Origin: a phage
Sequence record: MZ956763.1
Length of the DNA stretch: 64,000 nt
Strand: one strand, 5' to 3'
Shown piece after piece: positions 1 through 64,000 of the stretch; positions within the stretch are counted from its first letter, which is position 1, and the number at the start of each line of letters is the position of its first letter. Both the position numbers and the translations under genes were made by a program. The notes below the pieces were generated by a model, which did not search any database, was not told the DNA's origin, and saw only the letters and a program-made list of their open reading frames with translations.

Positions 1-45
1 GTAAAGTTGTCCCTGTTAAGTCTCGTCGTGTTAATTATTGTGAAT
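1..45 (+). pseudogene. 3' fragment of a ligase-like ORF on the plus strand, running in from the window edge (encodes ...KVVPVKSRRVNYCE*)
   Basis: nt 1-30 are the exact reverse complement of nt 264-293 (3' end of ligase CDS); translated peptide matches ligase C-terminus KVVPVKSRR then diverges. Confidence 0.35.
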
Positions 46-293
46 AGTTTTATGAAACAGATGAAAATATGGTTGTTTCTAATATTTAATGTTGAATTTA
101 AAGTTAAATAAATTAATAATACAAGAAATTGTGTTTTATAAGAAAATAAATCTTTTTTAACACCCCCACCCCGCAAACCCCCAGGCGCGGCTTGGTCTGG
201 TGGGCTCGGACATGTTTAAAACACACAGATCATGAGCTTAAAAAAACTCTACCCAATAATTACCACGACGAGACTTAACAGGGACAACTTTAC
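1..293. repeat. 30-bp perfect inverted repeat (1-30 vs 264-293) flanking a GC-rich spacer
   Basis: direct comparison; arm at 1-30 touches window edge so repeat may extend further left. Confidence 0.7.
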
Positions 294-978
294 AGCCATC
301 TCTAAAGTCATTCAATGGTGAAGTCTCAATGATATCTCTACGCTCAGGCCACGTCTTAGTACTGTCACAGATATCATACCAGTAAAACTTGAGTAGGTGT
401 CTGTCAGGATTGTCTTCATTTTTAATCATGGAGACGATATCTTCTAAGTCCCACCCATGAGCATAAATCTCTCCATCAAATTCATCAACATCTTTGTGGA
501 GCCTTAACATTGCCATAATGTCAGGTATTAGTTCAGTAGGGATTTTGTAAACAGTATTCTCACGAGAATATGCTGTAAATACACTGCCAATACTCAAGTG
601 CCTTGAAATCCTACAACGGACACCATCAAGTTTCGGTTGAGCATCAGCAGGGAACTTTAGATACTTTGCATGACTAACCTTTGCAGCATCATGAGCAAGC
701 TGTACACCTATCTTCTCAGTATTCTGTGCAGACTCTTTTGTGTAAGCATAACCTTTGCGGTCAACCTGCTTTTTATACTTTGCAGCAACTTCAAAGAGAG
801 CTTGCTGTTCAGCGTTACGCTCATTCTTTTTACCGATGTTTTTAGGTTCTGCTGTATACTCTTCAAACATCATCTTGCCATTTTCTTTGCCATAGGTTGT
901 AATAACTTTGTCGCCTACAGCAACGCATGACCAGACGTTAAAAGAGCCATCTTTATTTTGTTTGTACAGTATTGTCAT
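238..978 (-). CDS. ATP-dependent DNA ligase (small, single-domain type)
   Basis: ORF 246 aa; adenylation motif I PKLDGVRC (KxDG) present. Confidence 0.8.
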   Translation of the reverse strand: MTILYKQNKDGSFNVWSCVAVGDKVITTYGKENGKMMFEEYTAEPKNIGKKNERNAEQQALFEVAAKYKKQVDRKGYAYTKESAQNTEKIGVQLAHDAAKVSHAKYLKFPADAQPKLDGVRCRISRHLSIGSVFTAYSRENTVYKIPTELIPDIMAMLRLHKDVDEFDGEIYAHGWDLEDIVSMIKNEDNPDRHLLKFYWYDICDSTKTWPERRDIIETSPLNDFRDGCKVVPVKSRRGNYWVEFF

Positions 979-1057
979 TTATTTCTTGCCTCACAAGCTA
1001 TACATCCTTTTGAGTAGAATGAGTGCCAAGCACATCCACCAAAGTCTTCTTCAGTTA

Positions 1058-1306
1058 TTAAATTGAATTTATTGCTTCCATGTGTTTTTCGTAGAAGTCT
1101 AAACATTTTTCATCTTGCTCCTTTATGTAACTCTCATAAAATTCCGGTGATTCTGGTCTTTCGCCAAAGGAAATAACCTTCAGGTAGTACTTCCCATATG
1201 CTGAGCTATCTAACCAAGAATCAAATAGTAATTTCTTAGTGTTAGTCTTTGGAGGGATTACTAAGCTTTTTTCATACAATTCCTTCATTTCTTGAGTTAT
1301 CTTCAT
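1058..1306 (-). CDS. hypothetical protein
   Basis: 82 aa ORF, tightly packed with neighbours on same strand. Confidence 0.45.
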   Translation of the reverse strand: MKITQEMKELYEKSLVIPPKTNTKKLLFDSWLDSSAYGKYYLKVISFGERPESPEFYESYIKEQDEKCLDFYEKHMEAINSI

Positions 1307-1506
1307 TGCATATCCTTAACCTTACCTAAGAACCTTACACCACAGCTATTACACTCATATATGTCTAAATTTGTGTTATCAGGTTTATGAAAACACTTTG
1401 ACCCGCAACGACACCTGAATAGCTTACCATCAACACGAAGAATGAATGTTTCAAGCTCACCATCTTCTGTAAGGACGGCGTTCTTAAACTTATCTTCTAC
1501 AGTCAT
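1303..1506 (-). CDS. hypothetical zinc-ribbon protein
   Basis: 67 aa; CRCGSKC...CNSCG cysteine pairs; start overlaps upstream stop. Confidence 0.45.
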   Translation of the reverse strand: MTVEDKFKNAVLTEDGELETFILRVDGKLFRCRCGSKCFHKPDNTNLDIYECNSCGVRFLGKVKDMQ

Positions 1507-1724
1507 TTTCTCTTACCACCAATCTCTACGTCGATAACCTGAACATCACCAGCAACATCAAACTTATGAATGATGCTTTCCACAGTGTAAGTCCAACCCT
1601 CAATTCGAACCAACTCACCTTCTCGTGGGACGATTGGGTTACGTTGAGCTACGGTTGTAGTGGAGTGAACAACATCATAACAGTAGATATAGTTTACTAG
1701 GACTTCCATCGTAAAAAACCTCAC
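1503..1724 (-). CDS. hypothetical protein
   Basis: 73 aa ORF in operon-like overlap chain. Confidence 0.45.
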   Translation of the reverse strand: MRFFTMEVLVNYIYCYDVVHSTTTVAQRNPIVPREGELVRIEGWTYTVESIIHKFDVAGDVQVIDVEIGGKRK

Positions 1725-1957
1725 TCAATAACCGTAGTGTGTGATTGACTATTTTTACCATAGATATAAGATGTTGTTGTTTGAGAGTTTGGACATCTGA
1801 CAACAACAATATCTGTGCTTATTGCATCCCCATTTAACTTATAGACTTTGCAATCTTGCATCTCTGGTGGGAGACTATAAGAAGCATTCTTATCTTCATA
1901 AGAAGGGTTGCAGCCAGTTAGAAAAATAACACCAAGTGCAATTACTACTTTCCACAT
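1721..1957 (-). CDS. putative lipoprotein
   Basis: 78 aa; N-terminal hydrophobic stretch ending in lipobox-like LTGC. Confidence 0.45.
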   Translation of the reverse strand: MWKVVIALGVIFLTGCNPSYEDKNASYSLPPEMQDCKVYKLNGDAISTDIVVVRCPNSQTTTSYIYGKNSQSHTTVIE

Positions 1958-2145
1958 AACACATCTCCTGTTTTATTGTTCACGATGTTCTACTTCTCTG
2001 TATGTACGCTGGTAGCTTATGATGAGTTGTGCTAATTCGTTGCTTTTAACATCTGAGCGTAGCAGTTGCCAATCAAAACCTTTACCGACTCTCCCATATA
2101 AGCTAAATAGTTTTACTTTGCGTTTCATTTTGGTATCCCCAATAC

Positions 2146-2373
2146 TCAAAGGTCAATACTGATACGTTCACCTTTAAGGACTCCTGTACGGTCTCTTGCA
2201 ATCTTACCATCAATGATAATGATATGCGCAGACATTAAAGAATCACGATTAAAACCTTTTACGAACTTGCTAGGCATCACTACAATAAGCATCTCCTGAA
2301 TCAACTCTGGAGTATAGCAATTGTCGTGAAGTTGCTGGATAACGTCTGCAAGTGTCATTTTTGGTGTCTCCAA
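2146..2373 (-). CDS. hypothetical protein
   Basis: 75 aa ORF. Confidence 0.4.
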   Translation of the reverse strand: METPKMTLADVIQQLHDNCYTPELIQEMLIVVMPSKFVKGFNRDSLMSAHIIIIDGKIARDRTGVLKGERISIDL

Positions 2374-2564
2374 TATTCAATATCAATAAGCTCTTGTGCA
2401 ATGCTTTTCAGGTTACCTTTCAAGAAAACCTTCTCAGAACCTGAAAGAGATGAATTGTCAATTAGTCTGTTCATCCTCTCAAACAACTTCTGCTTACGGT
2501 TCTTGATAGTTTCCTTTGAAGCACCTTTCATCATCGCTGCATGGGTTCTTCCACGGTGGCTCAT
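2355..2564 (-). CDS. hypothetical basic protein
   Basis: 69 aa, Lys/Arg rich. Confidence 0.4.
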   Translation of the reverse strand: MSHRGRTHAAMMKGASKETIKNRKQKLFERMNRLIDNSSLSGSEKVFLKGNLKSIAQELIDIEYWRHQK

Positions 2565-2615
2565 AAGCCCTCCTATATAAGATATTGTATAAGGTACTCT
2601 TCCATGAGCACCTTG

Positions 2616-3143
2616 TCAACTTAGTTTTGCAAACTCTCCGTGGAGTTTCATAGCAGCTTCACAGTAAGCTTTGTGGGCTTCTTCAGGTGTGTCATAAGTA
2701 CCTACATGTATCTTCCTTTTTTTATAGTTAATTTGTGCAATCCATTTCCCTGTTTTCTTCTTCAATGACACCCCTTTGAATCCTGACTTATTGGTTGCTA
2801 ATTTACCCTTATTCCAAGCACTTTGGAAATCATCAACTACCCTCAAGTTAACAATTCTGTTGTCTAAAGAATCACCATTGATATGTTCAATGATACCATC
2901 TGGTAATTCTCCATAGACATACAGCCATGCAAGTCTATGAGCTTTATAGCTTTTCTTGTCAACAAAAATTACTACTTGCTTATGCCCTGTGGAGTCTACT
3001 TGAACACTCCCAGCTACTTTACCTGCGTACCTGCTGTTAAAAACTTTTGACGACCGTGTATTTCCATTTCTGGGTAGCCAAGTAAAGACCCCGCTATCGG
3101 GGTCATAACTGAGTAGCTCCTTTAAACGATTTTCTGTAAGCAT
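2616..3143 (-). CDS. HNH homing endonuclease with AP2-type DNA-binding domain
   Basis: HNH-like region HRLAWL...EHINGDSLDNRIVNLR; C-terminal AP2-like GFKGVS...GKWIAQI...GTYDTPEEAHKAY. Confidence 0.7.
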   Translation of the reverse strand: MLTENRLKELLSYDPDSGVFTWLPRNGNTRSSKVFNSRYAGKVAGSVQVDSTGHKQVVIFVDKKSYKAHRLAWLYVYGELPDGIIEHINGDSLDNRIVNLRVVDDFQSAWNKGKLATNKSGFKGVSLKKKTGKWIAQINYKKRKIHVGTYDTPEEAHKAYCEAAMKLHGEFAKLS

Positions 3144-3152
3144 TTCAACACC

Positions 3153-5852
3153 TTAGTGAACTTCCAACCAGCTCTTTCCAACTTTACCTGTGCCAGTTAC
3201 CAGTGTTTCACTCTTAAGCCCTAAGTTCTTAGAGGCTTGTCCGTAATACCAATCAGTGACAGCTTTCACCTCTGCCGTCATACTTTCTGGGCATTCCCAA
3301 CTTGTCTCGTCGTGATAGGAGCACAATAAACGAGCACCTATAGCTGGTTTGCGACCGTTTAACTTCATCAAACCTTCGTCAATCATACGACGGCAAGCGA
3401 GGTTAATTGCCTCGTTCTGAATCTGGCTTTCCGAACCCATGAGCAAATAATTCAATAACTTATGTGGAGATTTACACCACAACCAAGCTCCAGCAACCTT
3501 TACAAAACCCCCTTTAGAGATTGCAGCAGTCTTACCAAACACCTCTTCAAGTGCCTTTTTAGTCGCTTTGTAGTCAGCTTCCAAGTCATCTAGCAGTTTC
3601 TTAATTTTAGGCAAACGAATAAAGTAAGTCTGTTTAGTCAGTGCGCCTTCCTGAGTAGTTGCAGCTTTAATCGTCTTAGCAAACTTCTCATCACCTGCAC
3701 CGAACAGCAGTGCATAGATACCATTCTTAGCTTTCTTACGACCCTTGCTAATCTCATGGAGAAGGTTCTCATCCTGAGTAGCTCGACAAGTTAAGATATC
3801 CTGCTCATCATTCAAGCTAAAGTAAATGCTGTTCAATGTGTGTGCATCAGTCCCTGAATAGACAACGTAAAGGTCATTCTCAGAGTCATAGCGAAGGTAC
3901 TTATCAATCTCTGGGTTGAGGTACTCATCAAAGTGTTTGCAGTAATAGCGTCCATCTTCTTGACGAATAAACTCAATCTCTTCTTTACCTTGCGTTACCG
4001 CTTTGGTGAAGTCTTTGTCACCCATAAAGTTACAAAGAAGAACTAGCTGGGCTGAGTTCATATCTACAGAGACAACGTTAGTGCCTTCTTCACAAATCCA
4101 CACTGCCCTCATTGGTTCCCCATAGACAGCAGCACCAGACGGTACGTTTACAATACCATATTGTGTCATACGTCCAGTTGAAGTACCAAACACCATTGCA
4201 CCAGCACTAAGGCGACCATCAGGACGAATCTGGTTCAACCAACCTTTTTCATCATCCTTTGAGTTCTCAATAGTTCTGCGTCGGTGCATCAAAGTATAGT
4301 ATTTCGCAATCTTCTGTCCAAGCTCACCTTCAATCGTATCATAAGATGATTCAGTAAGTTTTGGTGAAGTACGGATTAAGCAAGGCTCAAGCAAATCTGT
4401 GTATTTCTTCACAGACCAGTTATGCTCAATGTACTGGACACCTTCGTGTTCAACATAACTCAAACCACACCGTTCCACCATCTCCTGCCACTTAGGATGT
4501 TTTGTAATCATCTTTTTGTTGTCTTTGAAACGACAAACTTTGACAGGACGACCATCCGAGTCTTTCTTGTAGTTCCAGTCATCTGGAATCCAACCAACTG
4601 ATTTCAGGTAGTCTTTAACAACTGCTACCTGAGTCATACGAGAAACTTCGAACTCAATTGGTGTATATGGTGCATCAATCAAACCTGTGTAGCGACTTGA
4701 CTCAAGTTCAAAGTGGTTAACAACATGACTGTTATAGTACTTCACAGTCTTAACTGTTTTTACTGGCTTCCAGTCTTTGCATTTCTTACCAATCTTTGCA
4801 TTCAACTCATTGCAAATTGCACGAGCATCCTTCATTGCTACAAAGCCTTCCTTGTACTCTTCACCAGTTACAGAGTTGGTTGGTGTGTAGCAATTCCGCT
4901 TTTCAATGTTAAAAATCTTTGTAGTTGGCTTACCAAATGGCTTGATTTCATATGTCTGCATCTCACCGTTACGTACCTGTTGGCGATACTTTGTCTTAGG
5001 GTACTTGGTAATTCTCTTCAGTCCATCTGCATGACCGAATGCTTCAACATACTCATTCCAAGCTTTTGCAAATTCTTCTCCAGTGACTTTACCTTTAGTC
5101 TTAATAGTTGGAGGAAGATGTGGTTCAACTTCTGAAGCAAGCTCGTTAGTCAACTTGTCAAGTTCCTTTACATGAAACTCCATAAGCTCTTTATCAGCTT
5201 TCCAACCATTGATAGCTTGTTGACTCATCCAGAAAGATGTTTCTTTAGCTCGCATGTAGGTTTCATAAGTATCTACGCCACACTTCTTTAACTTCAGATA
5301 TTCATTATCCAATGCACGTTTAGTTTTGGCGTTAATACGGATATCCTCTACAACACGAGTGAAGATTTCTGCATTCCACACACCCCAATGTTCAATCTCT
5401 GGTTTACGGACACCAACACGAGCACCCCATGCAGCCAAACCATGAGCACCTTTATAGCCCTTTGGAGTTGGTCTATCCATCCACTGAACACGAGACTGAA
5501 TAAGAGAATCCTGAAAGAAATTACTCCACGGCTTACACTTTGGATTATCAAAGTTCCACAAATCAGGTGCAATGTGATTGAAAACCCACCAGTCATACCC
5601 CAGACCATTATGGATGCAAAGTCGTTTTGCCTTTAACGCAAACTCAACACCTTCACGCAAGCCACCCTTAATGTACTTGGTATACTTGTGACCGAGGATA
5701 GGCTCATCTGTAAAGACCCATACAGGTGGCTCTTCATCGTCAGATTTATAGTCTGCGAAAGCCATTACGTGCACTTTAGTGAACTCAAGGAGTAAACCAT
5801 CAGTTTCTGTATCACCAACTAAATGTAAGTTTTTAAAATCTACGTTTTCCAT
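3153..5852 (-). CDS. DNA polymerase, family A, with 3'-5' exonuclease domain
   Basis: Exo motif VGDTETDGL near N-terminus; motif-B-like KAKNGIYALLFGAG; motif C YHDE; start set at second ATG (MENVDF) which has GAGGGAG SD; ORF track starts at 5882. Confidence 0.85.
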   Translation of the reverse strand: MENVDFKNLHLVGDTETDGLLLEFTKVHVMAFADYKSDDEEPPVWVFTDEPILGHKYTKYIKGGLREGVEFALKAKRLCIHNGLGYDWWVFNHIAPDLWNFDNPKCKPWSNFFQDSLIQSRVQWMDRPTPKGYKGAHGLAAWGARVGVRKPEIEHWGVWNAEIFTRVVEDIRINAKTKRALDNEYLKLKKCGVDTYETYMRAKETSFWMSQQAINGWKADKELMEFHVKELDKLTNELASEVEPHLPPTIKTKGKVTGEEFAKAWNEYVEAFGHADGLKRITKYPKTKYRQQVRNGEMQTYEIKPFGKPTTKIFNIEKRNCYTPTNSVTGEEYKEGFVAMKDARAICNELNAKIGKKCKDWKPVKTVKTVKYYNSHVVNHFELESSRYTGLIDAPYTPIEFEVSRMTQVAVVKDYLKSVGWIPDDWNYKKDSDGRPVKVCRFKDNKKMITKHPKWQEMVERCGLSYVEHEGVQYIEHNWSVKKYTDLLEPCLIRTSPKLTESSYDTIEGELGQKIAKYYTLMHRRRTIENSKDDEKGWLNQIRPDGRLSAGAMVFGTSTGRMTQYGIVNVPSGAAVYGEPMRAVWICEEGTNVVSVDMNSAQLVLLCNFMGDKDFTKAVTQGKEEIEFIRQEDGRYYCKHFDEYLNPEIDKYLRYDSENDLYVVYSGTDAHTLNSIYFSLNDEQDILTCRATQDENLLHEISKGRKKAKNGIYALLFGAGDEKFAKTIKAATTQEGALTKQTYFIRLPKIKKLLDDLEADYKATKKALEEVFGKTAAISKGGFVKVAGAWLWCKSPHKLLNYLLMGSESQIQNEAINLACRRMIDEGLMKLNGRKPAIGARLLCSYHDETSWECPESMTAEVKAVTDWYYGQASKNLGLKSETLVTGTGKVGKSWLEVH

Positions 5853-6109
5853 TTTTACTCCCTCTAAAATCATTAACCTCATACATTACTGCAAAAAATT
5901 ATAAAAAGCAAGTTGACAATGTGCTTGACAAGGTGTTAATCTTTGCGAAGTGGGTTTTTACTTAAAAGGTTACTTAACAGTTTAACTATACAGATACTTT
6001 AAAACTCTTAAAAGATTATTTAATAGCTTTTAAAAAGCTTTAAAGTATAACGTATAGAATACGTTAAGATAAAAGATTAAAACTTAATAGTTACTTAAAA
6101 GAGGCTTAC

Positions 6110-6532
6110 ATGCAGAAAATGTTTGTTCACCCAGACATAGCTGACTTTGTTAGAGCTTTGCAGAAGTTGGAAGAACTTGACATTGCTGCTCAACGGGAAT
6201 ATGCTCACCATCACAGGAGAATGGTTGATATACAACATGAGATAGAGTTGTCTGAAAACTATGAAGATGACTTAAAATGCTCTGTATTTGAGCATATGAA
6301 AGATGTTGCTACAGCGAGACGTAAAGCTAAAGACACAGTTGCTTTACTAGATTCTCTTAAAAAGAGGTTGCAAAGTGGTACAGACCTGTGTAATCTAGCG
6401 TCACTGATTAACGATGTTGAAACTTCTTGGGATAGACATTACTATCCACGTTCTGAAAAGACACTTGACTTTTCTTCATCAGAAAACTTAAAATGTTCTA
6501 GAAAGAAACTTAACCAACTGAGAGAGAAATAA
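6110..6532 (+). CDS. hypothetical protein
   Basis: 140 aa ORF, first gene of plus-strand block after divergent promoter region. Confidence 0.45.
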   Translation: MQKMFVHPDIADFVRALQKLEELDIAAQREYAHHHRRMVDIQHEIELSENYEDDLKCSVFEHMKDVATARRKAKDTVALLDSLKKRLQSGTDLCNLASLINDVETSWDRHYYPRSEKTLDFSSSENLKCSRKKLNQLREK

Positions 6533-6533
6533 T

Positions 6534-7346
6534 ATGAACACTACTGTAGACCAAATGCTTAAAGAAAAAGGTATTGACGAAGCATTCTTAATCAATGCCG
6601 TAGAAAGCATGGCTATGATTCTTCGTGGAAACAACTACACAGAACGGTTTATGCCTGCAAGCTATAACTTGCCTAAAGACAAGTCTGATAACGGTGCTTT
6701 TGCAGAACAGGTTAACATGATGTTGACAGACACTTCACTAGCTCTGGCATCTATCGCTGTTGGTGTTGACGCACTTGCTGAGTTCATTTTTTATGAAATG
6801 CAAAAGAATGACTATATCAGGATGTCAGACGAAAATAAAGAACTGTTGCTGACTCAGGATAATGATTCCCTTATTGATACAATCATTGCATCAACAAGTG
6901 CTGTTATGGCTGCTCTTGAGAAGCGCATGGAAGAGAAGCTTTCACGATATGAAAAGTTTGATTGGGGTGTAGAAGAGTTAACCCCACGAATCAGAGAGAT
7001 TATCCAGCAAACTAAAGAGTCTTTAGCAGAAGCTGTGAAAGATGATTCTGTAGCTGATGTAGAACCACTACAGGTGAAGGTCGCTCTGATGATTCCAGCT
7101 ATTTCTACAATGATGAATATCGTTGCACTAATCCAACTTGCTCAGATGTTGGGTGTAACCATTGAGTTCGTTGAGGAGATGACTGGTGGTGTCAGTATGC
7201 AAGCAATCAATGATGTTTTGGTAAACATTGGTGCTTCAATCATTGAAGAGAAGCTTCGCATTCACTTTGGTGACGATTTTGTGAAGCAAGTCTCAGCTAT
7301 GGCTGAAAAAGAGCACTCACAAATTACTAGTGAACAACTTCACTAA
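6534..7346 (+). CDS. hypothetical protein
   Basis: 270 aa ORF, followed by hairpin+T-run. Confidence 0.5.
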   Translation: MNTTVDQMLKEKGIDEAFLINAVESMAMILRGNNYTERFMPASYNLPKDKSDNGAFAEQVNMMLTDTSLALASIAVGVDALAEFIFYEMQKNDYIRMSDENKELLLTQDNDSLIDTIIASTSAVMAALEKRMEEKLSRYEKFDWGVEELTPRIREIIQQTKESLAEAVKDDSVADVEPLQVKVALMIPAISTMMNIVALIQLAQMLGVTIEFVEEMTGGVSMQAINDVLVNIGASIIEEKLRIHFGDDFVKQVSAMAEKEHSQITSEQLH

Positions 7347-7364
7347 GCATTTATAAATCTTACA

Positions 7365-7388
7365 AGCCTCCTTAATTGGGGGCTTTTT
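7365..7388 (+). terminator. intrinsic terminator
   Basis: AGCCTCCTTAATTGGGGGCTTTTT. Confidence 0.45.
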
Positions 7389-7406
7389 AGTAATTAAGGG
7401 GATAAA

Positions 7407-8150
7407 ATGAGTAATATTATTGCGTTTACTGGAAAGGCACGTTCTGGAAAAGATACCTCATGTTCTATTGTTAAGAATATCTTAGAAGATGAGTATGGCT
7501 ACAATGTTGCAGTAATGGCCTATGCAGACAATCTTAAGCTGTCTGCATCAAAGATATTTGACTTGACATGGAATGACCTGTACGGTGAAACTAAAGAGAC
7601 TCCACAGGTTTTTGATTTATCATACTCTGAACTGATGTTCAAAGTTACGGAAGCTATGGAGTTCACCTTCAGAGATGAACGTTACCATATGGACTTTAAG
7701 CTTATGTCAGAGTTAACCGGACGATTAATCATGGAACTTAAGAAGGTTGCTAAACCAACCTTATTAACACGTCTGGGATTTAGTAAAAAGTATAAATTCT
7801 CATCAAGACAAATTCAACAGATTTGGGGAACTGAAGTTATCCGTAAAGTTATGGGTGACAAATTCTGGGCTAAAGACCTCGAAAAACGGATGGCTCGATT
7901 CTTTGAATCTTGTTCACTTAGAAATCAAGAAGGTGTTGTTTTAATCAGTGACTTAAGGTTTGACTCTGAAGCTGAGTGGTTGAGCAGATTTGCACACCAA
8001 ACTATTGAAGTAAAAAGAGACAATGTGGATAAAGTTTCATCACATGTTTCAGAAAATGGAATTTCTACCAAATATGCACGTGACATTATCCATAATAATG
8101 GTACTCTTGAAGACCTTGAAAGTAAGCTAAGAGCTATCCTGAAAATTTAA
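7407..8150 (+). CDS. deoxynucleoside monophosphate kinase (P-loop)
   Basis: N-terminal IAFTGKARSGKDT Walker A resembling T4 gp1-type dNMP kinases. Confidence 0.65.
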   Translation: MSNIIAFTGKARSGKDTSCSIVKNILEDEYGYNVAVMAYADNLKLSASKIFDLTWNDLYGETKETPQVFDLSYSELMFKVTEAMEFTFRDERYHMDFKLMSELTGRLIMELKKVAKPTLLTRLGFSKKYKFSSRQIQQIWGTEVIRKVMGDKFWAKDLEKRMARFFESCSLRNQEGVVLISDLRFDSEAEWLSRFAHQTIEVKRDNVDKVSSHVSENGISTKYARDIIHNNGTLEDLESKLRAILKI

Positions 8151-8158
8151 AAGAGAGA

Positions 8159-8359
8159 ATGAAGATGAGAGTAAAAGATAATTTCAAAGTTATTGACCAT
8201 CGTTTAGTGGAACTCTCATCTCTTTCCAATGAGGTAATGATTGAACGTCTTAAGAGAGTTGAATCACGAAGGAAAGAGATTGCAGATGAAATTCATGAAC
8301 TGGACAAGATTGAAAATGGATTGAAGGCAGAACTACAACGAAGAGGTGCTAATGTCTAA
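8159..8359 (+). CDS. hypothetical protein
   Basis: 66 aa ORF. Confidence 0.4.
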   Translation: MKMRVKDNFKVIDHRLVELSSLSNEVMIERLKRVESRRKEIADEIHELDKIENGLKAELQRRGANV

Positions 8360-10337
8360 AGGTCGTAAATTAAAAGAGGCTGGTCAGTTTATTGGTCATT
8401 GTGCATGTCCACGTTGTGGTTCATCAGATGCTGGTTCAATCTACCATCATGACGATGATTCTTATTCAATGACTTGCTTTAGCTGTAACAAAGGTTTCCC
8501 AGAGTGGGATTTTGATAAAGGACAAATCGTGAGCACTTATTCTACCGGTTCAGATAATAAAAACCGTACTTTCCGTGGAATGGATTTAGATGATGTAAAA
8601 GAAAACCTAGAAGCAATGGACTTGAAAGACAGGAAGATTCCTGCAAAAGTCCTTGAGCGTTTAGGCATCAAGGTTGACATTGACAGTGACGGTGAAATTG
8701 ACGCACATTTCTACCCAACTTACAAACGCAATGAAGATGGCAAGCTAGAGCATGTTGGTTACCGTGTTCGTCACCGTTACCCAGAAGACCACCCAAAAGA
8801 ACATCTACGTGGAAAGTTAAAAGACTTTTCAGGTGGTGTTGGAGACATTAAAGGTGAACTGGCAATGTTCGGTTCATGGATTGCTCCAGAAGGTGGTAAC
8901 CGTCTATTCATCTGGGAAGGTGAGATGGAGTGTGCCACGGCAATCTACATGACTTCTCTGGCAATTAAAGATAAGTCTCGTCGTAAGAATTACTGTCACG
9001 TATCTGTTCCATCAGGTGCAAACATTAAGTCTATCAAAGACAACTATCAGTACATCACATCATTTGATGAGATTTACTTGTGCTTTGATAACGATGAAGC
9101 AGGTGCTAAAGCTACCAAAGAGGCTGCTGGTATCCTACCTATTGAGAAGGTTCGTTTGTTCCAGTATCCAGAAGGTGTAAAAGACCTCAATGAATGGTGG
9201 ACAAAGTTCTATAAAGAGAAAGATACAGTTCTGGAAGGATTTAAGCAGCGTATCTACAATGCACCTCGTTACTGCCCTGCTGGTATCAAAAACTTCGCAG
9301 ATGGTTTTGAGGCAATGAAGAATCGTGGTCAGATTCCATTGATTCCTTTCCCAGAGTCTTTCGGAGATTTGAACAGGCTGACTTATGGTGGTTATGGTTT
9401 AGGTGAGATTACAACTATTGCAGCACCATCTTCAGTAGGTAAGTCAGCTTACACTCGTGAGATGATTTATTCAGCTTGGAAAGAAACTGACTATAATATC
9501 GGTGTAATTCCTGTAGAAGATACCTATGAAGAGTTGATGGAGATGCTCTGTGCAATCCACCTGAGCAAACAGATTTCTGAGATTCCTTATGATGAACGGG
9601 ATTGGGATGAATTAAAAGGAGCACACGCAGAACTGTCTAAAGGTCGTCGTATCCATATCGTTGACCATCAAGGGGCAATTGACCAAGATAACCTGCTAGA
9701 GTTTGTTGACTATCTTGTTAACAGTTTAGACTGTAAGATTATTATTCTTGACCCTATTACATTGGCTCTGTCACGTTCAGATACGGATGAAGAGGAAGTT
9801 TTGTCTGAACTATTGCGTCGTTGCAAACGCTACCAGTATGCACAGGTAAACGTATGTCACGTTCGTAAGAGTGCAGGTGGTCAGAAAGCTAACTCTGAAG
9901 GTGGAGATATCTCAGAAGAGGATATTAAGGGTTCTGGTGCGTATTTCCAGATTTCTATGAATAACATCCTGTTAATGCGTAACAAGGTTGACCCAGACCC
10001 TGTTAAGAAAAACTTGACAAAAATCAAGTTAACTAAGTGTCGTCGTCATGGTAAGTCAACAGGTATTGCTGGTCATACTTGGTACAATCCAGATACAGGA
10101 CGTCTTATCAAAGCTTCTGGATGTGGTGTTGATATTGATGGTGCAGCAGAAAATATTCGCCAGCAGTTTGGTATTGGTGAAGCTGAAGACCATTACGATG
10201 ACTCTTTACCTCATTATGAGGATGAAGTGTTTGACCGTGAGACTGGTGAAGTTTATACTGAAGAGCAGCGTCAAAGCTCAACGATTCCACCTGTATTAAG
10301 TGAGGATGCAGATGACTGCCCGTTCGAAACTGAGTGA
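8352..10337 (+). CDS. bifunctional DNA primase/helicase (T7 gp4-like)
   Basis: N-terminal zinc ribbon CPRCGSSD...CFSCNKG; C-terminal DnaB-like Walker A APSSVGKSAY; track start 8346 is GTG, first ATG at 8352. Confidence 0.8.
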   Translation: MSKGRKLKEAGQFIGHCACPRCGSSDAGSIYHHDDDSYSMTCFSCNKGFPEWDFDKGQIVSTYSTGSDNKNRTFRGMDLDDVKENLEAMDLKDRKIPAKVLERLGIKVDIDSDGEIDAHFYPTYKRNEDGKLEHVGYRVRHRYPEDHPKEHLRGKLKDFSGGVGDIKGELAMFGSWIAPEGGNRLFIWEGEMECATAIYMTSLAIKDKSRRKNYCHVSVPSGANIKSIKDNYQYITSFDEIYLCFDNDEAGAKATKEAAGILPIEKVRLFQYPEGVKDLNEWWTKFYKEKDTVLEGFKQRIYNAPRYCPAGIKNFADGFEAMKNRGQIPLIPFPESFGDLNRLTYGGYGLGEITTIAAPSSVGKSAYTREMIYSAWKETDYNIGVIPVEDTYEELMEMLCAIHLSKQISEIPYDERDWDELKGAHAELSKGRRIHIVDHQGAIDQDNLLEFVDYLVNSLDCKIIILDPITLALSRSDTDEEEVLSELLRRCKRYQYAQVNVCHVRKSAGGQKANSEGGDISEEDIKGSGAYFQISMNNILLMRNKVDPDPVKKNLTKIKLTKCRRHGKSTGIAGHTWYNPDTGRLIKASGCGVDIDGAAENIRQQFGIGEAEDHYDDSLPHYEDEVFDRETGEVYTEEQRQSSTIPPVLSEDADDCPFETE

Positions 10338-10407
10338 TAGTTATAAAAGAGAGGGGTTCATACCCTTCTTTGAAGAAAAAAGTTTAAATAAATTTCAGGA
10401 AGAGTGT

Positions 10408-10436
10408 TTGACAAAGGTTGATAGGTTCTATAGAAT
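10408..10436 (+). promoter_or_regulatory. sigma70-like promoter
   Basis: TTGACA, 17 bp spacer, TAGAAT; upstream of small ORF and SSB-like gene. Confidence 0.55.
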
Positions 10437-10589
10437 GCTCTACATGAAATGTGATGGAGGTGTTGAGGTAGAAGAAAAGTTCCATCACAGCCTTATCACA
10501 GTCACTATTACTATACCTCAACATAATATTTGTTGGCTGTTTGTAATAAAAGAAAATGTGTTTGAATATCAAATATATCGGAGAATATC

Positions 10590-10739
10590 ATGAAACACTC
10601 TAAAGCATTTGAAAAAGTTTTTGGGGATTCCTTAAAAGCCACTGCTGGCAAACCAGCAAAATACTATGAAGAGAAGCGTGTAAGAACTGGAAAAACTGCA
10701 CGTAAAGCAGCTTCTAAAGATAAGCACAACTTCCAGTAA
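10590..10739 (+). CDS. small basic hypothetical protein (49 aa)
   Basis: ATG with GGAGAA SD, downstream of strong promoter; below 60 aa cut-off of ORF track. Confidence 0.35.
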   Translation: MKHSKAFEKVFGDSLKATAGKPAKYYEEKRVRTGKTARKAASKDKHNFQ

Positions 10740-10811
10740 TTAATATTTGACAATAGAGTATCAACAAACTAGAATTGGTACTCTTCATAAATTGAGATAG
10801 AGGTTTAAATA

Positions 10812-11669
10812 ATGTCTAAAGTTGTTAAAATGAAAGCTCCGGTAGAGAAGTACAATGGTACTGAACGTCAAACTCTGCGTTACCTGCTGAAAGATGTTTG
10901 GTTTTATTACCTGAACACTTCACCACGTCCGGGGAAAGGTAAATCCATTGATAAGAAATTCCCAGGCAAAGACTGCAACTACAGTGTTTCAATTCTGGCA
11001 GAAGATGGTAACAAACTGTTTAAAGAGTTTACTAAGTCTAAGAAAAACCCAGAAGGTTGGGATAAAGTTACTACTGAAGCAGTTGATGCAGATGACTTCG
11101 AAGAGAAGTTTGGTTGCAAACCACCATTTGAAGCAGACACTTACTACATCCTGAAAGTAAGTCGTGCAGCAGCTTATAAGGATGGTGCTGTGTGGACAGC
11201 TAAACAGTCATTCCCTGTAATGCTGATTGAAGAAGTAAATGGTAAGCGTGTAGCTGTTAAACAGCCGATGAAGAAAATCAAAGCTCAAGCATCTGATAAA
11301 CATGAAGATGACAAGAACTATGATGTAATTCATCCAGATATTGCAGTCGGTAACGGTTCTTTCGGTAGTGTGATTCTTTCTACTCACTTCTACACTTTTG
11401 AGAACAATGTTCTGACAAAACCTATTCAGGAACAGTTTATCATTGATACTCTTGTACCTTACACTGGTGGTAACGGTGCTAACGGTGAACCTGAACTGGA
11501 TGAAGACGAACTGGCTATGCTTGGTCTTGATGGTGTTGAAGATAACGGTGAAATTACTGAAGAAGACGCAACAGACCACAAACCTTCTAATGCTTCTGAT
11601 GATGGCGACGATGAAGACTTGCCAGACCCAGATGATGAAGAAGATGAAGACTTCGATACAGAAGACTAA
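10812..11669 (+). CDS. putative single-stranded DNA-binding protein
   Basis: 285 aa with strongly acidic C-terminal tail (...DEEDEDFDTED) as in T7 gp2.5-type SSBs; placement after primase-helicase. Confidence 0.5.
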   Translation: MSKVVKMKAPVEKYNGTERQTLRYLLKDVWFYYLNTSPRPGKGKSIDKKFPGKDCNYSVSILAEDGNKLFKEFTKSKKNPEGWDKVTTEAVDADDFEEKFGCKPPFEADTYYILKVSRAAAYKDGAVWTAKQSFPVMLIEEVNGKRVAVKQPMKKIKAQASDKHEDDKNYDVIHPDIAVGNGSFGSVILSTHFYTFENNVLTKPIQEQFIIDTLVPYTGGNGANGEPELDEDELAMLGLDGVEDNGEITEEDATDHKPSNASDDGDDEDLPDPDDEEDEDFDTED

Positions 11670-11687
11670 TCTCTAAAAGTTACTTTA

Positions 11688-11716
11688 AAGCCCTGTACTT
11701 AGTATGGGGCTTTTTC
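11688..11716 (+). terminator. intrinsic terminator
   Basis: AAAGCCCTGTACTTAGTATGGGGCTTTTT after SSB-like gene. Confidence 0.55.
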
Positions 11717-11731
11717 ATATGGAGAGTCACA

Positions 11732-12772
11732 ATGGAGAAGTATACGCTAACAAAACTTCCCGATTCAGTTACACATGTCTTTATTGACTCTGACAGTATT
11801 GCCTATAAAGGTGCTTGTGTAGTTGAGAAAGCAAAATATAAATACGTCAATAAACTCACAGCAGAAGAGTCTGAACCATTTGATAATGCAAAAGATGCTG
11901 CAAGATGGTTAGCAGACCAGAGAATCTTTGTGGAAGAGCTTGGCCTAACATTTGATGAGGATGAATGGGAAAGACAGACTTGGAAAGAAGCTAAGAGTGA
12001 AAAAGAAGCTATCATGGCTACTCAGCAGGTTCTTCAGGAATGGCTTAAGGTTGTTGGTAAAGAAAGAATTTGGGTAGGTTACTTAACAGAGAAAGGTGTA
12101 CATAAACATAAAGACGTTAAAGGTCTTGAGCACCAATATCAAGGTAACCGTAAAGATGCTGTCACACCAACACACTTAGTCGCTTGTCGTGAATATCTTT
12201 TATCCAGACCAGAGTTCAAGCTCTTAAGGGGTGGCTTCGAAGCCGATTCAATCGTAATTGCTAAAGCTGAAAAGATGGGTAAGAAAGCTGCTCTTATGAG
12301 CATTGATAAAGACCTTCGACAAGCTGAAGGTACTTATTGTATTGATATGACTTATGAAAAGTCACCACTAATTTTTATTGCTGACAATAACGTTGGTGAT
12401 ATCTGGGATTGCCCAATAAAATCGACACCAAAAGCTAAAAAGACAGTAGGGGTAGGTTTTAAATTTCTTTGCTACCAAGCTGTGGCTGGTGATAATGCGG
12501 ATAATTATTTTGGTTTGAAGGGCGTTGGTAAGGCTACTATAATGAAAGCCCTTGAAGGTAAAACCACTTACAAAGAGTGTCTTGATGCAATTTATGAGCT
12601 TTATGCTAAGAAAGAGTCATACACCTATGTATCGTGGGATGGTCAGACAATCACCAGAACACCTTTAGAATTAATGCAGCAACACTTTTTCTTAGCTTAT
12701 CAGGAAAGAAACAAGAAAGACGATTTCTCTTTTAAGAAATATAATTGGGAGCCGTGTATGAATGAAGATTAA
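11732..12772 (+). CDS. 5'-3' exonuclease / flap endonuclease (FEN-like)
   Basis: 346 aa; H3TH-like GLKGVGKATIMKAL; acidic N-terminal region DSDSIAYKG. Confidence 0.55.
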   Translation: MEKYTLTKLPDSVTHVFIDSDSIAYKGACVVEKAKYKYVNKLTAEESEPFDNAKDAARWLADQRIFVEELGLTFDEDEWERQTWKEAKSEKEAIMATQQVLQEWLKVVGKERIWVGYLTEKGVHKHKDVKGLEHQYQGNRKDAVTPTHLVACREYLLSRPEFKLLRGGFEADSIVIAKAEKMGKKAALMSIDKDLRQAEGTYCIDMTYEKSPLIFIADNNVGDIWDCPIKSTPKAKKTVGVGFKFLCYQAVAGDNADNYFGLKGVGKATIMKALEGKTTYKECLDAIYELYAKKESYTYVSWDGQTITRTPLELMQQHFFLAYQERNKKDDFSFKKYNWEPCMNED

Positions 12773-13259
12773 AGGATTTGGCAATTGCCCTACCTATGGT
12801 CATTGGGTATCTTTATGTGGGGAAGTTGACCCCACTAAACATTTTGGTTTTGTCTATTTAGTACACTGTAAGAAAACCGGACAGTATTATATTGGAAAGA
12901 AACAGCTTAATAGTGTGACCAAAAGAAAAGTTGCTGGCAAGACTCGGAAGAAGGTAGTCACTAAGGAGAGTGATTGGATGACTTATGAGACTTCTTCTGA
13001 GTATATTAAAAAAGATATCGAGAGCTTTGGAAAAGAATTTTTTGACTTTTACATTATCCAAACCTACTACACGAAAGGTGGCCTAGTTTATGGTGAAGCA
13101 AACCTCCAACATAAATTCGATGTAATGACAAAAAGGATTGACTCTAAGCTCAGACTCTTCTACAATGCCAATATTGCAGCAATTAAGTTTATTACTAAAG
13201 AAACTTATGAAGATGCTGAAAAAAGAATCCATAAGGTAATGAAAGCAAACTGTGCTTGA
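12762..13259 (+). CDS. GIY-YIG nuclease (putative homing endonuclease)
   Basis: FGFVYLVHCKKTGQYYIGKK matches GIY-(x10)-YIG spacing. Confidence 0.6.
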   Translation: MKIKGFGNCPTYGHWVSLCGEVDPTKHFGFVYLVHCKKTGQYYIGKKQLNSVTKRKVAGKTRKKVVTKESDWMTYETSSEYIKKDIESFGKEFFDFYIIQTYYTKGGLVYGEANLQHKFDVMTKRIDSKLRLFYNANIAAIKFITKETYEDAEKRIHKVMKANCA

Positions 13260-13280
13260 TAACTATTGAGAGAGAATAAA

Positions 13281-13529
13281 ATGTTTAACAAAAGTAAAGC
13301 TGTGAGTCATGTAGCAAAAGTTGACAGCAAGATTGAAGAACTTGAGCGCCTTCTTGCAAATGCCAGAGAGTCAATAATTAAAGAAGTTGAAGCTGTTGAA
13401 TCTCAAATGCAGCACCTAATGCTTAAACGCCAAGAGCTACGTGAGCATCTGGAATATATTGAAACACGAGAGCTAAAGGTTAACAGATATTTTAAGGAGT
13501 CCGAATGTTTAACTCAAGAGAATCAGTAA
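13281..13529 (+). CDS. hypothetical coiled-coil protein
   Basis: ORF; start moved to ATG with GAGAGA SD. Confidence 0.4.
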   Translation: MFNKSKAVSHVAKVDSKIEELERLLANARESIIKEVEAVESQMQHLMLKRQELREHLEYIETRELKVNRYFKESECLTQENQ

Positions 13530-14260
13530 AAAACTGGAATCTTCGTTGCGGAAACACCCAAAAGCAACCTTACAGTGATGAGTATTGGGAATCTTTGAAA
13601 TCCCAGTCTCTGTGTATGCTTGAAGAAGCAAAAGAGCTTGTAAAAGCAATTGAAGAGAAAGACCCCATTGAGACACTGGATGCTCAGGCAGATTTGCAAT
13701 ATGTTCTTGACGGTTTGATTTACCTGTCACAACATGACCATAACGGTGCTATGAAAGCTGTTTGCCATAATAATGACCTGAAGTACACAGACGACTATGA
13801 AGAAGCTTTAAAACGTCTTGCAGATGTTGAGAAGCGTACTGGTCAAGAGTGTGTTATCAGAATGTCAGTAGTTGATGGTAAAGAGTGGTATGCGATTGTT
13901 CGTGCAGCCGATGGGAAGATTATGAAGCAATCAAATCTCCCTAAAGTACAGCTTGGTGAATACATTGTAGAGCTTGAAAGCCAAGAACTTTTTGTGGTAG
14001 TATCTGAGACATGCGTTATCTGCAAAGGTATTGTAGGTAGCTTAAAGGATTTGGGTGTAGATGGTTTTGTAGAAGTTAATCCAATTACCTCTAAAGCAGA
14101 TAAAGATTTCTGTAAAGAGAATGGACTATGGATTGCAGATATTGTCTACTACGATGGTGAGCAGCTCCATGTAACCTCATACCCGAAACTGAATTATGAT
14201 GCTAATAACCTGAAGTGCTGGTTAAAAGGGGTTGGTTATAATGGATTCACAGAACATTAA
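13505..14260 (+). CDS. hypothetical protein
   Basis: 251 aa ORF. Confidence 0.5.
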   Translation: MFNSRESVKNWNLRCGNTQKQPYSDEYWESLKSQSLCMLEEAKELVKAIEEKDPIETLDAQADLQYVLDGLIYLSQHDHNGAMKAVCHNNDLKYTDDYEEALKRLADVEKRTGQECVIRMSVVDGKEWYAIVRAADGKIMKQSNLPKVQLGEYIVELESQELFVVVSETCVICKGIVGSLKDLGVDGFVEVNPITSKADKDFCKENGLWIADIVYYDGEQLHVTSYPKLNYDANNLKCWLKGVGYNGFTEH

Positions 14261-14564
14261 TAAAGAAGGTGTGGCTCAGAAGAGCCACTTCTCAAACTAC
14301 AATATCTCTATGACGGTGTTTATGTATGACCCGTTACTTGAGAAGTATGGTGAGACTCCAGATACACTTCTGGATAATGAACAAGTTTTAAAAGCAGTCC
14401 TGTACAAATATGGGATTGATATTGAGAAAGAGTATTCATTTGAAATCTGCCTACACAGAAATACTTTTGGGAAAGTTGTGATGGCTCCACTCTTCATGGG
14501 TGTAGAAAGAACTGACTATGGTTGGTTATATCTAAAAAGAAACTTGGAGAAATACCGTGTCTAA
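14232..14564 (+). CDS. hypothetical protein
   Basis: 110 aa ORF. Confidence 0.4.
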   Translation: MVIMDSQNINKEGVAQKSHFSNYNISMTVFMYDPLLEKYGETPDTLLDNEQVLKAVLYKYGIDIEKEYSFEICLHRNTFGKVVMAPLFMGVERTDYGWLYLKRNLEKYRV

Positions 14565-14895
14565 AGCAAAAAAGTTATCTTATGATGACATTATCTCAGG
14601 TGCTAAGTTAGGTGTTGACAGTATCGGACAAGATGTTAAGCACGGAGACACAGTTATGTACTGTGATGACCGAAGAGGTAGAAGTGCAATCTTGTTTGGA
14701 AGAGTTGTTTGCAAAATGCGAGGCAATTACGTTGTTGCAGACATGGATGTGAATGTCACACAAAAACTTGAAACAATTATGGATAATAATACATCATCAT
14801 GGTTCTCCCTGAATTGTATGCACACATCTTCAGTCACAAAGGTAAGTGATAAGTTTTACGATATGTGGCAGAATGAGCAAATTTTCAAGATTTAA
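14557..14895 (+). CDS. hypothetical protein
   Basis: 112 aa ORF followed by terminator. Confidence 0.45.
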   Translation: MSKAKKLSYDDIISGAKLGVDSIGQDVKHGDTVMYCDDRRGRSAILFGRVVCKMRGNYVVADMDVNVTQKLETIMDNNTSSWFSLNCMHTSSVTKVSDKFYDMWQNEQIFKI

Positions 14896-14899
14896 ACTA

Positions 14900-14925
14900 G
14901 GGAGCCTCTTCGGAGGCTCTTTTCA
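14900..14925 (+). terminator. intrinsic terminator
   Basis: GGGAGCCTCTTCGGAGGCTCTTTTC. Confidence 0.6.
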
Positions 14926-14941
14926 TCTGTAGGATTTAAAA

Positions 14942-17176
14942 ATGATTAAGACAATTAAAAAATCAAACGGTACAGTAGTAAACTTTGACCCAGAAAGACT
15001 GAATAAGTGGGCATCATGGGCAGATAAGCGTGGAATTATCTGGTCAGAAGTCACTATGGAAGCCATGAAACGTGTCTACGAGGGTTGCACTACAAAAGAG
15101 ATGCACCAAGCCATGATTGATGTTTGTGTTGATAAACAAACTCAAGAGTACTCAGACATGGCTGGACGGCTACTTCTGGGGATTATCTACAAAGAAGCCT
15201 TTGGAGGCTTTACTAAGGTTCCTACGCTGGTTACCTTCGTTAAAAATATGGAGAGAGCAGGACTTTGGGAGAAGATGGACTATTCTCAGGAAGAGCTTGA
15301 ATATCTGCAAGGGTACATTGTGCACTCAAAAGACATCTCTTACGGTTATGCAGTCCTGAAACAGTTTAGAGACAAGTATGGTATCCGTGATATTAAAACA
15401 GGAAGACTTTTTGAGTCACCACAATTTATGTTTATGGGTATGGCTATGAAAGCCTTTGAGAAGCAACCAAAGCACCGTAGGCTGCAAGATGTGATTAAGC
15501 TGTACACTTACCTATCTGACCTGAAGATTAACGCTCCTACGCCTTATCTGAATGGTTTAAGAGCCACTAAATCAGGTTATGCGTCATGCTGCTTGATTAA
15601 GGCAAATGATACTGCTGAGTCACTTGGTATTGCTGCAAAGGTAGCTTATGATATGACTACAAAGCAAGCTGGTATTGGTATGCTGATGGAGACTCGCACT
15701 ATTGGTGATGGTATCCGTCAAAATACTATTGAGCACATGGGTAAACTGCCTTATTACAAGCTTGTACGCTCATCTGTAGAGGCAAACAAACAGAAGAGTC
15801 GTGGTGGTTCAGCTAACAACTTCTACACTGCTCTAGACCCACAGATTGAAGATTTACTGCGTTTGAAGCACCCTACAACGGTTCCTTCGAAACGTATTAA
15901 CGAGATGGACTACTCATTTGGTACAAATGATTACTTCTGGCAGTGTGTTCAATATGATACAGACTGGTTGTTATTCTCTTACAAGGATGCACCAAAGCTC
16001 TATGACATGTTCTACACAGCATCTGCTGATGAGTTTGCTATGGCAGTTGGTCATGCAGTGCATTCAGGTGTTAAGCACAGACGAGTAAAGGCTCGTGAAA
16101 TTGCTAAACTGTTTATCCAGCAGCGTTATGCAACAGGCCGTGTGTATCCATTCTTCACAAATAATGCAAACACACATACACCATTTAAAGAGCCTTTGAA
16201 GATGTCAAATCTTTGTATGGAAATCGTGTTGCCAGTGTATGGATTTGAGAAGGAGACAGACCTTTACAGAGACGATGCTGTGAAAGAGGATGGTGAGGTA
16301 GCTCTTTGCTTCCTAGCTAGTTTGGTTGCAGGGAGAATTTCAGAAGATGAATACGCTGACGTTGCTTATTATGCTCTTGCAATGGTTGACTCCGTTATTG
16401 ACCTTATGGATTATCCGTATCCGTCGATGCGCAACCATGTTCAGAAGCGTCGTTCTGTTGGTATTGGCCTTACAAATGTGGCTCATTACCTTGCGAAAAA
16501 CTACGTGAACTACTCTTCAAGAGCAGGTAAGACAAAGCTCCATGAGCTTGCTGAAATGCACTCTTACTACTTACACGAAGCCTCTTTAAGACTTGCTAAA
16601 GAACGTGGTGTGCCTGAGTATATGCAGTTCACTAAGTATCCTGAAGGTTGGGTTCCTCCAAAGACAGCTAACAGGAAGATTGATGAGAAGCATGATGCAA
16701 AACTTCGTTATGATTGGGATGACTTAGCACAACGTATTAAAGAAAATGGTGGAATCCGTAACTCTGTATTAGAAGCTTACATGCCTAATGAGAGTTCTTC
16801 ACTGGCAACTAATACGACAAACGGCTTGTATCCAATTCGTGACTTTATTTTAACTAAAAAGTCTGCAACTGGTAACGTACTGTTTATTGTTCCAGATTAC
16901 GAAGAGTTGAAGTATGTCTATGAAATTGCTTGGGATATTGACACCTTTGACCTGATTGATTGTTATGCAATTGTTCAAAAGTTCACTGGTCAAACTATCT
17001 CTTCAGATTTCTATGTTGACTATGCAAAGTCTAAGAAGGTATCATTGGCTCAAGCTTTGAAGTACATGATTTATGCCAACTCAGTAGGTATGAAAACCAT
17101 GTACTACCTTAACAGTCGCATTGGTGTAGGTAAATCTGCACTGCAAGATGCTTATTGCGAGGGTTGTGGTGTTTAG
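14942..17176 (+). CDS. nrdA: ribonucleotide reductase class I large subunit
   Basis: 744 aa; N-terminal ATP-cone-like region; active-site NLCMEIVLP. Confidence 0.85.
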   Translation: MIKTIKKSNGTVVNFDPERLNKWASWADKRGIIWSEVTMEAMKRVYEGCTTKEMHQAMIDVCVDKQTQEYSDMAGRLLLGIIYKEAFGGFTKVPTLVTFVKNMERAGLWEKMDYSQEELEYLQGYIVHSKDISYGYAVLKQFRDKYGIRDIKTGRLFESPQFMFMGMAMKAFEKQPKHRRLQDVIKLYTYLSDLKINAPTPYLNGLRATKSGYASCCLIKANDTAESLGIAAKVAYDMTTKQAGIGMLMETRTIGDGIRQNTIEHMGKLPYYKLVRSSVEANKQKSRGGSANNFYTALDPQIEDLLRLKHPTTVPSKRINEMDYSFGTNDYFWQCVQYDTDWLLFSYKDAPKLYDMFYTASADEFAMAVGHAVHSGVKHRRVKAREIAKLFIQQRYATGRVYPFFTNNANTHTPFKEPLKMSNLCMEIVLPVYGFEKETDLYRDDAVKEDGEVALCFLASLVAGRISEDEYADVAYYALAMVDSVIDLMDYPYPSMRNHVQKRRSVGIGLTNVAHYLAKNYVNYSSRAGKTKLHELAEMHSYYLHEASLRLAKERGVPEYMQFTKYPEGWVPPKTANRKIDEKHDAKLRYDWDDLAQRIKENGGIRNSVLEAYMPNESSSLATNTTNGLYPIRDFILTKKSATGNVLFIVPDYEELKYVYEIAWDIDTFDLIDCYAIVQKFTGQTISSDFYVDYAKSKKVSLAQALKYMIYANSVGMKTMYYLNSRIGVGKSALQDAYCEGCGV

Positions 17177-17231
17177 TTTTAATAACTACGAGGGTCGTAA
17201 AAGACCCTCTAAAATTAACTTTGGAGAAACT

Positions 17232-17489
17232 ATGAAAGACTTAATAGAAAAACATGAGTGGCCTATATACTTGCTCCATAAACCTCGGAAAACGCTATAC
17301 TATGTGAGTAGCACAGATATGATGATAAAACAGAATGATGACTCATGGGTCGCTGGTGTCTCTTACATCTCTACAGCAGATGGTAAAATCTATGCAAGAC
17401 CTTATGACATGTTTAACAAAGAAAATTGGGAAGTTTTAGACAGAAAACAAGCCTTAGAGATGATAAAGAAAGGAGAAATCACACTATGA
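17232..17489 (+). CDS. hypothetical protein
   Basis: ORF between nrdA and nrdB; start at ATG after GGAGAA. Confidence 0.4.
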   Translation: MKDLIEKHEWPIYLLHKPRKTLYYVSSTDMMIKQNDDSWVAGVSYISTADGKIYARPYDMFNKENWEVLDRKQALEMIKKGEITL

Positions 17490-18559
17490 TTAACCAACAC
17501 CCAATCTTTTTAGGTGGTGAGAGAAAAACATTTGACTCACTTAATAAGCACTACCCAAAAATCTTTGAACTCTATAAACAACAAAAAGCACAAGATTGGT
17601 CAGAAGATGAGTTCCCTTTTGAGCAATCACGTCTTGATTTTGAGAGTGTGCCAGCATCAATGTCAGGTGTAATGCTTGAGATTCTTAAGTGGCAGTGGGA
17701 AGCAGACACTCAAGTTGCTAAGAGCTTAGCATTTGCCTTTGCACCATTTATCTCTGATGACATTTATGCAACTGCAATTATGAAGCAGTCTGAGATTGAA
17801 AACCTACATGCTCTTACTTACTCGGAGATTGTAAGACAATGTATTAAAAATCCTGAAACAATCTTAGATGAGATTAACCAGAATATTGCTGTACAAGACC
17901 GATTAAAAACTGTGAATCGTGTTCTTGAAGAATTACTAGATGAAGGTATAAACTATCGGCTAAACTATGTCCGTGACTCACTTCTGGACAAAGACCCTTT
18001 GCACTTCCATAAAGTGATTCTAAAAGGACTATTTGCAGTGACTGCACTTGAAGGCATTTCTTTTATGGCATCCTTTGCATGTACTTTTGCACTTGATGCT
18101 CAAGATAAATTTCAAGGTATTGCTCAAGCTGTCCAGAAAATTATGCTTGACGAAATCCTTCACACTAAAATTGATATTGAAGTTTTAAAAGAAACTTTAA
18201 GAGATGATGAGTGGCAAAAAGCTTTCCAACAAATTCTTCCAGAGATTAAAGTAATCTTAGATGAAGTAGTTGAAAGCGAAGAGAAATGGTCGTATTATAT
18301 CTTCTCCGAAGGACGCGCTGTAGTTGGATTAAATACAAAGCTTCTTCATGAGTGGGTCTACTATAATGCTGCCCCACTGTATGATATGTTTGGCATTCCC
18401 AGAGATTTTGTAGCTCCTAAAGAACCACCTTTGAAGTATATGATTAAGAAGATGGAAATTGATAAAGAGCAGAATGCTAATCAGGAGCAACAGAACGGTG
18501 CGTATTTATTGAATACTGTTGTAGATGATTTGAATAGTGGATTTTTAGAGGTTCCTTAA
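17486..18559 (+). CDS. nrdB: ribonucleotide reductase class I small subunit
   Basis: 357 aa from ATG with AGGAGA SD; position after nrdA; ferritin-like helical protein. Confidence 0.75.
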   Translation: MINQHPIFLGGERKTFDSLNKHYPKIFELYKQQKAQDWSEDEFPFEQSRLDFESVPASMSGVMLEILKWQWEADTQVAKSLAFAFAPFISDDIYATAIMKQSEIENLHALTYSEIVRQCIKNPETILDEINQNIAVQDRLKTVNRVLEELLDEGINYRLNYVRDSLLDKDPLHFHKVILKGLFAVTALEGISFMASFACTFALDAQDKFQGIAQAVQKIMLDEILHTKIDIEVLKETLRDDEWQKAFQQILPEIKVILDEVVESEEKWSYYIFSEGRAVVGLNTKLLHEWVYYNAAPLYDMFGIPRDFVAPKEPPLKYMIKKMEIDKEQNANQEQQNGAYLLNTVVDDLNSGFLEVP

Positions 18560-18801
18560 TGACTTATGTAATTTACTCCAAAACTGGATGCCCTCAGTGT
18601 GAGACTGCAAAGAATTTTGCAAAAGCTCGTGGTATTGACCATGTTGTGAGAATGTTAGGGCAGGATTATGAGCTGTCAGACCTGATGGATATTGCACAGA
18701 TGCCAGTTCGTCAGATGCCATTCATCATGAAAACTGACGGTCAAAACCTAAAACCTGTTGGAACGCTACAGAATTTCATGACAGAGGTGAATAATGCTTA
18801 A
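18559..18801 (+). CDS. glutaredoxin/NrdH-like redoxin
   Basis: 80 aa; N-terminal YSKTGCPQCETAK (CxxC) thioredoxin-fold signature. Confidence 0.7.
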   Translation: MTYVIYSKTGCPQCETAKNFAKARGIDHVVRMLGQDYELSDLMDIAQMPVRQMPFIMKTDGQNLKPVGTLQNFMTEVNNA

Positions 18802-19000
18802 ACGCCTTTGGGAAGGTTTGGTTGTTGATGCACCAGCTATTGTGATTGGTATGCTTGTTGTTAACCTATTTACTGATTTTGAACAAGGTTCGTTGTTCGG
18901 AGCTATGTTACTATGGGTTATCTTTGAGATATTAGAGATACAGTTAGGTATCACTGAAAAACTAAGAGAACTCTTTTCGAAGTTTTCTAAAAAGATTTAA
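18794..19000 (+). CDS. hypothetical small membrane protein
   Basis: 68 aa, hydrophobic. Confidence 0.35.
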   Translation: MLKRLWEGLVVDAPAIVIGMLVVNLFTDFEQGSLFGAMLLWVIFEILEIQLGITEKLRELFSKFSKKI

Positions 19001-19004
19001 AATG

Positions 19005-19030
19005 AAAGGGTCTCTTCGGAGACCTTTTTA
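19005..19030 (+). terminator. intrinsic terminator
   Basis: GGGTCTCTTCGGAGACCTTTTT. Confidence 0.6.
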
Positions 19031-19048
19031 GCATGTAAAGGGGCAATA

Positions 19049-21193
19049 ATGAACAAAGTACAAATTATTAAAAAGAATGGCTCACTTGAAGAACCGGATA
19101 TCAAAAAAGTTTTAGCAGCAGTAACTAAGTCAGCTAACAGGGTTGGATATAAAGAACTGCCACCAGATGTTACCCAAGCTCTTGAATCAGCATTTATGAG
19201 GATTCTGGTAAAGTCCACTAAGCAGAATAATTTACTCATCTCAGTAAACGATATTCACAGCATTGTTGAGGGTGCTTTGGCAGAAGTAAATCACGAGATT
19301 TATGAGTCTTACGCAACATACAGAAATTACCGTAAAGAAGTTGCTCAAAATTGGGATGAGCTTTACCAAAAGACCAGAGACACGCTCTTCTTAGGTGACC
19401 GTGAAAATGCTAACTTTGACAGTAGTTTAATTTCTACAAAAGGTTCAATTATTCGTGGTTATCTGACTAAAGAAATCTTTAAACAGTACCATTTAACACC
19501 AGAGGAACTCGAAGCCATTGAGAAAGGGTTTATCTATATCCATGATTTAAGAGACCTAATTTTTGGTGGTATCAACTGTTGCCTGTTTGACATTGGTAAA
19601 GTGCTGAAAGGTGGCTTTGAAATGTCTGGCATCGAATACTGTGAACCAAAGTCTGTGCTGTCAGCCTTACAGGTTATCGGTGATGTAGTTCTTTCAGCAA
19701 CTGCACAGCAATTTGGTGGTTTTACTTTAGCAGAGATTGATAAGGTGCTTGTACCGTATGCTAAGAAGTCTCTACGCTATCATGCTGAGAAAGCAGCATC
19801 TTACAGTATTCCTAAAGAACATTACCATAATTATGTCATGGAGCAGCTACAGATTGAATTAACTCAAGGTTTCCAGTCACTAGAGATGAAGCTAAACACT
19901 GTGCCTTGTAGCCGTGGTGATTTTGCATTCACAACTTTAACATTTGGTTTACTTGACTCAGACATGTCTAATGAAGACAACCGACTACAATACATGATTG
20001 CAAGTACTCTCCTAGATGTTCGTATGAATGGGCAAGGTAAGAGCAAAAAACCTGTTGTATTCCCTAAACTGGTTTATATCTACGACCAGAAGAGACATGA
20101 TGAAAATATCTGTCAAGGCCACTTGTACAGTAAAGCTATTGAGTGTTGCTCTAAAGCGATGTATCCAGATTTCTTAAGCGTATCTGGTCATGGTGCTGTA
20201 GCAGAAGCTTTTGAGCGTTCTGGCAAGGTAATTTCACCGATGGGTTGCAGAGCTTTCTTATCCCCATATCTTAACGAGAATGGAGAAGAGTTCTACGTTG
20301 GACGTGCTAACATTGGTGCTGTATCTTTGAACTTGCCAATGATTTACCAGTATTCTAAAGAGAATGGTTTAGATTTCTGGAAAGAGCTTGATAAGTACCT
20401 AGAGATGATTCGCAGCTTCCACAAGAAACGCTACGAAATGATTGCTAATATGCCAGCAAGTTCTAACCCTCTTGCATTCACACAAGGTGGTCTGTACAAA
20501 GGGACTAAGAAACCTACTGACAAGGTTGGTTGGGATATCGTGAAGTCCTTCACAGCTTCTTTTGGGGTTACTGCTCTTGATGAGCTGTCTGTTCTTGCTG
20601 AAGGTAAACGGCTTCATGAAGTTGGAAGCTATAGTTTTGCATACGATGTTCTGGCATACATTAACATGAAAACTGAAGAGTTTAAGAATGAAGATGGCTT
20701 CTTGTATGCGGTATATGGCACTCCAGCAGAGTCATTATGTGGAACTCAGCTAAAACAATTCAGAGATATGTTTGGCGTTATCAAAGGTGTCTCTGATAAG
20801 GAATACTTTACAAACAGTTTCCATATGAATGTTGCAGCAGACATCTCACCATTTGAGAAGCAGGACTTAGAAGAACCATTCTTCCATATCTGTAGAGGTG
20901 GCAGAATCCAGTATGTAAGGGTGGCTAACCCAGAAAACTTACCAGCACTTAAAAGTTGTATTACAAGAGGGATGTTGAAGGGTTTTTATCAAGGACTTAA
21001 CTTTGACTTAGCAATCTGTGAGCATTGTGGTAACAGACCAAAGGCTGATGTTGAAGAATGTGAGGTTTGCCATTCACATGATATCTCTGTGATTAATAGG
21101 GTATGTGGGTATCTTGGATGGACTAAGATTAAAGGTGAATCCCGAATGAACGATGCAAAAATCGCTGAGATTCGTGATAGAATTTCTATGTAA
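19049..21193 (+). CDS. nrdD: anaerobic ribonucleoside-triphosphate reductase (class III)
   Basis: 714 aa; C-terminal Cys cluster CEHCGNRP...CEVCHSHD, typical zinc-ribbon region of NrdD. Confidence 0.8.
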   Translation: MNKVQIIKKNGSLEEPDIKKVLAAVTKSANRVGYKELPPDVTQALESAFMRILVKSTKQNNLLISVNDIHSIVEGALAEVNHEIYESYATYRNYRKEVAQNWDELYQKTRDTLFLGDRENANFDSSLISTKGSIIRGYLTKEIFKQYHLTPEELEAIEKGFIYIHDLRDLIFGGINCCLFDIGKVLKGGFEMSGIEYCEPKSVLSALQVIGDVVLSATAQQFGGFTLAEIDKVLVPYAKKSLRYHAEKAASYSIPKEHYHNYVMEQLQIELTQGFQSLEMKLNTVPCSRGDFAFTTLTFGLLDSDMSNEDNRLQYMIASTLLDVRMNGQGKSKKPVVFPKLVYIYDQKRHDENICQGHLYSKAIECCSKAMYPDFLSVSGHGAVAEAFERSGKVISPMGCRAFLSPYLNENGEEFYVGRANIGAVSLNLPMIYQYSKENGLDFWKELDKYLEMIRSFHKKRYEMIANMPASSNPLAFTQGGLYKGTKKPTDKVGWDIVKSFTASFGVTALDELSVLAEGKRLHEVGSYSFAYDVLAYINMKTEEFKNEDGFLYAVYGTPAESLCGTQLKQFRDMFGVIKGVSDKEYFTNSFHMNVAADISPFEKQDLEEPFFHICRGGRIQYVRVANPENLPALKSCITRGMLKGFYQGLNFDLAICEHCGNRPKADVEECEVCHSHDISVINRVCGYLGWTKIKGESRMNDAKIAEIRDRISM

Positions 21194-21202
21194 AACTTGA
21201 CA

Positions 21203-21243
21203 AGGTGATGTGGGTCTTGATAGGCTTACATCACCTTTTTTAT
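21203..21243 (+). terminator. intrinsic terminator after nrdD
   Basis: GGTGATGTGGGTCTTGATAGGCTTACATCACC then TTTTTT. Confidence 0.55.
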
Positions 21244-21347
21244 TGGATGTTAGACATGGCAGAGAGTATTATTGGGTTGTTCATAGGTTCTGTCTTACTA
21301 GGGTTCTTTTTAGGGCTTTCTTATTGTGAATTGAGAGATAAGTTAAA

Positions 21348-21548
21348 ATGTTTAAAATATCAAAAACGTTGATATACATACTCCACATTCTAATCTTCTT
21401 CTTTGGGGTTAGTGTTATGGTATGGGGTTTTTCAGACCCACAATGGAGTTTATCATATCATGGACAAATGGATTTATGGTCATGCTTCAAACCATTTTTA
21501 GGGTTAGCTATAGCATTCAGTGCATTACCAACTAGGGTGAAATTATGA
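21348..21548 (+). CDS. hypothetical small membrane protein
   Basis: 66 aa hydrophobic ORF. Confidence 0.35.
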   Translation: MFKISKTLIYILHILIFFFGVSVMVWGFSDPQWSLSYHGQMDLWSCFKPFLGLAIAFSALPTRVKL

Positions 21549-21940
21549 TTAAGTTGAACCAAAAACAGTTAGAGTGGGTTAAAGACTACGCCTCAGAGTG
21601 TGGCTCTTGCGAAAAGAATCACGTAAAATACTCAACATTCCATACAGTCTTCACATTGTACATCAGCGACAATGTTCTAAGTGATTCCGTAGAAGACGGT
21701 GTAGCATTGCCTAATGAGTTACTTGATAAATTAGCTGTAGTCACTGGAACTTGGTCTGAAGAAGATGGTCATGAATTATCTGACGATGTTGTCTTCTACA
21801 GTCTTGAAAATATTATGAATCCAGAGTACATTATGCTAATGACTTGTGCACAAGACTGTGTGCCATTACAAAACTTCATTAAAGAGCACTGTGAAGAATT
21901 TATTACTAAACAGGTTCCTTGTCAGGTGGTGTTTGAATGA
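21545..21940 (+). CDS. hypothetical protein
   Basis: 131 aa ORF, Cys-rich. Confidence 0.45.
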   Translation: MIKLNQKQLEWVKDYASECGSCEKNHVKYSTFHTVFTLYISDNVLSDSVEDGVALPNELLDKLAVVTGTWSEEDGHELSDDVVFYSLENIMNPEYIMLMTCAQDCVPLQNFIKEHCEEFITKQVPCQVVFE

Positions 21941-22236
21941 GTAAAACAATTCGAAGAAAAGGTTTAAAGAACGTTCATGGACTCTATGAGTGGAGAAATG
22001 AGGTACGTAACAGAGAAAATGCTTCAGATGTCTACTTCCATTCTGATATGATGTCCAGAAAAGGTGGCTCTTATGACTTTACAAGCCAGCCTTGTAGAGA
22101 GATTAAGAAGGCTACTAAACGTCTTACAAGAACACAAATAAGGCAGCTTTCTAAGACATCCTTCTTAGATGAAGACTTTGACATTGATAGCAAGTCTCCA
22201 AAGAAAGCCGCTAATAGCACTTATATGTATTGGTGA
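21937..22236 (+). CDS. hypothetical protein
   Basis: 99 aa ORF. Confidence 0.45.
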   Translation: MSKTIRRKGLKNVHGLYEWRNEVRNRENASDVYFHSDMMSRKGGSYDFTSQPCREIKKATKRLTRTQIRQLSKTSFLDEDFDIDSKSPKKAANSTYMYW

Positions 22237-22245
22237 GGTAACTAG

Positions 22246-22731
22246 ATGAATTACATGGAGATTCGACCATTTGACACAGCTAATGGTGAAGGGGTTCGTG
22301 TGAGCCTCTTCGTAGCTGGCTGTAAACATCACTGTGAAGGCTGCTTTAACAGGGAGTCTTGGAAGTTTAATGCTGGTAAAGAGTTTACCTATGCAAACCT
22401 CTACGGCATCATTAAGCTAATGGATGATAATGCTATCAGTGGACTGTCAATACTTGGTGGGGAGCCTCTTGATGATAGAAACATTCAAGAGGTCACCAAC
22501 ATATGTAAACGTATTAAAACTGTTTACCCAGAAAAATCTATCTGGCTCTGGACAGGTTTTCAGTTACACGAAAAAATTCACCTAGATGTGATGAAATATG
22601 TTGACGTGGTGATTGATGGTAAGTATGATTCTTCTAAACCAACAGTTAAACCATATCGTGGTTCTGATAACCAAAACCTCTGGAGGAAAGAGTATGGGTG
22701 GCAAGGCGATTGTCAATGGCGAGCAGAATGA
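22246..22731 (+). CDS. nrdG: anaerobic RNR activating protein (radical SAM)
   Basis: 161 aa; CKHHCEGC (CxxxCxxC) near N-terminus. Confidence 0.8.
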   Translation: MNYMEIRPFDTANGEGVRVSLFVAGCKHHCEGCFNRESWKFNAGKEFTYANLYGIIKLMDDNAISGLSILGGEPLDDRNIQEVTNICKRIKTVYPEKSIWLWTGFQLHEKIHLDVMKYVDVVIDGKYDSSKPTVKPYRGSDNQNLWRKEYGWQGDCQWRAE

Positions 22732-22969
22732 TTATTCTGGTAAGTGGACTTACGACATCAACAAGTTAGATGCTTGGATGGTTTATACGAGAGAAAAATT
22801 TGGTTCACGTTCATTATGTGCTCTTGCAACGATTGTAAAGAATGTCACGTTTGTCATTCATGAATCAGATAAATTTGGAGACTTCTACAGGATTCAAAAC
22901 ATCAGAGAAGGTGTAACTCCAATTGGTATCACTGAAGAAGAACTTCATAAGTTCTGTATTAAACTTTAA
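22694..22969 (+). CDS. hypothetical protein
   Basis: internal ATG with GGAGGAAAG SD chosen; overlaps nrdG 3' end. Confidence 0.35.
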   Translation: MGGKAIVNGEQNDYSGKWTYDINKLDAWMVYTREKFGSRSLCALATIVKNVTFVIHESDKFGDFYRIQNIREGVTPIGITEEELHKFCIKL

Positions 22970-22984
22970 TGAGAGAGACTAAAA

Positions 22985-23251
22985 ATGGGAATTTTAGGTA
23001 ATATGAAGGCTGGCTTCTTGAAGGCACTAACAAAAGCAGCAGCAGTCATTTCTATGACTGGAAAGCAGGTTGGTGTAGATGCTTCAGCAGTTGCACAAGT
23101 TCTTGCAAGCCAAATTGAACAACAGCCTTACATCCACGTAGGACGTGGAAAAGGTGGTAAAAAACAAGCACATCGACCAACTGGTGCAGCAGCAATTAAA
23201 CGTGCAGCTAAGAAAGCTCGTAACCGTAAACGTAACAAGAAGGCTAAATAA
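22985..23251 (+). CDS. hypothetical highly basic protein
   Basis: 88 aa; C-terminal RAAKKARNRKRNKKAK. Confidence 0.45.
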   Translation: MGILGNMKAGFLKALTKAAAVISMTGKQVGVDASAVAQVLASQIEQQPYIHVGRGKGGKKQAHRPTGAAAIKRAAKKARNRKRNKKAK

Positions 23252-23253
23252 TC

Positions 23254-23574
23254 ATGAGCAAAGTTTATAACACTCGTAAATTACAGATTTTCGTACTGTG
23301 CCAATTTATGGCTAAAGAGTATAACTACTACTACTGCGGTACAGGGTTCATTAGCGATGATGACGGCTCATATCTACCATTCAAAGAGGCTGTAAAACTC
23401 TTCAATGAAGAGGAAAGCTCTAAGAAAGATATTGAAAAGGTCAAGCTAACCTACAGCAAGAAAGATAAGAAGATTATCTGCCTAGATAACTTTGTAAAAG
23501 TTACTGGAGAAGCAAAAGAGTTTATGGATGAGAGTGAAATCTCGTTCACAAGCATCTTGAAAGTAGCCCAGTAA
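23254..23574 (+). CDS. hypothetical protein
   Basis: 106 aa ORF followed by terminator. Confidence 0.45.
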   Translation: MSKVYNTRKLQIFVLCQFMAKEYNYYYCGTGFISDDDGSYLPFKEAVKLFNEEESSKKDIEKVKLTYSKKDKKIICLDNFVKVTGEAKEFMDESEISFTSILKVAQ

Positions 23575-23625
23575 ACAGATACTATAAGGGGACTGTAAAG
23601 GTTCCCTTTTTATTTTGGAGATAAT

Positions 23626-24141
23626 ATGTATCTGTCAAACCTGAAACGTTCGGCTGCAATGTCAGTTCTAAGACTAAGCTTTGAGGAACGTCAAGAGTTC
23701 ATTGACTCCCACCAATACGACCCTTCTAACTCAAATCACATGATTCTCTGGAATCGCGACAGTACTCGTGAAAGAGCACTATTCCGCTATTATCCACATT
23801 ACACCATAGATAACCTGTATGAATGTTTTGTTGTTAAGAACACCATTGCAGTGCTCAATAAGCTTTGTAGGTACACAGGTAACCAGTCCTTCACATTAGG
23901 TCACCACAAGCCTGTTACAAAAGGTGGCGAGCATCACTGTGCAAACTGGTTTATCCAAACTAAAGCCGATAACCAGAAGCAAGGAGATAGTCTTCTAAGC
24001 ATCCCTAAGATGACCTACGAAGAGCAAGAGAAATATATCAAAAATAATATGCCAGATGTGCTTGACAACAACTATACAGATTTGGCAATATCTCTCCTGT
24101 TGAAGTTTGAGACAGTTTATAGGGCAACTTACAATGGCTAA
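23626..24141 (+). CDS. putative HNH endonuclease
   Basis: GHHKPVTKGGEHHCANW...N pattern resembles HNH core. Confidence 0.45.
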   Translation: MYLSNLKRSAAMSVLRLSFEERQEFIDSHQYDPSNSNHMILWNRDSTRERALFRYYPHYTIDNLYECFVVKNTIAVLNKLCRYTGNQSFTLGHHKPVTKGGEHHCANWFIQTKADNQKQGDSLLSIPKMTYEEQEKYIKNNMPDVLDNNYTDLAISLLLKFETVYRATYNG

Positions 24142-24412
24142 AGAGAAGTGGGAGATTTTACCACTAGTCAGTGAGGGTGGCAATGGTTGTGAAATGTACA
24201 TGATACGAGGTCATGTTCCAGAACCAATTGCACTTGAGATGGTAAACAATTTTACAGATGGCTCTTACAAAGACTTAGGAGAACCAACTGTCAAGCAACA
24301 ATGGGTTAAACCTGTACCAGACAGCACAGGTAACTGTAGTGTACTTTATCACGTTGTAGACCCTGCAAAATGCAAATCTGCAATGGCAGTAACAAACGTA
24401 ACTTTTGATTGA
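24134..24412 (+). CDS. hypothetical protein
   Basis: ORF, start at internal ATG (MAKEKW). Confidence 0.4.
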   Translation: MAKEKWEILPLVSEGGNGCEMYMIRGHVPEPIALEMVNNFTDGSYKDLGEPTVKQQWVKPVPDSTGNCSVLYHVVDPAKCKSAMAVTNVTFD

Positions 24413-24421
24413 GAGAAAATT

Positions 24422-24877
24422 ATGATTTTTTGCAGCTTCCAAAAAAGAATTATTGAGATTCTATACAATAAGTTTGGGACAGATAACACATTTGACTCAA
24501 ATGAAGCTATCGAAGCCCTACAAGAAGGAAGTGATTACATCAAAAAACAGCCAATAGCCAACATCAGATACTACTTGACTCAGATGAGAAAGTGGGGTGT
24601 GCTCATCGTGGTAGGACAGATTAAGCAACAAGGGAGGATGCTCATCAACCAATTAAATAGAGGTTTTATTGAGAAGCACATTCAGCTAGACTATTTACTT
24701 AAAGAGCCACGAAATCAACGTGAAGAGCAGCAAAAAGACTTAAGTGATGGTGTAGGTGTGTCTCCAGACATAAAATTCTTTATTGGTGAGTTGATGTTTG
24801 ATACACTCCAAGATGCTGTTGAACACTGCAAAAAGTATATTATCAAAGTAAAACGTGCAAAAATTATTTGGGAGTAA
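24422..24877 (+). CDS. paralog family member A1 (unknown function)
   Basis: 151 aa; shares IEILY..FG.D.TF.S.EAI and C-terminal EHCKK.IIKVKRAKIIWE with three downstream genes. Confidence 0.6.
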   Translation: MIFCSFQKRIIEILYNKFGTDNTFDSNEAIEALQEGSDYIKKQPIANIRYYLTQMRKWGVLIVVGQIKQQGRMLINQLNRGFIEKHIQLDYLLKEPRNQREEQQKDLSDGVGVSPDIKFFIGELMFDTLQDAVEHCKKYIIKVKRAKIIWE

Positions 24878-24881
24878 TAAC

Positions 24882-25277
24882 ATGTTTGAGCTTCTGAAGG
24901 TTCTGTATATAAATTTTGGCTATGATAAAACATTTTCTGGCTCACAGCTAACTAAGGTTTTTAATAAATATCTACCACATGCTTCAATCAGGGATAAAGC
25001 TAATTGGTCTCACAGATTACGTAAAAGTGGGTATATTAGCGTTGTTGGAGCGACAGGCTTTAATAATGAGTATCTTATGAGAATCAATGAAAGCAAAGCT
25101 AAAAAGGTGCTTTTAAATTGTAATAACCATCAACAAAAGGATGAAGAGGTTAGTGTAGGTGAAGTAGGGTACTTCATAGGTGACATACACTTTACCAGTA
25201 TGGAGGCAGCAGTTGAGCATTGTAAGAGAACGGTTATCCAAACAAAAAGAAAGCGTATTGTTTGGGAAGAAGTTTAA
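24882..25277 (+). CDS. paralog family member B1 (unknown function)
   Basis: start at ATG after upstream stop; LLKVLY..FGYDKTF and C-terminal AVEHCKRTVIQTKRKRIVWE. Confidence 0.55.
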   Translation: MFELLKVLYINFGYDKTFSGSQLTKVFNKYLPHASIRDKANWSHRLRKSGYISVVGATGFNNEYLMRINESKAKKVLLNCNNHQQKDEEVSVGEVGYFIGDIHFTSMEAAVEHCKRTVIQTKRKRIVWEEV

Positions 25278-25298
25278 ACATTTGATTAGGAATACACT

Positions 25299-25763
25299 AT
25301 GATTTTTTGCAATTTACAGAAGCACGTAATAGAGATTTTATACAAAACCTTCGGGACAGAAAACACTTTTGACTCTAATGAAGCAATTGACGCATTAAGA
25401 GAGAATAGCCTCTTTATACGAGGCCAGTCAATCAGTAATACCCGTGGGTATCTAACAATGTTAAGACAGTCTGGTGTACTACTGACTGTAGGGCAGGTAA
25501 AAAGCAAAGGTAGACTAAGTATTAATCAATTAAATCGAGCCTTTATGGAGAAGCATATACAACTGTCAAGGATGCTAGATAATACGCGTGAAGAGTTGGG
25601 GAGTTCACAAAAAGCAAGTTCATCTGATGTTAAAGATGTGGATGTACAACCTGATGTAAGATACTTTATTGCTGATGTTATGTTTAAAACACTCGATGAA
25701 GCTATTGAGCACTGCAAAAAGCACCTTATTAAAGTTAAACATGCAAAAGTTATTTGGGAGTGA
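25299..25763 (+). CDS. paralog family member A2 (unknown function)
   Basis: 154 aa; roughly half of positions identical to 24422..24877 by eye. Confidence 0.6.
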   Translation: MIFCNLQKHVIEILYKTFGTENTFDSNEAIDALRENSLFIRGQSISNTRGYLTMLRQSGVLLTVGQVKSKGRLSINQLNRAFMEKHIQLSRMLDNTREELGSSQKASSSDVKDVDVQPDVRYFIADVMFKTLDEAIEHCKKHLIKVKHAKVIWE

Positions 25764-25767
25764 TGCT

Positions 25768-26148
25768 ATGATTGAACTGTTAAAAGTCCTATATAATGAG
25801 TTTGGTTATGATAAAACTTTTACTTGTTCACAGATACGTAGTATCCATGATAAGGAATTTCCAAATGTATCCAAGACAAACAAGTCAACTCGGTTCAATC
25901 GTCTTCGCCAGAGAGGTTACATTAAAATAGTTGGATACAAGAATAACTCTTTCGAGTATGTAATGCAGATTAACAGAGAAGTTTCAAGTAAAATACTTGA
26001 AGAGCCAACAGCCGAAGAACAAAAGATACAAGATGGTGAAGTTCGCTTCTTTGTGGAGAAGGAAAGTTTTGGGTCAATAGATGAAGCTATCGAATATTGT
26101 AAAAAGAACATTATCCAGATAAAGCGTAGAAAGGTTATTTGGGAATAA
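25768..26148 (+). CDS. paralog family member B2 (unknown function)
   Basis: start at ATG after upstream stop; MIELLKVLYNEFGYDKTF and C-terminal AIEYCKKNIIQIKRRKVIWE. Confidence 0.55.
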   Translation: MIELLKVLYNEFGYDKTFTCSQIRSIHDKEFPNVSKTNKSTRFNRLRQRGYIKIVGYKNNSFEYVMQINREVSSKILEEPTAEEQKIQDGEVRFFVEKESFGSIDEAIEYCKKNIIQIKRRKVIWE

Positions 26149-26165
26149 AGAGAGAGAGAGAAACT

Positions 26166-27047
26166 ATGAAAACATCTATCCGTGTTACAGTTCATTCACC
26201 GACTAAAGGGACTCACGAAGAAGAGTTTAACATTATCCAATTCCCTTCTGGTGAGATTGGTGGACACTTTTCACAAGAGCTTGTTGATTTCACTGCTTAT
26301 GCAGCATCATCTATCAACAATGTAATCATGATTGTGAAAGGTTATGATAAGGACACATTGTTTGCTGTGGCACTCGCTAAAGAAGCAATTGATGATTTAA
26401 TTCCTCATGATTATGCCTTAAAGACTGTCATCTTTTACTACTTACCAAATGCACGATATGACCGTCACATGTTTAAAGGTGATGCAGCAGCTTTGAAGGT
26501 TTTTGCTAAACAGGTTAATGCAATGGGGTTTGGTGCAGTCTGTGCAGTTGACCCTCACAGCTATGTACCAGATAACCTGTTTAACTGCTTCCAAAGTATT
26601 CCTCAAAATGAAATTGCAGTCCACTATGCAAATGACCCACTGGTTGATTACTTAGTAGCCCCAGATGCAGGTGCTGCTAAGAAGATTGCAGAGACTGCTA
26701 AAGAGGTGGATAAACCATATATCACAATGTCTAAGGTGCGCAACCTTAAGACTGGCGAAATTACTGGTATGCGAATCCTTGATGATGTTGATTTGACAGA
26801 TAAAACCGTCATGATTCTGGACGATATCTGTGATGGCGGTCGAACATTCATAGAAGCAGCTAAACATCTTCGTGAAGCAGGTGCAAAACGTGTGGAACTC
26901 TATGTAACACATGGTATCTTTTCTAAAGGTGTTGAAAACCTTCTTGACAATGGTATTGACCACATCTACACTACAAACTCTTTAGGGGAAGCTAAAGACC
27001 GTGGTTTAACACATTATGGTCAAGTTACTGTAGCAAACCTTGATTAA
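26166..27047 (+). CDS. ribose-phosphate pyrophosphokinase-like protein (PRPP synthetase family; candidate Adps of NARP1)
   Basis: PRTase-type motif VMILDDICDGGRTF; about 295 aa. Confidence 0.7.
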   Translation: MKTSIRVTVHSPTKGTHEEEFNIIQFPSGEIGGHFSQELVDFTAYAASSINNVIMIVKGYDKDTLFAVALAKEAIDDLIPHDYALKTVIFYYLPNARYDRHMFKGDAAALKVFAKQVNAMGFGAVCAVDPHSYVPDNLFNCFQSIPQNEIAVHYANDPLVDYLVAPDAGAAKKIAETAKEVDKPYITMSKVRNLKTGEITGMRILDDVDLTDKTVMILDDICDGGRTFIEAAKHLREAGAKRVELYVTHGIFSKGVENLLDNGIDHIYTTNSLGEAKDRGLTHYGQVTVANLD

Positions 27048-27093
27048 AACTTTATAGGGGGCTTTTAAGCCCCATTTTGAGAGAGATTAAAAG

Positions 27094-28875
27094 ATGACTA
27101 AATCACTTTATGCAGTACCAGCAGGTTTAAACGCAGATGCTTACAAATCTGGTCATGTTTACCAGTACCCTAGTGCAACAGATTACTTGATGTTTAACCT
27201 GACACCACGTAGTGATAAATGGTTTAACAGCCCTTTAGCAATTGATGGTGTAGTAGCTTTTGGTATTCAACGTTTTGTTAAAGATTACTTGATAGACCAC
27301 TGGAACGCCACCTTCTTTGAACGTGACAAAAAAGAAGCAATTGACGAAATCTTAGAAGTCATGAACGGTGTTCTGGGTAAAGATGCTATTGGTCGAGAAC
27401 ATTGGGAAGCACTTCACGACTTAGGTTATCTACCAGTTGAGGTATACGCTGTAGAAGAAGGTACAGTTGTCCCTATGCGTGTTCCAATGATTGTATTCCA
27501 GAACACTGTTTCAGGTTTCCATTGGGTAGCGGGATATCTGGAAGATGCTTTCTCTGCTGAGATTTGGAAGGCTTGTACCATTGCAACTATTGCATTGCAC
27601 TACAAACGTATCTGTAAGAAGTGGTCTGACCTTACTTGTGACAATGACTTGCATTTACCTTATCAGTGCCATGACTTCGCTATGCGTGGTATGTCCGGCT
27701 TTACCGATGACGCATTTAACGCTGTAGGTCACTTAACCAGCTTTAAAGGGACTGATAGCTTCCCTGCTGTGTATACAGCTAAACGCATCTATGGGCAGTC
27801 CTATCCAATTTCAGATATTGGTGGCTCTGTACCAGCCACTGAACACTCTGTCATGTGTGCAAACATTGCTTGGGAAGGTGGGGATGAGTTGATTGAAGAA
27901 GAAAGACGCTTTAAAGGTGAGTTACAAACCTTCCGTCGTTTCTTAACAGAAACTTACCCAACTGGTATTGTAAGTATTGTTTCAGATACTTATAATTTCT
28001 GGAGAACTGTATCAGTGATACTACCAGAACTCCGTAAAGAGATTATGGAACGTGATGGCAAACTGGTAATTCGTCCTGACTCTGGAGACCCTGTACATAT
28101 TGTCACAGGTTATAAAGCAATACATTTAGAGTGTGCTAAAAAGGCTTATTACGAACACCTAAGCAAGCTGGAAGCCAGCGACACAATGTTGAATGCTGTT
28201 CTGAACATGAAGCTTGAAAACATTAGCTATGGTATTGCTGGGTGGCTACTGTCAGAAGGCTACGAAATGGTTGTTGACAGAGAAGACTTTGAAGTTGCTG
28301 ATACAGTGATGTTGAAAAACGCTTATATGGTTGGTTCTGCAAACGTTGTAACACGTCCTGTAGCAGAGATTGATGGAGCTATCAAGACACTGTATCACAT
28401 CTTTGGAGGAACTATCAACTCTAAAGGTTTTAAAGTACTGGATGAGCACATTGGCCTTATTTATGGTGACTCTATCACGTTGGAACGTGCAAACGAAATC
28501 CTGAAGCGTTTGTATGAAATGGGTTTTGCAAGCTCTAACGTAGTGTTTGGTGTAGGTTCTTACACTTACCAGTACATGACTCGTGACACCTTTGCATTTG
28601 CTGTCAAAGCAACTCTTGCAAGCATTGGTGGTAAAGAGATTATGCTTGCAAAAGACCCTAAAACAGATAGTGGTGTTAAGAAATCTGCCTTTGGTGGTGT
28701 AGCACCTATGTGGGATGGTGATAAGCTGAAAGCTGTAGATGGCTATGGATTCCAGAGTTTTGCAGATGTACTTGACCACCCAGCTTGTGCCTTACGTTTA
28801 GTCTTTAGTGACTCTGAGCAGTTCGGTTACACGACTCTTGGTGATATTCGAAATAATATTGACAAGCAGCTTTAA
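27094..28875 (+). CDS. nicotinamide phosphoribosyltransferase-like protein (NAMPT family; candidate Namat of NARP1)
   Basis: 593 aa; N-terminal LYAVPAGLNADAYKSGHVYQYP typical of NAMPT/NadV family. Confidence 0.75.
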   Translation: MTKSLYAVPAGLNADAYKSGHVYQYPSATDYLMFNLTPRSDKWFNSPLAIDGVVAFGIQRFVKDYLIDHWNATFFERDKKEAIDEILEVMNGVLGKDAIGREHWEALHDLGYLPVEVYAVEEGTVVPMRVPMIVFQNTVSGFHWVAGYLEDAFSAEIWKACTIATIALHYKRICKKWSDLTCDNDLHLPYQCHDFAMRGMSGFTDDAFNAVGHLTSFKGTDSFPAVYTAKRIYGQSYPISDIGGSVPATEHSVMCANIAWEGGDELIEEERRFKGELQTFRRFLTETYPTGIVSIVSDTYNFWRTVSVILPELRKEIMERDGKLVIRPDSGDPVHIVTGYKAIHLECAKKAYYEHLSKLEASDTMLNAVLNMKLENISYGIAGWLLSEGYEMVVDREDFEVADTVMLKNAYMVGSANVVTRPVAEIDGAIKTLYHIFGGTINSKGFKVLDEHIGLIYGDSITLERANEILKRLYEMGFASSNVVFGVGSYTYQYMTRDTFAFAVKATLASIGGKEIMLAKDPKTDSGVKKSAFGGVAPMWDGDKLKAVDGYGFQSFADVLDHPACALRLVFSDSEQFGYTTLGDIRNNIDKQL

Positions 28876-28888
28876 AAGTATATGATAA

Positions 28889-28912
28889 GAGGCTCCTACG
28901 GGAGCCTTTTTT
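28889..28912 (+). terminator. intrinsic terminator after NAMPT-like gene
   Basis: GAGGCTCCTACGGGAGCCTTTTTT. Confidence 0.6.
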
Positions 28913-28929
28913 AATTTCTGGAGAATGCT

Positions 28930-29274
28930 ATGGACAACCTTTCCATATGGTTTAACAAGAAACCTGTGCAACCGAAATACTTACAAGTTGCCTATACAGA
29001 CATCCTTGAAGTTCTCGGTAAAGAAAAGTTTGAAAAGTTTTGTGAAGGTATCTACAATCACCACTGCCAATTTGCTACAAAAGAGGGTATGTTTGTCATA
29101 GAACAGTTCTTTGGCAGAGACCAAGATGACTATGAAGAGATTAGCTTTGTAATGAAATACATGATAGAGTATATTGAAAATCGTGGATTCGAAGTTAATC
29201 CTGAATTTTATGAACATGAGGGTGTACCTTTAGCAAAAGGTTTCGATGGCATACTCGTTAACTGGACTTGGTGA
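28930..29274 (+). CDS. hypothetical protein
   Basis: 114 aa ORF after terminator. Confidence 0.45.
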   Translation: MDNLSIWFNKKPVQPKYLQVAYTDILEVLGKEKFEKFCEGIYNHHCQFATKEGMFVIEQFFGRDQDDYEEISFVMKYMIEYIENRGFEVNPEFYEHEGVPLAKGFDGILVNWTW

Positions 29275-29615
29275 AAATTATGAAAATCAAAGAGATGAAC
29301 ATCAACATTGTCTTAGAAGAACGTTGGGAGAACATTAAGAGAACTGAGGACGGTCATAAGTTCCTCAACAAAATCTTAGTAGCAGCTAAAGAAGAACTGA
29401 CTGGGAAGATTGCAGCAGCAATCACAATAAAGGTGTGTGTAAAAGGTCTTCCAGACAATCACCAATTTGCACTTGACGAGTTTAAAGAGAGCTTCTACAA
29501 TCCAAACAAACAGATGCTTGAAAGTAACTTTGCAGTGTCTACAAGTATCGTCCATGACAGAAGCTTTATCCTTTACAAGAATATGAGAGGTGAGCCATGC
29601 AAGCATATTGGATAG
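29268..29615 (+). CDS. hypothetical protein
   Basis: 115 aa ORF. Confidence 0.45.
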   Translation: MVKIMKIKEMNINIVLEERWENIKRTEDGHKFLNKILVAAKEELTGKIAAAITIKVCVKGLPDNHQFALDEFKESFYNPNKQMLESNFAVSTSIVHDRSFILYKNMRGEPCKHIG

Positions 29616-29773
29616 AAATTTTACTGTCACTTGGTAGTGTAGCAGTATTTGTATACCTTCTTTGCAAGTACTATGCAGAGCACAAAAAATGTGACTTCTG
29701 TGATGGAGAAGGGTACACAAGAGCAGGTTGTTGCCCTATGTGTGGTGGTTCTGGTAAAATGTTTAATAAGTAA
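29597..29773 (+). CDS. small membrane-anchored zinc-finger protein (58 aa)
   Basis: N-terminal TM-like segment then CDFCDGEGYTRAGCCPMCGGSG (DnaJ-type CxxCxGxG pair); below track cut-off. Confidence 0.35.
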   Translation: MQAYWIEILLSLGSVAVFVYLLCKYYAEHKKCDFCDGEGYTRAGCCPMCGGSGKMFNK

Positions 29774-29801
29774 TTTAACAGTAAACTAAGAGGAAAGTAT
29801 T

Positions 29802-32168
29802 ATGCGCATGGTAAACGACCACGCAGAAGTGATTAAGAGTTCAACTTCTTTAGAGACGTCTCAAGCACAGATTACAATGACACCTGAAATGTTCAGCCTT
29901 TTGAGTTCAGGTGTATACACATTCAAAGAAAGGGCAGTGATTCGTGAACTGTCATGTAACGCAGTAGATGCTCAAAAAGAAGCTGGAAAAGAGAACATCC
30001 CATTCCATGTGCATTTACCTACTCGTTTTGAGCCTTACTTTGAAGTTCGTGATTTTGGAACTGGTTTAACCCATGACAAAGTAATGAGTTTGTATCTGAA
30101 CTACGGGGCTTCTACGAAGAATGACTCTAATGATTACATTGGTGCAATGGGTATCGGCTCAAAATCCCCATTTGCAATTGCTCAGTCATTCACAGTATCT
30201 AGCTATGTTGATGGTGTTGCTAATAAGTACTCTGTTTACCTTGAGAATGGTATCCCTCAAGTAACTAAGCTTACTACCAACCAAACAAATGAACCCAATG
30301 GTTTAGCTGTACGTGTAGCAGTTGCTGACCATCGTATTTCAAAGTTCTTTGAAGAGGCTGGTCACGTATACTCATACTTTGCTGTAAAACCAGAAAGTAA
30401 CATTGTATATGATGATGTATTAGCAGATATGAATGTCATTGCCCGTGAAGAGGGTGTTTATGATGCTATGATTCATAAGCAAAGCTGGCGTTCTAGTGGC
30501 AACAGGACAGAGTTTAATGTGGTGATGGGTAATATTGCCTACCCAGTGAACATGGAAGCATTACTTGGTGATGATTTCTTCAAAGTCTTGCCAGAGTTTT
30601 TCCGTAGGAGCGTAGACCTTGTAAACATCTACATGCCTATTGGTTCAGTGGCTATTGCAGCTTCTCGTGAAGCATTGCAGATGAATGACACGACAAAAAA
30701 TGTTATCATTGAGGCTACTAAAAAGATAACTGAAGCCATTACAAAGGATGTTATCAAGAAAGTTAATAGCCAACCTACACTCATGGATGCTGCACAGGCT
30801 TATGCTGAGTTACGTTTGAACTCACGAGAGATGTTTAATGCTGTGTGTCCAAAGCTAGAGTGGGGAGGCGTTAAGCTTGATTCTCTGGAAGAAGAATTAC
30901 TAAATATTCGTCGTGGAATTATCTACGCAGAAGACGGCTCAGTCATTTATGAACGTGACGGTAAAGGTAATATTAAGGTTGATAGGAACGGGAACAATAT
31001 CCCTAAAGTAGATTATCTTTATGACCCAGTTGCTTATGTCAAGTTCAACTCTTTAGAGAGTAAGATTCGTGCAACATCGCTTTCCTACACTCAAGAGGCA
31101 AGTATGTTCAATATCTTTGGCGCAATGCGTAAAAGCCAAATTGAACAGTTTTTGTTTGTTATCAATGACCGTCGCAATAAAAATGGTACTGAGAAGACTG
31201 TAGGACGCAATCAAATCTTGCGTGGTGCATGTCGAGACTATGCCAGTGAGTCAAATCTGTTTCACAGATACAACGGTATTGTCTTTGTATTCTCTACTGA
31301 GAAAGAGTTAGACGACTTAATCAATCTGCACAAACTTGATAAAAGCTTGTTAAAGATTGTGAAGATGTCTGATAAGGAACACCATTATCAGCGTAAAGAA
31401 GCTGTAAGAGGTGTTGTAAAACTCTGGAAAGCTGTTCCAGCAGAAGGTGTAGCTTCATACACAGAGGTGTCAGAAGACTTAGACACAATTGAAGAGCCTC
31501 AACTTTATATCAAGGCAGTAGGTGATACTGTTGATGGTGAATGTTTTTGCTCATCTCCAGATGATGTAGCTAAGTCAGTTGCCAATGTCATTGGAAAGAC
31601 AGTCTATGTTTTCCGAAAAGCAAATTGGAAAAAGATACCAGAAGACTGGATTGAAGTAGATGAGAAGCTCTTGAACGACAGCTTAACTGATGTTCACTGG
31701 ATTAACCATAACAGATATATGACACGTATCTACATGAATGGTGTCCTTGACCTCACAAGCAGTTGGATTATTGCCAGAAACTTTACGTTCAATAACAAGA
31801 AGATTTCTCGTGGCTATTGCTATTCACGAGACACAAACAAAACTATCTTCTTAGAAGGTAATGAAGATGCTGTTGATGCAATGTTTGGTAAAATCCAATA
31901 CGTTGCTGCACCGTTTGCATACACTTACACTATTAGCGTGTTGCAAGATTTGAAAAGTTGTCTTGATAATGATACAAAGCTTTACAAGAAAATTAAGAAA
32001 GCTGGTGACCGCATGGTCATTAAGGTGACAAACTACCTTTCAAAAAGAAAACAAGAAAACTTCTTGCTTTCTCATTTAGATTGGAATAAAGTGTCACCCA
32101 TCGAAGTGAGTAAGTTCTTAGGCTTTGATGTGAAGTGTGTTCCAGAAGGGACTACAATTTACGATTAA
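29802..32168 (+). CDS. rIIA-like protein (GHKL/HATPase_c-type ATPase fold)
   Basis: 788 aa; N-box-like RELSCNAVDA and G1-box DFGTGL near N-terminus. Confidence 0.55.
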   Translation: MRMVNDHAEVIKSSTSLETSQAQITMTPEMFSLLSSGVYTFKERAVIRELSCNAVDAQKEAGKENIPFHVHLPTRFEPYFEVRDFGTGLTHDKVMSLYLNYGASTKNDSNDYIGAMGIGSKSPFAIAQSFTVSSYVDGVANKYSVYLENGIPQVTKLTTNQTNEPNGLAVRVAVADHRISKFFEEAGHVYSYFAVKPESNIVYDDVLADMNVIAREEGVYDAMIHKQSWRSSGNRTEFNVVMGNIAYPVNMEALLGDDFFKVLPEFFRRSVDLVNIYMPIGSVAIAASREALQMNDTTKNVIIEATKKITEAITKDVIKKVNSQPTLMDAAQAYAELRLNSREMFNAVCPKLEWGGVKLDSLEEELLNIRRGIIYAEDGSVIYERDGKGNIKVDRNGNNIPKVDYLYDPVAYVKFNSLESKIRATSLSYTQEASMFNIFGAMRKSQIEQFLFVINDRRNKNGTEKTVGRNQILRGACRDYASESNLFHRYNGIVFVFSTEKELDDLINLHKLDKSLLKIVKMSDKEHHYQRKEAVRGVVKLWKAVPAEGVASYTEVSEDLDTIEEPQLYIKAVGDTVDGECFCSSPDDVAKSVANVIGKTVYVFRKANWKKIPEDWIEVDEKLLNDSLTDVHWINHNRYMTRIYMNGVLDLTSSWIIARNFTFNNKKISRGYCYSRDTNKTIFLEGNEDAVDAMFGKIQYVAAPFAYTYTISVLQDLKSCLDNDTKLYKKIKKAGDRMVIKVTNYLSKRKQENFLLSHLDWNKVSPIEVSKFLGFDVKCVPEGTTIYD

Positions 32169-32173
32169 AGTGT

Positions 32174-32203
32174 TTGACAAGGGGCTTCAAAGCCCCTTAG
32201 AAT
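32174..32203 (+). promoter_or_regulatory. sigma70-like promoter with hairpin in spacer
   Basis: TTGACA, 17 bp spacer containing GGGGCTTCAAAGCCCC, then TTAGAAT. Confidence 0.45.
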
Positions 32204-32247
32204 AGCCTTACAAAATGATTTATTAACTAACAAGAGAGAGTAATAAG

Positions 32248-33357
32248 ATGACTACTAAAACTAAAGCACAGATTGACGCAGAAATTTACGAACTGGTTAA
32301 AGAAGGTAAGCTGACTAAAACAGCTATTGCACAGAAGTTCAATACTTCAACCCGTTCAGTTGGTCGTGCTGTAGAGCGTCACGAAGCAACCTTAAAAGGG
32401 AAGAAGAAGGTGACTTCTAAGCCAGCTAAGAAGACTTTGAAGCAAGTTGCTAAATCAGTTAAAAAGAAAGCTGACAAACCAGTTGAAAAGGCCGTTAAAG
32501 ACGCTGTACAGAAAGCTCCAGTAAATAAACTGCATGAAGCTATGCAGAAAGATGACAAGATTGAGTACATGATTACTGGTGACTCTGTAATTATGACTTA
32601 CGGTTCAGAATCTGAAATTGTTGAGTCTACTCATCCGAACTATCAAGAGATTGTAGTTCATGTTGTGAAAGGTGAGTTCAAGAAAGCATTTGAACTGATG
32701 AACATTCGTAAGTCTATCGAAAACTTCACTCAGGGTGCTATCACAATCAAAGGTGACAAGCTCTTCTACGGTGCTGTTGAGATGCGTTCTACTCTGGTTG
32801 ACCGTATTCTTCATATGATGAAAACTGGTGATAAAGGTTTTGAACGACTTGTAATGTTCTTCGAAAAACTGATGGAAAACCCATCTAAAGATTCTGTAGA
32901 ACAACTTTGGGGATTTGTATCACACCTTGATGTTGAAATTGATGAAGAAGGCTACATCATTGGTTGGAAGAAAGTCTCTACTCGTGAAGGCAAGCTGGTT
33001 GACTCTCACACCTACAAAGTGCCTAATGATTTGGGTAACATTGTAGAGATGCCACGTTGGATGGTTGATAACAACCGTAACGTAACTTGCTCTCAAGGTC
33101 TTCATGTTGGTGCTTGGGATTATGTTCGTTGCTTCTCAGGTGATACCATCCTGAAGGTTCGTGTCCATCCACGAGATGTTGTATCTGTTCCGACTGATTA
33201 CAACGATATGAAGATGCGCTCCTCTCGTTATGAAGTTGCAGCAATCGTTGATAATCAACGTAAAGTGCTGAAAGCATGGGATGGTAAGACTGAAGCTTTG
33301 CATGTCATCGTTGGCACTGCTGGTGAACTCATCTCTCAACGTAAACGTGAAATCTAA
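32248..33357 (+). CDS. rIIB-like protein
   Basis: 369 aa directly downstream of rIIA-like gene; N-terminal HTH-like TKTAIAQKFNTSTRSVGRAV; own promoter upstream. Confidence 0.45.
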   Translation: MTTKTKAQIDAEIYELVKEGKLTKTAIAQKFNTSTRSVGRAVERHEATLKGKKKVTSKPAKKTLKQVAKSVKKKADKPVEKAVKDAVQKAPVNKLHEAMQKDDKIEYMITGDSVIMTYGSESEIVESTHPNYQEIVVHVVKGEFKKAFELMNIRKSIENFTQGAITIKGDKLFYGAVEMRSTLVDRILHMMKTGDKGFERLVMFFEKLMENPSKDSVEQLWGFVSHLDVEIDEEGYIIGWKKVSTREGKLVDSHTYKVPNDLGNIVEMPRWMVDNNRNVTCSQGLHVGAWDYVRCFSGDTILKVRVHPRDVVSVPTDYNDMKMRSSRYEVAAIVDNQRKVLKAWDGKTEALHVIVGTAGELISQRKREI

Positions 33358-33372
33358 TAAGTAATTTCTTAA

Positions 33373-33397
33373 AAGGCTGCTTCGGCGGCCTTTTTTA
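33373..33397 (+). terminator. intrinsic terminator after rIIB-like gene
   Basis: AAGGCTGCTTCGGCGGCCTTTTTT. Confidence 0.6.
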
Positions 33398-33457
33398 TTT
33401 GTATTTTGTGCAGAGTGCTGTATAATTGTTGACACGATAAACTAAACAGGAGAACCA

Positions 33458-34006
33458 ATGAAGAAATTGATTCTAGGATTGTGCTTAATGTTTACAGCAC
33501 ATTTATCTTATGCAGTTGACTGCCCAGAGCTATCAATTAGCCAAAAAGTTAACATGTTAAAAGCTTACCAGTATGGTGAGAACAACATGGGGAAAGGCTG
33601 GGGTATTACTCTAGCAGCTATAGCCTTACAAGAGTCAGAGTTAGGTCTGAAGGTAGAGAATAAAAAGACACATGATTATGGTATTTTCCAGAATCACTTG
33701 AAGACTGTTGTAAAGCGTAACAAAATTAGTCCTAATGTGGCTAAAAAGAAACTCTTAAAAGACTTTGACTATGCTGCGAAGGAAACCCACAAAGAGCTTG
33801 AGTTTTGGACTAAGGTGCATGGTCACCCGAAGTCAAAGAAGACTTTACAAAAAGTTTTAGCATCATATAATGCTGGGTATTCGTACAGAATCCCTAAAGC
33901 TAAGAAATATTCTCAAGATGTCTATAACAACATGAAAGTTATTGCTCAATGTGAATTTGCAACAAACATTTCTAAGGTAAACCATGAAAAAATTAAGAAA
34001 GTTTGA
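33458..34006 (+). CDS. secreted lytic transglycosylase-like protein
   Basis: signal peptide MKKLILGLCLMFTAHLSYA; SLT-like AIALQESELG...DYGIFQN. Confidence 0.55.
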   Translation: MKKLILGLCLMFTAHLSYAVDCPELSISQKVNMLKAYQYGENNMGKGWGITLAAIALQESELGLKVENKKTHDYGIFQNHLKTVVKRNKISPNVAKKKLLKDFDYAAKETHKELEFWTKVHGHPKSKKTLQKVLASYNAGYSYRIPKAKKYSQDVYNNMKVIAQCEFATNISKVNHEKIKKV

Positions 34007-34679
34007 CGAAGTGCTGTGTCATGCTTATGACTTACATCCCCATGAATTAGGTATTGATTCTGACATATGGACTCCAGAGCAGTGTAGAGACTTTGAAGAT
34101 ACTGCAAGAGAGGTTGTATGCTCACTTGAAGAGTTCCACACACCGGAGCCAATTGTGAATGTTATCGATAAAGAGACTGGGAAAGCCATAGGTGTAAGAC
34201 GTGATAGTCTAGTCATAGTCAATAAAGACCTTGTAGAGAAAGGAAATCTTATCCTAGCAGATATTGATGGTGTTCTAACATATTTTAATCACGAAGCTTA
34301 CTCAGCAGAGTTGACTGATGGGTCATTTTCACAGTACACCAACTTACTTGATGCTGTAAGAGCAAAACCAACATATGTTTTCCACATCATTGATGCAATT
34401 GCAAATCATGCAGCCGTTGGGTTCTTGACAGCAAGAGGTGAGACTCAGAGAATACCTACTGAGATGTTTTTAAGACACAATATAGAACATGATTACTTGC
34501 TTTTTATGCGTGGCTTTGGAACAAATTCTCTAAGTGCAGAAAGTTTAAAGGTTAGGATGATTCAGTCTTGCATTCTTCCTTATTTTAATATAGTATGTTT
34601 TATAGAAGATACAGAGAAGAATGTTCAGAAGGTAAACAGAATCCTTCCACACATCAAAACCATGTTAGTTAAACATTGA
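33984..34679 (+). CDS. hypothetical protein
   Basis: 231 aa ORF. Confidence 0.45.
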   Translation: MKKLRKFDEVLCHAYDLHPHELGIDSDIWTPEQCRDFEDTAREVVCSLEEFHTPEPIVNVIDKETGKAIGVRRDSLVIVNKDLVEKGNLILADIDGVLTYFNHEAYSAELTDGSFSQYTNLLDAVRAKPTYVFHIIDAIANHAAVGFLTARGETQRIPTEMFLRHNIEHDYLLFMRGFGTNSLSAESLKVRMIQSCILPYFNIVCFIEDTEKNVQKVNRILPHIKTMLVKH

Positions 34680-34689
34680 GAGAAAACTT

Positions 34690-35154
34690 ATGAACAATAT
34701 CATTACGGTAGCACTGGACGTTACGGCAAACAAATCTGAAGTGGTTCGTAACATTATCAAGAACAACTTCGAGGGTAAAATCTTTCGTGCTGTCAACGTA
34801 AAAGCAGACGGTAACGTTCGAGAGTATCGTGCTCTTTTGAATGTTAAGAAACACGTAAAAGGTTCTGGCTCAACGACAGCACACAAAGAAAACCTGATGA
34901 CTATCTATGATATGGGTATGGCTTCAGAATTAGGTGCTGAAGGTATTGTTAAAGAAGGTGCTCCGTATCGCTCTTTCAATCTGGAAACTGCTCTCATGCT
35001 TTCCTTTACAAGTGGTTCTAAAACAACCACTTATCTCTTTACTGATGCTGCAACGGTATCTGCTATTAAGGATAGCACTGTCAAAGCTGGCGTAGTTGCT
35101 GCTGCAAAAGCTTCTTCGATGGCTGCGAATATCCTTGCTAAAGTCCTCGGTTAA
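34690..35154 (+). CDS. hypothetical protein
   Basis: 154 aa ORF followed by terminator. Confidence 0.5.
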   Translation: MNNIITVALDVTANKSEVVRNIIKNNFEGKIFRAVNVKADGNVREYRALLNVKKHVKGSGSTTAHKENLMTIYDMGMASELGAEGIVKEGAPYRSFNLETALMLSFTSGSKTTTYLFTDAATVSAIKDSTVKAGVVAAAKASSMAANILAKVLG

Positions 35155-35165
35155 GGTTAAGATAC

Positions 35166-35188
35166 AGGCTCCTTCGGGAGCCTTTTTC
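35166..35188 (+). terminator. intrinsic terminator
   Basis: AGGCTCCTTCGGGAGCCTTTTTC. Confidence 0.6.
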
Positions 35189-35206
35189 ATTTCAGGAGAT
35201 TGTTAA

Positions 35207-35554
35207 ATGACATTTAAAGAGTTCTGTCAAGCTACTTTCATAATTGTTTTCTTAGTTGGGGCAGGTGTCTGGGGAGGATACTCTTACAGAGACTACCAAG
35301 TTGCTGAAACTGAGCTAAACAATCAAAAGCTCATAAGTGTTGCTAAAGATGCTTATCAGGAAGGATTAGTCACACTGAGCACCAATTACAAAAATGATTT
35401 GAAAGATGTGCTTGCTAAGAATAAGCATACAAAAGAGGTACTAACATATGAAAAAACTAAGCCAGAGTTTTATAATGTTTGTGTTACTGATAACTATGTC
35501 AGGGTGTTCAACGAACAAAGTGAACAGTACATTCAAAAACTCCCAAGTAAGTGA
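35207..35554 (+). CDS. putative i-spanin (N-terminal TM protein)
   Basis: 115 aa; N-terminal TM helix FIIVFLVGAGVWGG; 3' end overlaps a lipoprotein ORF in another frame. Confidence 0.45.
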   Translation: MTFKEFCQATFIIVFLVGAGVWGGYSYRDYQVAETELNNQKLISVAKDAYQEGLVTLSTNYKNDLKDVLAKNKHTKEVLTYEKTKPEFYNVCVTDNYVRVFNEQSEQYIQKLPSK

Positions 35555-35717
35555 GAGTGATAAGTACACTCAAGAAGAGACAAGATTCATTGTCAAAGGT
35601 AATACTGGCAGTGATGTGGCAGCAGCCCTTGAGTTTTATCGTGATGGTTTTTACCAGTGCACAATAAAAGCTAATAACCTTATTGATATGATTTTATTAG
35701 GAAACAAACAGCAATGA
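35448..35717 (+). CDS. putative o-spanin (lipoprotein)
   Basis: 89 aa; signal peptide with lipobox ITMSGC; overlaps 35207..35554. Confidence 0.45.
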   Translation: MKKLSQSFIMFVLLITMSGCSTNKVNSTFKNSQVSESDKYTQEETRFIVKGNTGSDVAAALEFYRDGFYQCTIKANNLIDMILLGNKQQ

Positions 35718-35983
35718 CAGATAATGAAGACACTTTCTATGTAGAAGGGTACTTACTGCTACCACGACCAAAAGAAACTTATATGCGGTTTGATTTCTCA
35801 CCAACCATTATGGATAATGTGATGTGTCATATCTTTATGCAAGGTGTCACAGCACAGCTTAAGCATGTTGGTAAAGAGTGCAAAATAAAGGTTGACACTC
35901 ATCCAGAAATCAAAGAGAATCACTACACGTGGTTCTTACCAGACTCTAAAGAAATCTTAGCAGTTCTTAAAACGAGGAAGTAA
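35714..35983 (+). CDS. hypothetical protein
   Basis: 89 aa ORF. Confidence 0.4.
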   Translation: MTDNEDTFYVEGYLLLPRPKETYMRFDFSPTIMDNVMCHIFMQGVTAQLKHVGKECKIKVDTHPEIKENHYTWFLPDSKEILAVLKTRK

Positions 35984-35985
35984 CT

Positions 35986-36312
35986 ATGCAGATTAATGGA
36001 AGAGACTTTGTAGCCGTTTACTACGAGAAAGATAAAGAAGTTGGCGTAGCACAAGTATCTTATGGCAATGGTAAGTGGCTATATGGAACAATTGCAGTAG
36101 TCGGAACAAGGAGCGATACAAAAACTTTCAAAGATTGTGTTGACCTTCTTGAAGAATCCATACAGAATCATTGGTGTCTGATATGGATGACTGATAACGA
36201 AGTGATGGAGCGTTTCAAAAAGATTGATATCAACATTGACAGTATTGAGCATGTTGATTTATATGAGCTAACTGAGAAGGTAAACTATGAAAGTAATACT
36301 AGCCAGAGATAA
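35986..36312 (+). CDS. hypothetical protein
   Basis: 108 aa ORF. Confidence 0.4.
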   Translation: MQINGRDFVAVYYEKDKEVGVAQVSYGNGKWLYGTIAVVGTRSDTKTFKDCVDLLEESIQNHWCLIWMTDNEVMERFKKIDINIDSIEHVDLYELTEKVNYESNTSQR

Positions 36313-36514
36313 AAAGACACGAAAGCTTATCAGGTCAGCAGTGTTCATTGGACGAAACGAGGTCATCCCATTTACAGCAAATGATGTGATAGCTTACAGG
36401 GAGAACTTAGTATTCACTGACTGCTTACGTGGCTTCATCTCTGAACCATTGGAAGATTTTAAAAGTCGTTGTGGTAAAGGTATCATCATTCAAGAGGCAA
36501 TTATTCATGGCTGA
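36287..36514 (+). CDS. hypothetical protein
   Basis: 75 aa ORF. Confidence 0.35.
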   Translation: MKVILARDKKTRKLIRSAVFIGRNEVIPFTANDVIAYRENLVFTDCLRGFISEPLEDFKSRCGKGIIIQEAIIHG

Positions 36515-36707
36515 TTTCTGCAAGAAGTGTGCAATAGAACATTTTGGTGTTGATACAGGGGACTTGAAAGGTCTCTTCACCAAAGAAGAGTTTGAATCTG
36601 GTTCAGCTATGCCAGTTATCTGTGAAGGTTGTGGTGCAGGTTATGTAGACCATGAGGGTAACCGTGTAAAACCATCCGAAGACATGCAACGTTGGGAGTA
36701 TTATTAG
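36507..36707 (+). CDS. hypothetical zinc-ribbon protein
   Basis: start at internal ATG (MADFCKKC...CEGCGAG). Confidence 0.4.
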   Translation: MADFCKKCAIEHFGVDTGDLKGLFTKEEFESGSAMPVICEGCGAGYVDHEGNRVKPSEDMQRWEYY

Positions 36708-36708
36708 T

Positions 36709-37494
36709 ATGGGTATTGTAAAAATTATTAACGGTGATATCTTTTCAGCATTTGATAAAGGTAAGTTTGACATCATCGGTCAGGGTTGCAACTGTATGAA
36801 TTTAATGGGTGCAGGTATCGCTGACAAGATTTCTAAACTTTACCCAAAAGCATATGAGACCGATACAGAAGTTTATCTATATGCAGGTGGCATTCGTCAC
36901 AAACCCTGTGAAAATTTACTGGGTAATTTCTCTGTAGCACGTTTAAAACAAGGTCGTATAGCTAACCTTTACACCCAACTTCATACTGGTAAAGATGCCC
37001 GATACAGTGCTTTAGAGTCATCTTTGAAGCAACTTAACAGATACTGTGAAGTCAATCAGTTGAAGAAAGTTGGTCTGCCTATGATTGGTGCAGGTATCGG
37101 TGGACTTGACCCTCAAGCTGTCACAGTTATCATTAATCAGGTGATGAAGGGTGTAGATGTATATCTGTATGTCTACGAGACAGAGATGTACAACGAGTTA
37201 CACTCAGGTTGGAAGAACTACTGTGAACCAGAATACTTTGCAGGTGTAGCAGTGTTCACAGATAACGCAGTTACCCTCTTCAGACGAAGAAAAGGTAAGA
37301 TACATCAAAGTAACCCTCCGGTTGAAAAGATGTCTCTAAGTAACGCTCTAGTTACCCACCTGTCGAAGAGCAATCACAGGATTGCAGTAACATTTGGCAG
37401 TGATGCAGATGCTTACATCTATGCAAGAACTGATGAGGATATCGAGACGATTTTCTCTTCACCAGAAGTTACCTTCTTAGACGCAAAGAACTAA
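36709..37494 (+). CDS. macro-domain protein (ADP-ribose binding/processing)
   Basis: N-terminal IINGDIF...IIGQGCNCMNLMGAGIADKI resembles macro-domain glycine-rich loop. Confidence 0.5.
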   Translation: MGIVKIINGDIFSAFDKGKFDIIGQGCNCMNLMGAGIADKISKLYPKAYETDTEVYLYAGGIRHKPCENLLGNFSVARLKQGRIANLYTQLHTGKDARYSALESSLKQLNRYCEVNQLKKVGLPMIGAGIGGLDPQAVTVIINQVMKGVDVYLYVYETEMYNELHSGWKNYCEPEYFAGVAVFTDNAVTLFRRRKGKIHQSNPPVEKMSLSNALVTHLSKSNHRIAVTFGSDADAYIYARTDEDIETIFSSPEVTFLDAKN

Positions 37495-37570
37495 GAAACT
37501 CTGTAAAATATTCACAATAGACTAAGCCTTTCTTATCTGGTAAATTTTTCAGGTAAGGAGGGCTTTTTTA

Positions 37571-37750
37571 TTTCAGAATTGTGCAGGTAGAGTTCTGTAG
37601 AGAAATCTGTAGAGAAAATTTTGAACTCCAAAGGGAAAATTCATTTTCAAGTTGTGCAGGTAATCTCCAAAGAGCTTTTTCATTTTCAAAACGTGCAGAG
37701 AAAAATCAGGTCGGGCAAGAAAAATCATTTTAGAATTGTGCAGGTAGGTG
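37571..37750 (+). repeat. four direct repeats, consensus about ATTTTCARAAtTGTGCAGGTA
   Basis: copies near 37571, 37643, 37681, 37725, plus duplicated CTGTAGAGAAA; upstream of small-gene array. Confidence 0.55.
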
Positions 37751-38003
37751 GGTGTAGGTGGGGATGTCGCCATTTCTCACAAGGCTACCACATCCGAAAA
37801 GAAAAGTCAACAGAAAAATTTGTAGCGGATTGAAAAATAATTCTTGATTTGTGTTCTGTTTTGTGGTATTCGCGCGCACCCGTTTCATTACATTTTTGCC
37901 AAAAATATTTTTAAAATTTTTCTTGACTATTCGAACGGGGTTATCTAGTATTTGCATCAACGGGGCGACAAGCCCGATAGCCTTAAACTAGGAGAATCTA
38001 AAA

Positions 38004-38210
38004 ATGCTATACGGTCGTGAATTGATGGTTACAACTAACGTTAACACAAATGTAAAACGTTTTTACATGCAAATTTGTGGCGTATGGTCTAGAATATCAG
38101 AGGCTGACTATTGCAACTATGTAGAAACGGCAATCAACTCTGATTGCTACCTTACAAGGAATACAAGAAAGCACATAAGACAGACAGCAGTTTACTACTA
38201 CGATATCTAA
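38004..38210 (+). CDS. small hypothetical protein (array gene 1)
   Basis: ORF preceded by conserved leader CCTTAAACTAGGAGAATCTAAAAATG. Confidence 0.5.
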   Translation: MLYGRELMVTTNVNTNVKRFYMQICGVWSRISEADYCNYVETAINSDCYLTRNTRKHIRQTAVYYYDI

Positions 38211-38298
38211 TAAAGTACTTTACAAGGGGCTTAAAAGTTGATATCTTAAGCCCCAGATAAAGAGCTTTATCAACAACCTTAAACTAGGAGATTCAAAA
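38211..38298 (+). repeat. class-1 intergenic leader repeat (representative copy)
   Basis: TAAAGTACTTTACAAGGGGCTTA..TAAGCCCCAGATAAAGAGCTTTA..CTAAACTAGGAGATTCAAAAATG; copies also at about 38680-38769, 39028-39115, 40096-40180, 40890-40976. Confidence 0.6.
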
Positions 38299-38679
38299 AT
38301 GGCATATCGTGCACCTAAATTCATCAATAAAGACAATTTCCGCAATGCACTGGAAAAATCACTTGATGAGAATTTTACAGGTCGGGTTATTGTTGTACAC
38401 GCATTCAATTTTAAGTATGATATTAACGGGAATAAAATCAACCATTACACGGCAACCATGTTAGATGGTGCGCTTTCAAGTGAAAAAGCCGTACTGAATG
38501 CACTTGCTGGACGTGGTAAAAACCTGATAAAATGCAATAAGAGACGTTATCAGGGCGGCGCATATGGTTACGATGATGCTGTTTATCATCTTGAGAATAT
38601 GGGCTATTCAGTGGAAAAAGCTGGAGCGCCGCAAATCATTGGTAGCGATGGTTATGTAACAATTTTCAAAATTAAATAA
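38299..38679 (+). CDS. small hypothetical protein (array gene 2)
   Basis: conserved leader and SD. Confidence 0.55.
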   Translation: MAYRAPKFINKDNFRNALEKSLDENFTGRVIVVHAFNFKYDINGNKINHYTATMLDGALSSEKAVLNALAGRGKNLIKCNKRRYQGGAYGYDDAVYHLENMGYSVEKAGAPQIIGSDGYVTIFKIK

Positions 38680-38769
38680 TAAAGTACTTTACAGGGGGCT
38701 TATAGTTCGATAAAGTAAGCCCCAGATAAAGAGCTTTACCACTAAATCCTAAATTGGAGAATCTGAAAA

Positions 38770-39027
38770 ATGGCTATTATCAAAAACGTTGTAGTTCCTG
38801 CAAAAACTCGTGATGACGCTCGCGTTATGGCTAAAAAGTTATGTGGGAGAGTGGTTGACAACGGGAAACAATCTGCTGTAAGATGGGGTGTAAAGGTTGA
38901 TAAACATTTAACCTTAAAACGTAGTTCAAACAACCTTTTTAAAGGTGTAAAATCACTCGGTAAAGTGAACGTTTTTACCAAAAAAGGTTATAAAATGCAC
39001 TTATCATTAACTGGCAATTTAATCTGA
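38770..39027 (+). CDS. small hypothetical protein (array gene 3)
   Basis: conserved leader and SD. Confidence 0.5.
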   Translation: MAIIKNVVVPAKTRDDARVMAKKLCGRVVDNGKQSAVRWGVKVDKHLTLKRSSNNLFKGVKSLGKVNVFTKKGYKMHLSLTGNLI

Positions 39028-39115
39028 TAAAGTACTTTACAAGGGGCTTAAAAGTTGATATCTTAAGCCCCAGATAAAGAGCTTTACCACTAAATCCTAA
39101 ACTGGAGATTCAAAA

Positions 39116-39412
39116 ATGAAATTATCAAATAAAGTTAGGGAAAACCTTAGCAAATTACTCAATAAAATTGATTTTATCGAGACATCAAGAAATAGTCATG
39201 ATGTTATGGAATGGTTACACGGCAAAATAAAAGGCCGTCGTGTGGTGATTTGCTTATGGAATAGTTGCAGGGAGTATAAAAAACCTGTATTACAAGTTAA
39301 TATATACGATAATACTTTTAAAAGCCCTGTAAAGTCTAAAAGCGATTTATTAGAATCTTATGAGATATCTGTAAATGGTAAAGTATCACGTAAAGAGGTA
39401 ACACCATGCTAA
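39116..39412 (+). CDS. small hypothetical protein (array gene 4)
   Basis: conserved leader and SD. Confidence 0.5.
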   Translation: MKLSNKVRENLSKLLNKIDFIETSRNSHDVMEWLHGKIKGRRVVICLWNSCREYKKPVLQVNIYDNTFKSPVKSKSDLLESYEISVNGKVSRKEVTPC

Positions 39413-39738
39413 TGACTGGCATCACCGCAATCATAGCCATTATAGCACTTTATAAGGCATATAAAGCCTATAATCTGGCAAGTAAGGCAATCACGCAGCA
39501 GGTTAGCAATAGCCTTGTAGAGAGCTTTCTAGGGCGCCTCAGTGATGAGCAAATAAAGCGGCTAGAGATGAGCTTCAGATATAAAGCGAAAACCTATCAG
39601 ATAAGTGACATCTTCAAAGATGATTTTCAGCTTGTCGATGATTATAATGCTCTGATAAATGCTTTAAATATCAGTGACTTAAAAGACTACTACGCTGTAA
39701 TTGTTCAAGAACTGAGCAAACGAAAACAAAATGCTTGA
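39406..39738 (+). CDS. small hypothetical membrane protein
   Basis: 110 aa with N-terminal TM-like segment; translationally coupled to previous gene, lacks the conserved leader. Confidence 0.45.
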   Translation: MLMTGITAIIAIIALYKAYKAYNLASKAITQQVSNSLVESFLGRLSDEQIKRLEMSFRYKAKTYQISDIFKDDFQLVDDYNALINALNISDLKDYYAVIVQELSKRKQNA

Positions 39739-39822
39739 CACTGGTTTTTAGATAGATTAAATTACACATCAACGGGGGGCGATAACCCCACTACATAAAG
39801 CCCTTAAACTAGGAGATTCAAA

Positions 39823-40095
39823 ATGTATACTACTAACAACGGTCGCACCTTAAACGTAACCCTACGCCACTATGTAAACGGGGTGATGCACTTCGAGGAT
39901 TTACGGGCTGAACAGCATATTTTGGATTGGCAACTTGCAGGACTCCAAAAAACTGCTACAGGATACGGGAAAAAGATTTCAACTAGTTGGAAAGTATACT
40001 ACGAGGGACGTTTGCGCAGAATTTATCAAGATGTGTACAGTAATAGCGCATCAAGTTACATCATGGTAAAAGGTAAAAAACTGCATTTAGTATAA
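39823..40095 (+). CDS. small hypothetical protein (array gene 5)
   Basis: promoter-hairpin-SD leader. Confidence 0.5.
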   Translation: MYTTNNGRTLNVTLRHYVNGVMHFEDLRAEQHILDWQLAGLQKTATGYGKKISTSWKVYYEGRLRRIYQDVYSNSASSYIMVKGKKLHLV

Positions 40096-40180
40096 AGTAC
40101 TTTACAAGGGGCTTATAGTTCGATAAAGTAAACCCCAGATAAAGAGCTTTACCACTAAATCCTAAATTGGAGATTCAAAA

Positions 40181-40585
40181 ATGGCTATTAATAACCGTGA
40201 ATTATCAATCTTAAAAGCACGTTTGACCGTCAACCGGATTAATGTTATTACATCATCAGCCCCAGACGAAACACTGCAAAACATTATTGGGAAGATTCAA
40301 AGTGTTATCTTAGACGTTGAAAGCGTAAAAAACTCACTGGCTGACGTTGCAGCAGGTATCACGCTAGACGGTGCACAATATGAAATGACCGACATGTTAG
40401 GCAAATCTAAGGTAATTAATAGGGAGTTAGATTTGAAAATGTTTCGTTTTGCTGTTAAAGTGTGGCTATCTGTCGAGTATGACGCAAATTTTGCAATCGC
40501 TGACTTTTTTGCAACATGGTTGCAACGTAATTTAACAAATCACGATTTTCGTGATATCTGCGATGTAATTTACGCAGAACTATAA
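40181..40585 (+). CDS. small hypothetical protein (array gene 6)
   Basis: conserved leader and SD. Confidence 0.55.
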   Translation: MAINNRELSILKARLTVNRINVITSSAPDETLQNIIGKIQSVILDVESVKNSLADVAAGITLDGAQYEMTDMLGKSKVINRELDLKMFRFAVKVWLSVEYDANFAIADFFATWLQRNLTNHDFRDICDVIYAEL

Positions 40586-40596
40586 AATTTCTCTTG

Positions 40597-40685
40597 ATTT
40601 TGTTTTTTAAAGCAAGTAAATTACTAATCAACGGGAGGTCATCACCTACCCACTACATAAAACCCTTAAACTAGGAGATTCTAAA
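40597..40685 (+). promoter_or_regulatory. class-2 leader of small-gene array: promoter, 5'UTR hairpin and SD (representative copy)
   Basis: TTGATT, 17 bp, TAAATT then TCAACGGGAGG...CCTACCC hairpin then CTTAAACTAGGAGATTCTAAAATG; similar copies end at about 39822, 41907, 42468, 43064, 43393. Confidence 0.5.
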
Positions 40686-40889
40686 ATGGCTATTATTAAC
40701 GGTTTAAACATTGAGACTACTCACATCAAAGATATCAAAGTCGGTGATATAGTCCTTTTTCACGGCGTAGAAAAAACCGTCACGGCGAAAGATATCAAGG
40801 AGGATTCATTCATGGGCCGAACCCTCTTCGGTGATTCCTATTGCTTAGGTTACCTTGCAGTTTTAAAAGTTGTCAAAAATAATCGTTAA
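40686..40889 (+). CDS. small hypothetical protein (array gene 7)
   Basis: promoter-hairpin-SD leader. Confidence 0.5.
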   Translation: MAIINGLNIETTHIKDIKVGDIVLFHGVEKTVTAKDIKEDSFMGRTLFGDSYCLGYLAVLKVVKNNR

Positions 40890-40976
40890 AGTACTTTACA
40901 AGGGGCTTATAGTTCGATAAAGTAAGCCCCAGATAAAGAGCTTTACCACTCAATCCTTAAACTAGGAGATTCAAAA

Positions 40977-41519
40977 ATGAAATGCTTTCACGGTACTACT
41001 CAAGAAAACTTCATCAACCTGATTAATAACGGTGATAAGCCATCAGGTGCATGGAATTGTTCGGATATGGACGGCAATTTTTACGTGTATCCAGAGAATA
41101 AAATCTATGGCGACGATGAGGAAGAGATAACATCTGAAGGCATCCAGCAAGCGTTAGGCAATGCCACTATCACGGCAGCTTTCCAGATGAAAACCCAAAA
41201 TATTGTTATCTTAGAACTTGATATCCCAGAGGATGACCTGAATGATGATTATTCTTGCGATAATATGTCTGGCGTAGCAAGTTTTACAGAATACTTCGAT
41301 TTGAATTGGATTAAAAAGGTTTACGTAACTGAGTTTAATGCGATGTTTTCGCCTTTTTGTCTTCCTTCATTGGATAACCCAAATTTAAACTATCTTGACG
41401 AGTCTCTGGAACTTCTTGCTAAAAGTGTTCAACAGTCGGACAGTATTCAGGTTTTTTGTGACATCATGGATACACTAACGGGAAACATCGCAGAAGAGGA
41501 TTTAAAGAGCTTTTTTTAA
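40977..41519 (+). CDS. hypothetical acidic protein (array gene 8)
   Basis: 180 aa; conserved leader. Confidence 0.55.
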   Translation: MKCFHGTTQENFINLINNGDKPSGAWNCSDMDGNFYVYPENKIYGDDEEEITSEGIQQALGNATITAAFQMKTQNIVILELDIPEDDLNDDYSCDNMSGVASFTEYFDLNWIKKVYVTEFNAMFSPFCLPSLDNPNLNYLDESLELLAKSVQQSDSIQVFCDIMDTLTGNIAEEDLKSFF

Positions 41520-41585
41520 AAACCTATGCAATCACCTTATAAACACTAATCAGCCCCTTACAGGGGCTTTTAAGGGGCTTAAATC

Positions 41586-41819
41586 ATGCTTATAACCGTT
41601 TATCTTATCCTTTCTATTTGTAATGGCCATTCATGTGATTTTAAAGGGCTTGAGGAGTTCACAGGAAGTAAAGAAAATGCTGTTCAGGTCTGTCAGATAG
41701 CAAGGCAAGACTACCCCGCCAGTGATGACATACAATGTTATTTTAAGACAGAAGATGAAGATGGTATCTATTTCGATAGTGTAGACGGTCAATATGAAAT
41801 AATTATAGAAAAAGACTAG
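41586..41819 (+). CDS. small hypothetical Cys-containing protein
   Basis: 77 aa ORF, no conserved leader. Confidence 0.4.
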   Translation: MLITVYLILSICNGHSCDFKGLEEFTGSKENAVQVCQIARQDYPASDDIQCYFKTEDEDGIYFDSVDGQYEIIIEKD

Positions 41820-41907
41820 ACAAGCCTGATAAAAATCTGTAAATTGTCAATCAACGGGAGGGATGACCTCCCAACTAAACAAAGTCCTTAAACTAGGAGA
41901 TTCAAAA

Positions 41908-42249
41908 ATGGCTTATGTAACCGTAATTACCAATAAAGAAGATTCATCTTGGTCAACTCAAGTAAGTGACAAGATGTCACCTATGCAGTGCCTAAAATAC
42001 TTTGAGCAATGGAACAAAGGTGAGGAAACAAGCCCCTTTCAAGTAATGCAGATTATTCATACAGACAACGAAGGGAATAAAACTGTTTTGAATAGTGAGT
42101 ACTATGCAACCAGATTAGAAACGAGAAGTAAAGCAATGAAGCTCTTACGTGAATCCGGTTATTCTCATATTGCCGCGCTAATCTGGGATGACCTCCTAAA
42201 AAGTCAGCGTATCAGCTATGTAAAACCTGAAAAAATATTCATCAGTTAA
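41908..42249 (+). CDS. small hypothetical protein (array gene 9)
   Basis: start at ATG directly after conserved leader; track ORF begins upstream inside leader. Confidence 0.5.
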   Translation: MAYVTVITNKEDSSWSTQVSDKMSPMQCLKYFEQWNKGEETSPFQVMQIIHTDNEGNKTVLNSEYYATRLETRSKAMKLLRESGYSHIAALIWDDLLKSQRISYVKPEKIFIS

Positions 42250-42468
42250 TCAATAACTTACAAAAAACTTTTAAAAAAATGTTGACAATCCCTCTTGACA
42301 TTGGTAACTTTGTTCGAGGGGGCTTATCTAAAAGGGATTCACTTAAAAGATTCTTTATAGATAAGCTCAAAAATTGCTTGCAATCAGCTATCAAAACAAG
42401 TAAATTACTAATCAACGGGAGGGATAACCTCCCCACTAAGTAAAGTCCTTAAACTAGGAGATTCAAAA

Positions 42469-42999
42469 ATGAACAAGTTCAAAGCTATCAACTTCATTCG
42501 TTCAAATAGTGTTATGTCTAAGCCTGTTAAAGACACCTATGAATTTCGTTGTAATGGTGTACACTTTGCAACCATCACTAAATCAGAAAACGGGGCTTAT
42601 TACATTCATCGTCGTAATGTTGCAACCGTTGTAGTCTCTCACTTTATGCAAGCCGTTGCGGAACTCCTCCCGATGTTTTTAGGGCTTTACTTAGATGAGT
42701 GTAAAAACGTTCACAATCACGTTAAAAACCTTTTAAACAGTTATAAAATGGCTTATGAACGTTCTATCAAGTCCTTAAACAAGTTCTATAAAGCCCCTGT
42801 AAATACTGTTTCAATGGCCTACGCTGCAAATGGTGAAAGAGTAAGCCTATCCGATGTGGAAGATATCGAGCTTTACGACCATCGTCCTAACGGTTACTCT
42901 CAGACCCTCGGTGAAGGTTTATCATTCAATATCAAGAACTTAGAAAAAACTTTAAAAGATATTGAAAAAGATATTGACGAGACAATCAAAAATCTGTAA
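42469..42999 (+). CDS. hypothetical protein (array gene 10)
   Basis: 176 aa; conserved leader. Confidence 0.55.
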   Translation: MNKFKAINFIRSNSVMSKPVKDTYEFRCNGVHFATITKSENGAYYIHRRNVATVVVSHFMQAVAELLPMFLGLYLDECKNVHNHVKNLLNSYKMAYERSIKSLNKFYKAPVNTVSMAYAANGERVSLSDVEDIELYDHRPNGYSQTLGEGLSFNIKNLEKTLKDIEKDIDETIKNL

Positions 43000-43064
43000 A
43001 TTACTAATCAACGGGAGGGATGACCTCCCTACTAAATAAAGTCCTTAAACTAGGAGTTATCAAG

Positions 43065-43328
43065 ATGGAAAACGTAGAATTAACCACACTTTTACAAATT
43101 GCAACCGACAAAGAAAACGTAGCATTAATTCACCGCATCGAAAGTGATTTGTTCAATGGTGAAATCATCAAAGAGTCTTACGAAGTTGTCGGATTCAAAG
43201 ATGGTAAAACGTTTGGATTCTTTGACCTCGAAAAAGGCAACGCTATTACAAAATATGATGTTNTATCTTGTGAGATTCTTACAAAATACAACGAAAAAAG
43301 GCTTGCAACATACGCNAACATGCAGTAA
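43065..43328 (+). CDS. small hypothetical protein (array gene 11)
   Basis: start after conserved leader; contains ambiguous bases (N) at 43263 and 43316. Confidence 0.45.
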   Translation: MENVELTTLLQIATDKENVALIHRIESDLFNGEIIKESYEVVGFKDGKTFGFFDLEKGNAITKYDVXSCEILTKYNEKRLATYXNMQ

Positions 43329-43393
43329 ATTACTAATCAACGGGAGGGATGACCTCCNTACTAAATAAAACCNTTAAACTAGGAGATTCAAAA

Positions 43394-43642
43394 ATGGCAA
43401 CTATCCGCGCAACCGTTAACNAATTNNGCTTCTACTCTCTGGATGTTAAATTTGACCTTGTGGGCACTGATAACGCCTTTGAAATGGTGAAAGGTCTTAT
43501 CAGTCAGACCATCAAAGACTATAATCCTTCTGATGAGTTCTGGAAAGAAACAAAACAGGAAGTTCTTAAAGATGGTTATTCTTTTCACTATTGGGGTGAA
43601 AAAATTGTCTCTCTGTACTACGATAAAGAAGGCACTAACTAA
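43394..43642 (+). CDS. small hypothetical protein (array gene 12)
   Basis: start after conserved leader; Ns at 43421 and 43426-43427; followed by terminator. Confidence 0.45.
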   Translation: MATIRATVNXXXFYSLDVKFDLVGTDNAFEMVKGLISQTIKDYNPSDEFWKETKQEVLKDGYSFHYWGEKIVSLYYDKEGTN

Positions 43643-43680
43643 ACGCCGCAGCGGGGCTAAATAGCCCCAGATACCTTTAC

Positions 43681-43707
43681 AGCCCCTCTGAATAGGGGCT
43701 TTTTTAC
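43681..43707 (+). terminator. intrinsic terminator closing small-gene array
   Basis: AGCCCCTCTGAATAGGGGCTTTTTT. Confidence 0.6.
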
Positions 43708-43710
43708 GTC

Positions 43711-45300
43711 TTATACAATCCTTATACAAACCCTTTCCCTTTCCTTCCTAGAATCTTACTAGACCTTAAAAGCAATAACTCTATAGTCTACTCTATAGCC
43801 TTTTATCAAATCAACTTAAATATAAGCCCATAACCCGAAAGGGAAGGGCAACCATTTAAACGCTCTATAAAGCCCTATAACAACCTTATTAACCCAACTT
43901 AAGGGATTGCATTATCTCACCCTTAAAAGCCCTTTATAAAGCTTCCTAGAGCCTTAAAAGAATCTTATAAGGGTGTAAGCTTTATTATCTCGTTAGCTAT
44001 CTTGTGAATAACTAAAAAGGGCTATGAGATAGATTCTATCGAATCCTATTGTTAGTGTCTTAAAAGTATGTTATAGGGGCTATGAAGTAGCTTAAAAGTT
44101 GCTTAAAAGTTACGTAAAAGAGGTTATAAAGTTACGTAAATGCTAGCCCCCTTAACATTTTCTTAACAATTTCTTAACAATCCCTACATAGTTATGCTTT
44201 TAAGGCACTTGTTAGCAACTTGTTAGCCCCTTGTTAAATCTCTGTTAAGACCACGTAAAAGCCTTGTAAGAGTCTTTGACATAGCCTTAAAAGCTCCTGT
44301 AAAGCCCTATAAAGAGCTATCCATACAGTTGAGGGGTAGATACTAGGAAGAGACTTAAAAGGGCTTATAAGGGGCTATAGAGAGCTTTTAAGAGATATGT
44401 TTAGAGATTCACTAAGAGGAAAGGGAATGATAAGAAAAGAGATAGTGACCATGTTAATAGCTTGTTAAAAAGATTAAACACTTGTTAGGAACTTGTTAAT
44501 TATCTTTACAAAATAACCCTTAAAAATTAACTTGTTAGCTCTTGTTAGTCATCTGTTAAGATTCTGTAAAGCCTATTCAGTACTTGTTAGAAAACTGTTA
44601 CAACCTTGTTAGTTCTGTTAAGAATATGTTAAGACCTCTGAAGAGATGTTAAAGAGATGTAGCAACTGTTAAGAGATTGTTAATGATATTTTAAAATTTT
44701 GCAAAGGGGGTGTTAAGGGGCTGTTAAGGGCTACCAAGCAGATATACATCCTAATCAGATATTTTTGAGTTCCTTCAAAGACCCTAAAAAATGACTTGAT
44801 AGTCCTATTTTATAAAAATTTTAAAATTCTGAATAATTACCTATACAGTCTTCTAAAAATACAGGCATAAACAGGCTTATAAGATACCTTGTTAGTACCG
44901 TGTTAGACCTTGTGAGATAAGGTCTGTAAAGATATTCCTGTTAAGTTTGCTAAAACAGTCTATATAGAGGCTTAGTAATACCTAGTGAACATCTATAGAG
45001 GGTATCATAGGTAACCTAGAGATTAAGAGGTGTATAGGAGCTTCTAAGAGGGTATAGAGAGGTGGTTAAGGTGATTGTATAGGTTGTTAAGAAGGCTTGT
45101 TAGGAGAGTGTTTAGAAGGCTTGTTAGAGGGCTAGTTAGAAGGGTTATACAGAGGGGCTATTAAGACCACTAGATAGTTACTAAGATACTATATAGTACT
45201 ATATAACTATATAGAGAGTAAGATTAAGAAGGTTGTTAAGAAGGATAGATATTTTATTCACATATGATGGTGACCCAGAGGTTGGGACAACCGATAAAAT
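43711..45300. repeat. ORF-free region dense in degenerate short motifs (CTTGTTAG, CTGTTAAG, CTTAAAAG, CTATAAAG)
   Basis: about 1.6 kb with no ORF of 60 aa or more in any frame; dozens of motif copies at irregular spacing; between convergent gene blocks. Confidence 0.6.
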
Positions 45301-45312
45301 TTTATAAAAATT

Positions 45313-45338
45313 AAAAAGCCCCCAATTAAGGAGGCTCT
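45313..45338 (-). terminator. intrinsic terminator closing minus-strand block
   Basis: minus strand reads AGAGCCTCCTTAATTGGGGGCTTTTT; same 23-nt core as terminator at 7365. Confidence 0.5.
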
Positions 45339-45347
45339 TAAGATATT

Positions 45348-45941
45348 TTAAATCAGTGTTTCCAGAACTGTTTTTAATGATGACTTGGTTGTCTGATAAA
45401 AATGAGTAAATCCATTGTTGTTATCAAATACCTGCATCATGATATCATCTCCCTTGATTGGGTACACTCGGATATCATAGTGGAAACCGTTAAAGACACA
45501 AGAACCACTACAGAATGCTCTAAAATCATCCACTGAGATATACTCTTCATGACCTGTGATTTTTATACAAACACCTTTACTCGGCCTCTTAGGGTTGATA
45601 TCTTCCATCACAGACATATTCTGCCCACCAAGAGATACCATAGTGACCACTTTACGGTTCTTCTGTTTAAAGTACATTTTAACTTTCTGTAAAGTGTCTT
45701 CATAGAACGGATAAGACTTCTCTACAAAGATTCCTTCTAATGGCTCTTTACCGTTTACAATACCTCTGGTATGACGTACTGAGAAGATAAGTTGCTCTAG
45801 TATGTCAAGGCTTTCTTCGGAGAGTGCTTCCCGAATATCATTCCAGTCAAGTACTAGGTAGTTACCTTCAACTTCTTTTAAGTTATCTTTTTCCATATCT
45901 ATCACGCCATTATCGTAAAACTTGGTAAGCTGGAACTGCAA
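45348..45941 (-). CDS. hypothetical protein
   Basis: 197 aa ORF; last gene of minus-strand block. Confidence 0.5.
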   Translation of the reverse strand: MQFQLTKFYDNGVIDMEKDNLKEVEGNYLVLDWNDIREALSEESLDILEQLIFSVRHTRGIVNGKEPLEGIFVEKSYPFYEDTLQKVKMYFKQKNRKVVTMVSLGGQNMSVMEDINPKRPSKGVCIKITGHEEYISVDDFRAFCSGSCVFNGFHYDIRVYPIKGDDIMMQVFDNNNGFTHFYQTTKSSLKTVLETLI

Positions 45942-46374
45942 ACTTGTTGCCGTTGTTCTTAATGAGGTCTTCTTCTGTTACTAAGAATGTAATCCCACAC
46001 AAGTGTGTGTAGTGGCTATCATACTCAAATATTTTAAGTAAGTATTTACCATCGTGATAAACAGACTCTACTACACCTTTTGCAACAATCTTTCCAGTCT
46101 TGAAATCTTTAAGAGGGTATGTATTACCGACTCTAGGGACTGTTTTCATCTCAGGCTCTTTTAGCTTATCACCAGCTTCTACATCACCTAGCAAGTGAGA
46201 ACTTTCAAACGCTACATATTGCATATAGGCTTCTGAGCATTCCCAGATAAAGCAATGTACAAGAACCTTAGCAGCATGTCTTGAACAATTCAACTTATCA
46301 CAAATCTCTTTGTACATTTCATCTTTAATTGAGTTGTCAAGCATTGCTTTTTGGACTACTTCTTTAATTTTCAT
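45910..46374 (-). CDS. hypothetical protein
   Basis: 154 aa ORF. Confidence 0.5.
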   Translation of the reverse strand: MKIKEVVQKAMLDNSIKDEMYKEICDKLNCSRHAAKVLVHCFIWECSEAYMQYVAFESSHLLGDVEAGDKLKEPEMKTVPRVGNTYPLKDFKTGKIVAKGVVESVYHDGKYLLKIFEYDSHYTHLCGITFLVTEEDLIKNNGNKFAVPAYQVLR

Positions 46375-46426
46375 TTCGCTACCTTCTAAGTTTCTACAAA
46401 GGGGCTATCAAGTAACCCCTAAGCTA

Positions 46427-46651
46427 TTACTCAGACTTTTCAGTCTTCTTATCGGATTTCTTACTAGTCTTCTTCTCAGCTTTCTGCTCAGGTTCCTTCT
46501 CAGAAGTTGCCTTGATAACCATATCAAGAAGCTCTGATAAGTCACTCTTCAGCAAAGTAACAGGCTGCTCGTTGTAGAAGTTTTTGTCAAGATAAACTTT
46601 AAACTCTTCTATAGAAGGAAATCCAAAAATTGGTACAGGTGTCTTAATCAT
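46427..46651 (-). CDS. hypothetical protein with lysine-rich acidic tail
   Basis: 74 aa ORF. Confidence 0.4.
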   Translation of the reverse strand: MIKTPVPIFGFPSIEEFKVYLDKNFYNEQPVTLLKSDLSELLDMVIKATSEKEPEQKAEKKTSKKSDKKTEKSE

Positions 46652-46727
46652 TACTTAGTTTCTCCATAGGCATCTTTTAAGATTGCCTTGTTAATCATTT
46701 CAGCGATTGCAAAACGAACACATATAG

Positions 46728-47261
46728 CTATAATTGTAGGTTGCATTCTTTACTTACCTCTTCAAGTTTAACCTCAGAATCCTTAAGTCGTTTCTTATGA
46801 ACTCTGAACCTTATTAGTGAGATGATGATACCAGCTAAAGGAACAGCATACAAGTACCAGATATCATGTACCTTTGCAGTAATCTGTGTAATGGTCAAAT
46901 CTTGAGCTATGCAGCTTATTGCTGATACTGCCAGTAACATTGCTAAGAAGAACGCCAGTACCATAACAATACTTAGGCAACCTCTGGCATGGTGTTCATG
47001 CTTAATGCACTTATTCTTTTCGTCAACAACTCTGTTGTAGTCATTTGCAAAGTCTCTGTAGAAAGCTTTCAGGTATTCTTGAGTGTAGCCTTCAAAGCAA
47101 CCTGTACCATACCAATAATCACCACCAAAATGTGCTATGATACCAGTCTCTCCATTTGGTTTCGTCACTCTTAAAGAAGTATGATGGCAAGTATCCTGAA
47201 AATCTATCTTGTATCTTTCTTCGTAAATCATTTTCAAACCCCTCTCAATCGTTTGTTCCAC
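46728..47261 (-). CDS. hypothetical membrane protein
   Basis: 177 aa; two hydrophobic segments. Confidence 0.5.
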   Translation of the reverse strand: MEQTIERGLKMIYEERYKIDFQDTCHHTSLRVTKPNGETGIIAHFGGDYWYGTGCFEGYTQEYLKAFYRDFANDYNRVVDEKNKCIKHEHHARGCLSIVMVLAFFLAMLLAVSAISCIAQDLTITQITAKVHDIWYLYAVPLAGIIISLIRFRVHKKRLKDSEVKLEEVSKECNLQL

Positions 47262-47446
47262 TCAAGGTCAACAAGTCTTTGCAGGACTTTCCCTCTAGGT
47301 GTTACGCCTTTTAAATCTGCATCATAGCAACGGTAAAAGTCACCTTCAGCGTGTTTACCATAGCATTTTCTGATATTCTGGCTTCTACGATACTGTTCTA
47401 ACAGGGAAAGTTTGTAGTAATCTTCAACTGTAGTTAACTTTTTCAT
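47234..47446 (-). CDS. hypothetical protein
   Basis: 70 aa ORF. Confidence 0.35.
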   Translation of the reverse strand: MKKLTTVEDYYKLSLLEQYRRSQNIRKCYGKHAEGDFYRCYDADLKGVTPRGKVLQRLVDLEWNKRLRGV

Positions 47447-47529
47447 TCTTTTACCATGTCTCTTATCTAGAAACTAAAAAGGGAACTACCTCTCGATAGC
47501 TCCCATCATAGTCAATATTGTATACTCGG

Positions 47530-48111
47530 TCAAGAGTATTTTTTAGGCAGTAATGCACTGCGTTTGTTACTCTCTTCACTCAATAGTGCAATGAAGTCAT
47601 CACTTTTACCTTTCCACGGGCTGAATGAAGGGATATGTTCACGGATAGCCTCAATCACTGTTTTAAGTGCTGTGTTCTTCATCCACCAATCAGAATCTGC
47701 TGATGCTACCACGTAGTATCCACCGTCATCAGTTAAAATTGGCTCTGAAATACATGGTGAAATCAAAGTGGTGATAATTGAACCATTGTTCATGTAGTAT
47801 GTACGCTTCATAACCTTTTCAAGAAGCTTGTGAAGGTCACCAAACAGTGTTACAAGTTCTTTGTGGTCGATGTCTTTTTCTAGGCTTGCTCGGTACTTCA
47901 ATAGTGCAGCATCAACCTCTCTGTCATTAAACTTGAAATATTGAACTTCATCAACAAGGCAAACACTGATGTTGTTAACATTCATAGTCAGCTTGCAAAC
48001 TTTTGCAGGAGAGTTGATGCTTGGTTGAAAAAGTGCAACACATCCTTCAATATTTCCAAAGTGTTGTACAAGTGTAACTTGTGGAATGATATCCTGTTGC
48101 TCTTCGGACAT
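47530..48111 (-). CDS. hypothetical protein
   Basis: 193 aa ORF. Confidence 0.5.
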   Translation of the reverse strand: MSEEQQDIIPQVTLVQHFGNIEGCVALFQPSINSPAKVCKLTMNVNNISVCLVDEVQYFKFNDREVDAALLKYRASLEKDIDHKELVTLFGDLHKLLEKVMKRTYYMNNGSIITTLISPCISEPILTDDGGYYVVASADSDWWMKNTALKTVIEAIREHIPSFSPWKGKSDDFIALLSEESNKRSALLPKKYS

Positions 48112-48455
48112 TACAGTTTCCTCATTAAATACTTTTTAAGTTGTGTGTTAGGTTTCTCAAAAACTTCTATAGAAGATATCTTAACAGACTCACCACGCAT
48201 ACCTGTATGTTTGAATATGTAGTACTCTAACATCCCTATATACTTTGCTGGTAAGTCATGCTTGACATATACCGTCACAGAATCTTCAAATTCAACAACC
48301 TTTGTACCATCTTTGTAGTTAAACTCTTTAGGATGGTTGTAGTTATCTATGTCATACATTAAAAAGAGTCTTTTACGTTGTAAGTCAAGCTTATTTGTTA
48401 AAGACTCTTTGATATCTGAGAAGTTTTTGTAAACTGTGACATGGAGCTTACTCAT
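48111..48455 (-). CDS. hypothetical protein
   Basis: 114 aa ORF. Confidence 0.45.
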   Translation of the reverse strand: MSKLHVTVYKNFSDIKESLTNKLDLQRKRLFLMYDIDNYNHPKEFNYKDGTKVVEFEDSVTVYVKHDLPAKYIGMLEYYIFKHTGMRGESVKISSIEVFEKPNTQLKKYLMRKL

Positions 48456-48741
48456 CGTTAAACTCTCTGACGAAGAAATAGTTGACTTTGTTATTGCCTA
48501 CCATAAGGTCAAAGCAGGTATTCTCAAAAGGTTTGTTGTAGGCATCATATGAAACATATGGGTCAGCTACTTGCTTAGTGCTTAACTTCTTACTTGATGG
48601 GTTTAAGAGGCCACCATATAGTTTCTTGATAGCCTCTTCTACAACAGACCAGATAATTTCGTCAGTAATTTCTTCGTACAGGTCAAGTTCACGCTCTAGT
48701 GAGAAGTCACAAATAGGGAAAACAACCTGTACTTTACTCAT
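48448..48741 (-). CDS. hypothetical protein
   Basis: 97 aa ORF. Confidence 0.45.
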   Translation of the reverse strand: MSKVQVVFPICDFSLERELDLYEEITDEIIWSVVEEAIKKLYGGLLNPSSKKLSTKQVADPYVSYDAYNKPFENTCFDLMVGNNKVNYFFVREFNDE

Positions 48742-49136
48742 TAACGAATAACCTGTGATACTTGAATTGCTTCAGTTACAGACAAATCACCAACTTTCTC
48801 TTCTTTGATAAAAGTGAAGGTGATTTCAACAGGCTCTTGCTCTTCTTGCTCAACTGGAATGCCATTAAGCTCATCAAAGATTGACTGAGTTGTCCAGTCT
48901 TCTCCACCATCTGGATAGTGGATTGCATAAAGAGGAAACTCTAAATTATACCAAGCAAAAACAGGGCAACCATCGGCATCATCTCGGCATCTGTGGAGAT
49001 ATGTGTTTGTACCTTCAAAATGCAAATGCAGATTGCCATTCTTCTCAAATAGAAGAGCATCTTGCAGGTCTAGCTCCTCATTTTCGCTGTAACGACTAAC
49101 ATCAACTTTAACGTGGATATGACTGTTATTATTCAT
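48741..49136 (-). CDS. hypothetical protein
   Basis: 131 aa ORF. Confidence 0.45.
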   Translation of the reverse strand: MNNNSHIHVKVDVSRYSENEELDLQDALLFEKNGNLHLHFEGTNTYLHRCRDDADGCPVFAWYNLEFPLYAIHYPDGGEDWTTQSIFDELNGIPVEQEEQEPVEITFTFIKEEKVGDLSVTEAIQVSQVIR

Positions 49137-49527
49137 AAAAACCTCTCTCTGCTTGTTCGATTTTTGCTCTTAAAGCTTCGCAATGTTGTAAATGGTAGTT
49201 AGCTTCTTGTTCATGTGTTGCTAACTGCCTTTCAAGAACAGTTTTATAATAACCTGCAAGTTGCTCTTTTGTCAATGGGTGCTCTGAAATAATATCAAGT
49301 CCACTTTCACCAAGAGGGTTGAATTGTCCATGTTCGTTGACATTGTAAGTCTCAAACTTGAACAGACCATTGTTCACAGACTCAATAGGTGACAGTTCAA
49401 CAAGCTCTACAGTAAATCGTGTATACACCTTATCACCTCTTGAAACTACATTGTTTCCAACAATGCGTACAAGCGAGCCATTACGAGTGTACTTAAAAGT
49501 TCCAAAGTCACTAGCCCAAAGTTTCAT
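49129..49527 (-). CDS. hypothetical protein
   Basis: 132 aa ORF. Confidence 0.45.
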   Translation of the reverse strand: MKLWASDFGTFKYTRNGSLVRIVGNNVVSRGDKVYTRFTVELVELSPIESVNNGLFKFETYNVNEHGQFNPLGESGLDIISEHPLTKEQLAGYYKTVLERQLATHEQEANYHLQHCEALRAKIEQAERGFYE

Positions 49528-49542
49528 AGTTTTCTCCTTAGA

Positions 49543-49570
49543 AAATAAAAAAGGCTCCCGAAGGAGCCTA
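49543..49570 (-). terminator. intrinsic terminator after lysozyme
   Basis: minus strand reads GGCTCCTTCGGGAGCC then TTTTTT. Confidence 0.55.
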
Positions 49571-49578
49571 TGAAGATA

Positions 49579-50043
49579 TTACTTTGGATATACACTGTCA
49601 AGATAAATGTCAGCTTCCATTCTACGTCTGTTTTTCAGACCGTTTGAAGTGACCTTCTTACCTTTGACTGTAACCTTGTTCCACCATTGCATAGCTTCTG
49701 CACAACCTGCCTTATTACCATCGTTGTGGCGCTTGATAAATGTAGAGTCCTGCATAGCTGTGATGCCAATGTTGTATGTTTCACTTACAAGTGCATCAAA
49801 CTCGTTCTGAGAAGTTGGAACCTTGACGGATTTATTCACTGCTGCAACGAACTTTTCAACATCTGCGAGAAGATACTGTTCAGCTTGTTCAGCCGTGATT
49901 CTCATACCCATCTTAACAGGTTTACCAGCAATACGGATTGTCCCATACCCAATTGTAGGGATTCCGGCAGAATCTTCGTAAGCCTCTAGCTTAAGACCTT
50001 CAAAGAACTTAATAGCTTCTAAGCCTTTTCTTGAGAGTTGCAT
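49579..50043 (-). CDS. endolysin, T4-type lysozyme (GH24-like)
   Basis: 154 aa; N-terminal LEAIKFFEGLKLEAYEDSAGIPTIGYGT matches T4 lysozyme catalytic region. Confidence 0.75.
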   Translation of the reverse strand: MQLSRKGLEAIKFFEGLKLEAYEDSAGIPTIGYGTIRIAGKPVKMGMRITAEQAEQYLLADVEKFVAAVNKSVKVPTSQNEFDALVSETYNIGITAMQDSTFIKRHNDGNKAGCAEAMQWWNKVTVKGKKVTSNGLKNRRRMEADIYLDSVYPK

Positions 50044-51428
50044 TATGCCTCCCCTGCTGGGTTAACTGTAACTGTTGCCGCATTAGATGTTACAGAGCCA
50101 CCTGCACCAGTCACTACACAAGTGTAGCTTCCTGAATCAGCAGTGGTTGCACCTTCTTTGGTGTAAGTTGCAGCAGTTGCATCGAGGATGTCTTCCTCAC
50201 CTTTCTTCCACTGGTAACCTGTCGCACCTGTTGCCGCAACATTCAGCGTTAAGGTCTCACCTTCAGTGATTTCTTGATTGGTTGGCTGTTGAGTGATTAC
50301 TGGAAGTGCATTCACAGTAACCGTTGCTGCGTTAGATGTGACTGTTGTACCACCAGCACCAGTAACTACACAGGTGTAGGAACCAGCATCGGCAGGAACT
50401 GCGTTAGCTTTCGTGTAAGTCGCACCAGTTGCGCTAGGGATGTTCACATTGTCCTTTTTCCACTGGAAACCTTCCGCACCTGTCGCCTCAACACTCAGTG
50501 TCAAAGAGTTGCCCTCATTAACTACCTGATTGGTTGGCTGCTTGGTAATAACTGGCAAAGCATTTACCGTGACAGTTGCAGGGCTAGAAGTAACAGAACC
50601 ACCTGCACCTGTTACAACGCAAGTATATGAACCTGCATCTGCTGGAAGCGCACCAGACTTGCTATAGGTAGCGTTTGTAGCTGAAGGAATGTCAGAGCCA
50701 TCTTTCTTCCATTGGTAACCTGTTGCACCTGTTGCAGTCACTTCCAAGTTGATGTTCCCACCCTCATTAACGGTCTGACCAGAAGGCTGCTGTGTAATCA
50801 CAGGCAGTGCGTTGACAGTAACTGTTGCCGCATCTGAGGTAACACTTGTTCCAGCCTCTCCAGATACAACACAAGTGTATGAACCTGCATCAGAAGGTAA
50901 TACAGACTGTTTTGTGTAGGTTGCAGAGGTGGCACTAGTGATATCCTCACCACCCTTTTTCCATTGATATCCAGTGGCATTCGTTGCAACAACACTTAGG
51001 GTAAGCGTACCACCTTCATTTACTGTTTGATTGGTTGGCTGCTGAGTGATTGCTGGTGGCTTGATAGCATCCTTCAACTTAGCATTCAACATTGAGAATG
51101 GTTTAACTCTTGCCAGCCATTCACAATAAACTGTATCAACATCTTTACCATTGATAATTGCATATTGTAAGTCCATGAAGAAGTCAGAAGTTCTCATTTG
51201 AGCACCAATGCTGTAAAGCAACTCATCACTAAATGGAACTTTGTAGTCTGGTTTGTAGTCAAACTCCTCAACTTCTGCAATATCAGCTTCAGGCCAATAC
51301 GAACTATAGGTAAGCGGTAAAATAGCCTCTTGATATGTTCTAAAATCATATCTCTTACCAGCTTTTACGTTTGCAATGAAGCCCTTCACAAACTCTTTGA
51401 AGTCTGGGTAAGTCTTTGCTTTAATCAT
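50043..51428 (-). CDS. Ig-like domain repeat protein (possible capsid decoration or adhesin)
   Basis: 461 aa; N-terminal about 130 aa domain followed by four tandem repeats of about 80-85 aa each (ITQQPTNQ..NEG..LTL.V.ATGATGYQWKK...DAGSYTCVV). Confidence 0.6.
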   Translation of the reverse strand: MIKAKTYPDFKEFVKGFIANVKAGKRYDFRTYQEAILPLTYSSYWPEADIAEVEEFDYKPDYKVPFSDELLYSIGAQMRTSDFFMDLQYAIINGKDVDTVYCEWLARVKPFSMLNAKLKDAIKPPAITQQPTNQTVNEGGTLTLSVVATNATGYQWKKGGEDITSATSATYTKQSVLPSDAGSYTCVVSGEAGTSVTSDAATVTVNALPVITQQPSGQTVNEGGNINLEVTATGATGYQWKKDGSDIPSATNATYSKSGALPADAGSYTCVVTGAGGSVTSSPATVTVNALPVITKQPTNQVVNEGNSLTLSVEATGAEGFQWKKDNVNIPSATGATYTKANAVPADAGSYTCVVTGAGGTTVTSNAATVTVNALPVITQQPTNQEITEGETLTLNVAATGATGYQWKKGEEDILDATAATYTKEGATTADSGSYTCVVTGAGGSVTSNAATVTVNPAGEA

Positions 51429-51796
51429 TTCTTTTTAGCCTCTAAATGTGCGTTTAGTCTAAAATAACCTTTGTGATGCGGAGATACGTCACCAACAACA
51501 ATACCTTTCACCTTATAACCTTTACCAATTACATACTGGATATCCATAAGAAATCTTCCAAGACCAACAATATGGAACATTGGATATAATAGATTCTCAG
51601 AGTCTGGAATATTGATTTCAGGTTTGTAGGTGCGTTGTTCGCTTGTTGGTGTAATATCTTCTTCAGGCCATTTGCTGAGTCTCCATGTCAAAGGTGTTGG
51701 TATAACATCATTAAGGCTGTACCTTTCACCATTTTGCACGGAATTGATATAGGATTGTAGGAAGCAATAAAAGTCTTTTGCACTCTTAGCTTTCAT
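51425..51796 (-). CDS. paralog of the N-terminal domain of the Ig-like repeat protein
   Basis: 123 aa; shares Y.DF..F....I..V..G.RY....Y........W..W with the N-terminus of 50043..51428. Confidence 0.5.
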   Translation of the reverse strand: MKAKSAKDFYCFLQSYINSVQNGERYSLNDVIPTPLTWRLSKWPEEDITPTSEQRTYKPEINIPDSENLLYPMFHIVGLGRFLMDIQYVIGKGYKVKGIVVGDVSPHHKGYFRLNAHLEAKKK

Positions 51797-51843
51797 TAAA
51801 TATCCTTATAAATAGTTAAAGGGGCATCAGCCCCTATTCACAC

Positions 51844-52434
51844 TTAAGCTTTGGTCTTAAGTAGGTTCTTAAGTTTTTTAAGATTCATACTCTCATCAAA
51901 CTTAAAACCAAATCCATTGACATAATCAATGAACTCGGATTTCTTACTGAGTGACAATGCGTAACTCATATCAAAGTTCTTACTCGTTTCTGCGTCTGGA
52001 CTAGAGTTCACATCAAATGAAATTTCTGTAGGCTCTTGCTTACTTTTCCTCATATTATCAACCAACAAACATGTATAGTTTGCTGGATAGAAGTTTACAC
52101 TGCCATCAACGTAGCTGTACTTATTATTATGGATAAGGTTGGAAAATACCTTAAGGAATGTTTCTGAGTCGTGGCAAACAAGTTTGAATTGGCTGCTCTC
52201 TCCAAGCGCAACTAATGAGTACGGACTTTCACTATCAAAGTTATAATTTGGATTTGATGCCGTCACTGTTACACGCATCAAGTTATTAGCAATAGTCTTC
52301 TGTTTAAAAGAATTTTGAACATAGTGAAGACCTCTATCACATTGATTGACTAGCTCTTTAAGTAGGTCATTTGCATATGGTGAATTAATTGATACAGAGC
52401 CATCACTATTGTAATTAAAACTTACTGTTAACAT
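51844..52434 (-). CDS. hypothetical protein
   Basis: 196 aa ORF. Confidence 0.5.
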   Translation of the reverse strand: MLTVSFNYNSDGSVSINSPYANDLLKELVNQCDRGLHYVQNSFKQKTIANNLMRVTVTASNPNYNFDSESPYSLVALGESSQFKLVCHDSETFLKVFSNLIHNNKYSYVDGSVNFYPANYTCLLVDNMRKSKQEPTEISFDVNSSPDAETSKNFDMSYALSLSKKSEFIDYVNGFGFKFDESMNLKKLKNLLKTKA

Positions 52435-52661
52435 TTTTCAGTTCTCCTGCGATTTATAATTTTGCTGCAATAGAGAAACGAAGTAAACTCACTGGAAGAA
52501 ACCATTAAGTGTTGTTCACTAGATTGAGCCATTGCCCTGAAATACATTCCAGTCAAAGCATCATAGTGACTATTCTTTCCAATTGAGGTTATATAGCCAT
52601 GACTCTTTGCAGTTTGATATAAATCTATAATATCTGCGATTTCTAATTGGGAACTACACAT
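52428..52661 (-). CDS. hypothetical protein
   Basis: 77 aa ORF. Confidence 0.4.
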   Translation of the reverse strand: MCSSQLEIADIIDLYQTAKSHGYITSIGKNSHYDALTGMYFRAMAQSSEQHLMVSSSEFTSFLYCSKIINRRRTEKC

Positions 52662-53053
52662 AGATAATCCTCTTGTCTTCTGTAATTTTGAAAGAACAGG
52701 TACAGACCAATTTCAGAGGATGAATAGTAGATTAACTCTACCCTTTTTGATTCCTTACAGTGATTGGTATTCTTACCTTTCTTCGGTTTATTTGATTTTC
52801 TCATTAAGTCTCCTTTGTAGAACAAGGCAGACCTACAGCTTTAAGTAAGATGGTACAGTAATCCATACAACAAGTCAAGAACTATTGCAAGTTAAAAAAG
52901 TTGTTGACAAAGTACTTGACAAGGTGTAGGCTTATAAATACTTAGAAGATAACTTAAAAGGTTCCTCTAAAAAGGCTATTTAAACAGATATCTTTCTGGA
53001 TATCTATCTTTTATCTTAAAAGCCTTTTAAGAGGTCTTATAAGAGGCACACCA

Positions 53054-53425
53054 ATGAAAAACAGAACAAACAAAGGCCAGTTTAAAAAAGGCCAGTCTGG
53101 AAACCCATCTGGAAGACCCAAAGGCTCTCGTAACAAAAGTTCACTCGTAAAAGCTCAACTGACCATTGATAATTCTGCTGAGTTTGCTGCAAAGTTGTTT
53201 GAGGCGATTGTTACAAGGGACGCTGCTAAGCTTGCAGAGTTCGGGTTAAACACAGATGACGTAACCATCAAGAGTATGATTGAGGTCGGTAAAACTATCT
53301 TTACTCACTCAGCAGGTGAGATGAAAGCACTTGCAGCAGACACTAAGAAGACTCCTGATAATGGTGGTCAACAACAGACAGATAACAAACCAACGTTCTC
53401 TGCTGTAGCGACTCTCAAAAAATAA
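53054..53425 (+). CDS. hypothetical protein with basic N-terminus
   Basis: 123 aa; N-terminal KGQSGNPSGRPKGSRNK. Confidence 0.45.
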   Translation: MKNRTNKGQFKKGQSGNPSGRPKGSRNKSSLVKAQLTIDNSAEFAAKLFEAIVTRDAAKLAEFGLNTDDVTIKSMIEVGKTIFTHSAGEMKALAADTKKTPDNGGQQQTDNKPTFSAVATLKK

Positions 53426-53506
53426 TTTTAAAAGGTGTTGACAGACTCTACAAAGTTACTCTAAAGTCTGTCACATCAAACAACAAATGAGAGAAGAGAG
53501 TAAAAT

Positions 53507-54922
53507 ATGAGCGAGTTATTTAAACATGCGCACCTTCATGCAGGTCGAACTGAAAATGGTGCTGTAAACCATACTTCATCAATGTCTGCTCTGGTAGACT
53601 TCTACAAAGCTGCTGGTTCAAGCCGTAGCAATGTAGAAATCTTACCAGACCTGTTCTACAAAGCTTTGCATGAGGATGTTGATGTTGCAGTTCGTATTTT
53701 ACTGCATATGCGAGATGTACGAGAAGGTATGGGTGAGCGTAAAGCCTTCAGGACTGTTTTGCTTCAAGCAATTGAAGATAAAGTTTTAGAGTCTACACAG
53801 GTTCTTCGCATTATGGATAAGATTGCAGAACTTGGTCGTTTTGATGACTTCAAAATCTTCGTAGGTACTCGCTTCGAGACAGATGCCTTCAAACATTTAG
53901 AAGCAGCATTACTAGACCCTGCAACAGCAGGTTTGGCAGCTAAGTGGTTGCCACGAGTCAAACCACGTCACAAACAGTTTGTAAAACGTTTCTGCAAGTT
54001 TGCCAACTTGAGTGAGAAAGAGTACCGCACACTGTTGTCTGCACTATCTGATACAGTTGAGCAAAAAATCTCTGCTAATGAGTTTGGCAAGATTGACTAC
54101 AGCAAGATTCCTTCACTTGCTGCTGCACGTTACCAAAAACTGTTTAACCGTAAAGATGGAGAACGCTACAAAGCTTACATTGAGTCTTTATCAAAAGGTG
54201 AGACTAAGATTAACGCTGGTGCTGTTTACCCATACGATGTGATTAAATCTGTCAAGCATGGTAATGCAGATGTTGCTAATGAGCAGTGGAAAGCACTACC
54301 AAACTGGATGGCAGAAGGTGAAAACATCTTGTGTATGACTGATGTTTCAAGCTCAATGTCTTGGGTGAATTTTGGCTCCATTACTGCTCTGGATATTGGT
54401 GTATCACTTGCATTGTATGTGGCAGAACGCAATACAGGTTGCTTTAAGAATGAGTTGATGGTTTATTCAACAAACCCTCACTTCATCGAACTTAGTGGTG
54501 ATTTACGAAACCGCCATCGTCAGGTGATGCGACATGTTGAATATGGTTCAACTAACTTACAAGCAGCTTTTGACCGTATTCTTGAGACAGGTAAAAGAAA
54601 CAACTTGACTCAGAAAGATATGCCAAGTAAGCTTATCATCTTCTCCGATATGGAGTTCAATCAGGTTGATGGAGCTAACGGTCGTACAAACTTTGAAGCA
54701 ATTCAGAGTAAGTACAAGAAAGCTGGATACGAAATGCCACAACTGGTATTCTGGTACTTAGCAAACCGTAATGGTACTTGCGAAGTGTCTGTTAAGGATA
54801 ACGGTGTAGCAATGGTATCTGGTTTCTCTCCAGCCACTTTAAAAGCTCTGCTTGGTGGTGAGAAGTTTGACCCAATCAGCGTAATGCTCAAAGCAGTAAT
54901 GATTGACCGCTATATCTGGTAA
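53507..54922 (+). CDS. vWA-domain protein, possible Ro60/TROVE-like RNA-binding protein
   Basis: 471 aa; C-terminal MIDAS-like DVSSSMS; sits immediately upstream of the tRNA/ncRNA cluster; TROVE assignment is inference. Confidence 0.4.
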   Translation: MSELFKHAHLHAGRTENGAVNHTSSMSALVDFYKAAGSSRSNVEILPDLFYKALHEDVDVAVRILLHMRDVREGMGERKAFRTVLLQAIEDKVLESTQVLRIMDKIAELGRFDDFKIFVGTRFETDAFKHLEAALLDPATAGLAAKWLPRVKPRHKQFVKRFCKFANLSEKEYRTLLSALSDTVEQKISANEFGKIDYSKIPSLAAARYQKLFNRKDGERYKAYIESLSKGETKINAGAVYPYDVIKSVKHGNADVANEQWKALPNWMAEGENILCMTDVSSSMSWVNFGSITALDIGVSLALYVAERNTGCFKNELMVYSTNPHFIELSGDLRNRHRQVMRHVEYGSTNLQAAFDRILETGKRNNLTQKDMPSKLIIFSDMEFNQVDGANGRTNFEAIQSKYKKAGYEMPQLVFWYLANRNGTCEVSVKDNGVAMVSGFSPATLKALLGGEKFDPISVMLKAVMIDRYIW

Positions 54923-54939
54923 AAAGTTTTAAAAAGGGT

Positions 54940-54968
54940 ATTGACAATGTGTTTGATACCCTTTAATA
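54940..54968 (+). promoter_or_regulatory. sigma70-like promoter upstream of tRNA cluster
   Basis: TTGACA, 17 bp, TAATAT. Confidence 0.5.
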
Positions 54969-55087
54969 TGTTCTACATAGAAACGAAACGAGAGCTTTTC
55001 TAAGATACTGAAAAATATTTTAAAAAAGTTCTTGACAATCACTAAAAAATAATGTTAAAGTGGTTACATAGAGTTTGAAAAGTTTAT

Positions 55088-55164
55088 CTCTGTTTAGCTC
55101 AGCTTGGTAGAGCGTTCCGTTTGGGGCGGTAAGGCCGGAGGTTCAAGTCCTCCAACAGAGACCA
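55088..55164 (+). tRNA. tRNA-Pro(TGG)
   Basis: manual fold: 7-bp acceptor, D-arm TAGCTCAGCTTGGTAGAGC, anticodon loop TTTGGGG, T-loop TTCAAGT, CCA encoded. Confidence 0.65.
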
Positions 55165-55171
55165 AATTAAT

Positions 55172-55249
55172 GTTCCAGTAGACAAAATGGTAAAGTCACC
55201 ACTCTTTCAAAGTGGATATCTGAGGGTTCAAATCCCTTCTGGAACGCCA
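55172..55249 (+). tRNA. tRNA-Glu(TTC)
   Basis: manual fold: acceptor GTTCCAG/CTGGAAC, anticodon stem CCACT/AGTGG, loop CTTTCAA. Confidence 0.6.
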
Positions 55250-55254
55250 GTTTT

Positions 55255-55330
55255 GACAGAAGACCAATTACAGCAAACTTAATCTTATTCATCTGAAGGT
55301 AAATCGGACAAAGAAGAGATTTGGTCTGGT
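55255..55330 (+). ncRNA. stem-loop element A of a 5-member family
   Basis: 5' CAGAAGACCAATTACAGCAA pairs with 3' TTGGTCTGG; between tRNA-Glu and tRNA-Met. Confidence 0.4.
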
Positions 55331-55340
55331 CATTAAGAAT

Positions 55341-55417
55341 TGCGGGTATAGAGAAAGGGCGTCTCACATGTCTCATTAGCATGGTATCGGCAGGTTCGAC
55401 TCCTGCACCCGCCTCCA
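55341..55417 (+). tRNA. tRNA-Met(CAT), possibly initiator (1-72 mismatch)
   Basis: anticodon stem CATGT/GCATG, loop CTCATTA; T-arm GCAGG-TTCGACT-CCTGC; position 1 unpaired. Confidence 0.5.
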
Positions 55418-55420
55418 AAT

Positions 55421-55488
55421 TTACAGAAGACCGTTTACAGCAATATTTATTAAATTTTTAGCGGAAAAATTGAAAGATACGGTCTGGT
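55421..55488 (+). ncRNA. stem-loop element B
   Basis: 5' CAGAAGACCGTTTACAGCAA, 3' ACGGTCTGG; internal hairpin AATTTTTAGCGGAAAAATT. Confidence 0.4.
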
Positions 55489-55500
55489 AATACTAAACAT

Positions 55501-55577
55501 GGTTAGGAAGCACATAAGGTATGTGCGGTCGCCTGTTAAGCGAATGGCACAGGGTTCGAATCCCTGACTAACCGCCA
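55501..55577 (+). tRNA. tRNA-Asn(GTT)
   Basis: D-stem GCAC/GTGC, anticodon loop CTGTTAA, T-loop TTCGAAT. Confidence 0.65.
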
Positions 55578-55646
55578 AATTTAGGAGAGAAGCGATTGCT
55601 CACCGATTTGTAAGGTGCAAGTCCTTAGCCTGAATAGAAATTAAAT

Positions 55647-55734
55647 GTGTCGTTATCCCGTAGATGGTAGCGGTGGGGACTGTAAATCCCTTGTCATTGA
55701 GACTCGGTAGGTTCGACTCCTACACGGCACACCA
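55647..55734 (+). tRNA. tRNA-Tyr(GTA), long variable arm
   Basis: 88 nt; anticodon stem GGGGA/TCCCT, loop CTGTAAA; acceptor GTGTCGT/ACGGCAC. Confidence 0.55.
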
Positions 55735-55739
55735 ATAAA

Positions 55740-55817
55740 GGCTATGTAGTTTAATAGGGTTAAAATACTCCCCTGTCACGGGAGATGATGTGAGTTCAAG
55801 TCTCATCGTAGCCGCCA
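55740..55817 (+). tRNA. tRNA-Asp(GTC)
   Basis: acceptor GGCTATG/CGTAGCC, anticodon stem CTCCC/GGGAG, loop CTGTCAC. Confidence 0.65.
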
Positions 55818-55902
55818 AATTATAATAAGTATTTCAAAATGATGTTTTGAGAGGGCTATTTAGCCCCTCCCTTAAAGAGTTCTTACGAGTATTCTTTAAA
55901 GG

Positions 55903-55979
55903 AGCAGAAGACCAAATACAGCAAGTTACTTAAAATTTCAAGCCAATTTAATTTTGAAAAATTTAAAACTTGGTCTGGC
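55903..55979 (+). ncRNA. stem-loop element C
   Basis: 5' CAGAAGACCAAATACAGCAA, 3' TTGGTCTGG. Confidence 0.4.
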
Positions 55980-55988
55980 TCAACAAAT

Positions 55989-56123
55989 TTACAGAAGACC
56001 GTTTACAGCAAAACTTAAACAATCTATTTCTCGGTAAAGAAAAGGAGAAGGTTCGATTCCTTCACTCGGCAGATGTCGAGTTGGTGTAATGGTAGCACTT
56101 AAGATGGTAAACAACGGTCTGGT
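55989..56123 (+). ncRNA. Y-RNA-like (YrlA-type) tRNA-mimic element D
   Basis: terminal stem AGACCGTT/AACGGTCT encloses T-arm-like GAAGG-TTCGATT-CCTTC, acceptor-like hairpin ACTCGGC-AGAT-GTCGAGT and D-arm-like GTG-TAATGGTAG-CAC, i.e. tRNA modules in permuted order with no anticodon arm. Confidence 0.45.
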
Positions 56124-56271
56124 AATTATCTTTGTAGATAAGTTATTAAGCTTACCTGTGAGTATGCGACCACAAAGGGTGAAAGGGTAAATTCTAGATT
56201 TAAACCCAAAAAGGCACATCGCTACAGACCTTAAGCAAGTCTGGGTAGCTTATCTACAAAGATAATTTAAT

Positions 56272-56347
56272 GGAAGTGTAGCAGAATGGTGATGCGGCAG
56301 ACTTTTAATCTGACAGGCGATGGGTTCGAATCCCTCCACTTCTACCA
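56272..56347 (+). tRNA. tRNA-Lys(TTT)
   Basis: anticodon loop CTTTTAA; acceptor GGAAGTG/CACTTCT; weak T-stem. Confidence 0.55.
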
Positions 56348-56351
56348 AAAT

Positions 56352-56428
56352 GGTTCAGTCGCAGATAAGGTAATGCAAGGGTTTCATAAGCCCTATGAAT
56401 GTGGGTTCGATTCCCATCTGAACCTCCA
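56352..56428 (+). tRNA. tRNA-Met or Ile2 (CAT)
   Basis: acceptor GGTTCAG/CTGAACC; anticodon stem AGGGT/GCCCT, loop TTCATAA. Confidence 0.55.
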
Positions 56429-56430
56429 AT

Positions 56431-56505
56431 TGTGGGTTAGCATAAATGGTAATGCAAACGGCTGATAACCGTTAGAAGAGGGTTCGATACCCTCACCTAC
56501 AACCA
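56431..56505 (+). tRNA. tRNA-Ile(GAT)
   Basis: anticodon stem AACGG/CCGTT, loop CTGATAA; T-arm GAGGG-TTCGATA-CCCTC. Confidence 0.6.
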
Positions 56506-56520
56506 ATTTCAATAGAGTTG

Positions 56521-56549
56521 TTGACATTGAGATGTGACTACTTTATAGT
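56521..56549 (+). promoter_or_regulatory. sigma70-like promoter inside tRNA cluster
   Basis: TTGACA, 17 bp, TATAGT. Confidence 0.55.
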
Positions 56550-56842
56550 AACTAAAATACTTCACAATATGTATAATTCAAACACCAATACATGAGCGTT
56601 AGACGTAACACAATGTGGGGAAATTTGTTGTACATATTCTGAATAGTTTTCGTTGCGTAGCGTCTATTTTGCAAATTTAAAATAAATGCAAACGACAATG
56701 TTTTTCTGGCAGTAGCTTGATAGGCTAAACACCAGTGAGGTCTTCCAATCCCTCATCAAAGAATTTGGCGTACTCGCCCACGGTATGATTAATAAGGTGG
56801 GCATCTTTAAGGGCTTTCTAAGAGAGTCTTTAAAGATAATTA

Positions 56843-56924
56843 CGGGGCGTATCTCAGCGGTCTTCTAAACCGCCGTTAACCGAGTAAGTGGAGTATGCGG
56901 GTTCGAGTCCTGCCGCCTCGACCA
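56843..56924 (+). tRNA. atypical tRNA-like gene, possibly tRNA-Arg(TCT)
   Basis: good acceptor (CGGGGCG/CGCCTCG), T-arm and a perfect hairpin GCGGT-CTTCTAA-ACCGC, but no canonical D-arm and a 23-nt region before the T-arm. Confidence 0.3.
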
Positions 56925-57067
56925 ATTTAGTTAGCAGATTACTTAGACGACCTAAGCGGGTCTTCCTGTAGGGAGGTGGTCTGTATCTCATGTTTTCCAG
57001 AACATGTAAATAATCTGAGAAGGGGCTTTACAGTGTTGAGATAATACGGTAAGCTTCGAATTATAGT

Positions 57068-57150
57068 GTGGGACGATGTTAAGACTCTAAGGCATGAGCA
57101 ACGGCCTCCAAAACCGTTTCAAAGGGGTTCAACTCCTCCGTCCCATGCCA
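57068..57150 (+). tRNA. atypical tRNA-like gene, possibly tRNA-Trp(CCA)
   Basis: acceptor GTGGGAC/GTCCCAT, T-loop TTCAACT, anticodon-like loop CTCCAAA on stem ACGG/CCGT; D region about 7-8 nt too long. Confidence 0.3.
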
Positions 57151-57163
57151 AAGTCTTATTAGG

Positions 57164-57251
57164 GGTAGGTAGCGGCTAATGGCAGCCAAACAGTCTTGAA
57201 AACTGTTGCCACTGTAGAGATACGGTGAGGGTTCGACTCCTTTACTTACCG
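57164..57251 (+). tRNA. tRNA-Ser(TGA), long variable arm
   Basis: anticodon stem ACAGT/ACTGT, loop CTTGAAA; D-loop TAATGGCA; CCA not encoded. Confidence 0.55.
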
Positions 57252-57407
57252 CCTAATAAGATTTAAAGCCAAGCTTCATTCGGATGTCGCTTTGGTATCC
57301 CGCGTGTATTGTCGTACACACTGATAAAACACCTAGTAGGTGTCACGGAGAAGAGATAATATCAAGCTCTCCAAAGGTTCTAGTCACCGGATTAAACAAG
57401 ACTATGC

Positions 57408-57429
57408 AAAGACCTTTTTAGGTCTTTTT
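57408..57429 (+). terminator. intrinsic terminator inside tRNA cluster
   Basis: AAGACCTTTTTAGGTCTTTTT. Confidence 0.5.
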
Positions 57430-57508
57430 AGAGGGCTTCTAAGGTTATTACAGCTTGTTGTGGAACCTTGTTGCTTAGGTTCTTAGAAGTTCTCTAAAAA
57501 GATTTAAT

Positions 57509-57586
57509 GGGAGATTGACGGTAATTGGTAAACCTACCATCCTTAGAAGTTGGTGTTTGAGGGTTCGAATCCCTTGTCTCCTACCA
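57509..57586 (+). tRNA. tRNA-Leu(TAG), short variable loop
   Basis: anticodon loop CTTAGAA; A73 discriminator; T-arm GAGGG-TTCGAAT-CCCTT. Confidence 0.5.
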
Positions 57587-57593
57587 AATTAAT

Positions 57594-57669
57594 GCAGGTG
57601 TAGCAAAATGGTTATGCGGCTGACTCTTAATCAGTAAGACGATGGGTTCAATTCCCTCCACCTGTACCA
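57594..57669 (+). tRNA. tRNA-Lys(CTT)
   Basis: same scaffold as tRNA-Lys(TTT); anticodon loop CTCTTAA. Confidence 0.55.
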
Positions 57670-57675
57670 GACATT

Positions 57676-57751
57676 GGGGTCATAGTTTATATGGTTAAAA
57701 TTCGAGTTTTGCAAACTTGGGAACTGAGTTCAATTCTCAGTGACTCCACCA
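57676..57751 (+). tRNA. tRNA-Ala(TGC)
   Basis: anticodon loop TTTGCAA; T-arm CTGAG-TTCAATT-CTCAG. Confidence 0.6.
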
Positions 57752-57757
57752 ATTAGT

Positions 57758-57832
57758 GCATCCATAGTTTAAACGGGAAAATTACAGTCTTCCAAACTGA
57801 GGTTGAGGGTTCGATTCCCTCTGGATGCTCCA
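57758..57832 (+). tRNA. tRNA-Gly(TCC)
   Basis: perfect acceptor GCATCCA/TGGATGC; anticodon loop CTTCCAA. Confidence 0.6.
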
Positions 57833-57839
57833 AATTAAT

Positions 57840-57915
57840 GCTCCTATCGTATAATAGGCTATTACGGTTGCCTTGTAAGCAACTTATCAGGGTTCGAATC
57901 CTTGTGGGAGCACCA
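57840..57915 (+). tRNA. tRNA-Thr(TGT)
   Basis: anticodon stem GTTGC/GCAAC, loop CTTGTAA. Confidence 0.65.
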
Positions 57916-57916
57916 A

Positions 57917-58006
57917 TTCAGAGGTCAAGTGAAAGACCGCTGGTGTCAACTGAAGACCGTAACAAATTCCACGGAGTTGAGTTAGCGGCACAACTTCAGA
58001 CCTCTT
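57917..58006 (+). ncRNA. stem-loop element E (related to A-D)
   Basis: outer stem AGAGGTC/GACCTCT; contains GAAGACCGTAACAAA resembling the family 5' motif. Confidence 0.3.
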
Positions 58007-58010
58007 TCAC

Positions 58011-58085
58011 ACTCGCTTAGTTTATATGGTAAAACACCACCCTTACAAGATGAAGAAAAAGGTTCAAGTCCTTTAGTGAGTACCA
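58011..58085 (+). tRNA. tRNA-Val(TAC)
   Basis: acceptor ACTCGCT/AGTGAGT, D-stem GTTT/AAAC, T-arm AAAGG-TTCAAGT-CCTTT, anticodon loop CTTACAA on a weak stem. Confidence 0.45.
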
Positions 58086-58086
58086 T

Positions 58087-58164
58087 GTTCCAGTATCCCA
58101 ATTGGCAGAGGATGCAAGCTCAAACCTTGTATTAGTGACGGTTCGAATCCGTCTTGGAACACCA
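58087..58164 (+). tRNA. tRNA-Leu(CAA), short variable loop
   Basis: Leu-like D-loop CAATTGGCAGA; anticodon loop CTCAAAC; A73. Confidence 0.5.
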
Positions 58165-58183
58165 ATTTTAAGAGGCTATTTAG

Positions 58184-58741
58184 ATGAGATATTTGAAGTA
58201 TGCTTCATGGATTTTCCTAGCTTTACTAGAGCCATTTGCAGCAACCCTATCAGTCATCTTAGCACCTTTCGTAGTTCCATTCTACAGTGAGAAGAAAGGA
58301 CACCTACCTTTTGGATTCAGATGGATGGAGACCTATGACAACCCAATTGATGGTGATGAAGGTCACGTTAAAAGATGGGCTAAGATTAGAAAGATTGGTA
58401 AGCTGGGTGTCTACATGCAGAGAGTTGGATGGCTCTGGAGAAACAAAGCTTATAACTTCTCTTACCATGTATTAGGAAGAGATGTAAAAGATGTTACTAA
58501 GTGGAAAGGTAATATCAACGTAAGTTCTGACCCTGAAGATAATCAGACAGGTTATCTCCTAATGTGGAACAACAATGCTTGGGGATTATTCGCTTTTATT
58601 CCGTCAATTAAAATCTTTGGTAAACAGTTTTACTGGAGAATTTATGTTGGATGGAAACTAAAAAGTGTTGTCCCAGAAGAAAGAGCATTCTCAAGGGAAA
58701 GAGTTATGTTGGCATTCTTTATTCATCCACTGAGAAAGTAA
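58184..58741 (+). CDS. hypothetical membrane protein embedded in tRNA cluster
   Basis: 185 aa ORF starting just after a tRNA; N-terminal hydrophobic segment. Confidence 0.5.
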   Translation: MRYLKYASWIFLALLEPFAATLSVILAPFVVPFYSEKKGHLPFGFRWMETYDNPIDGDEGHVKRWAKIRKIGKLGVYMQRVGWLWRNKAYNFSYHVLGRDVKDVTKWKGNINVSSDPEDNQTGYLLMWNNNAWGLFAFIPSIKIFGKQFYWRIYVGWKLKSVVPEERAFSRERVMLAFFIHPLRK

Positions 58742-58749
58742 AGATTTAA

Positions 58750-58825
58750 AGGGGATTAGTTTACAAGGTTAAAACCTCGGTCTTTGAAATCGAAGAAGTT
58801 GGTTCAATTCCAACATCCCCAGCCA
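58750..58825 (+). tRNA. tRNA-Gln(TTG)
   Basis: D-stem GTTT/AAAC; anticodon loop CTTTGAA; T-arm GTTGG-TTCAATT-CCAAC. Confidence 0.55.
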
Positions 58826-58827
58826 AT

Positions 58828-58906
58828 GCTCCATTACTCCAATTGGCAGAGAGGCCAGACTTAAAATCTGTGTTATGTATCGGTTCGAATCCGATATGGA
58901 GTACCA
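58828..58906 (+). tRNA. tRNA-Leu(TAA), short variable loop
   Basis: D-arm CTC-CAATTGGCAGA-GAG; anticodon loop CTTAAAA; A73. Confidence 0.5.
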
Positions 58907-58911
58907 ATTTT

Positions 58912-58987
58912 AGCGGTATAGCATAATTGGCAATGCAACAGTCTCTGAAGCTGTCCTATTAAGGTTCAAATCCTTATACCGCTGCCA
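58912..58987 (+). tRNA. tRNA-Gln(CTG)
   Basis: perfect acceptor AGCGGTA/TACCGCT; anticodon loop CTCTGAA. Confidence 0.6.
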
Positions 58988-59018
58988 CTTCTAAGGGTTC
59001 TTACGAGAGTCCTTAAAT

Positions 59019-59094
59019 GTGGCCTTATCATAAATGGTAATGACCCATGCTGTGAACATGGTCTATACGGGTTCAAATCCCGTAGGTCACCCCA
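59019..59094 (+). tRNA. tRNA-His(GTG)
   Basis: anticodon stem CCATG/CATGG, loop CTGTGAA; C73 discriminator. Confidence 0.65.
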
Positions 59095-59099
59095 ATTTA

Positions 59100-59177
59100 T
59101 AGTCCAAGTAGCTTATATGGTTAAAGCGCGTGTCTGAAAAACATGAGAAGAGGGTTCAAATCCCACTGGACTACCAA
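59100..59177 (+). tRNA. tRNA-Phe(GAA)
   Basis: perfect acceptor TAGTCCA/TGGACTA; anticodon stem CGTGT/ACATG, loop CTGAAAA; 3' end reads CAA. Confidence 0.5.
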
Positions 59178-59192
59178 TTTCAAAGGTGCTTA

Positions 59193-59927
59193 ATGAAAGA
59201 GATGACAGAACAAGGTAAGGAGATTTTTAATCTCTTAAAAACCGGTAAAGGGTTTTCTAACCCACTTATTACTGGTGCAGCAGTTCTCGGTGGAACCGTA
59301 GCTGCCTCTACATCACTTGTAAGCTCTATTAGCTCTGTAACAGACCCTACAATGAATGAGAAACTTGTTGCTGCTGGACTTACAACAGTCCTTCTAAACA
59401 GCTTTACAACAAGCCTGACAAGCACTACAGCAACTACTAAGACCCTAACAGACTATGGTCAAAAGTCTATTGATGAGTTTTCATCACGTATGCAGGTAGC
59501 AAAGGGATACTCCAATGTTATGGGTGCAGCAGGAGAACAAGTTGGTTGTACACCGTTCAGTGGTATTATGGGTGTTGCTACAGAATATGGTCAAAAAGCT
59601 ATTGATACGATTAACAGTACACTAGAGAGTGTTAACGATGTATTAAGTGACTTACAAGACGCTATTGACAAGGGTCTTGATACTGTTTCTGATTTAGCTA
59701 ACCAAGCTGTCAGTAAGATTAATGAAGGTATCTCAAAGATTACAGCTTATGCAGATGAAGTTGTGCAGATGATTGAAGAAGAAGCTGCCCTTATTGCAGA
59801 GTACCTTAAAACGAATATCAATGGGTTCTTAGCAGGTATCTTACCAGACTGGTTTGATGATGCTTGTAAAACTGGTGTGATTGACACTATTGCAACACCA
59901 GAAATGAAGAACGCATTACAGAAATAA
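59193..59927 (+). CDS. hypothetical Ser/Thr-rich protein
   Basis: start set at ATG after tRNA-Phe (MKEMTEQ); track ORF start 59130 would overlap the tRNA. Confidence 0.5.
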   Translation: MKEMTEQGKEIFNLLKTGKGFSNPLITGAAVLGGTVAASTSLVSSISSVTDPTMNEKLVAAGLTTVLLNSFTTSLTSTTATTKTLTDYGQKSIDEFSSRMQVAKGYSNVMGAAGEQVGCTPFSGIMGVATEYGQKAIDTINSTLESVNDVLSDLQDAIDKGLDTVSDLANQAVSKINEGISKITAYADEVVQMIEEEAALIAEYLKTNINGFLAGILPDWFDDACKTGVIDTIATPEMKNALQK

Positions 59928-59928
59928 T

Positions 59929-60021
59929 GGAAGATTAACCCTAAAAGGTAAGGGAGCAGTTTGCTAAACTGCCAGTAGCTGAGAAATCGGTGTACCAGTT
60001 CAAGTCTGGTATCTTCCTCCA
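59929..60021 (+). tRNA. tRNA-Ser(GCT), long variable arm
   Basis: 93 nt; anticodon stem GCAGT/ACTGC, loop TTGCTAA; T-arm ACCAG-TTCAAGT-CTGGT. Confidence 0.6.
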
Positions 60022-60025
60022 ATTT

Positions 60026-60101
60026 GAATCCGTGACAGAAATGGCTATGTGCCTGTCTGCAAAACAGGTTTATAAGGGTTCGAGTCCCTTCGGATTCTCC
60101 A
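60026..60101 (+). tRNA. tRNA-Cys(GCA)
   Basis: anticodon stem CCTGT/ACAGG, loop CTGCAAA; U73 discriminator. Confidence 0.65.
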
Positions 60102-60138
60102 AGTTATTTTACTCTCTCTCAATTAAAATAATAATAAT

Positions 60139-60199
60139 GCCCTGCTATAAGTATTCTTCCTTTCGCTACCGAAGAGTATTTTTAGACAGGGCTTTTTTA
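60139..60199 (+). terminator. long-hairpin intrinsic terminator ending tRNA cluster
   Basis: GCCCTGCTATAAG...TTTTTAGACAGGGC then TTTTTT. Confidence 0.55.
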
Positions 60200-60323
60200 C
60201 AGAGTTATACTTTATAAGAAGACTTATACAGTATGTCTCTGACGTACATTGTGGTTTCTCCTTGACGGTCTCTGTGCCGTCTTTTTTAAGGAGAAACAAA
60301 ATTAATTATTTGGAGAAAACATA

Positions 60324-60524
60324 ATGAGCGAGACCGTTTATAAAGAACTTTATGAAGCTAATAAAAAGCTAGAATTTATGCAGAATACTATCATGGCAAT
60401 TGCAGACAGATTGTCTGTAGCAACAGGTATTGATATTAAAGAAGCATCTATGGATGCACTTCTTGATGCTGTTGATGCAAAGTTCGAAGTTAAGAAAGAA
60501 GAGACTGCGACAGACTCTGAATAA
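60324..60524 (+). CDS. hypothetical protein
   Basis: 66 aa ORF upstream of terminase. Confidence 0.4.
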   Translation: MSETVYKELYEANKKLEFMQNTIMAIADRLSVATGIDIKEASMDALLDAVDAKFEVKKEETATDSE

Positions 60525-60545
60525 TTCTATTTGCGGAGGCGCTTA

Positions 60546-62147
60546 ATGGACTTAAATGCTGTTAAGCAGAAGCGAGTGGAAGATGTTAGGAAAGTCCTAG
60601 CTGGAGAGTTGGGGCTTTCTGATGAAGTAAAAGAAATTATCAAATCATTCGGTAAAGACCCCTCTAAATTCCTTCCAACTCAAATTCTGACTTTATTAAG
60701 ATACACACCAGACCAAGTTCGCCTTATCTTTAAATTGATGACTGATAAGAACTATGTAGCCCCTCAGCCGGGTTCTCAAGAGGTCTTTTTAAACACTAAT
60801 GCTGACTTGGTTCTCTATGGTGGTGCTGCTGGTGCTGGTAAGACTGCTGCATTGTTAATGGACTCTTTAAGATTTATTGAAGACCCTAACTATAATGCTG
60901 TGTATTTCCGTCGAAATACAACACAGCTACAAGGTGGTTTATGGCCTGCTGCAAAGAAACTATTTGGTAAGTTTGGTGGGGTCCCTCACGAGCAGAAAAT
61001 GACTATCACATTCCCTTCTGGGGCAACTATCAAGTTTACCTACCTAGAACTTGAAAAGCACGCTGAAGGTCATCAGGGTATTGAATACTCAGCTATTTAC
61101 TTTGACGAAGGTACACACTTCTCCGCTTCACAGATTTCATACCTACAAACACGTCTACGTTCTGGTGCTGAAGGTGATTCATACATGAAAATTTCCATGA
61201 ACCCAGACAGAGACCACTTTATTTACGATTGGGTAGAACCATTCTTAGATGAAGAAGGTTACCCAGACCCTGAAAAGTGTGGTCGTATTCGTTGGTATGT
61301 AATGAATGATGGTGTGATGGTTTCTGATTGGGAGAGAGACAAGATTCTTGAAATGTTCCCTCTTGAGATTCCTCAAACATATACATTCATCTCTGGTACG
61401 ATTGATGATAACCCAATTCTTGACTTCTTAGAACCAAAGTATCGCGGTAAGTTGGAAAACAACACTCCTGTAAACGTTGCAAGACTTCGTTTCGGTAACT
61501 GGAAGGCTCGTGCAGAAGGTTCAAACTATTGGCAAAGACAATGGTGTGAAATTGTTGATTCACTCCCAGAAGATGTATTCGATGTCAGAGCATGGGACTT
61601 AGCAGCAACTTTACCATCTGAGGTTAACCCTAATCCAGACTGGACAGCGGGTGTTAAGATGGGTAAATCTAAAAAAGACGGTTGCTATTATATCATTGAT
61701 GTAGTAAGATTTAGAGATAGACCCTCTGGAGTCGAAACACAAATTAATTTGACTGCTGAAAGTGACGGTAAGCGAACTGGTATTTTTATCCCTCAAGACC
61801 CAGGCGCTGCTGGTAAATCCTACGCAACATCCCTCATCAGGAAACTTGCCGAGAAAGGCTATCGTGCAAGAGCTAAACCAACAAATAAAGATAAAGTTAC
61901 CCGATTTGCGGGGTTTTCTGCTGCTTCTGAAGCTGGACTTGTAAAAGTTTTGAGAGGTAGTTGGAACGAAGCTTATTTCCAAGAGCTTGAAGGCTTTTGT
62001 GGTGATGGCAAAACTAAAGATGACCAAGTGGATGCTACCAGTGATGCTTTCAACAGTCTTAACGAAGTTAAATTATTCAAGCCACCATCAATGGGTGCTC
62101 ACACAGACTTAGTGAGAGGAAACCCATATGAGGGGCTTAGACGTTGA
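60546..62147 (+). CDS. terminase large subunit
   Basis: Walker A LYGGAAGAGKTAAL near N-terminus; start set at ATG with GGAGG SD; followed by portal-like gene. Confidence 0.7.
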   Translation: MDLNAVKQKRVEDVRKVLAGELGLSDEVKEIIKSFGKDPSKFLPTQILTLLRYTPDQVRLIFKLMTDKNYVAPQPGSQEVFLNTNADLVLYGGAAGAGKTAALLMDSLRFIEDPNYNAVYFRRNTTQLQGGLWPAAKKLFGKFGGVPHEQKMTITFPSGATIKFTYLELEKHAEGHQGIEYSAIYFDEGTHFSASQISYLQTRLRSGAEGDSYMKISMNPDRDHFIYDWVEPFLDEEGYPDPEKCGRIRWYVMNDGVMVSDWERDKILEMFPLEIPQTYTFISGTIDDNPILDFLEPKYRGKLENNTPVNVARLRFGNWKARAEGSNYWQRQWCEIVDSLPEDVFDVRAWDLAATLPSEVNPNPDWTAGVKMGKSKKDGCYYIIDVVRFRDRPSGVETQINLTAESDGKRTGIFIPQDPGAAGKSYATSLIRKLAEKGYRARAKPTNKDKVTRFAGFSAASEAGLVKVLRGSWNEAYFQELEGFCGDGKTKDDQVDATSDAFNSLNEVKLFKPPSMGAHTDLVRGNPYEGLRR

Positions 62148-62154
62148 TAGCTAG

Positions 62155-63630
62155 GTGAGAAGAATGGCAGATATTACAGAAACACAAGAAAGCTTACCAC
62201 CATTTAGAATGGGTGAAGTAGGTTCTTTGGGTCTGAAGGTTAAGAATGGAAGAATCTATGAAGAACCTCGTCAGGCACTAAGGTTCCCTGAAAGTATTAA
62301 AACTTTCCAATTAATGATGCGTGACCCTGCTGTAGCAGCATCTGTAAATATTATTAAGATGTTTGTCAGAAAAGTCAACTGGAGATTCGTACCTCCAAAG
62401 GGAAAAGAGCAAGACCCTAAAATGCTTGAAAGAGCAGACTTCTTTAATTCTTTAATGGATGACATGGAGCATGATTGGGCAGATTTTATTAACTCTGTAA
62501 TGTCATTCTGCACTTATGGGTTCTGTGTTAACGAGAAAGTTTATAAGAAGCGTCAGGGTAAAAAAGGAAAGTACCAGTCAAAATTTGATGATGGTCTAAT
62601 TGGATGGGCTAAATTACCAATCAGAAACCAATCAACACTTGATAAGTGGTATTTTGACGAAGACTTTAGAAAAGTTACTGGTGTTAGACAGAATCTGAGA
62701 AATGTTTCACATATTGCTGGAGCAATTAATCTTGGAGAAAGACCACTAACAAGAAAACTTCCACGAGCTAAATTCATGCTGTTTAAGTATGATGATGAGT
62801 ATGGAAACCCAGAAGGTCGTTCACCATTACTTAATGCCTATGTACCGTGGAAGTATAAAGTTCAGATTGAAGAGTACGAAGCTGTTGGTGTTTCAAGAGA
62901 CTTGGTAGGCATGCCAAAAATTGGTTTACCACCAGATTATCTGGATGAAAATGCAGAACCTGAAAAGAAAGCTTTCGTACAATACTGCAAAACTGTTGTT
63001 AACGATATGATTGCTAATGATAGAGCAGGTTTAATCTGGCCTAGATATATCGACCCAGATACTAAAGAGGATATTTTCGAGTTCTCATTAGTTTCTAGAC
63101 AGGGTGCTAAAGCATATGATACAGGTTCTATCATTGACAGATATTCCAAGCAAATTATGATGGCATTTATGTCAGATGTTCTTGCTATGGGTCAGTCAAA
63201 ATATGGTTCGTTCTCTCTTGCAGATTCTAAGACAAGCCTATTAGCAATGTCAGTAGATATTCTGCTGAAGCAAATTAAGAACGTAATTAACCGTGATTTA
63301 GTTGCACAGACTTACGCTCTTAATATGTGGGATGATGAAGAACATGTACAAATCACATATGATGATATCGAAACTCCAGACCTTGAAGCAATTGGTTCTT
63401 ATATTCAGAAGACTGTTGCAGTAGGTGCTTTGGAAGTTGACAAAGAGCTATCTAACAAACTTAGAGAGCATATTGGTCTTCCTCCTGCTGATGAGTCTCA
63501 GCCAGTATCTGAAAAGCTTTCTCCAAATAGCCAAAGCCGTTCAGGAGATGGTTATAAGACCGCTGGGGAAGGTACTGCAAAGACACCTTCAGCGAAAGAC
63601 CCAAGCACAGCAAATAAGGCAAATAAATAA
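62155..63630 (+). CDS. putative portal protein
   Basis: 491 aa, directly downstream of terminase large subunit; call by position and size. Confidence 0.5.
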   Translation: MRRMADITETQESLPPFRMGEVGSLGLKVKNGRIYEEPRQALRFPESIKTFQLMMRDPAVAASVNIIKMFVRKVNWRFVPPKGKEQDPKMLERADFFNSLMDDMEHDWADFINSVMSFCTYGFCVNEKVYKKRQGKKGKYQSKFDDGLIGWAKLPIRNQSTLDKWYFDEDFRKVTGVRQNLRNVSHIAGAINLGERPLTRKLPRAKFMLFKYDDEYGNPEGRSPLLNAYVPWKYKVQIEEYEAVGVSRDLVGMPKIGLPPDYLDENAEPEKKAFVQYCKTVVNDMIANDRAGLIWPRYIDPDTKEDIFEFSLVSRQGAKAYDTGSIIDRYSKQIMMAFMSDVLAMGQSKYGSFSLADSKTSLLAMSVDILLKQIKNVINRDLVAQTYALNMWDDEEHVQITYDDIETPDLEAIGSYIQKTVAVGALEVDKELSNKLREHIGLPPADESQPVSEKLSPNSQSRSGDGYKTAGEGTAKTPSAKDPSTANKANK

Positions 63631-64000
63631 TGGCTGAAGTTATCTCTATTTCAAATGCTACACGAGTGCATTCGTATAGGGGTGTCCTTATCATTACTGA
63701 CAAGTTATCTGTAGAGGCTGGCTCAAGGGTCAGCCTTTCAGGTTATGTTAGTGATGGTGGAATCTCTGACGTTTTCACTATTTGCAGGTTACTTGATGCA
63801 CCAATGAGTGGAAAACCGTTTATTTCAGGAAATTGTAGTGAAATTGTTAAAATTCCATTTGACAGTTCATGCCTTTTGGGTGTAAAGTTATATAACTGCG
63901 AGAATAAACGTATCAATGTTAATAGCATTGAAGCCGCTTTCATTACCCTCGATACTGCATTTCAATCTCCAATGACAGTTAATAAAGAAACAAACAGACT
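63630..64000 (+). CDS. hypothetical head-morphogenesis protein, 3' end outside window
   Basis: ATG overlapping portal stop; open frame to end of window. Confidence 0.4.
   Translation, partial: MAEVISISNATRVHSYRGVLIITDKLSVEAGSRVSLSGYVSDGGISDVFTICRLLDAPMSGKPFISGNCSEIVKIPFDSSCLLGVKLYNCENKRINVNSIEAAFITLDTAFQSPMTVNKETNR

Follow-up and report, generated by a model that had tools for sequence, protein, structure and literature searches.

A phage Ro60-like protein gene and four scaffold-sharing RNA elements in the downstream tRNA operon as a probable Ro60-Y RNA-type module

Ro60-Y RNA particles form a conserved RNA-surveillance machine and are a major human autoantigen. The Y RNA lies on the outer surface of the Ro60 ring, and the ends of misfolded RNAs enter its central hole. 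In M. smegmatis, the Y RNA YrlA is cleaved by RNase P. The study of phage versions of these particles is only beginning. Bacterial and phage Ro60 (Rsr) proteins are known to occur with YrlA/YrlB Y RNAs (Chen et al. 2014, PMC4201824; Rfam RF02553), and Thermus phage phiLo encodes Ro60 together with Yrl1 and Yrl2 (PMC12135203). Y RNAs are encoded within 4 kb of Ro60 and on the same strand, and YrlA carries the motif GNCGAAN0-1G near its 5′ end (PMC4201824).

We analyzed a 64,000-nt stretch of DNA from a Felix O1-type phage (record MZ956763.1; hereafter, the window), for which an initial annotation had proposed a Ro60-like protein with a nearby Y-RNA-like tRNA mimic (element D in Table 1). As had been described, a 471-aa protein with the vWA/MIDAS motif DVSSSMS (residues 279-285) is encoded about 1 kb upstream of the mimic on the same strand, the gap from the end of the ORF to element D being 1,067 nt. 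The protein is an ortholog of Felix O1 ORF42 and Bas63 gp130. Its proposed assignment to Ro60/TROVE holds for the fold and fails for the Pfam family: all 12 of its top 12 Foldseek matches are Ro60, while a Pfam search at E≤1 returned the vWA family DUF7788 and DUF2828 and nothing else, with no match to TROVE (PF05731). An NCBIfam search gave nothing relevant, and no Ro60 in the PDB was found by sequence using either the single protein (phmmer) or a 40-member profile (hmmsearch). Aligned by hhalign with human Ro60 (a sequence identical to PDB 9nen_A save for one R/K difference), the family profile matched in the vWA part alone (probability 44%), with DVSSSM of the phage protein facing DVSASM of the human one. 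The vWA domain has the MIDAS pattern DxSxS...T...D, and its residues D279, S281, S283, T349 and D381 do not vary across 40 homologs. The protein has the Ro60 fold, namely a helical-repeat ring followed by a C-terminal vWA/MIDAS domain.

The family is present in 710 of 50,697 phage records (~1.4% of sequenced phages), and the mycobacteriophage ‘Ro-like RNA binding proteins’ are homologous to the window protein over its full length, at 31-33% identity and with E-values of 1e-59 to 1e-76. No functional description of DUF2828 (PF11443) was found in the literature. Judging from papers that mention the domain, DUF2828 proteins also occur in eukaryotes and giant viruses.

Downstream of the gene, four paralogous elements (A-D) lie on the same strand inside the tRNA operon, starting 332 to 1,067 nt from it. 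Their 20-nt 5′ signature, CAGAAGACCNNNTACAGCAA, occurs four times in the window, compared to an expectation of 0.27, and none of 100 shuffles reached four copies. All four share a closing stem composed of P1, an AGA/G internal loop and P2, which starts with A-G...C-U and is followed by a G, and in this scaffold a single-stranded UUACAGCAA comes directly after the 5′ strand of the stem. A, B and D read nnUUACAGCAA at this point, and C reads AAAUACAGCAA, without T3. The interiors of the four copies are wholly different: A-C contain a small variable hairpin, and D the top half of a tRNA in circularly permuted form (V, T arm, loop-closed acceptor stem, U8 and D arm). The scaffold has no family in Rfam. 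Across 21 distinct termini from 11 Ounavirinae genomes, the closing stem is paired in 100% of 231 cells, compared to 21-45% in slid registers, and two-sided changes were counted in 42 cells, as opposed to 15.5 in shuffles (reached in 0 of 500). For example, P1 changes from TTAC/GTAA to TTGC/GCAA in B orthologs and becomes GGAGC/GTTCC in the Mooglevirus ortholog of C. A covariance model of the shared scaffold, R1, scored A, B and C at 43.0, 50.4 and 42.2 bits, respectively, and in the whole window matched these three and the 5′ half of D only. In many phage records, small ORFs are drawn over the Y-like RNAs, which is probably mis-annotation; bas63_0137, for one, is a probably spurious ORF overlying one of the four spacer elements.

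Table 1. Features of the Ro60-like protein gene and tRNA operon region, in window coordinates.
Feature	Position	Strand	Description
Ro60-like protein gene	53507..54922	+	471 aa; N-terminal helical-repeat ring (DUF2828), C-terminal vWA with MIDAS (DUF7788)
Second promoter-like site	54941-54969		consensus scan only
Promoter-like site	55032..55061	+	TTGACA, 18 nt, TAAAGT, with TG; upstream of tRNA-Pro; consensus scan only
First block of 24-tRNA cluster	55088..56347	+	Pro, Glu, Met, Asn, Tyr, Asp ... Lys; ARAGORN and Rfam tRNA
Element A	55254..55332	+	short Y-like RNA; between tRNA-Glu (ends 55249) and tRNA-Met (starts 55341)
A P1	55254-55257 / 55329-55332		TGAC with GTCA; internal loop AGA/G
A P2	55261-55267 / 55321-55327		AGACCAA with TTGGTCT
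A motif	55268-55276		UUACAGCAA; middle of element is a variable hairpin
Element B	55421..55490	+	short Y-like RNA; between tRNA-Met (ends 55417) and tRNA-Asn (starts 55501)
B P1	55421-55424 / 55487-55490		TTAC with GTAA
B P2	55428-55434 / 55479-55485		AGACCGT with ACGGTCT
B motif	55435-55443		UUACAGCAA
Element C	55902..55981	+	short Y-like RNA
C P1	55902-55905 / 55978-55981		GAGC with GCTC
C P2	55909-55915 / 55970-55976		AGACCAA with TTGGTCT
C motif	55916-55924		AUACAGCAA
Element D	55989..56125	+	common scaffold bearing tRNA-like module
D P1 (outer helix)	55989-55992 / 56122-56125		TTAC with GTAA
D P2 (terminal stem)	55996-56003 / 56113-56120		AGACCGTT with AACGGTCT
D motif	56004-56011		UACAGCAA
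D V hairpin	56023-56046		
D T arm	56047-56063		GAAGG-TTCGATT-CCTTC; T loop UUCGAUU
D acceptor-like stem	56064-56081		closed, 7 bp; ACTCGGC-AGAT-GTCGAGT
D arm of element D	56083-56099		

Element D had been described as a terminal stem enclosing a T arm, a closed acceptor-like hairpin and a D arm, in permuted order and without an anticodon arm, as in YrlA. Each part is found where it had been placed, and the order (closing stem, V hairpin, T arm, closed acceptor stem, D arm) is confirmed by both the sequence and RNAfold; the outer helix P1, which closes across the AGA/G internal loop, had been overlooked, as had the three further elements with the same termini. Positions 56082-56099, read as tRNA, give U8, G9 and GUGU-AAUGGUA-GCAC with A14, G18, G19 and A21 present, and the anticodon arm is absent. 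D thus has the YrlA layout in its module order and tRNA-invariant nucleotides. RNAfold gives the structure unaided (MFE -36.4 kcal/mol, z -3.39), and 0 of 200 shuffles folded as well. The ‘anticodon-stem-like’ helix P3 that RNAfold also draws is not maintained in Suspvirus and Mooglevirus, and we therefore do not count it among the conserved features. In an alignment of D orthologs, 95.6% of the cells are paired; across genera, the acceptor stem is 100% paired, with compensatory changes in 3 of its 7 pairs. D is conserved in 253 phage records, in none of which it is annotated as RNA, and this conservation, together with the compensatory acceptor-stem changes, argues that D is under selection. 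The likeness to YrlA does not extend to the Rfam model, which gave no match to D at E≤10 in searches of 5.4 kb and of 166 nt.

R1 was run, on both strands, over 589 kb from 83 loci in which the protein family is encoded, and gave 90 matches at E≤1. About 50 of these are outside the seed set, and 89 are on the strand of the Ro-like gene (89:1), grouped just upstream or downstream of it. In a fixed-frame helix test (Fisher p 4.7e-7), a perfect 7-bp partner was present at 92 of 274 CAGCAA sites on the + strand (33 expected), and of the 163 sites on the - strand 20 had one (21 expected). CAGCAA is invariant in an alignment of 47 diverse elements (A2), as is the G after the 3′ strand, and conservation is 90% or more for G6 and the C with which it pairs. 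The scaffold is modular, its inserts being hairpins, tRNA mimics, whole tRNAs and others, and the scaffold-plus-tRNA-like design recurs in unrelated phages. In mycobacteriophage LeBron, three CAGCAA scaffolds directly follow gp53, of which the middle one is tRNA-like, an arrangement resembling the Felix O1-type locus. However, LeBron has no adjacent tRNA cluster, and its closing stems are GC-richer and without the Felix-type outer helix. At 125 nt downstream of the LeBron Ro-like gene there is a sub-threshold Rfam YrlA match (39.8 bits, E 5e-6), located inside a CAGCAA scaffold with a short scaffold on either side, and tRNA-like versions in other phages have sub-threshold YrlA scores of 36.7, 28.7, 26.7 and 24.7 bits. 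Conversely, in the Erwinia Kolesnikvirus EAP4, which retains a syntenic DUF5681 gene and a 27-tRNA cluster, neither the Ro60-like protein nor any R1 match was found. The scaffold is physically linked to the Ro60-like protein family across very different phages. We had also considered the DUF5681 gene upstream of the Ro60-like gene (53054-53425) as part of the module; it was rejected, because the Erwinia phage retains it while lacking the Ro-like gene and the RNAs.

This linkage bears on the possibility that A-D serve the tRNA operon in cis (as processing signals, spacers guiding RNase E/III/P, or stabilizing hairpins) and have no specific relation to the protein. All four are located in tRNA spacers near tRNA ends, with tRNA 5′/3′ ends 3-9 nt from A and B and tRNAs bracketing C and D, and loci of the family are often rich in tRNAs. 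We nonetheless consider a purely cis-acting role improbable, given that the elements adjoin the Ro-like gene rather than tRNAs in LeBron and in Staphylococcus, Listeria and Campylobacter phages, that EAP4 has many tRNAs without element or Ro-like gene, and that R1 found no match in the other ~20 tRNA spacers of the window.

Bas63 deleted for gp130 forms small plaques on Ppl hosts, a defect that complementation repairs, and gp130 was modelled as an inhibitor of a putative DNA-degrading system (10.1101/2024.10.10.617714). That model has no obvious need for RNAs. The same preprint speculates that ‘some tRNA genes ... are possibly Y RNAs’ (10.1101/2024.10.10.617714); the candidates here are instead four unannotated spacer elements, not the annotated tRNAs. 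The RNAs could be real small RNAs that work with something else, such as a host RNA chaperone or targets to which they base-pair, with the Ro60-like protein acting alone, e.g. blocking Ppl via its vWA/MIDAS domain. The sole functional datum, the countering of Ppl, does concern the protein alone, and the one proven binder of the Class I RNAs discussed below is an RRM protein, Rnp1A (PMC7919456). Yet tight co-localization on one strand and joint absence, in phage lineages far apart, are the pattern seen for Ro60 and Y RNAs (PMC4201824), and tRNA-like versions overlap weak YrlA matches, which leaves separate partners an unlikely explanation.

The initial annotation had itself raised the possibility that D is a tRNA precursor or pseudogene. 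If D were a tRNA gene that had been circularly permuted or had decayed, whether as a pseudogene or a split-tRNA precursor, and A-C were unrelated repeats, this would account for the textbook T and D arms, U8, A14, G18G19, the 7-bp acceptor stem with discriminator A, and a position within a tRNA cluster whose neighbours some records label tRNA-OTHER or pseudo. This reading is very unlikely, as neither ARAGORN nor Rfam calls a tRNA in D (Rfam sees the T arm alone, 12.4 bits), the anticodon arm is missing, P1, P2 and the motif are common to D and A-C, and both the compensatory acceptor changes within 253 records and the recurrence of the design in unrelated phages speak against it. Repeats acting as DNA (regulator sites, recombination or homing-endonuclease targets, or MITE-like mobile repeats) would fit the near-identical 20-nt ends of the four copies, the HNH homing endonucleases in this tRNA region of Felix O1 and the inverted repeats overlapping promoters nearby, but are equally remote, since an 89:1 strand bias is hard to explain for symmetric DNA sites, and since the stems tolerate G-U pairs and keep their pairing through double substitutions, conservation of the single-stranded motif is confined to one strand and the interiors have nothing in common.

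We thus favour the reading that the initial annotation had put forward, and which the protein fold, the covarying scaffold and the linkage to the protein family support: the locus is probably a phage Ro60-Y RNA-type ribonucleoprotein module, with A-D, by virtue of the gene-RNA linkage, as putative binding partners of the Ro60-like protein. The promoter-like sites are likely the start of the tRNA/Y-like RNA polycistron, a weak assignment because they are no more numerous than expected from shuffles. Because tRNA ends lie close to A and B and around C and D, processing of the flanking tRNAs (RNase P, 3′ trimming) would cut the elements out of this polycistron. The protein would then bind the conserved stem base and the CAGCAA motif, as Ro60 binds a conserved Y RNA helix, and the variable modules may serve as adaptors or gates. 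The tRNA-like module of D could recruit or decoy host factors that recognize tRNA, such as modification enzymes, RNase P/CCA enzyme, exonucleases (PNPase) or tRNA-targeting defence nucleases. Cleavage by RNase P inside the AGAU loop of D, as in M. smegmatis YrlA, is plausible because the acceptor stem has 7 bp and a discriminator A. Such a ribonucleoprotein may contribute to the anti-defence phenotype of the Bas63 ortholog in countering Ppl. Concrete candidate RNA partners can now be named for a Ro60-like protein with a known genetic phenotype (Bas63 anti-Ppl), and the mechanism is therefore directly testable in a tractable E. coli/Salmonella phage.

To our knowledge, the Class I RNAs of dictyostelids have been described from social amoebae alone, and since 2004 no mechanism has been given for them. 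Their Rfam model (RF01414, Dicty_Class_I_RNA) gives the only recurrent non-tRNA match of the phage elements, a weak one: 19.7 bits for A, 20.1 for B, 19-30 for seven tandem matches in Aeromonas phage LAh_6, and 29.6 for the best phage element, with none reaching the gathering score of 41.5, including in a scan of the 20 best loci. Class I RNAs have an 11-nt motif after the 5′ strand in which T3, C6, C9, A10 and A11 are invariant (RF01414; Kjellin et al. 2021, PMC7919456), and the sole binder proven in Dictyostelium is Rnp1A (PMC7919456). Both groups are ~55-65 nt long, start with AAG and end with CUG(U), and both have a 6-7-bp 5′/3′ stem of compensatory sequence variation with a conserved G-C pair near its base, (C)CUUACAGCAA immediately following the 5′ strand and showing the T3, C6, C9, A10, A11 pattern, and a variable, A-rich interior. 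On the other hand, the Felix-lineage copies end with CUGG and have an extra outer helix, element C is without T3, and the phage elements are in a tRNA operon with sigma-70-like candidates only, whereas Class I RNAs have a DUSE promoter element ~60 nt upstream, a eukaryotic host and an RRM protein as their proven binder. Motif searches in the part of the D. discoideum proteome given in the Kjellin supplement found nothing relevant. It is conceivable, if doubtful, that stem-UUACAGCAA-variable-stem-CUG serves the entire DUF2828 branch as its cognate ‘Y RNA’ and that Class I RNAs are of the same class, as partners or adaptors of Ro60-like RNPs. If true, Class I RNAs would have a candidate for their protein partner and would be linked in evolution to phage/viral RNP systems; the near-identity of the signatures gives an RNA class that has been an orphan for 20 years a hypothesis open to testing.

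Compared to the known Ro60/YrlA systems, the phage locus likewise encodes a ring and vWA/MIDAS protein, and several small RNAs within ~1-2 kb of its gene on the same strand. As in Y RNAs, each element has a 5′/3′ closing stem and a conserved motif on the 5′ side; as with YrlA/YrlB, one RNA per genome is tRNA-like (V, T arm, closed acceptor stem, D arm), its companions being shorter, and the acceptor stem of D has 7 bp like that of M. smegmatis YrlA. There are also differences. The Pfam families of the protein are DUF2828/DUF7788, not TROVE. The phage motif is UUACAGCAA after the stem instead of GNCGAAN0-1G or CGAA within it, and CGAA is absent from the 5′ part of all four elements. D has no Rfam YrlA match, and its relatives in other phages score about 25-40 bits against a gathering score of 69. 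Finally, the phage RNAs are four in number and embedded in a tRNA operon, and those of the Felix lineage have an extra outer helix. Taken together, A-D and the protein are probably a variant of the Ro60-Y RNA kind whose RNAs are of a new type, defined by a scaffold absent from Rfam that marks a family found in ~1.4% of sequenced phages.

The window contains four copies of the 20-nt sequence CAGAAGACCNNNTACAGCAA, against 0.27 expected, all on the plus strand between 55257 and 56011, and GGTCTGG is the downstream partner of every copy. The corresponding RNA elements, A to D, share a fold consisting of an outer 4-bp stem (P1), an AGA/G internal loop, a 7-8-bp stem (P2) and a single-stranded motif, UUACAGCAA or, in element C, AUACAGCAA. 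P1 carries double substitutions between copies, namely TGAC/GTCA (A), TTAC/GTAA (B and D) and GAGC/GCTC (C), and the inner end of P2 is either CCAA/TTGG or CCGT/ACGG. Element A starts 5 nt past tRNA-Glu and ends 9 nt before tRNA-Met, while B starts 4 nt past tRNA-Met and ends 11 nt before tRNA-Asn. All four are kept in unchanged order in the 11 Ounavirinae genomes examined (Felixounavirus, Suspvirus, Mooglevirus and Bas63), and in orthologs of B, P1 changes from TTAC/GTAA to TTGC/GCAA. For a covariation test, 21 distinct termini were picked via invariant anchors, without use of the pairing. All 231 of 231 cells are paired, with two-sided changes in 42 compared to 15.5 in shuffles (0 of 500 shuffles reach 42); slid registers are only 21-45% paired. 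The four are covarying structured elements with a common, protein-sized recognition signature.

The initial annotation had described element D as a closing stem around a permuted set of tRNA arms. All of the motifs that it listed are present where it placed them, and unconstrained RNAfold of 55987-56129 recovers the same architecture (-36.4 kcal/mol, z -3.39, 0 of 200 shuffles equally stable). Read as a tRNA, D has a 7-bp acceptor stem, GUCGAGU/ACUCGGC, with one G-U pair and a closing AGAU that supplies the discriminator A; U8; a D stem of 4 bp with the loop AAUGGUA (A14, G18, G19 and A21); and the T arm GAAGG-UUCGAUU-CCUUC. The anticodon arm is missing. Among D orthologs, 95.6% of cells are paired, and the acceptor-like stem (variants ACUCGGC/GUCGAGU, ACACGU/GCGUGU and ACCCUUC/GAAGGGU) is 100% paired with compensatory changes in 3 of 7 pairs. 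An 'anticodon-like' helix drawn by RNAfold was rejected as a conserved feature, its conservation being absent among the orthologs. Within the set of four, only D contains such a module; the other three have small, variable hairpins.

The gene order in the window is a DUF5681 gene, the 471-aa ORF and a cluster of 24 tRNAs, and the 4-kb region around them is shared at 95-97% identity with Salmonella phage Felix O1 and some 250 further Felixounavirus genomes. The ORF is variously labelled in public records as 'RNA-binding protein', 'vWFA protein', 'DUF2828 family protein' or 'hypothetical'; its ortholog in Bas63 (phage JohannRWettstein), bas63_0130, which is reported to counter Ppl, is 97.9% identical. 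Pfam assigns DUF7788 (E 2.3e-43, residues 275-455) and DUF2828 (E 1.4e-29), the latter reported in plants and mimivirus-like sequences by papers mentioning the domain, but not TROVE, and PHROGs returns phrog_850, 'RNA-binding protein'. Sequence searches of the PDB with the single sequence or a 40-member profile gave no match. A confident AlphaFold2 model from the 40-member alignment (pLDDT 88, pTM 0.88) has Ro60/Rsr/TROVE chains as its top twelve Foldseek matches in the PDB, full length at E ~1e-7, including 2025 structures of Thermus phage phiLo Ro60. The MIDAS residues D279, S281, S283, T349 and D381 are invariant across the family, and profile comparison with human Ro60 aligns the MIDAS to DVSASM, the alignment covering the vWA part only. 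As modelled, the protein is a divergent Ro60-fold protein, a structural relative of Ro60, and it is probably an evolutionary relative as well. By tblastn, the family is present in 710 of 50,697 phage records, including Vibrio, Aeromonas, Campylobacter, Listeria, Staphylococcus, Enterococcus and Bacillus phages and 95 mycobacteriophage records, where the SEA-PHAGES label is 'Ro-like RNA binding protein'.

The scaffold recurs beside these homologs. A fixed-frame search (7-bp stem, 3-nt linker, CAGCAA) places it next to the homologous gene, on the gene's strand, in several phages: three copies in mycobacteriophage LeBron, at least seven tandem copies upstream of the gene in Aeromonas LAh_6, and further examples in Yersinia P778, Cronobacter S13, Campylobacter F374, Listeria LP-064 and a Staphylococcus phage. 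The middle LeBron copy coincides with an Rfam YrlA match (39.8 bits, E 5e-6). From IMG/VR we retrieved 80 loci with a member of the family, 75 of which are just 38-48% identical to the query. In these 75 non-Felix loci, a perfect in-frame 7-bp partner accompanies 92 of 274 CAGCAA sites on the plus strand (33 expected from shuffling) versus 20 of 163 on the minus strand (21 expected; Fisher p 4.7e-7). Aligned with MAFFT, 47 diverse short elements show no gaps at either end; neither CAGCAA nor the G following the 3' strand varies among them, and at least 90% have G-C as their second stem pair. The covariance model built from this alignment, R1, gave 90 matches at E<=1 in 83 loci (589 kb, both strands), about 40 being seed and 50 non-seed sequences. 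All but one (89/90) share the gene's strand, clustered no more than a few hundred nt up- or downstream of it. Across the 64-kb window, the only R1 matches are A, B, C and the 5' half of D. In many loci a tRNA-like module lies within the same scaffold (alignment A3), and four of these have sub-threshold YrlA matches (24.7-36.7 bits).

Erwinia phage vB_EamM-EAP4 (OR185440.1; Kolesnikvirus, same subfamily) retains a 27-tRNA cluster and the syntenic DUF5681 gene (60% identity). No Ro-like homolog was found in it (best tblastn E 0.29) and its 86 kb contain no R1 match, so that it provides a negative control and a natural 'knock-out' comparison. The scaffold tracks the protein family, not tRNAs, and the genomic coupling of the two is strict.

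The scaffold's interior differs among phages. One copy holds a complete non-permuted tRNA; thus, the scaffold is able to enclose whole tRNAs besides permuted modules. In several uncultivated phages the variable region contains another conserved insert, GAACCUUUCUGGAGGGGAAAGCAAAAACUCGCCAAAA, which is a second type of cargo module. In several phages, the Ro-like start codon is preceded, at a distance of 10-50 nt, by a mini-scaffold of about 40 nt (stem, CAGCAA, short loop, stem), a possible site of autoregulatory binding in the mRNA leader. Listeria phage LP-064 has three CAGCAA scaffolds immediately upstream of the Ro-like gene and an RtcB-like tRNA ligase downstream, which together with a ROOL RNA match looks like an RNA-repair/RNP neighbourhood. 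In Cronobacter phage S13, two oversized annotated 'tRNAs', which probably contain an intron or insert, adjoin on the upstream side a tRNA-like CAGCAA scaffold (4654-4788).

No public record carries an RNA annotation at element D, and several draw small minus-strand ORFs over it. A 76-aa minus-strand ORF (55989-56219) exactly covers D and the next hairpin; its counterparts in Bas63 (bas63_0137/0138) and in other records are entered as hypothetical proteins. These ORFs are probably spurious calls on top of RNA genes. The fold that follows D, over whose Bas63 equivalent bas63_0138 is drawn, has no Rfam match or RNA annotation (MFE -48.3 kcal/mol, z -5.25, as stable in 0 of 200 shuffles). Two inverted repeats may be operator or terminator-promoter combinations, and the features in the tRNA-free spacers could represent decayed tRNAs or additional non-coding RNAs.

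Features of the window and of other phage loci (L, fetched loci)
Feature	Position	Strand	Remarks
Element A	55254-55332	+	
Element B	55421-55490	+	
Element C	55902-55981	+	
Element D	55989-56125	+	
Inverted repeat, 8 bp	53440-53477	+	GACAGACT...AGTCTGTC; overlaps -35 of promoter-like site before Ro-like gene
Inverted repeat, 12 bp	54933-54964	+	AAAGGGTATTGA...TGATACCCTTT; overlaps -35 of promoter-like site before tRNA cluster
Multi-branched fold, 145 nt	56124-56268	+	between element D and tRNA-Lys; closed by 24-bp helix
Long tRNA-free spacers in tRNA cluster	56506-57163; 57254-57508	+	weak Rfam matches
tmRNA-like	56843-56924; also 56652-56841	+	weak Rfam, 22.1 bits (56843-56924)
Permuted tmRNA	56448-56720	+	weak Rfam, 25.6 bits
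tRNA-Sec-like	57070-57144	+	weak Rfam, 23 bits
Strong hairpin	57414-57513	+	tRNA-cluster spacer region
Complete tRNA in CAGCAA scaffold	L062 2730-2837		tRNA 2753-2824, Rfam 52.9 bits
GAACCUUUCUGGAGGGGAAAGCAAAAACUCGCCAAAA insert	L019 2272-2374; L021 2733-2840; L026 145-284; L027 1261-1377; L042 2730-2832		
Mini-scaffolds	L019 2950-2990; L026 1760-1799; L027 2855-2894; L070 2903-2947; L042 2946-2989; L007 2460-2510		
ROOL RNA	L011 (LP-064)		~1 kb upstream of Ro-like gene; 87.4 bits, gathering score 99.1
ROOL / scaffold / ligase neighbourhood	L011 (LP-064) 929-1480, 2119-2388, 5313-6458		
Two annotated 'tRNAs'	L009 (S13) 4395-4637		121 and 113 nt

We propose that promoter-like sites at 54941-54969 and 55032-55061, which are consensus matches only, would drive transcription of the elements together with the tRNAs, and that RNase P and 3' trimming, acting on the neighbouring tRNAs, would free the elements. 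The Ro-like protein would bind the stem base and CAGCAA, and the variable modules would serve as adaptors, that of D mimicking the top half of a tRNA. By analogy with M. smegmatis YrlA (PMC4201824), RNase P may cut the 7-bp acceptor stem of D in its AGAU loop.

The initial observation of element D beside a Ro-like protein is confirmed. Its interpretation as a Ro60-Y RNA pair is supported for fold and architecture but not at the thresholds of the TROVE and YrlA sequence models; the system is a new RNA variant of the known Ro60-Y RNA type. In 254 bacteria and 22 phages, YrlA RNAs with a GNCGAAN0-1G motif lie beside TROVE proteins (Chen et al. 2014, PMC4201824), and phiLo Ro60 is bound to two Y-like RNAs and host PNPase (PMC12135203). 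The protein part of the present system is already published; the RNAs, their family-wide linkage and a resemblance to Class I RNA are new, as far as the literature searched shows.

Dictyostelium Class I RNA (RF01414) is the sole non-tRNA family that repeatedly matches the elements in all Rfam scans: A scores 19.7 bits, B 20.1 bits, and an Aeromonas phage has seven tandem plus-strand matches (19-30 bits) within 1.1 kb upstream of the gene. All phage elements stay below the gathering score of 41.5, and because the system falls short of the sequence-model thresholds of all three, no membership in TROVE, YrlA or Class I is assigned. Class I RNAs, none of which were found beyond Dictyostelia, have one proven binder, an RRM protein, with three more pulled-down proteins left unnamed (PMC7919456). 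They start with AAG and end with CUGU, and have a 6-bp 5'/3' stem with compensatory changes and an 11-nt motif in which T3, C6, C9, A10 and A11 are invariant (PMC7919456); the Rfam consensus is GaUcuC-CUUACAGCAA-...-GagAuC-UG. The phage scaffold agrees with this published description on nearly every point.

Follow-up and report, generated by a model that had tools for sequence, protein, structure and literature searches.

The tRNA gene cluster of a Felix O1-like phage (Felixounavirus; record MZ956763.1) harbors four elements, A to D, which are probably small non-coding RNA genes of the Y RNA type and whose products would be the partners of a Ro60-shaped protein encoded just upstream. The elements were analyzed within a 64,000-nt stretch of phage DNA, referred to here as the window. 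All four of them (4/4) carry an exact copy of the 5′ motif CAGAAGACC-N3-TACAGCAA (0.27 by chance in the window). A scan of the whole 64-kb window with the pattern CAGAAGACCNNNTACAGCAA, tolerating up to three mismatches, returned four matches, all of which are perfect and on the plus strand (starts at 55257, 55424, 55905, and 55992), and none of 100 shuffled sequences gave four matches. The elements lie 332–1203 nt downstream of the gene for the Ro60-fold protein and on the same strand. Their predicted folds share one architecture, i.e., an outer helix of 4 bp, an AGA/G internal loop conserved among A–D, an inner helix of 7–8 bp, and then the unpaired sequence UACAGCAA. Element C has ATACAGCAA in place of TTACAGCAA, and the outer helix of element B reads TTGC/GCAA in related phages, which represents a compensatory change.

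The original prediction, made without database searches, had described a family of five stem-loops, A to E, and its boundaries for A–D agree with ours to within 1–3 nt. The pairing it proposed between a 3′ GGTCTGG and a 5′ AGACC is present, as part of a larger structure in which an outer helix and an internal loop precede the inner helix, and the spacer within the 5′ motif, given as two to three nucleotides, is 3 nt long in every copy. Family membership stands for A–D, each of which has the exact motif, and had to be withdrawn for E. This separate hairpin, which is conserved in related phages, has no match to the motif with up to three mismatches, lacks both (A/U)CAGCAA and the AAG...CUG closing pairs, and goes undetected by the family covariance model. 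It has only the 9-mer GAAGACCGT in common with B and D.

Table 1. Predicted features of the tRNA cluster region and of element D (window coordinates).
Feature	Position	Strand	Basis and remarks
Gene for 471-aa Ro60-fold protein	53507..54922	+	Pfam DUF2828 and DUF7788; PHROG 850 'RNA-binding protein'
Sigma-70-like promoter match, 5′ of tRNA-Pro	54941-54969	+	consensus match only, 10/12
Sigma-70-like promoter match, 5′ of tRNA-Pro	55032-55061	+	consensus match only, 10/12
Element A, short Y-like RNA, flanked by tRNA-Glu and tRNA-Met	55254..55332	+	motif scan, fold, covariance model; outer helix TGAC/GTCA, loop AGA/G, inner helix AGACCAA/TTGGTCT, unpaired UACAGCAA at 55269-55276, apical hairpin
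Element B, short Y-like RNA, flanked by tRNA-Met and tRNA-Asn	55421..55490	+	motif scan, fold, covariance model; outer helix TTAC/GTAA, inner helix AGACCGU/ACGGUCU
Element C, short Y-like RNA	55902..55981	+	motif scan, fold, covariance model; outer helix GAGC/GCUC (GAGC/GCTC in DNA), inner helix AGACCAA/UUGGUCU
Element D, long YrlA-like RNA	55989..56125	+	motif scan, fold, pattern search; closing module as in A–C, outer helix TTAC/GTAA
D, inner stem CUUA/UAAG	56014-56017 with 56100-56103		
D, V hairpin	56027-56042		
D, T arm GAAGG-UUCGAUU-CCUUC	56047-56063		
D, capped acceptor-like hairpin	56064-56081		
D, D arm	56083-56099		
Element E, separate hairpin	57917..58006		conserved in related phages

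None of the elements A–E was called as a tRNA by ARAGORN or by the Rfam tRNA model. Rfam Y RNA models gave no match in the window, neither at the gathering threshold nor at E-values up to 10, and none in 15 distant homolog loci. The sequence GNCGAA, taken from the bacterial Ro-binding motif GNCGAAN0-1G, is absent from the plus strand between 55254 and 56125; instead of this motif, or of GGUCCGA in vertebrates, A–D have the invariant U(A/U)CAGCAA. The RNA elements are unannotated in the database records examined, and Rfam contains no model for the RNA family.

The 471-aa protein encoded upstream consists of a ring of HEAT repeats and, after it, a vWA domain that bears the MIDAS motif DVSSS (residues 279–283), in which D279, S281, and S283 are invariant in the alignment. 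Its AF2 model has a pLDDT of 88.7 and a pTM of 0.89, and the best 11 Foldseek matches in the PDB are all Ro60, Rsr, or TROVE structures (E-values of 5e-8 to 1e-6, TM-scores up to 0.65). Alignments to the Ro60 structures are full-length (515–569 columns) at 11–16% identity, and the Ro60 of Thermus phage phiLo is among the best fold matches. Neither phmmer nor a profile search of the PDB with this protein found Ro60, and its Pfam matches are limited to DUF2828 and DUF7788, with none to TROVE. According to the structural model, its relationship to Ro60 is thus confined to the fold, and we presume that it is the partner of the A–D RNAs. Homologs are found in at least 710 phage records, which include Felix O1-like phages, Vibrio, Listeria, Staphylococcus, Campylobacter, and Enterococcus phages, and cluster L mycobacteriophages, among others.

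Beside the genes of these homologs, and on the gene strand, the module [A/U][A/U]G-N7-(A/U)CAGCAA ... N′-C[U/A]G recurs in distant phages (Listeria, Mycobacterium, Yersinia, and many metagenomic ones) as well as in bacterial and MAG contigs. In a set of 83 loci, consisting of 80 viral contigs around homologs with 38–99% identity and three GenBank Ounavirinae regions, a fixed-register search for [AT]G-N7-ACAGCAA...C[AT]G gave 75 exact matches on the gene strand, distributed over 41 loci, and none on the opposite strand. With one core mismatch tolerated, 123 gene-strand matches stand against five on the opposite strand and 2–7 in shuffled sequences. At least one copy is present in 48 of the 75 distant loci, at a median distance from the gene of 202 nt for upstream and 372 nt for downstream copies, and between roughly one quarter and one third of the homolog loci lack an element in the flanks examined. 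Three tandem copies adjoin the homolog gene in Listeria phage LP-064 and in the mycobacteriophages LeBron and MiniMac, where the homologs are annotated as 'RNA-binding protein' and 'Ro-like RNA binding protein', respectively. In Yersinia phage P778, module copies sit between tRNAs.

Across distant phages the helix covaries while the unpaired motif stays constant, and at most helix positions all four types of Watson-Crick pairs are seen. The covariation score is 0.80, compared to 0.20 for shuffled sequences and 0.10–0.15 with partners slid. The underlying alignment (A2) was chosen for pairing, so that its percentage of paired positions is circular and the statistical weight lies on the strand and shuffle controls. 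A covariance model (R2) trained exclusively on non-Ounavirinae elements, i.e., with no Felix-like phage in the training set, has B (35.4 bits, E = 7e-7), C (31.1 bits, E = 1e-5), and A (29.6 bits, E = 2.5e-5) as its top three matches in the window, and the following match has an E-value of 0.2. Because the core of D is long, R2 detects only its 5′ half; the pattern search was positive for this element. In another 87 loci, of which 83 were not among the training loci, R2 found 85 matches on the gene strand versus two on the opposite strand.

These data also bear on the possibility that the repeats work as DNA, be it as promoters, operators, or recombination or mobility sites of a MITE-like repeat family. 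All four elements are packed into 900 bp, TTGACA or TTTACA precedes A and B/D, and a promoter scan of the elements yielded a weak 9/12 match that overlaps the 5′ end of B, the only element with such a match. However, the −35-like hexamer is missing from C and from the distant homologs, which also gave no promoter match, there is no consistent −10 box, and sigma-70 hexamers at 16–18 nt spacing common to the copies were not found. Likewise, there are no target-site duplications and no terminal inverted repeats beyond the helix. The helix sequence differs completely between phages with pairing retained, and orientation follows the gene (75:0 and 85:2), indicating that selection acts on the transcript and not on duplex DNA. 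A function at the DNA level is therefore hardly credible, in agreement with the original prediction, which had disfavored promoters.

In element D, the closing module surrounds a long core (fold z = −3.1) in which an inner stem encloses a V hairpin, a T arm, a capped acceptor-like hairpin, and a D arm. The consensus structure of six Ounavirinae shows three compensatory pairs in the acceptor-like hairpin, and the T-arm stem covaries among 12 distant YrlA-like members. ARAGORN called no tRNA in D in its native order; when D was circularly permuted by a cut at the capped hairpin, a tRNA was called at default thresholds with one of the three linker loops tried. Element D thus contains a permuted tRNA-like domain with its arms ordered as in the bacterial Y RNA YrlA (V, T, capped acceptor, D; PMC4201824), and at least eight distant members have the same order. 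The Ro60-fold neighbor, the linkage of the module to the homologs in distant phages, and this arm order support the view of the original prediction that the elements are a structured, Y-RNA-like sRNA family with members of several sizes.

The location in a tRNA cluster, the T- and D-arm sequences in D, and weak pseudo-tRNA matches in the cluster could also be taken as signs of decayed or rearranged tRNA genes that are now functionless. Such an origin without function is very unlikely, as A–C have no tRNA features and the permuted arms and capped acceptor of D are retained across genera, with compensatory changes. Moreover, of the 252 records that match D, 210 do so with at least 95% identity, and the closing module is kept in phages as distant as those of Listeria and Mycobacterium.

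Judged by their sequence, the two promoter matches 5′ of tRNA-Pro are likely the start of a transcript that bears the tRNAs together with A–D, and no terminator-like sites were found on the plus strand between 54965 and 59249. A–D would be co-transcribed with the phage tRNAs from these promoters (∼54941 and 55032) and, as every element occupies an interval bounded by tRNA genes or other spacer RNA, might be freed as discrete RNAs with defined ends when the neighboring tRNAs are processed, through the action of the same enzymes. The same layout would fit a cis-acting processing or stability signal, composed of the helix and UACAGCAA and read by an RNase or the Ro-like protein within the polycistronic tRNA transcript, with the inter-tRNA pieces as discarded spacers. 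The original prediction had named a protein-recognized processing signal as its alternative. Inter-tRNA gaps are precisely occupied by the elements in Yersinia phage P778 and L009 as well as in the window phage, and one locus has a complete tRNA-Thr between the two helix strands of the module. In addition, a mini-copy within the protein gene's 5′ UTR is seen in several phages, indicating that the module can act in cis. We nevertheless consider a mere cis-signal unlikely, as the tandem elements of LeBron, MiniMac, and LP-064 lie at the gene without an intervening tRNA and the module is tied to the protein gene and not to tRNA genes. Furthermore, conservation and structure extend to the cores, one of which is a tRNA mimic whose arms covary, and this would be superfluous in a spacer.

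If A–D are Y-RNA-type genes, the candidate site for the Ro-like ring protein would be the bulged helix, whose inner part starts with A.G, A-U, and G-C, along with the invariant unpaired UACAGCAA; binding of the ring protein to this closing module is proposed on the model of Ro60 and its Y RNAs. The variable cores, three small YrlB-like hairpins in A–C and one YrlA-like permuted tRNA mimic in D, may serve as adaptors that link the ring protein with other factors or regulate access to the ring, as suggested by the analogous complexes of Rsr, Y RNA, and PNPase. During infection, the surveillance, decay, or repair of RNAs or tRNAs might thereby be redirected.

Instead of partner-recruiting adaptors, the RNAs could mainly be decoys or operators through which the Ro-like protein is titrated and controls its own level, or tRNA-shaped decoys for host nucleases that target tRNAs. 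We give this only a slim chance. In line with such a role, mini-hairpins in several phages immediately precede the protein gene's ribosome-binding site (L010:3953-3987, L061:3906-3944, L078:3886-3943), D contains a tRNA mimic, and gp53, the LeBron homolog, shows moderate toxicity if overexpressed by itself (PMC13148394). In contrast, no 5′-UTR copy was found in the window. Decoys and adaptors differ in downstream function and not in the identity of the elements, and on this point the present evidence favors neither.

Ro60 and Y RNAs form a conserved RNA-surveillance system that is poorly understood, and to our knowledge only a handful of bacterial Y RNAs have been studied, all via TROVE annotation and the CGAA motif. 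Our sequence and model data point to a second Ro60-shaped protein family which is undetectable at the sequence level and has its own putative RNA partners, with a simple searchable signature and highly diverse cores. If true, Felix O1-type phages, which are workhorse phages of Salmonella and E. coli, would have four new genes, and the so far unexplained spacers between their tRNA genes would be accounted for. With a small phage, a host amenable to genetics, and RNAs of four designs, the system would be tractable for asking what Ro-type rings and Y RNAs do, and why phages place them beside tRNA and RNA-repair genes. More tentatively, the DUF2828/DUF7788 ring protein and the AAG-N7-U(A/U)CAGCAA...CUG RNAs might constitute a distinct and very widespread Ro-type RNP of phages and prophages, in which interchangeable RNA adaptors allow tRNAs and other RNAs to be protected, repaired, or re-routed against host attack. 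Small hairpins, 200-nt domains, permuted tRNA mimics, and even whole tRNAs would then act as adaptors, in addition to the operator copy in the 5′ UTR.

Phages T4 and T5 encode small stable RNAs other than tRNAs in their tRNA gene clusters, which are co-transcribed and co-processed with the tRNAs. A–D resemble them as non-tRNA RNAs within phage tRNA clusters; we know of no Ro-like gene adjoining the T4 and T5 RNAs. With metazoan Y RNAs and Ro60, the window family has in common small RNAs with variable upper loops whose paired ends form a bulged helix for a ring protein of HEAT repeats and a vWA domain. However, there is no sequence similarity, the conserved nucleotides are different, and the genes in the window are not Pol III units and give RNAs of phage origin.

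In the YrlA/YrlB and Rsr systems of Salmonella Typhimurium and Mycobacterium smegmatis (Chen et al. 2013, 2014; PMC4201824), as in the window, multiple RNA genes per locus lie at most a few hundred bases from the gene for the ring protein and share its strand, the paired ends of the RNAs form a stem adjoining a short conserved motif, and one RNA is tRNA-like with the arms in V, T, capped-acceptor, D order while the rest are short. In contrast to these systems, the window encodes a DUF2828/DUF7788 protein with a Ro60 relationship in fold alone, its RNAs carry (A/U)CAGCAA after a 7-bp helix opening with A.G/A-U/G-C instead of GNCGAAN0-1G, and four RNAs instead of two are located inside a phage tRNA operon. 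Thermus phage phiLo encodes phiRo60 with Yrl1 and Yrl2, and further phage carriers of Ro60 are mycobacteriophages, CcrColossus, and Bacillus phage G (PMC12135203) as well as mycobacteriophage ET08 (PMC4201824). A phage-borne Ro-type ring protein with adjacent Y-like RNAs is common to phiLo-type phages and the window, whereas the phiLo-type proteins are recognizable as TROVE/Ro60 with RNAs that bear the CGAA motif, and the window family has another sequence signature and occurs in other phage groups.

For the P100-like Listeria phage CKA15, HHpred linked CKA15_055, encoded downstream of tRNA genes, to Rsr, and very abundant non-coding transcripts up to 2 kb upstream of CKA15_055 were proposed by the authors to be Y RNAs (PMC12282133). 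P100-like Listeria phages encode a homolog with ∼29% identity to the window protein and, by genomic context, CKA15_055 appears to be this homolog. Unlike for the window family, no RNA motif or structure was defined in that study (PMC12282133). LP-064, a relative of CKA15, has its three tandem modules just upstream of the homolog gene, and according to a rough coordinate estimate via the related genome, the most abundant region of CKA15 appears to be located upstream of the three motif-bearing elements, at a distance of ∼1 kb.

A pattern search of the whole 64-kb window for CAGAAGACCNNNTACAGCAA, with up to three mismatches allowed, returned four matches, all of them exact and on the plus strand, compared to a chance expectation of 0.27 and with four matches reached in no shuffle. 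These correspond to elements A-D of the five-element family that had originally been predicted, whereas the fifth element, E, has no match. RNA folding showed that the ends are paired in each of A-D and that UACAGCAA is left unpaired. In these folds, the originally described terminal helix is part of a larger structure. Its outer helix is 4 bp long and reads TGAC/GTCA in A, TTAC/GTAA in both B and D, and GAGC/GCTC in C; an internal loop, AGA/G in every copy, separates it from an inner helix of 7-8 bp (AGACCNN/NNGGUCU). In related phages, the outer helix reads TTGC/GCAA in B and GGAGC/GUUCC in C, base changes which preserve complementarity and indicate that pairing is kept. The proposed comparison of copies and relatives for compensatory changes was positive, both for the outer helices of B and C and in distant homologs.

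Element E was rejected as a family member, since it lacks the motif in the pattern search of the window, went undetected by the family covariance model R2 and folds as a separate hairpin (z = -3.0) between tRNA-Thr and tRNA-Val. This hairpin is kept in Felixounavirus, Mooglevirus and Suspvirus, three genera of the Ounavirinae. As only GAAGACCGT is common to E and B/D, E may be either a copy that has decayed or another RNA altogether. The original observation therefore holds for four of the five elements.

Coordinates of features in the window, in fetched loci around homologs of the Ro-like protein (L numbers) and in Listeria phage LP-064
Feature	Sequence	Coordinates	Strand	Basis or remark
Inverted repeat in Ro-like gene leader	window	53441-53474	+	
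Ro-like gene	window	53507-54922		
24 tRNA genes	window	55088-60101	+	ARAGORN; Rfam agrees
Element A	window	55254-55332	+	pattern search, exact match at 55257
Element B	window	55421-55490	+	pattern search, exact match at 55424
Element C	window	55902-55981	+	pattern search, exact match at 55905
Element D	window	55989-56125	+	pattern search, exact match at 55992
Long hairpin	window	56124-56271	+	
Element E	window	57917-58006	+	
Palindromic spacer motif	window	55866-55902, 56806-56834, 57430-57500, 58989-59017	+	sequence likeness
Weak tRNA-like match	window	56843-56921	+	Rfam only, 31.7 bits (tRNA)
Weak tRNA-like match	window	57070-57144	+	Rfam only, 23 bits (tRNA-Sec)
Subclass with conserved core (example)	L010	3275-3371		
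tRNA-Thr(UGU) in family helix	L053	3733-3834		ARAGORN and Rfam
5' leader module copy	L010	3953-3987		
5' leader module copy	L061	3906-3944		
5' leader module copy	L078	3886-3943		
5' leader module copy	L083	3850-3941		
5' leader module copy	L033	~3949-4000		
5' leader module copy	L088	~2960-3005		
Consensus promoter and stretch without gene	LP-064 (L085)	2390-3030		
HD phosphohydrolase and RtcB RNA ligase	LP-064 (L085)	6078-8024		

Eighty viral contigs were fetched around homologs of the Ro-like protein, which in 75 cases share 38-48% identity with it. Here, TACAGCAA occurs 104 times on the gene strand versus 16 times on the other. In context, a stretch of variable sequence always precedes it, and the complement of this stretch is found 15-260 nt downstream. 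The parts keep a fixed register, in which [A/U][A/U]G, seven bases and (A/U)CAGCAA are followed by a core of variable sequence and by a 3' strand made up of the complement of at least the first five of the seven bases followed by C[U/A]G. Searching for this register in 83 loci (the 80 viral contigs and three GenBank Ounavirinae regions) gave 75 matches on the gene strand (41 of the 83 loci) and none on the opposite strand with an exact core, and 123 versus 5 with one core mismatch permitted (2-7 in block shuffles); these strict-pattern counts are lower bounds, as the pattern misses real variants such as the GG...CC closing pairs of Yersinia phage P778 and the T.C mismatches of long RNAs of the type seen in locus L011. 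One to four copies are present in 48 of the 75 distant loci, with a median distance to the gene of 202 nt for upstream and 372 nt for downstream copies, and a relaxed pattern is found in 56 of them (103 versus 9 matches).

When 66 distinct instances were aligned in fixed register, all Watson-Crick types occurred at the seven helix pairs, e.g., AU 23, GC 23, CG 12 and UA 6 at one of them; the closing G-C is invariant, and ten of the instances have U-A in place of the preceding A-U. Covariation scored 0.80 versus 0.20 for shuffled alignments and 0.10-0.15 with slid partners; because the instances had been pre-selected for pairing, the weight rests on the strand and shuffle controls, which are the real test. 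Rfam searches of the region (at gathering threshold and at E <=10) and of 15 distant loci (at gathering threshold) gave tRNA and tmRNA matches only.

As an independent test we used covariance model R2, whose training set of 32 short elements came from distant phages, those of Listeria and Mycobacterium among them, and contained zero Ounavirinae sequences. With filters off, its best match in the whole window is B (35.4 bits, E 7e-7); C comes second at 31.1 bits (E 1e-5) and A third at 29.6 bits (E 2.5e-5), while the fourth-best match reaches 15.1 bits and E 0.2. Due to its long core, D is detected in its 5' half only. A second set of 87 further loci, 83 of them outside the training loci, combined 80 bacterial or MAG contigs, identified via the protein, with loci from Ounavirinae and from phages of Vibrio and Yersinia; it yielded 87 matches at E <=0.1, 85 of them on the gene strand and the majority immediately upstream of the gene. 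A first model, R1, built from spliced ends with the 5' module joined to the 3' module, was discarded, as it was unable to span the real cores and matched only unrelated short hairpins.

The variable cores sort into conserved classes, since subclasses recur among the loci: one with the conserved core CCTTTCTGGAGGGGAAAGCAAAAACTCGCCAAAA is found in L010, L012, L017, L018 and L033, and a second with stem AGAGTGR and cores of ~96-230 nt in L010, L012, L018, L021, L033 and L083. In L053, a complete tRNA-Thr(UGU) lies between the 5' module (AAG GTTAGTT TCAGCAA) and the 3' helix strand, which looks like a whole tRNA serving as the core of a Y-like RNA.

The core of D itself is tRNA-like. Its fold (z = -3.1) starts with a V hairpin and continues with a T arm (GAAGG-UUCGAUU-CCUUC), a capped hairpin of 7 bp and a D arm (GGUGU-AAUGGUA-GCACU), all enclosed by a short stem, which is the same V-T-AS-D order as in YrlA (PMC4201824, section 6). 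Among six Ounavirinae the T and D arms are invariant, and the capped hairpin varies yet keeps pairing at three positions. In 12 distant long members, the T-arm stem is compensatory at four of five pairs and the loop GUUCRANNC is conserved; MAFFT and RNAalifold recovered the T arm alone from these YrlA-like members because the remaining arms were misaligned. ARAGORN made no tRNA call on D in native order. Once D had been opened at the capped loop and its original ends connected, a tRNA was called at default thresholds for one of the three linker loops that were tried, and the permuted distant member L073 gave a clean call. YrlA itself is a substrate for TruB, DusA, RNase P and the CCA-adding enzyme.

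The ORF that ends 332 nt upstream of A encodes a 471-aa protein with Pfam domains DUF2828 and DUF7788, assigned to PHROG 850 ('RNA-binding protein'). HMMER searches of the PDB with the single sequence and with a 38-sequence profile gave no match, and hence no Ro60. An AlphaFold2 model built on this alignment was confident (pLDDT 88.7, pTM 0.89), and each of the best 11 matches from a Foldseek search of the PDB is a Ro60 protein (Xenopus and human Ro60, Deinococcus Rsr, Thermus phage phiLo Ro60; E 5e-8 to 1e-6, full-length TM <=0.65, identity 11-16%), followed by isolated vWA domains at E > 2e-3. The likeness to Ro60 was thus found by fold search only, and not by sequence search of the PDB. MIDAS residues D279, S281 and S283 are invariant in the alignment. 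Together, the modeled structure and the blank HMMER searches indicate a Ro60 architecture in a sequence family not recognized as TROVE. Homologs are encoded in 710 phage records, among others of Felix O1-like, Vibrio, Aeromonas, Campylobacter, Listeria, Staphylococcus, Enterococcus, Bacillus and Mycobacterium phages; some Mycobacterium records carry the annotation 'Ro-like RNA binding protein'.

Copies of the module, often very short, end 5-15 nt upstream of the ribosome binding site of the Ro-like gene in several distant phages, and the copy in L088 overlaps the start codon, which points to possible translational autoregulation by the protein. A 5'-UTR mini-copy was not found in the window, only a promoter-overlapping hairpin: the leader contains an 8-bp inverted repeat, GACAGACT ... 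AGTCTGTC, that overlaps a promoter-like site and is followed by ACATCAA.

Region 54900-58200 is a phage tRNA cluster with 95-98% identity to many Felix O1-like phages (best, Salmonella phage Mushroom, 97.6%); it matched 369 records, 232 of them with >=80% query cover. Two sigma-70-like promoters lie upstream of tRNA-Pro, and no plus-strand terminator-like site was found between them and 59250, an arrangement in which A-D are probably co-transcribed with the tRNAs and freed via tRNA processing. The ring protein would most obviously recognize the invariant module, comparable to the bulged stem for Ro60, and the variable cores could act as adaptors or gates by analogy to the Rsr-Y RNA-PNPase complex (PMC4201824; PMC12135203). 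Since the system is located beside tRNA genes and sometimes RNA-repair genes in phages, we speculate on a role in tRNA/RNA surveillance, repair or counter-defence.

Phage Ro60 and Y-like RNAs have been described in mycobacteriophages, CcrColossus, Bacillus phage G and Thermus phage phiLo, cases which were sought from TROVE-annotated proteins and the CGAA motif (PMC4201824; PMC12135203). In contrast to these systems with a TROVE protein and CGAA RNAs, A-D lack GNCGAA and neighbor a DUF2828-type protein. For the latter, the searchable literature (DUF2828, Felix O1 ncRNAs, 'Ro-like' phage proteins) holds only the 'Ro-like' annotation, a toxicity phenotype of LeBron gp53 (PMC13148394) and the authors' unproven suggestion that abundant ncRNAs near CKA15_055 may be Y RNAs (PMC12282133), and it holds no description, motif or structure of the RNAs reported here. 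Thus, systems of this type are known, whereas such a protein family, such an RNA signature and a location in a tRNA operon are not. The 22 phages of Chen et al. 2014 may include a few DUF2828-type phages.

None of the records examined annotates the elements. LeBron and MiniMac carry three tandem elements of the UG...CA-G type directly 3' of the gene, the middle one being YrlA-like, and in Yersinia phage P778 the elements are interspersed with tRNAs, like those of Felix O1; their closing pairs are GG...CC, and they have an outer helix with an ACA/A loop. In Listeria phage LP-064, three tandem elements lie directly 5' of the gene, and an RtcB ligase is encoded a few genes downstream, together with an HD phosphohydrolase. 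Placed via the related LP-064, the abundant CKA15 transcripts (PMC12282133) appear, from their published coordinates, to correspond to a different non-coding stretch ~1 kb upstream of the motif elements; they were thus set aside as expression evidence. Upstream of its three elements, LP-064 has a strong consensus promoter followed by ~600 nt without a gene, which may be the extremely abundant CKA15 non-coding transcript.

The tRNA cluster contains further features of note. The ~150 nt between D and tRNA-Lys fold into a long hairpin (z = -6.4) whose basal stem spans 24 bp. This hairpin is kept in Mooglevirus and Suspvirus with several compensatory changes, does not contain ACAGCAA, and may represent a further structured RNA that lacks annotation. 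Several tRNA spacers share a similar palindromic motif, CTTTAAAG/CTTCTAAG ... TCTTTAAAG/TCCTTAAA, for which a degenerate pattern matches two copies versus 0.01 expected. ARAGORN made no tRNA call at the two weak tRNA-like matches; 'tRNA-OTHER' or pseudo-tRNAs annotated hereabouts in related GenBank records may be the same features.

Follow-up and report, generated by a model that had tools for sequence, protein, structure and literature searches.

Two loci in the tRNA cluster of a Felix O1-like phage (sequence record MZ956763.1) that escape standard tRNA searches are probably working genes of the phage tRNA operon, locus A encoding a tRNA-Arg(UCU) with a rewired core and locus B a tRNA-Trp(CCA) (Table 1). 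Conservation, covarying secondary structure, identity-element statistics, synteny and codon usage were observed directly, and from them we infer that the RNAs of both loci adopt an L shape in three dimensions, are processed and matured, are aminoacylated and take part in decoding. ARAGORN found 24 tRNAs in the window (the whole 64,000-nt stretch analyzed), located at 55088-60101, all on the + strand and covering 18 amino acids, and none of these standard-mode calls was a tRNA for Arg or Trp, in agreement with the initial annotation, which had been made without database searches and in which the same two amino acids were absent. No tRNAs were found in the part of the genome of the nearly identical phage Mushroom that lies outside the window.

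A scan for modules consisting of a T arm and a 7-bp acceptor stem left two unassigned in the cluster, 56843-56921 and 57068-57147, both oriented like the 24 tRNAs already called and both followed directly on the 3' side by an encoded CCA. These are the loci in which an acceptor stem, a T arm and an anticodon hairpin had been recognized earlier, and their anatomy bears this out. Neither is called by ARAGORN in standard mode and both fall below the Rfam tRNA threshold, the best Rfam matches being tmRNA for locus A (22 bits) and tRNA-Sec for locus B (23 bits), each below gathering (47), while the canonical tRNA model RF00005 retained no match to locus A even at an E-value of up to 10. In the relaxed and organellar modes of ARAGORN, locus B was called Trp(cca) in -mt, whereas locus A was never found in -i, -ps, -ps80, -mt, -mtx or -mtd. 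A protein-coding reading of 56500-57520 was rejected, the only open reading frames being of at most 48 aa and overlapping the RNA genes. The stronger of two promoter-like sites lies within the tRNA cluster, ~300 nt upstream of locus A; over the region matching the weaker site, the record of phage AYO145A carries a 'promoter' feature.

Table 1. Features of loci A and B and of nearby promoter-like sites, in window coordinates.
Feature	Position	Strand	Evidence or remark
Locus A, probable rewired tRNA-Arg(UCU) gene, including encoded CCA (56922-56924)	56843..56924	+	Covariance model, covariation
A, acceptor 5' strand CGGGGCG, pairs with 56914-56920 CGCCTCG	56843..56849	+	Double compensatory changes in 6/7 pairs, 38 sequences
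A, connector U8 A9 U (UAU)	56850..56852	+	Invariant in alignment A2
A, helix X 5' strand CUC, pairs with GAG 56882-56884	56853..56855	+	Covariation
A, single nucleotide (A) between helix X and anticodon stem	56856	+	Place of position 26
A, anticodon arm GCGGU-CUUCUAA-ACCGC, anticodon UCU 56864-56866	56857..56873	+	5/5 stem pairs covary
A, linker CGUUAACC from anticodon stem to helix X 3' strand	56874..56881	+	CGUUAAYC in subtype A1
A, helix X 3' strand GAG	56882..56884	+	Covariation
A, relocated D-loop-like segment UAAGUGGAGUAU	56885..56896	+	Position 20 tracks anticodon; final AU precedes T stem
A, T arm GCGGG-UUCGAGU-CCUGC	56897..56913	+	5-bp stem, 7-nt TTCRA-type loop; covariation
A, acceptor 3' strand and discriminator A73	56914..56921	+	A73 at 56921
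Near-consensus sigma-70 promoter (TTGACA-17-TATAGT)	56521..56549	+	11/12 consensus positions; consensus match only
Weak promoter-like site	57036..57064	+	9/12 consensus positions; ends 4 nt before locus B
Locus B, probable tRNA-Trp(CCA) gene with expanded 5' connector, encoded CCA 57148-57150	57068..57150	+	236 Ounavirinae records; covariation
B, connector GAUGUUAAG, 9 nt versus canonical 2 nt (U8 N9)	57075..57083	+	Invariant in 7 variants
B, D arm ACUC-UAAGGCAU-GAGC	57084..57099	+	Pair 12-23 alternates U-A / A-U
B, A26-U44 and anticodon arm ACGGC-CUCCAAA-ACCGU, CCA 57108-57110	57100..57118	+	Double changes in 4/5 pairs; CCA invariant
B, T arm, acceptor 3' strand GUCCCAU, discriminator G73	57123..57147	+	Pair 50-64 alternates G-C / U-A

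Locus A has the 7-bp acceptor stem (with a G3.U70 pair), discriminator and 3' CCA of a canonical tRNA, and its anticodon arm, with a 5-bp stem, a 7-nt loop, U33 and a purine at position 37, is equally canonical. No D hairpin stands between position 9 and the anticodon arm, where there is only UAU-CUC-A, the UAU connector presumably corresponding to positions 8, 9 and 22 and the nucleotide at 56856 to position 26. The earlier statement that the locus has no proper D arm is therefore correct for the hairpin but not for the stem, which is present with its two strands flanking the anticodon arm: judging from sequence and connectivity, we argue that the CUC strand of helix X would be equivalent, also in three dimensions, to the 3' strand of the D stem (positions 23-25) and the GAG strand to its 5' strand (positions 10-12). 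A D-loop-like segment, UAAGUGGAGUA (G18 G19 A20), lies 3' of the anticodon arm and the helix enclosing it, with G18 G19 at 56890-56891 and A20 at 56892, and the 23-nt stretch reported before the T arm is indeed there. The layout of the class thus reads acceptor, UAU, 3-nt strand, N, anticodon arm, linker, complementary 3-nt strand, U-AAYUGG-N20...AU, T arm, acceptor, to which the window copy conforms in a generic parse; in subtypes other than A1 the linker is NGAAA, AGCC, UAA or similar. On the covariance model R1 (38 homologues), locus A scores 100.6 bits and canonical tRNAs at most 31 bits. The folding energy of the single sequence is no better than that of shuffled sequences (z = 0.04).

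Homologues of locus A are found in hundreds of unrelated phages, and copies 83-90% identical occur in Felixounavirus, T5-like Klebsiella phages, Vequintavirinae, Justusliebigvirus, jumbo Asteriusvirus and Vibrio phages. In an alignment of 38 distinct A1 sequences, 98.6% of the pair cells are paired and 15 of the 20 pairs show double changes, values that none of 500 shuffles reached and that compare with 35-46% pairing in slid controls; covariation in this set supports all four helices of the locus, helix X occurring as CUC/GAG, CAC/GUG and CGC/GCG. Among the matches listed, 108 sequences of the A2 type, which entered the alignment without a pairing filter, form each of the three helix X pairs throughout (100% paired), every pair being represented by 2 to 5 pair types, and their whole structure is 93% paired versus 38-50% when shifted. 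At least 168 distinct phage sequences show the rewired layout, a count that is not an unbiased census because the loci behind the class counts were collected with sequence patterns derived from the family. Cellular genomes, scanned with the A1-specific pattern only, gave two MAG contigs.

Other folds of the locus were considered and rejected. For the A1 alignment, RNAalifold preferred a small YCG/UGG hairpin over helix X, but no compensatory change backs this hairpin, and subtype A2 is unable to form it. An alternative in which UAUCUCA pairs with UGGAGUA, the latter containing the second GAG, fails because in the Vibrio, L011, L032 and L057 variants it is the first GAG, not the second, that changes in step with CUC. 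The 'Arg(tct)' calls that ARAGORN makes in L011 and L024 are the rewired gene misfolded with flanking sequence. Database records label rewired genes 'tRNA-OTHER', 'Undet' or 'TERM', or lay hypothetical proteins over them. No earlier description of the structure of either locus was found in the full-text literature, mostly outside subscription journals, and the phage tRNAs whose D arm is partly moved across the anticodon arm apparently constitute a large, undescribed class.

The relation of locus A to an ordinary tRNA-Arg was made visible by reversing the rearrangement in silico: when GAG-U-AAGUGGAGUA is moved between A9 and U-CUC, ARAGORN in default mode calls a canonical tRNA-Arg(tct), a call that it does not make on the native sequence. 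In the sister phage Arno162, the canonical tRNA-Arg(UCU) has a D arm, GUGU-AAAGGACA, to which the relocated segment is similar, and comparison with related phages, recommended in the initial annotation, revealed a canonical tRNA-Arg(UCU) at the position of locus A: Mooglevirus and Pectobacterium Ounavirinae carry it between tRNA-Ile and locus B, and lack A. At this syntenic site, the canonical genes of Sf17 (a Shigella phage) and Arno162 (a Pectobacterium phage) have in common with A the 7-bp acceptor stem, the 5-bp T stem with TTCRA loop, the 5-bp anticodon stem, the loop CUUCUAA, A20 after GG, A/G73 and CCA, and the anticodon arm ACGGUCUUCUAAACCGU is identical in the Sf17 gene and in many A1 copies. 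Another example of a canonical elongator tRNA-Arg(UCU) is E. coli argU. Where A departs from canonical tRNA-Arg(UCU) is in segment order: the anticodon arm precedes the putative D-stem 5' strand and D loop, there is no D hairpin between positions 9 and 26, and a linker to the D-stem strand takes the place of the variable loop.

At loci with at least 10 canonical tRNAs, a rewired UCU gene occurs without canonical Arg(tct) in 27, both occur in 1, the canonical gene alone in 9 and neither in 3 (Fisher p = 7e-6, for loci that are not independent). In some actinophages the rewired gene stands beside a canonical isoacceptor and is there not simply a replacement: the rewired ACG copy of Zooman adjoins a canonical Arg(acg), and the rewired gene of Yaboi accompanies a canonical Ile(gat). 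AGA makes up 30.5% of the Arg codons of the phage studied here, or 12.3 per 1000 codons.

In bacteria, the identity set is A20, C35, U/G36 and A/G73 for Arg, and U20 and A73 for Ile (PMC9976931). Locus A carries the Arg set, with UGG-A at 56889-56892, UCU at 56864-56866 and A73 at 56921. The first motif scan of subtype A1 that left the anticodon free returned only UCU or CCU among its tRNA-like matches, and the loops of A1 in such scans were CUUCUAA or CUUCUAC (UCU) and, once, UUCCUAA (CCU). Sixty-nine distinct parsed copies of Arg type, pooled from three scans of which one had CUUCUAA fixed, carry UCU (61), CCU (5) or ACG (3), and 57 of them have G or A as discriminator. A scan with helix, position 20 and anticodon all free yielded at least 120 loci with 108 distinct sequences; among the matches listed, 33 of the 108 are of Arg type (ACG, UCU, CCU), all 33 with A20, and 75 are of Ile type (UAU, GAU, CAU), 74 with U20 and all 75 with A73. 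Only Arg- or Ile-type anticodons occur in the rewired layout among the sequences found, and A20 of the Arg copies, like U20 and A73 of the Ile copies, matches the identity rules of the bacterial synthetases.

The arms of locus B (D, anticodon, T) follow one another as in the cloverleaf, and their stems covary; they lie between acceptor strands GUGGGAC and GUCCCAU, and the locus has the anticodon loop CUCCAAA and G73-CCA. The initial annotation had estimated about 7-8 extra nucleotides in the D region, and seven extra nucleotides precede the D stem. When any 5-7 nt are deleted from the connector, ARAGORN (-ps95) calls a tRNA-Trp, while the native sequence goes uncalled even at -ps85. The locus is confined to Ounavirinae, of which 236 records hold a copy; in the alignment the share of paired cells is 98.6%, and double changes are seen at 6 pairs versus 0 in slid controls, with only about four independent lineages behind this support. 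Mismatches are conserved at A10.C25, C31.A39 and A49.C65. A pair between G57075 and C57139 is possible and would make the acceptor stem 8 bp long and the T stem 4 bp; the minimum-free-energy fold contains this pair, which lies outside the reach of covariation since both nucleotides are invariant. G73 is a determinant of E. coli tRNA-Trp, whose identity set is C34 C35 A36, G73 and A1-U72 (PMC9976931); in locus B, CCA and G73 are invariant, and A1-U72 is present in most relatives, with G1.U72 in the window. Assignment to tRNA-Sec (RF01852), which has a UCA anticodon, a long variable arm and a 6-bp D stem, is contradicted by the CCA anticodon, a variable region of 4-5 nt and the score of 23 bits versus gathering at 47. 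Two loose search patterns for B, GATGTTAAGA...TCCAAA and GGACGATGTTAAGA, gave mostly chance matches and, after filtering, Ounavirinae copies alone. An ATG/CAT pseudoknot considered for the locus is not kept in Arno162. None of the match rows inspected annotates the locus as a tRNA.

As a working tRNA, locus A would place the CUC resembling a D-stem 3' strand directly after U8-A9-U, followed by A26 and a normal anticodon arm, and the D-stem 5' strand GAG with the D loop (U-AAGUGG-A20-GUA) after that arm, leading into U48 and the T arm. With this strand order, we propose that stacking of the GAG/CUC helix on the anticodon stem would be preserved; the relocated D loop could still bring its GG to the T loop, and A20, C35, U36 and A73 would still be presented to ArgRS. 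In view of its canonical acceptor and T arm and its encoded CCA, we further propose for the RNA a cut by RNase P and trimming of the 3' end, after which the host ArgRS would charge it, EF-Tu would carry it, and it would decode AGA and probably AGG, codons that are frequent in the phage and rare in its enterobacterial hosts. Locus B would function with the normal order of arms, its 9-nt connector and possibly an 8-bp acceptor and 4-bp T stem, and would be charged by TrpRS through CCA and G73. A D-armless tRNA has been found to be accepted by E. coli HisRS, EF-Tu and the ribosome (PMC11551756). For the class as a whole we lean, by a little, towards the view that phages of Proteobacteria, Actinobacteria and Bacteroidota carry widespread, unrecognized but functional permuted-core tRNAs, for Arg and Ile only, that are served by ordinary ArgRS or IleRS, EF-Tu and the ribosome; their D-stem 5' strand and D loop would be transposed 3' of the anticodon arm, and ArgRS and IleRS both read position 20.

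Metazoan mitochondrial D-armless tRNA-Ser(AGY/UCU) shares with A the lack of a D hairpin on the 5' side, a single extended anticodon limb and its being missed by standard finders (PMC7609411), but mitochondrial D-armless tRNAs have lost the D loop with its GG and need adapted factors (PMC7609411). A, by comparison, retains a D-stem-like helix and a full D-loop motif (AAYUGGA...A) in another place, its T arm is fully canonical, and the RNA would have to work with the ordinary bacterial machinery. The permuted tRNA genes of Cyanidioschyzon merolae have whole halves swapped and give rise, through a circular intermediate, to a canonical mature tRNA. A is like these circularly permuted genes (PMC3978253) in having a segment order that differs from the cloverleaf; it differs in that only an internal block is swapped (10-21 versus 22-47), the acceptor ends stand where they normally do, and a processing pathway is neither needed nor evident. 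The tRNA-like domain of tmRNA (RF00023) likewise combines an acceptor and T arm with a long-range helix beside the acceptor and no D hairpin, but tmRNA is ~260-400 nt long and has a tag-peptide reading frame, whereas A, at 82 nt, has no mRNA-like domain, pseudoknots or conserved G3.U70 and possesses a genuine 7-nt anticodon loop. For locus B, a close parallel is the 8/4 and 9/3 'allo-tRNA'-type cloverleaves (Mukai et al., PMC5389517): it may share an 8-bp acceptor and 4-bp T stem (G8-C65), a layout reported for Ser and His tRNAs of bacteria and phages, but it reads Trp, has no long variable arm, and has 8 unpaired nt between the acceptor and D stem.

That A and its class are tRNA mimics, recognized and perhaps charged by ArgRS but non-decoding, and acting as a decoy or sponge for host tRNA nucleases or toxins or as a regulator, appears unlikely. 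The core of A is non-canonical and its use by the ribosome is predicted, some actinophages have a rewired copy beside a canonical isoacceptor, and phage tRNAs are a known counter to tRNases that cleave the anticodon stem-loop in abortive infection (bioRxiv 10.64898/2026.07.10.737580), all of which would suit a mimic; the phage tRNA tested in that study, however, replaced the cleaved host tRNA and did not inhibit the nuclease. Moreover, a decoy would need no joint retention of an intact acceptor and T arm, encoded CCA, A/G73 and A20, nor would it be expected at a site where sister phages have a canonical tRNA-Arg(UCU), and the anticodons found all belong to the Arg or Ile sets and go together with the identity nucleotides that match them. 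A refinement that does not exclude our preferred reading of A as a working tRNA, and that we entertain as a tentative possibility, is that the tRNA is fully functional and its gene or RNA topology is itself selected, as immunity to homing endonucleases that cut canonical tRNA-Arg genes or as resistance of the RNA to a host tRNase. It draws on HNH_3 (two types), HNH and weak GIY-YIG genes that, in many unrelated phages, begin 7-45 nt downstream of the rewired gene, on an HNH homing endonuclease gene 3' of the canonical tRNA-Arg(TCT) in Sf16, and on the near-identical A1 sequence in unrelated phage families, which suggests horizontal spread. Homing endonuclease genes are, on the other hand, common across phage tRNA clusters, so their adjacency is possibly unspecific; there is no known cleavage site, and no homing endonuclease gene adjoins locus A in the window.

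The initial annotation had left several origins open for the two loci. A real, structurally unusual tRNA is supported for A by conservation, compensatory changes, identity elements and the canonical sister gene at the site, and a tRNA with a small insertion for B by conservation in >230 genomes, compensatory changes and Trp identity elements, while its other candidates, a pseudogene or an assembly error, are excluded by the presence of both loci in >230 independent phage genomes with compensatory changes. As an account of both loci, decayed pseudogenes, assembly artifacts and chance tRNA-like folds are exceedingly improbable: standard tRNA finders do reject both loci and the folding z of A is near zero, yet hundreds of independent assemblies share compensatory changes, invariant loops and identity nucleotides, and the class has its many distinct members. 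Exceedingly improbable, too, is a miniature tmRNA-like or alanine-accepting RNA at A. The best Rfam match is to tmRNA, with the model ends aligned, and G3.U70, the AlaRS determinant, is present in the window copy and in 8 of the 38 A1 variants, making mischarging with alanine conceivable; conserved alanine identity is nevertheless rejected, as the other variants include 14 with GC and 9 with AU. A tmRNA or permuted tmRNA over 56448-56924 reaches only 16-26 bits in Rfam, far below gathering and partly from the neighboring tRNA-Ile, the ARAGORN tmRNA search was empty, and A is too short, lacking a tag reading frame and pseudoknots. For B, descent from a tRNA to an element that is no longer an adaptor, e.g., a processing signal or promoter-associated relic, would accord with the three conserved mismatches, the long connector, and the inspected records, which annotate no tRNA and in one case a promoter there. 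We judge this to be quite improbable, given that Ounavirinae show no variation in the CCA anticodon, G73 or the encoded CCA, that most copies have A1-U72, that the D, anticodon and T stems covary, and that no other tRNA-Trp was found in the genome.

If the rewired RNAs work in bacteria, an abundant natural tRNA with another strand connectivity would constitute a natural experiment on the core requirements of ArgRS, IleRS, RNase P, EF-Tu and the ribosome, one that is directly testable because the class occurs in tractable phages (Felix O1, phi92, rV5-like, PBECO4/121Q-like and Streptomyces phages), and the rewired scaffold may serve orthogonal tRNA engineering. With both loci counted, the tRNA set of the Felix O1 family would rise to 26 and cover all 20 amino acids. 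Since ARAGORN misses the rewired genes and records mislabel them, phage tRNA complements are underestimated, and many inventories would prove to be undercounted, especially for decoders of AGA and AUA; analyses of codon adaptation, host range and tRNA-based counter-defense would likewise be affected, with the shortfall falling on these rare-codon decoders.

ARAGORN identified 24 tRNA genes in the window, all on the + strand between 55088 and 60101 and together covering 18 amino acids, with no Arg or Trp tRNA among the calls, in agreement with the initial annotation, which had found the same two amino acids missing. No canonical tRNA for either was found by ARAGORN elsewhere in the window or in the remainder of the genome of Salmonella phage Mushroom, to which, as to other Felixounavirus genomes, the window region is 99% identical and whose 23.8 kb outside the window's coverage contain no tRNA. 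Searching both strands for T arms with a 3' strand able to close a 7-bp acceptor stem recovered the known tRNAs and exactly two additional modules within the cluster (56843-56921 and 57068-57147), each followed directly by an encoded CCA. These correspond to the two tRNA-like loci proposed at 56843-57150, here termed locus A and locus B, and the anatomy ascribed to both is borne out by inspection of the sequence; both recur in related phages with covarying stems. Neither is called by ARAGORN in standard mode, both score below the Rfam tRNA threshold (best matches: tmRNA at 22 bits for locus A, tRNA-Sec at 23 bits for locus B), and 56500-57520 contains no ORF longer than 48 aa.

Coordinates of the features discussed (handles beginning with L denote phage loci gathered for comparison)
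Feature	Coordinates	Strand	Remarks
Locus A	56843-56924		rewired tRNA-Arg(UCU), subtype A1
Helix X	CUC 56853-56855 with first GAG 56882-56884	+	
Locus B	57068-57150	+	best read as tRNA-Trp(CCA) with expanded connector
Sigma-70-like promoter	55032-55061		start of tRNA cluster; strong, 10/12 consensus
Near-consensus promoter TTGACA-17-TATAGT	56521-56549		inside tRNA cluster; strong sigma-70-like, 11/12 consensus
Terminator-like hairpin	60264-60281		3' of last tRNA
121-nt element, Shigella phage Sf17	L063:1228-1348		between canonical tRNA-Arg and locus B
Second annotated 'tRNA-OTHER', Klebsiella phage Roth50	L002:120-204		canonical-looking T arm, long GC-rich anticodon-region insert
Rewired tRNA-Ile(GAU), Streptomyces phage Mildred21	L393:395-471		U20, A73; directly 3' of tRNA nucleotidyltransferase gene
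Paired rewired genes	L192:12999-13077 and 13348-13426; L386; L426; L511		side by side
Homing-endonuclease-type genes	L001:1613-2131; L002:1598-2107; L010; L017; L035; L041; L198		just downstream of rewired gene
Homing-endonuclease-type gene	L388:98-445		

Locus A contains acceptor, anticodon and T helices together with a fourth helix of 3 bp (helix X) that encloses the anticodon arm and covaries, being CAC/GUG in a Vibrio phage and in L057 and CGC/GCG in L011 and L032. From the 5' end, a 7-nt acceptor strand is followed by U-A-U, CUC and A, the anticodon arm with loop CUUCUAA, the linker CGUUAACC, GAG, U-AAGUGG-A-GUA-U, the T arm, the acceptor 3' strand, A73 and CCA. Read with the standard numbering, U8 and A9 occupy their usual places, CUC-A corresponds to 23-25 plus 26, GAG-U to 10-13, AAGUGGAGUA to the D loop (A14, A15, G18, G19, A20 ... 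A21), and the final U takes the place of 48, so that the block 10-21, comprising the D-stem 5' strand and D loop, has moved from the 5' to the 3' side of the anticodon arm. This reading is supported by restoration of the block in silico, upon which ARAGORN at default settings calls a canonical 82-nt tRNA-Arg(tct) with D stem GAGU/UCUC (the native sequence gives no call in the same test), and by the resemblance of the moved block to GUGU-AAAGGACA, the D arm that the sister phage Arno162 has in its canonical tRNA-Arg(UCU). From what is known of tRNA structure, helix X would still be stacked on the anticodon stem and the relocated GG would still meet the T loop.

Locus A was detected with blastn in 263 phage records, including homologues of 83-90% identity in unrelated groups outside Felixounavirus, namely jumbo phages (7t3, PBECO4, 121Q-like), T5-like Klebsiella phages (Roth50, Spivey), Vequintavirinae (KB57, Mydo, A73), Justusliebigvirus (phi92, PATM) and a Vibrio phage. 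Annotated copies are labeled 'tRNA-OTHER', 'tRNA-TERM', 'tRNA-Undet' or 'hypothetical protein', and IMG/VR yielded dozens of further copies by pattern scanning. Across 38 distinct A1 sequences, the stems vary while loops and connectors are nearly invariant; standard pairs occupy 98.6% of pair cells and both partners have changed in 15 of 20 pairs, values reached by 0 of 500 shuffles, and sliding the partner by 1-3 columns lowers the paired fraction to just 35-46% of cells. The covariance model derived from these sequences (R1) gave scores of 62-102 bits to true members and of at most 31 bits to canonical tRNAs. An A1-specific pattern matched only two MAG contigs among 185,579 bacterial and archaeal species (one genome each). 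Locus A is a conserved, structured gene.

Locus A does not satisfy the definition of a canonical cloverleaf, since the D hairpin is absent from its usual place. It differs from D-armless mitochondrial tRNAs in keeping a D-stem-like helix and the full D-loop motif, and from circularly permuted tRNA genes in that its ends are normal and just an internal block is swapped. Nor does it fit the definition of tmRNA, being too short, having no tag frame and not conserving G3.U70. This pair, the main AlaRS determinant, is found in the window's copy (56845 with 56918) and in 8 of the 38 A1 variants, so that mischarging with alanine is conceivable. Rfam 15 holds no family matching locus A, and no prior description of either structure was found in the full-text literature searched, in which subscription journals are thinly covered.

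Relaxed patterns revealed more subtypes with the same connectivity, other linkers (NGAAA, AGCC, UAA ...) and other tails after GG. Three scans, of which two constrained nothing beyond the connector, helix X and the opening of the D-loop motif and the third in addition required the CUUCUAA loop, yielded 69 distinct pooled copies, all with Arg anticodons (UCU 61, CCU 5, ACG 3); every copy has A after GG, where the pattern itself demanded GGA. A freer scan (GAAANNNTAANNGGNNACATGNNNNTTCNA), which set no constraint on the helix, position 20 or the anticodon, returned at least 120 loci, of which few are expected by chance, on a rough estimate, given 18 specified bases. At least 108 distinct 77-nt sequences, taken without a pairing filter, were 93% paired in the proposed structure versus 38-50% when shifted, and all of them (100%) could form helix X, each of the three positions showing 2 to 5 pair types. 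Among the matches listed, all 33 Arg-type copies (ACG 15, UCU 14, CCU 4) carry A20, with G, A or U as discriminator, and the Ile-type copies (UAU 58, GAU 11, CAU 6) carry U20 in 74 of 75 cases and A73 in 75 of 75. Both anticodon groups agree with the bacterial identity sets, which comprise A20, C35, U/G36 and A/G73 for Arg and include U20 and A73 for Ile (PMC9976931). The relocated segment thus behaves as a true D loop would when recognized by the matching synthetase, and this provides the strongest argument that the rewired RNAs would be charged.

When all gathered loci were searched more strictly by architecture, with no motif required, the 39 matches all had Arg anticodons, and the class totals at least 168 distinct sequences. 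Among isolates, it occurs in Microbacterium phage Zooman and in ~77 Streptomyces phages, which carry near 74 kb a rewired tRNA-Ile(GAU), unannotated in all records listed, adjoining a tRNA nucleotidyltransferase gene, as well as an Arg(CCU) and a 'tRNA-OTHER'; blastn matches place it, probably, also in a Mesorhizobium phage and in crAss-like phages (cr130_1, Kehishuvirus). Contigs with two neighboring rewired genes combine, for example, Arg(CCU) with a divergent Arg(UCU), or Ile(GAU) with Ile(UAU).

The 236 records with locus B come, with hardly an exception, from Felix O1-type phages (Felixounavirus, Mooglevirus) and Pectobacterium Ounavirinae, and none of the match rows inspected annotates it as a tRNA. 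Its arms are in the usual order, and the acceptor-to-D connector, GAUGUUAAG, is invariant and 9 nt long versus 2 nt in canonical tRNAs; that of Arno162 has 11 nt. The organellar-mode check envisaged in the initial annotation succeeded for this locus, which ARAGORN calls as Trp(cca) in metazoan-mitochondrial mode. In bacterial mode the native sequence is uncalled even at 85% of the default threshold, and deletion of any 5-7 nt from the connector region yields a tRNA-Trp call at 95%. Seven variants have 98.6% of cells paired, with both-side changes in six pairs versus none in slid controls, these being D-stem 12-23 (U-A/A-U), four anticodon-helix pairs, 26-44 included, and T-stem 50-64 (G-C/U-A). 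No variant departs from anticodon CCA, G73 or the encoded CCA, and the first pair is A1-U72 in most relatives and G1.U72 in the window. The first G of the connector can pair with C57139, as it does in the minimum-free-energy fold, which would lengthen the acceptor to 8 bp and shorten the T stem to 4 bp; both bases are invariant, so the pair gives no covariation signal. Such 8/4 cloverleaves are described in phages for Ser and His tRNAs and not for Trp (PMC5389517). The most plausible reading of locus B is a tRNA-Trp carrying a conserved expansion; its putative adaptor function is less secure than that of locus A because of the narrow family and three conserved mismatches. GUUAA is common to the linker of locus A (56875-56879) and the connector of locus B (57078-57082), in both directly preceding the D-stem 5' strand and UAA..GG loop, and may reflect a common structural module or common descent; it is absent from the other rewired subtypes.

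In many unrelated phages, homing-endonuclease-type genes begin 7-45 nt 3' of the rewired tRNA-Arg (among them HNH_3 of two kinds, an HNH gene and a gene with a weak GIY-YIG match). In Sf16 the canonical tRNA-Arg(TCT) is likewise followed by an annotated HNH homing endonuclease gene, and an HNH gene separates loci A and B in Felix O1, being absent there in the window. In L023, a 339-aa RNA ligase gene (Pfam RNA_ligase, E-value 1e-33, plus a PHA02142 OB-fold domain) is located 43 nt 3' of the rewired tRNA-Arg. The Sf17 121-nt element sits where locus A sits in the window and has an acceptor GGTCAAG/CTTGACT (7 bp), a T arm GTAGG-TTCGACT-CCTAC, G73, an encoded CCA and an 80-nt middle with CGAGTAAGT- and CGTTAAG-like motifs; model R1 does not match it. 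Canonical tRNA-Arg(ACG) is present in several sister Felixounavirus contigs and in Mooglevirus (3' of tRNA-Leu(CAA) in Sf17 and Mijalis); ARAGORN finds none in the window, where a 585-nt gap (58165-58749) follows tRNA-Leu(CAA).

Mooglevirus Sf17, Mijalis, Sf14 and Sf16, like the Pectobacterium phages Arno162 and Wc4-1, lack locus A and have a canonical tRNA-Arg(UCU), placed between tRNA-Ile and locus B, whose flanks agree with those of locus A in the window. Among loci with at least 10 canonical tRNAs, 27 have a rewired UCU gene without canonical Arg(tct), one has both, nine have the canonical gene alone and three have neither (Fisher p = 7e-6, for loci that are mutually related and were collected by family-derived patterns). 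Replacement is not universal, since the rewired Arg(ACG) of Zooman has a canonical Arg(acg) as its neighbor and a canonical Ile(gat) is present in Yaboi. AGA, among the rarest codons of E. coli and Salmonella, constitutes 30.5% of Arg codons in 51 long ORFs of the window (12.3 per 1000 codons); the GC content of the window is 38.8%. Locus A would stand in for the canonical tRNA-Arg(UCU), and the rewired class to which it belongs appears to constitute an undescribed form of tRNA with a putative role in translation.
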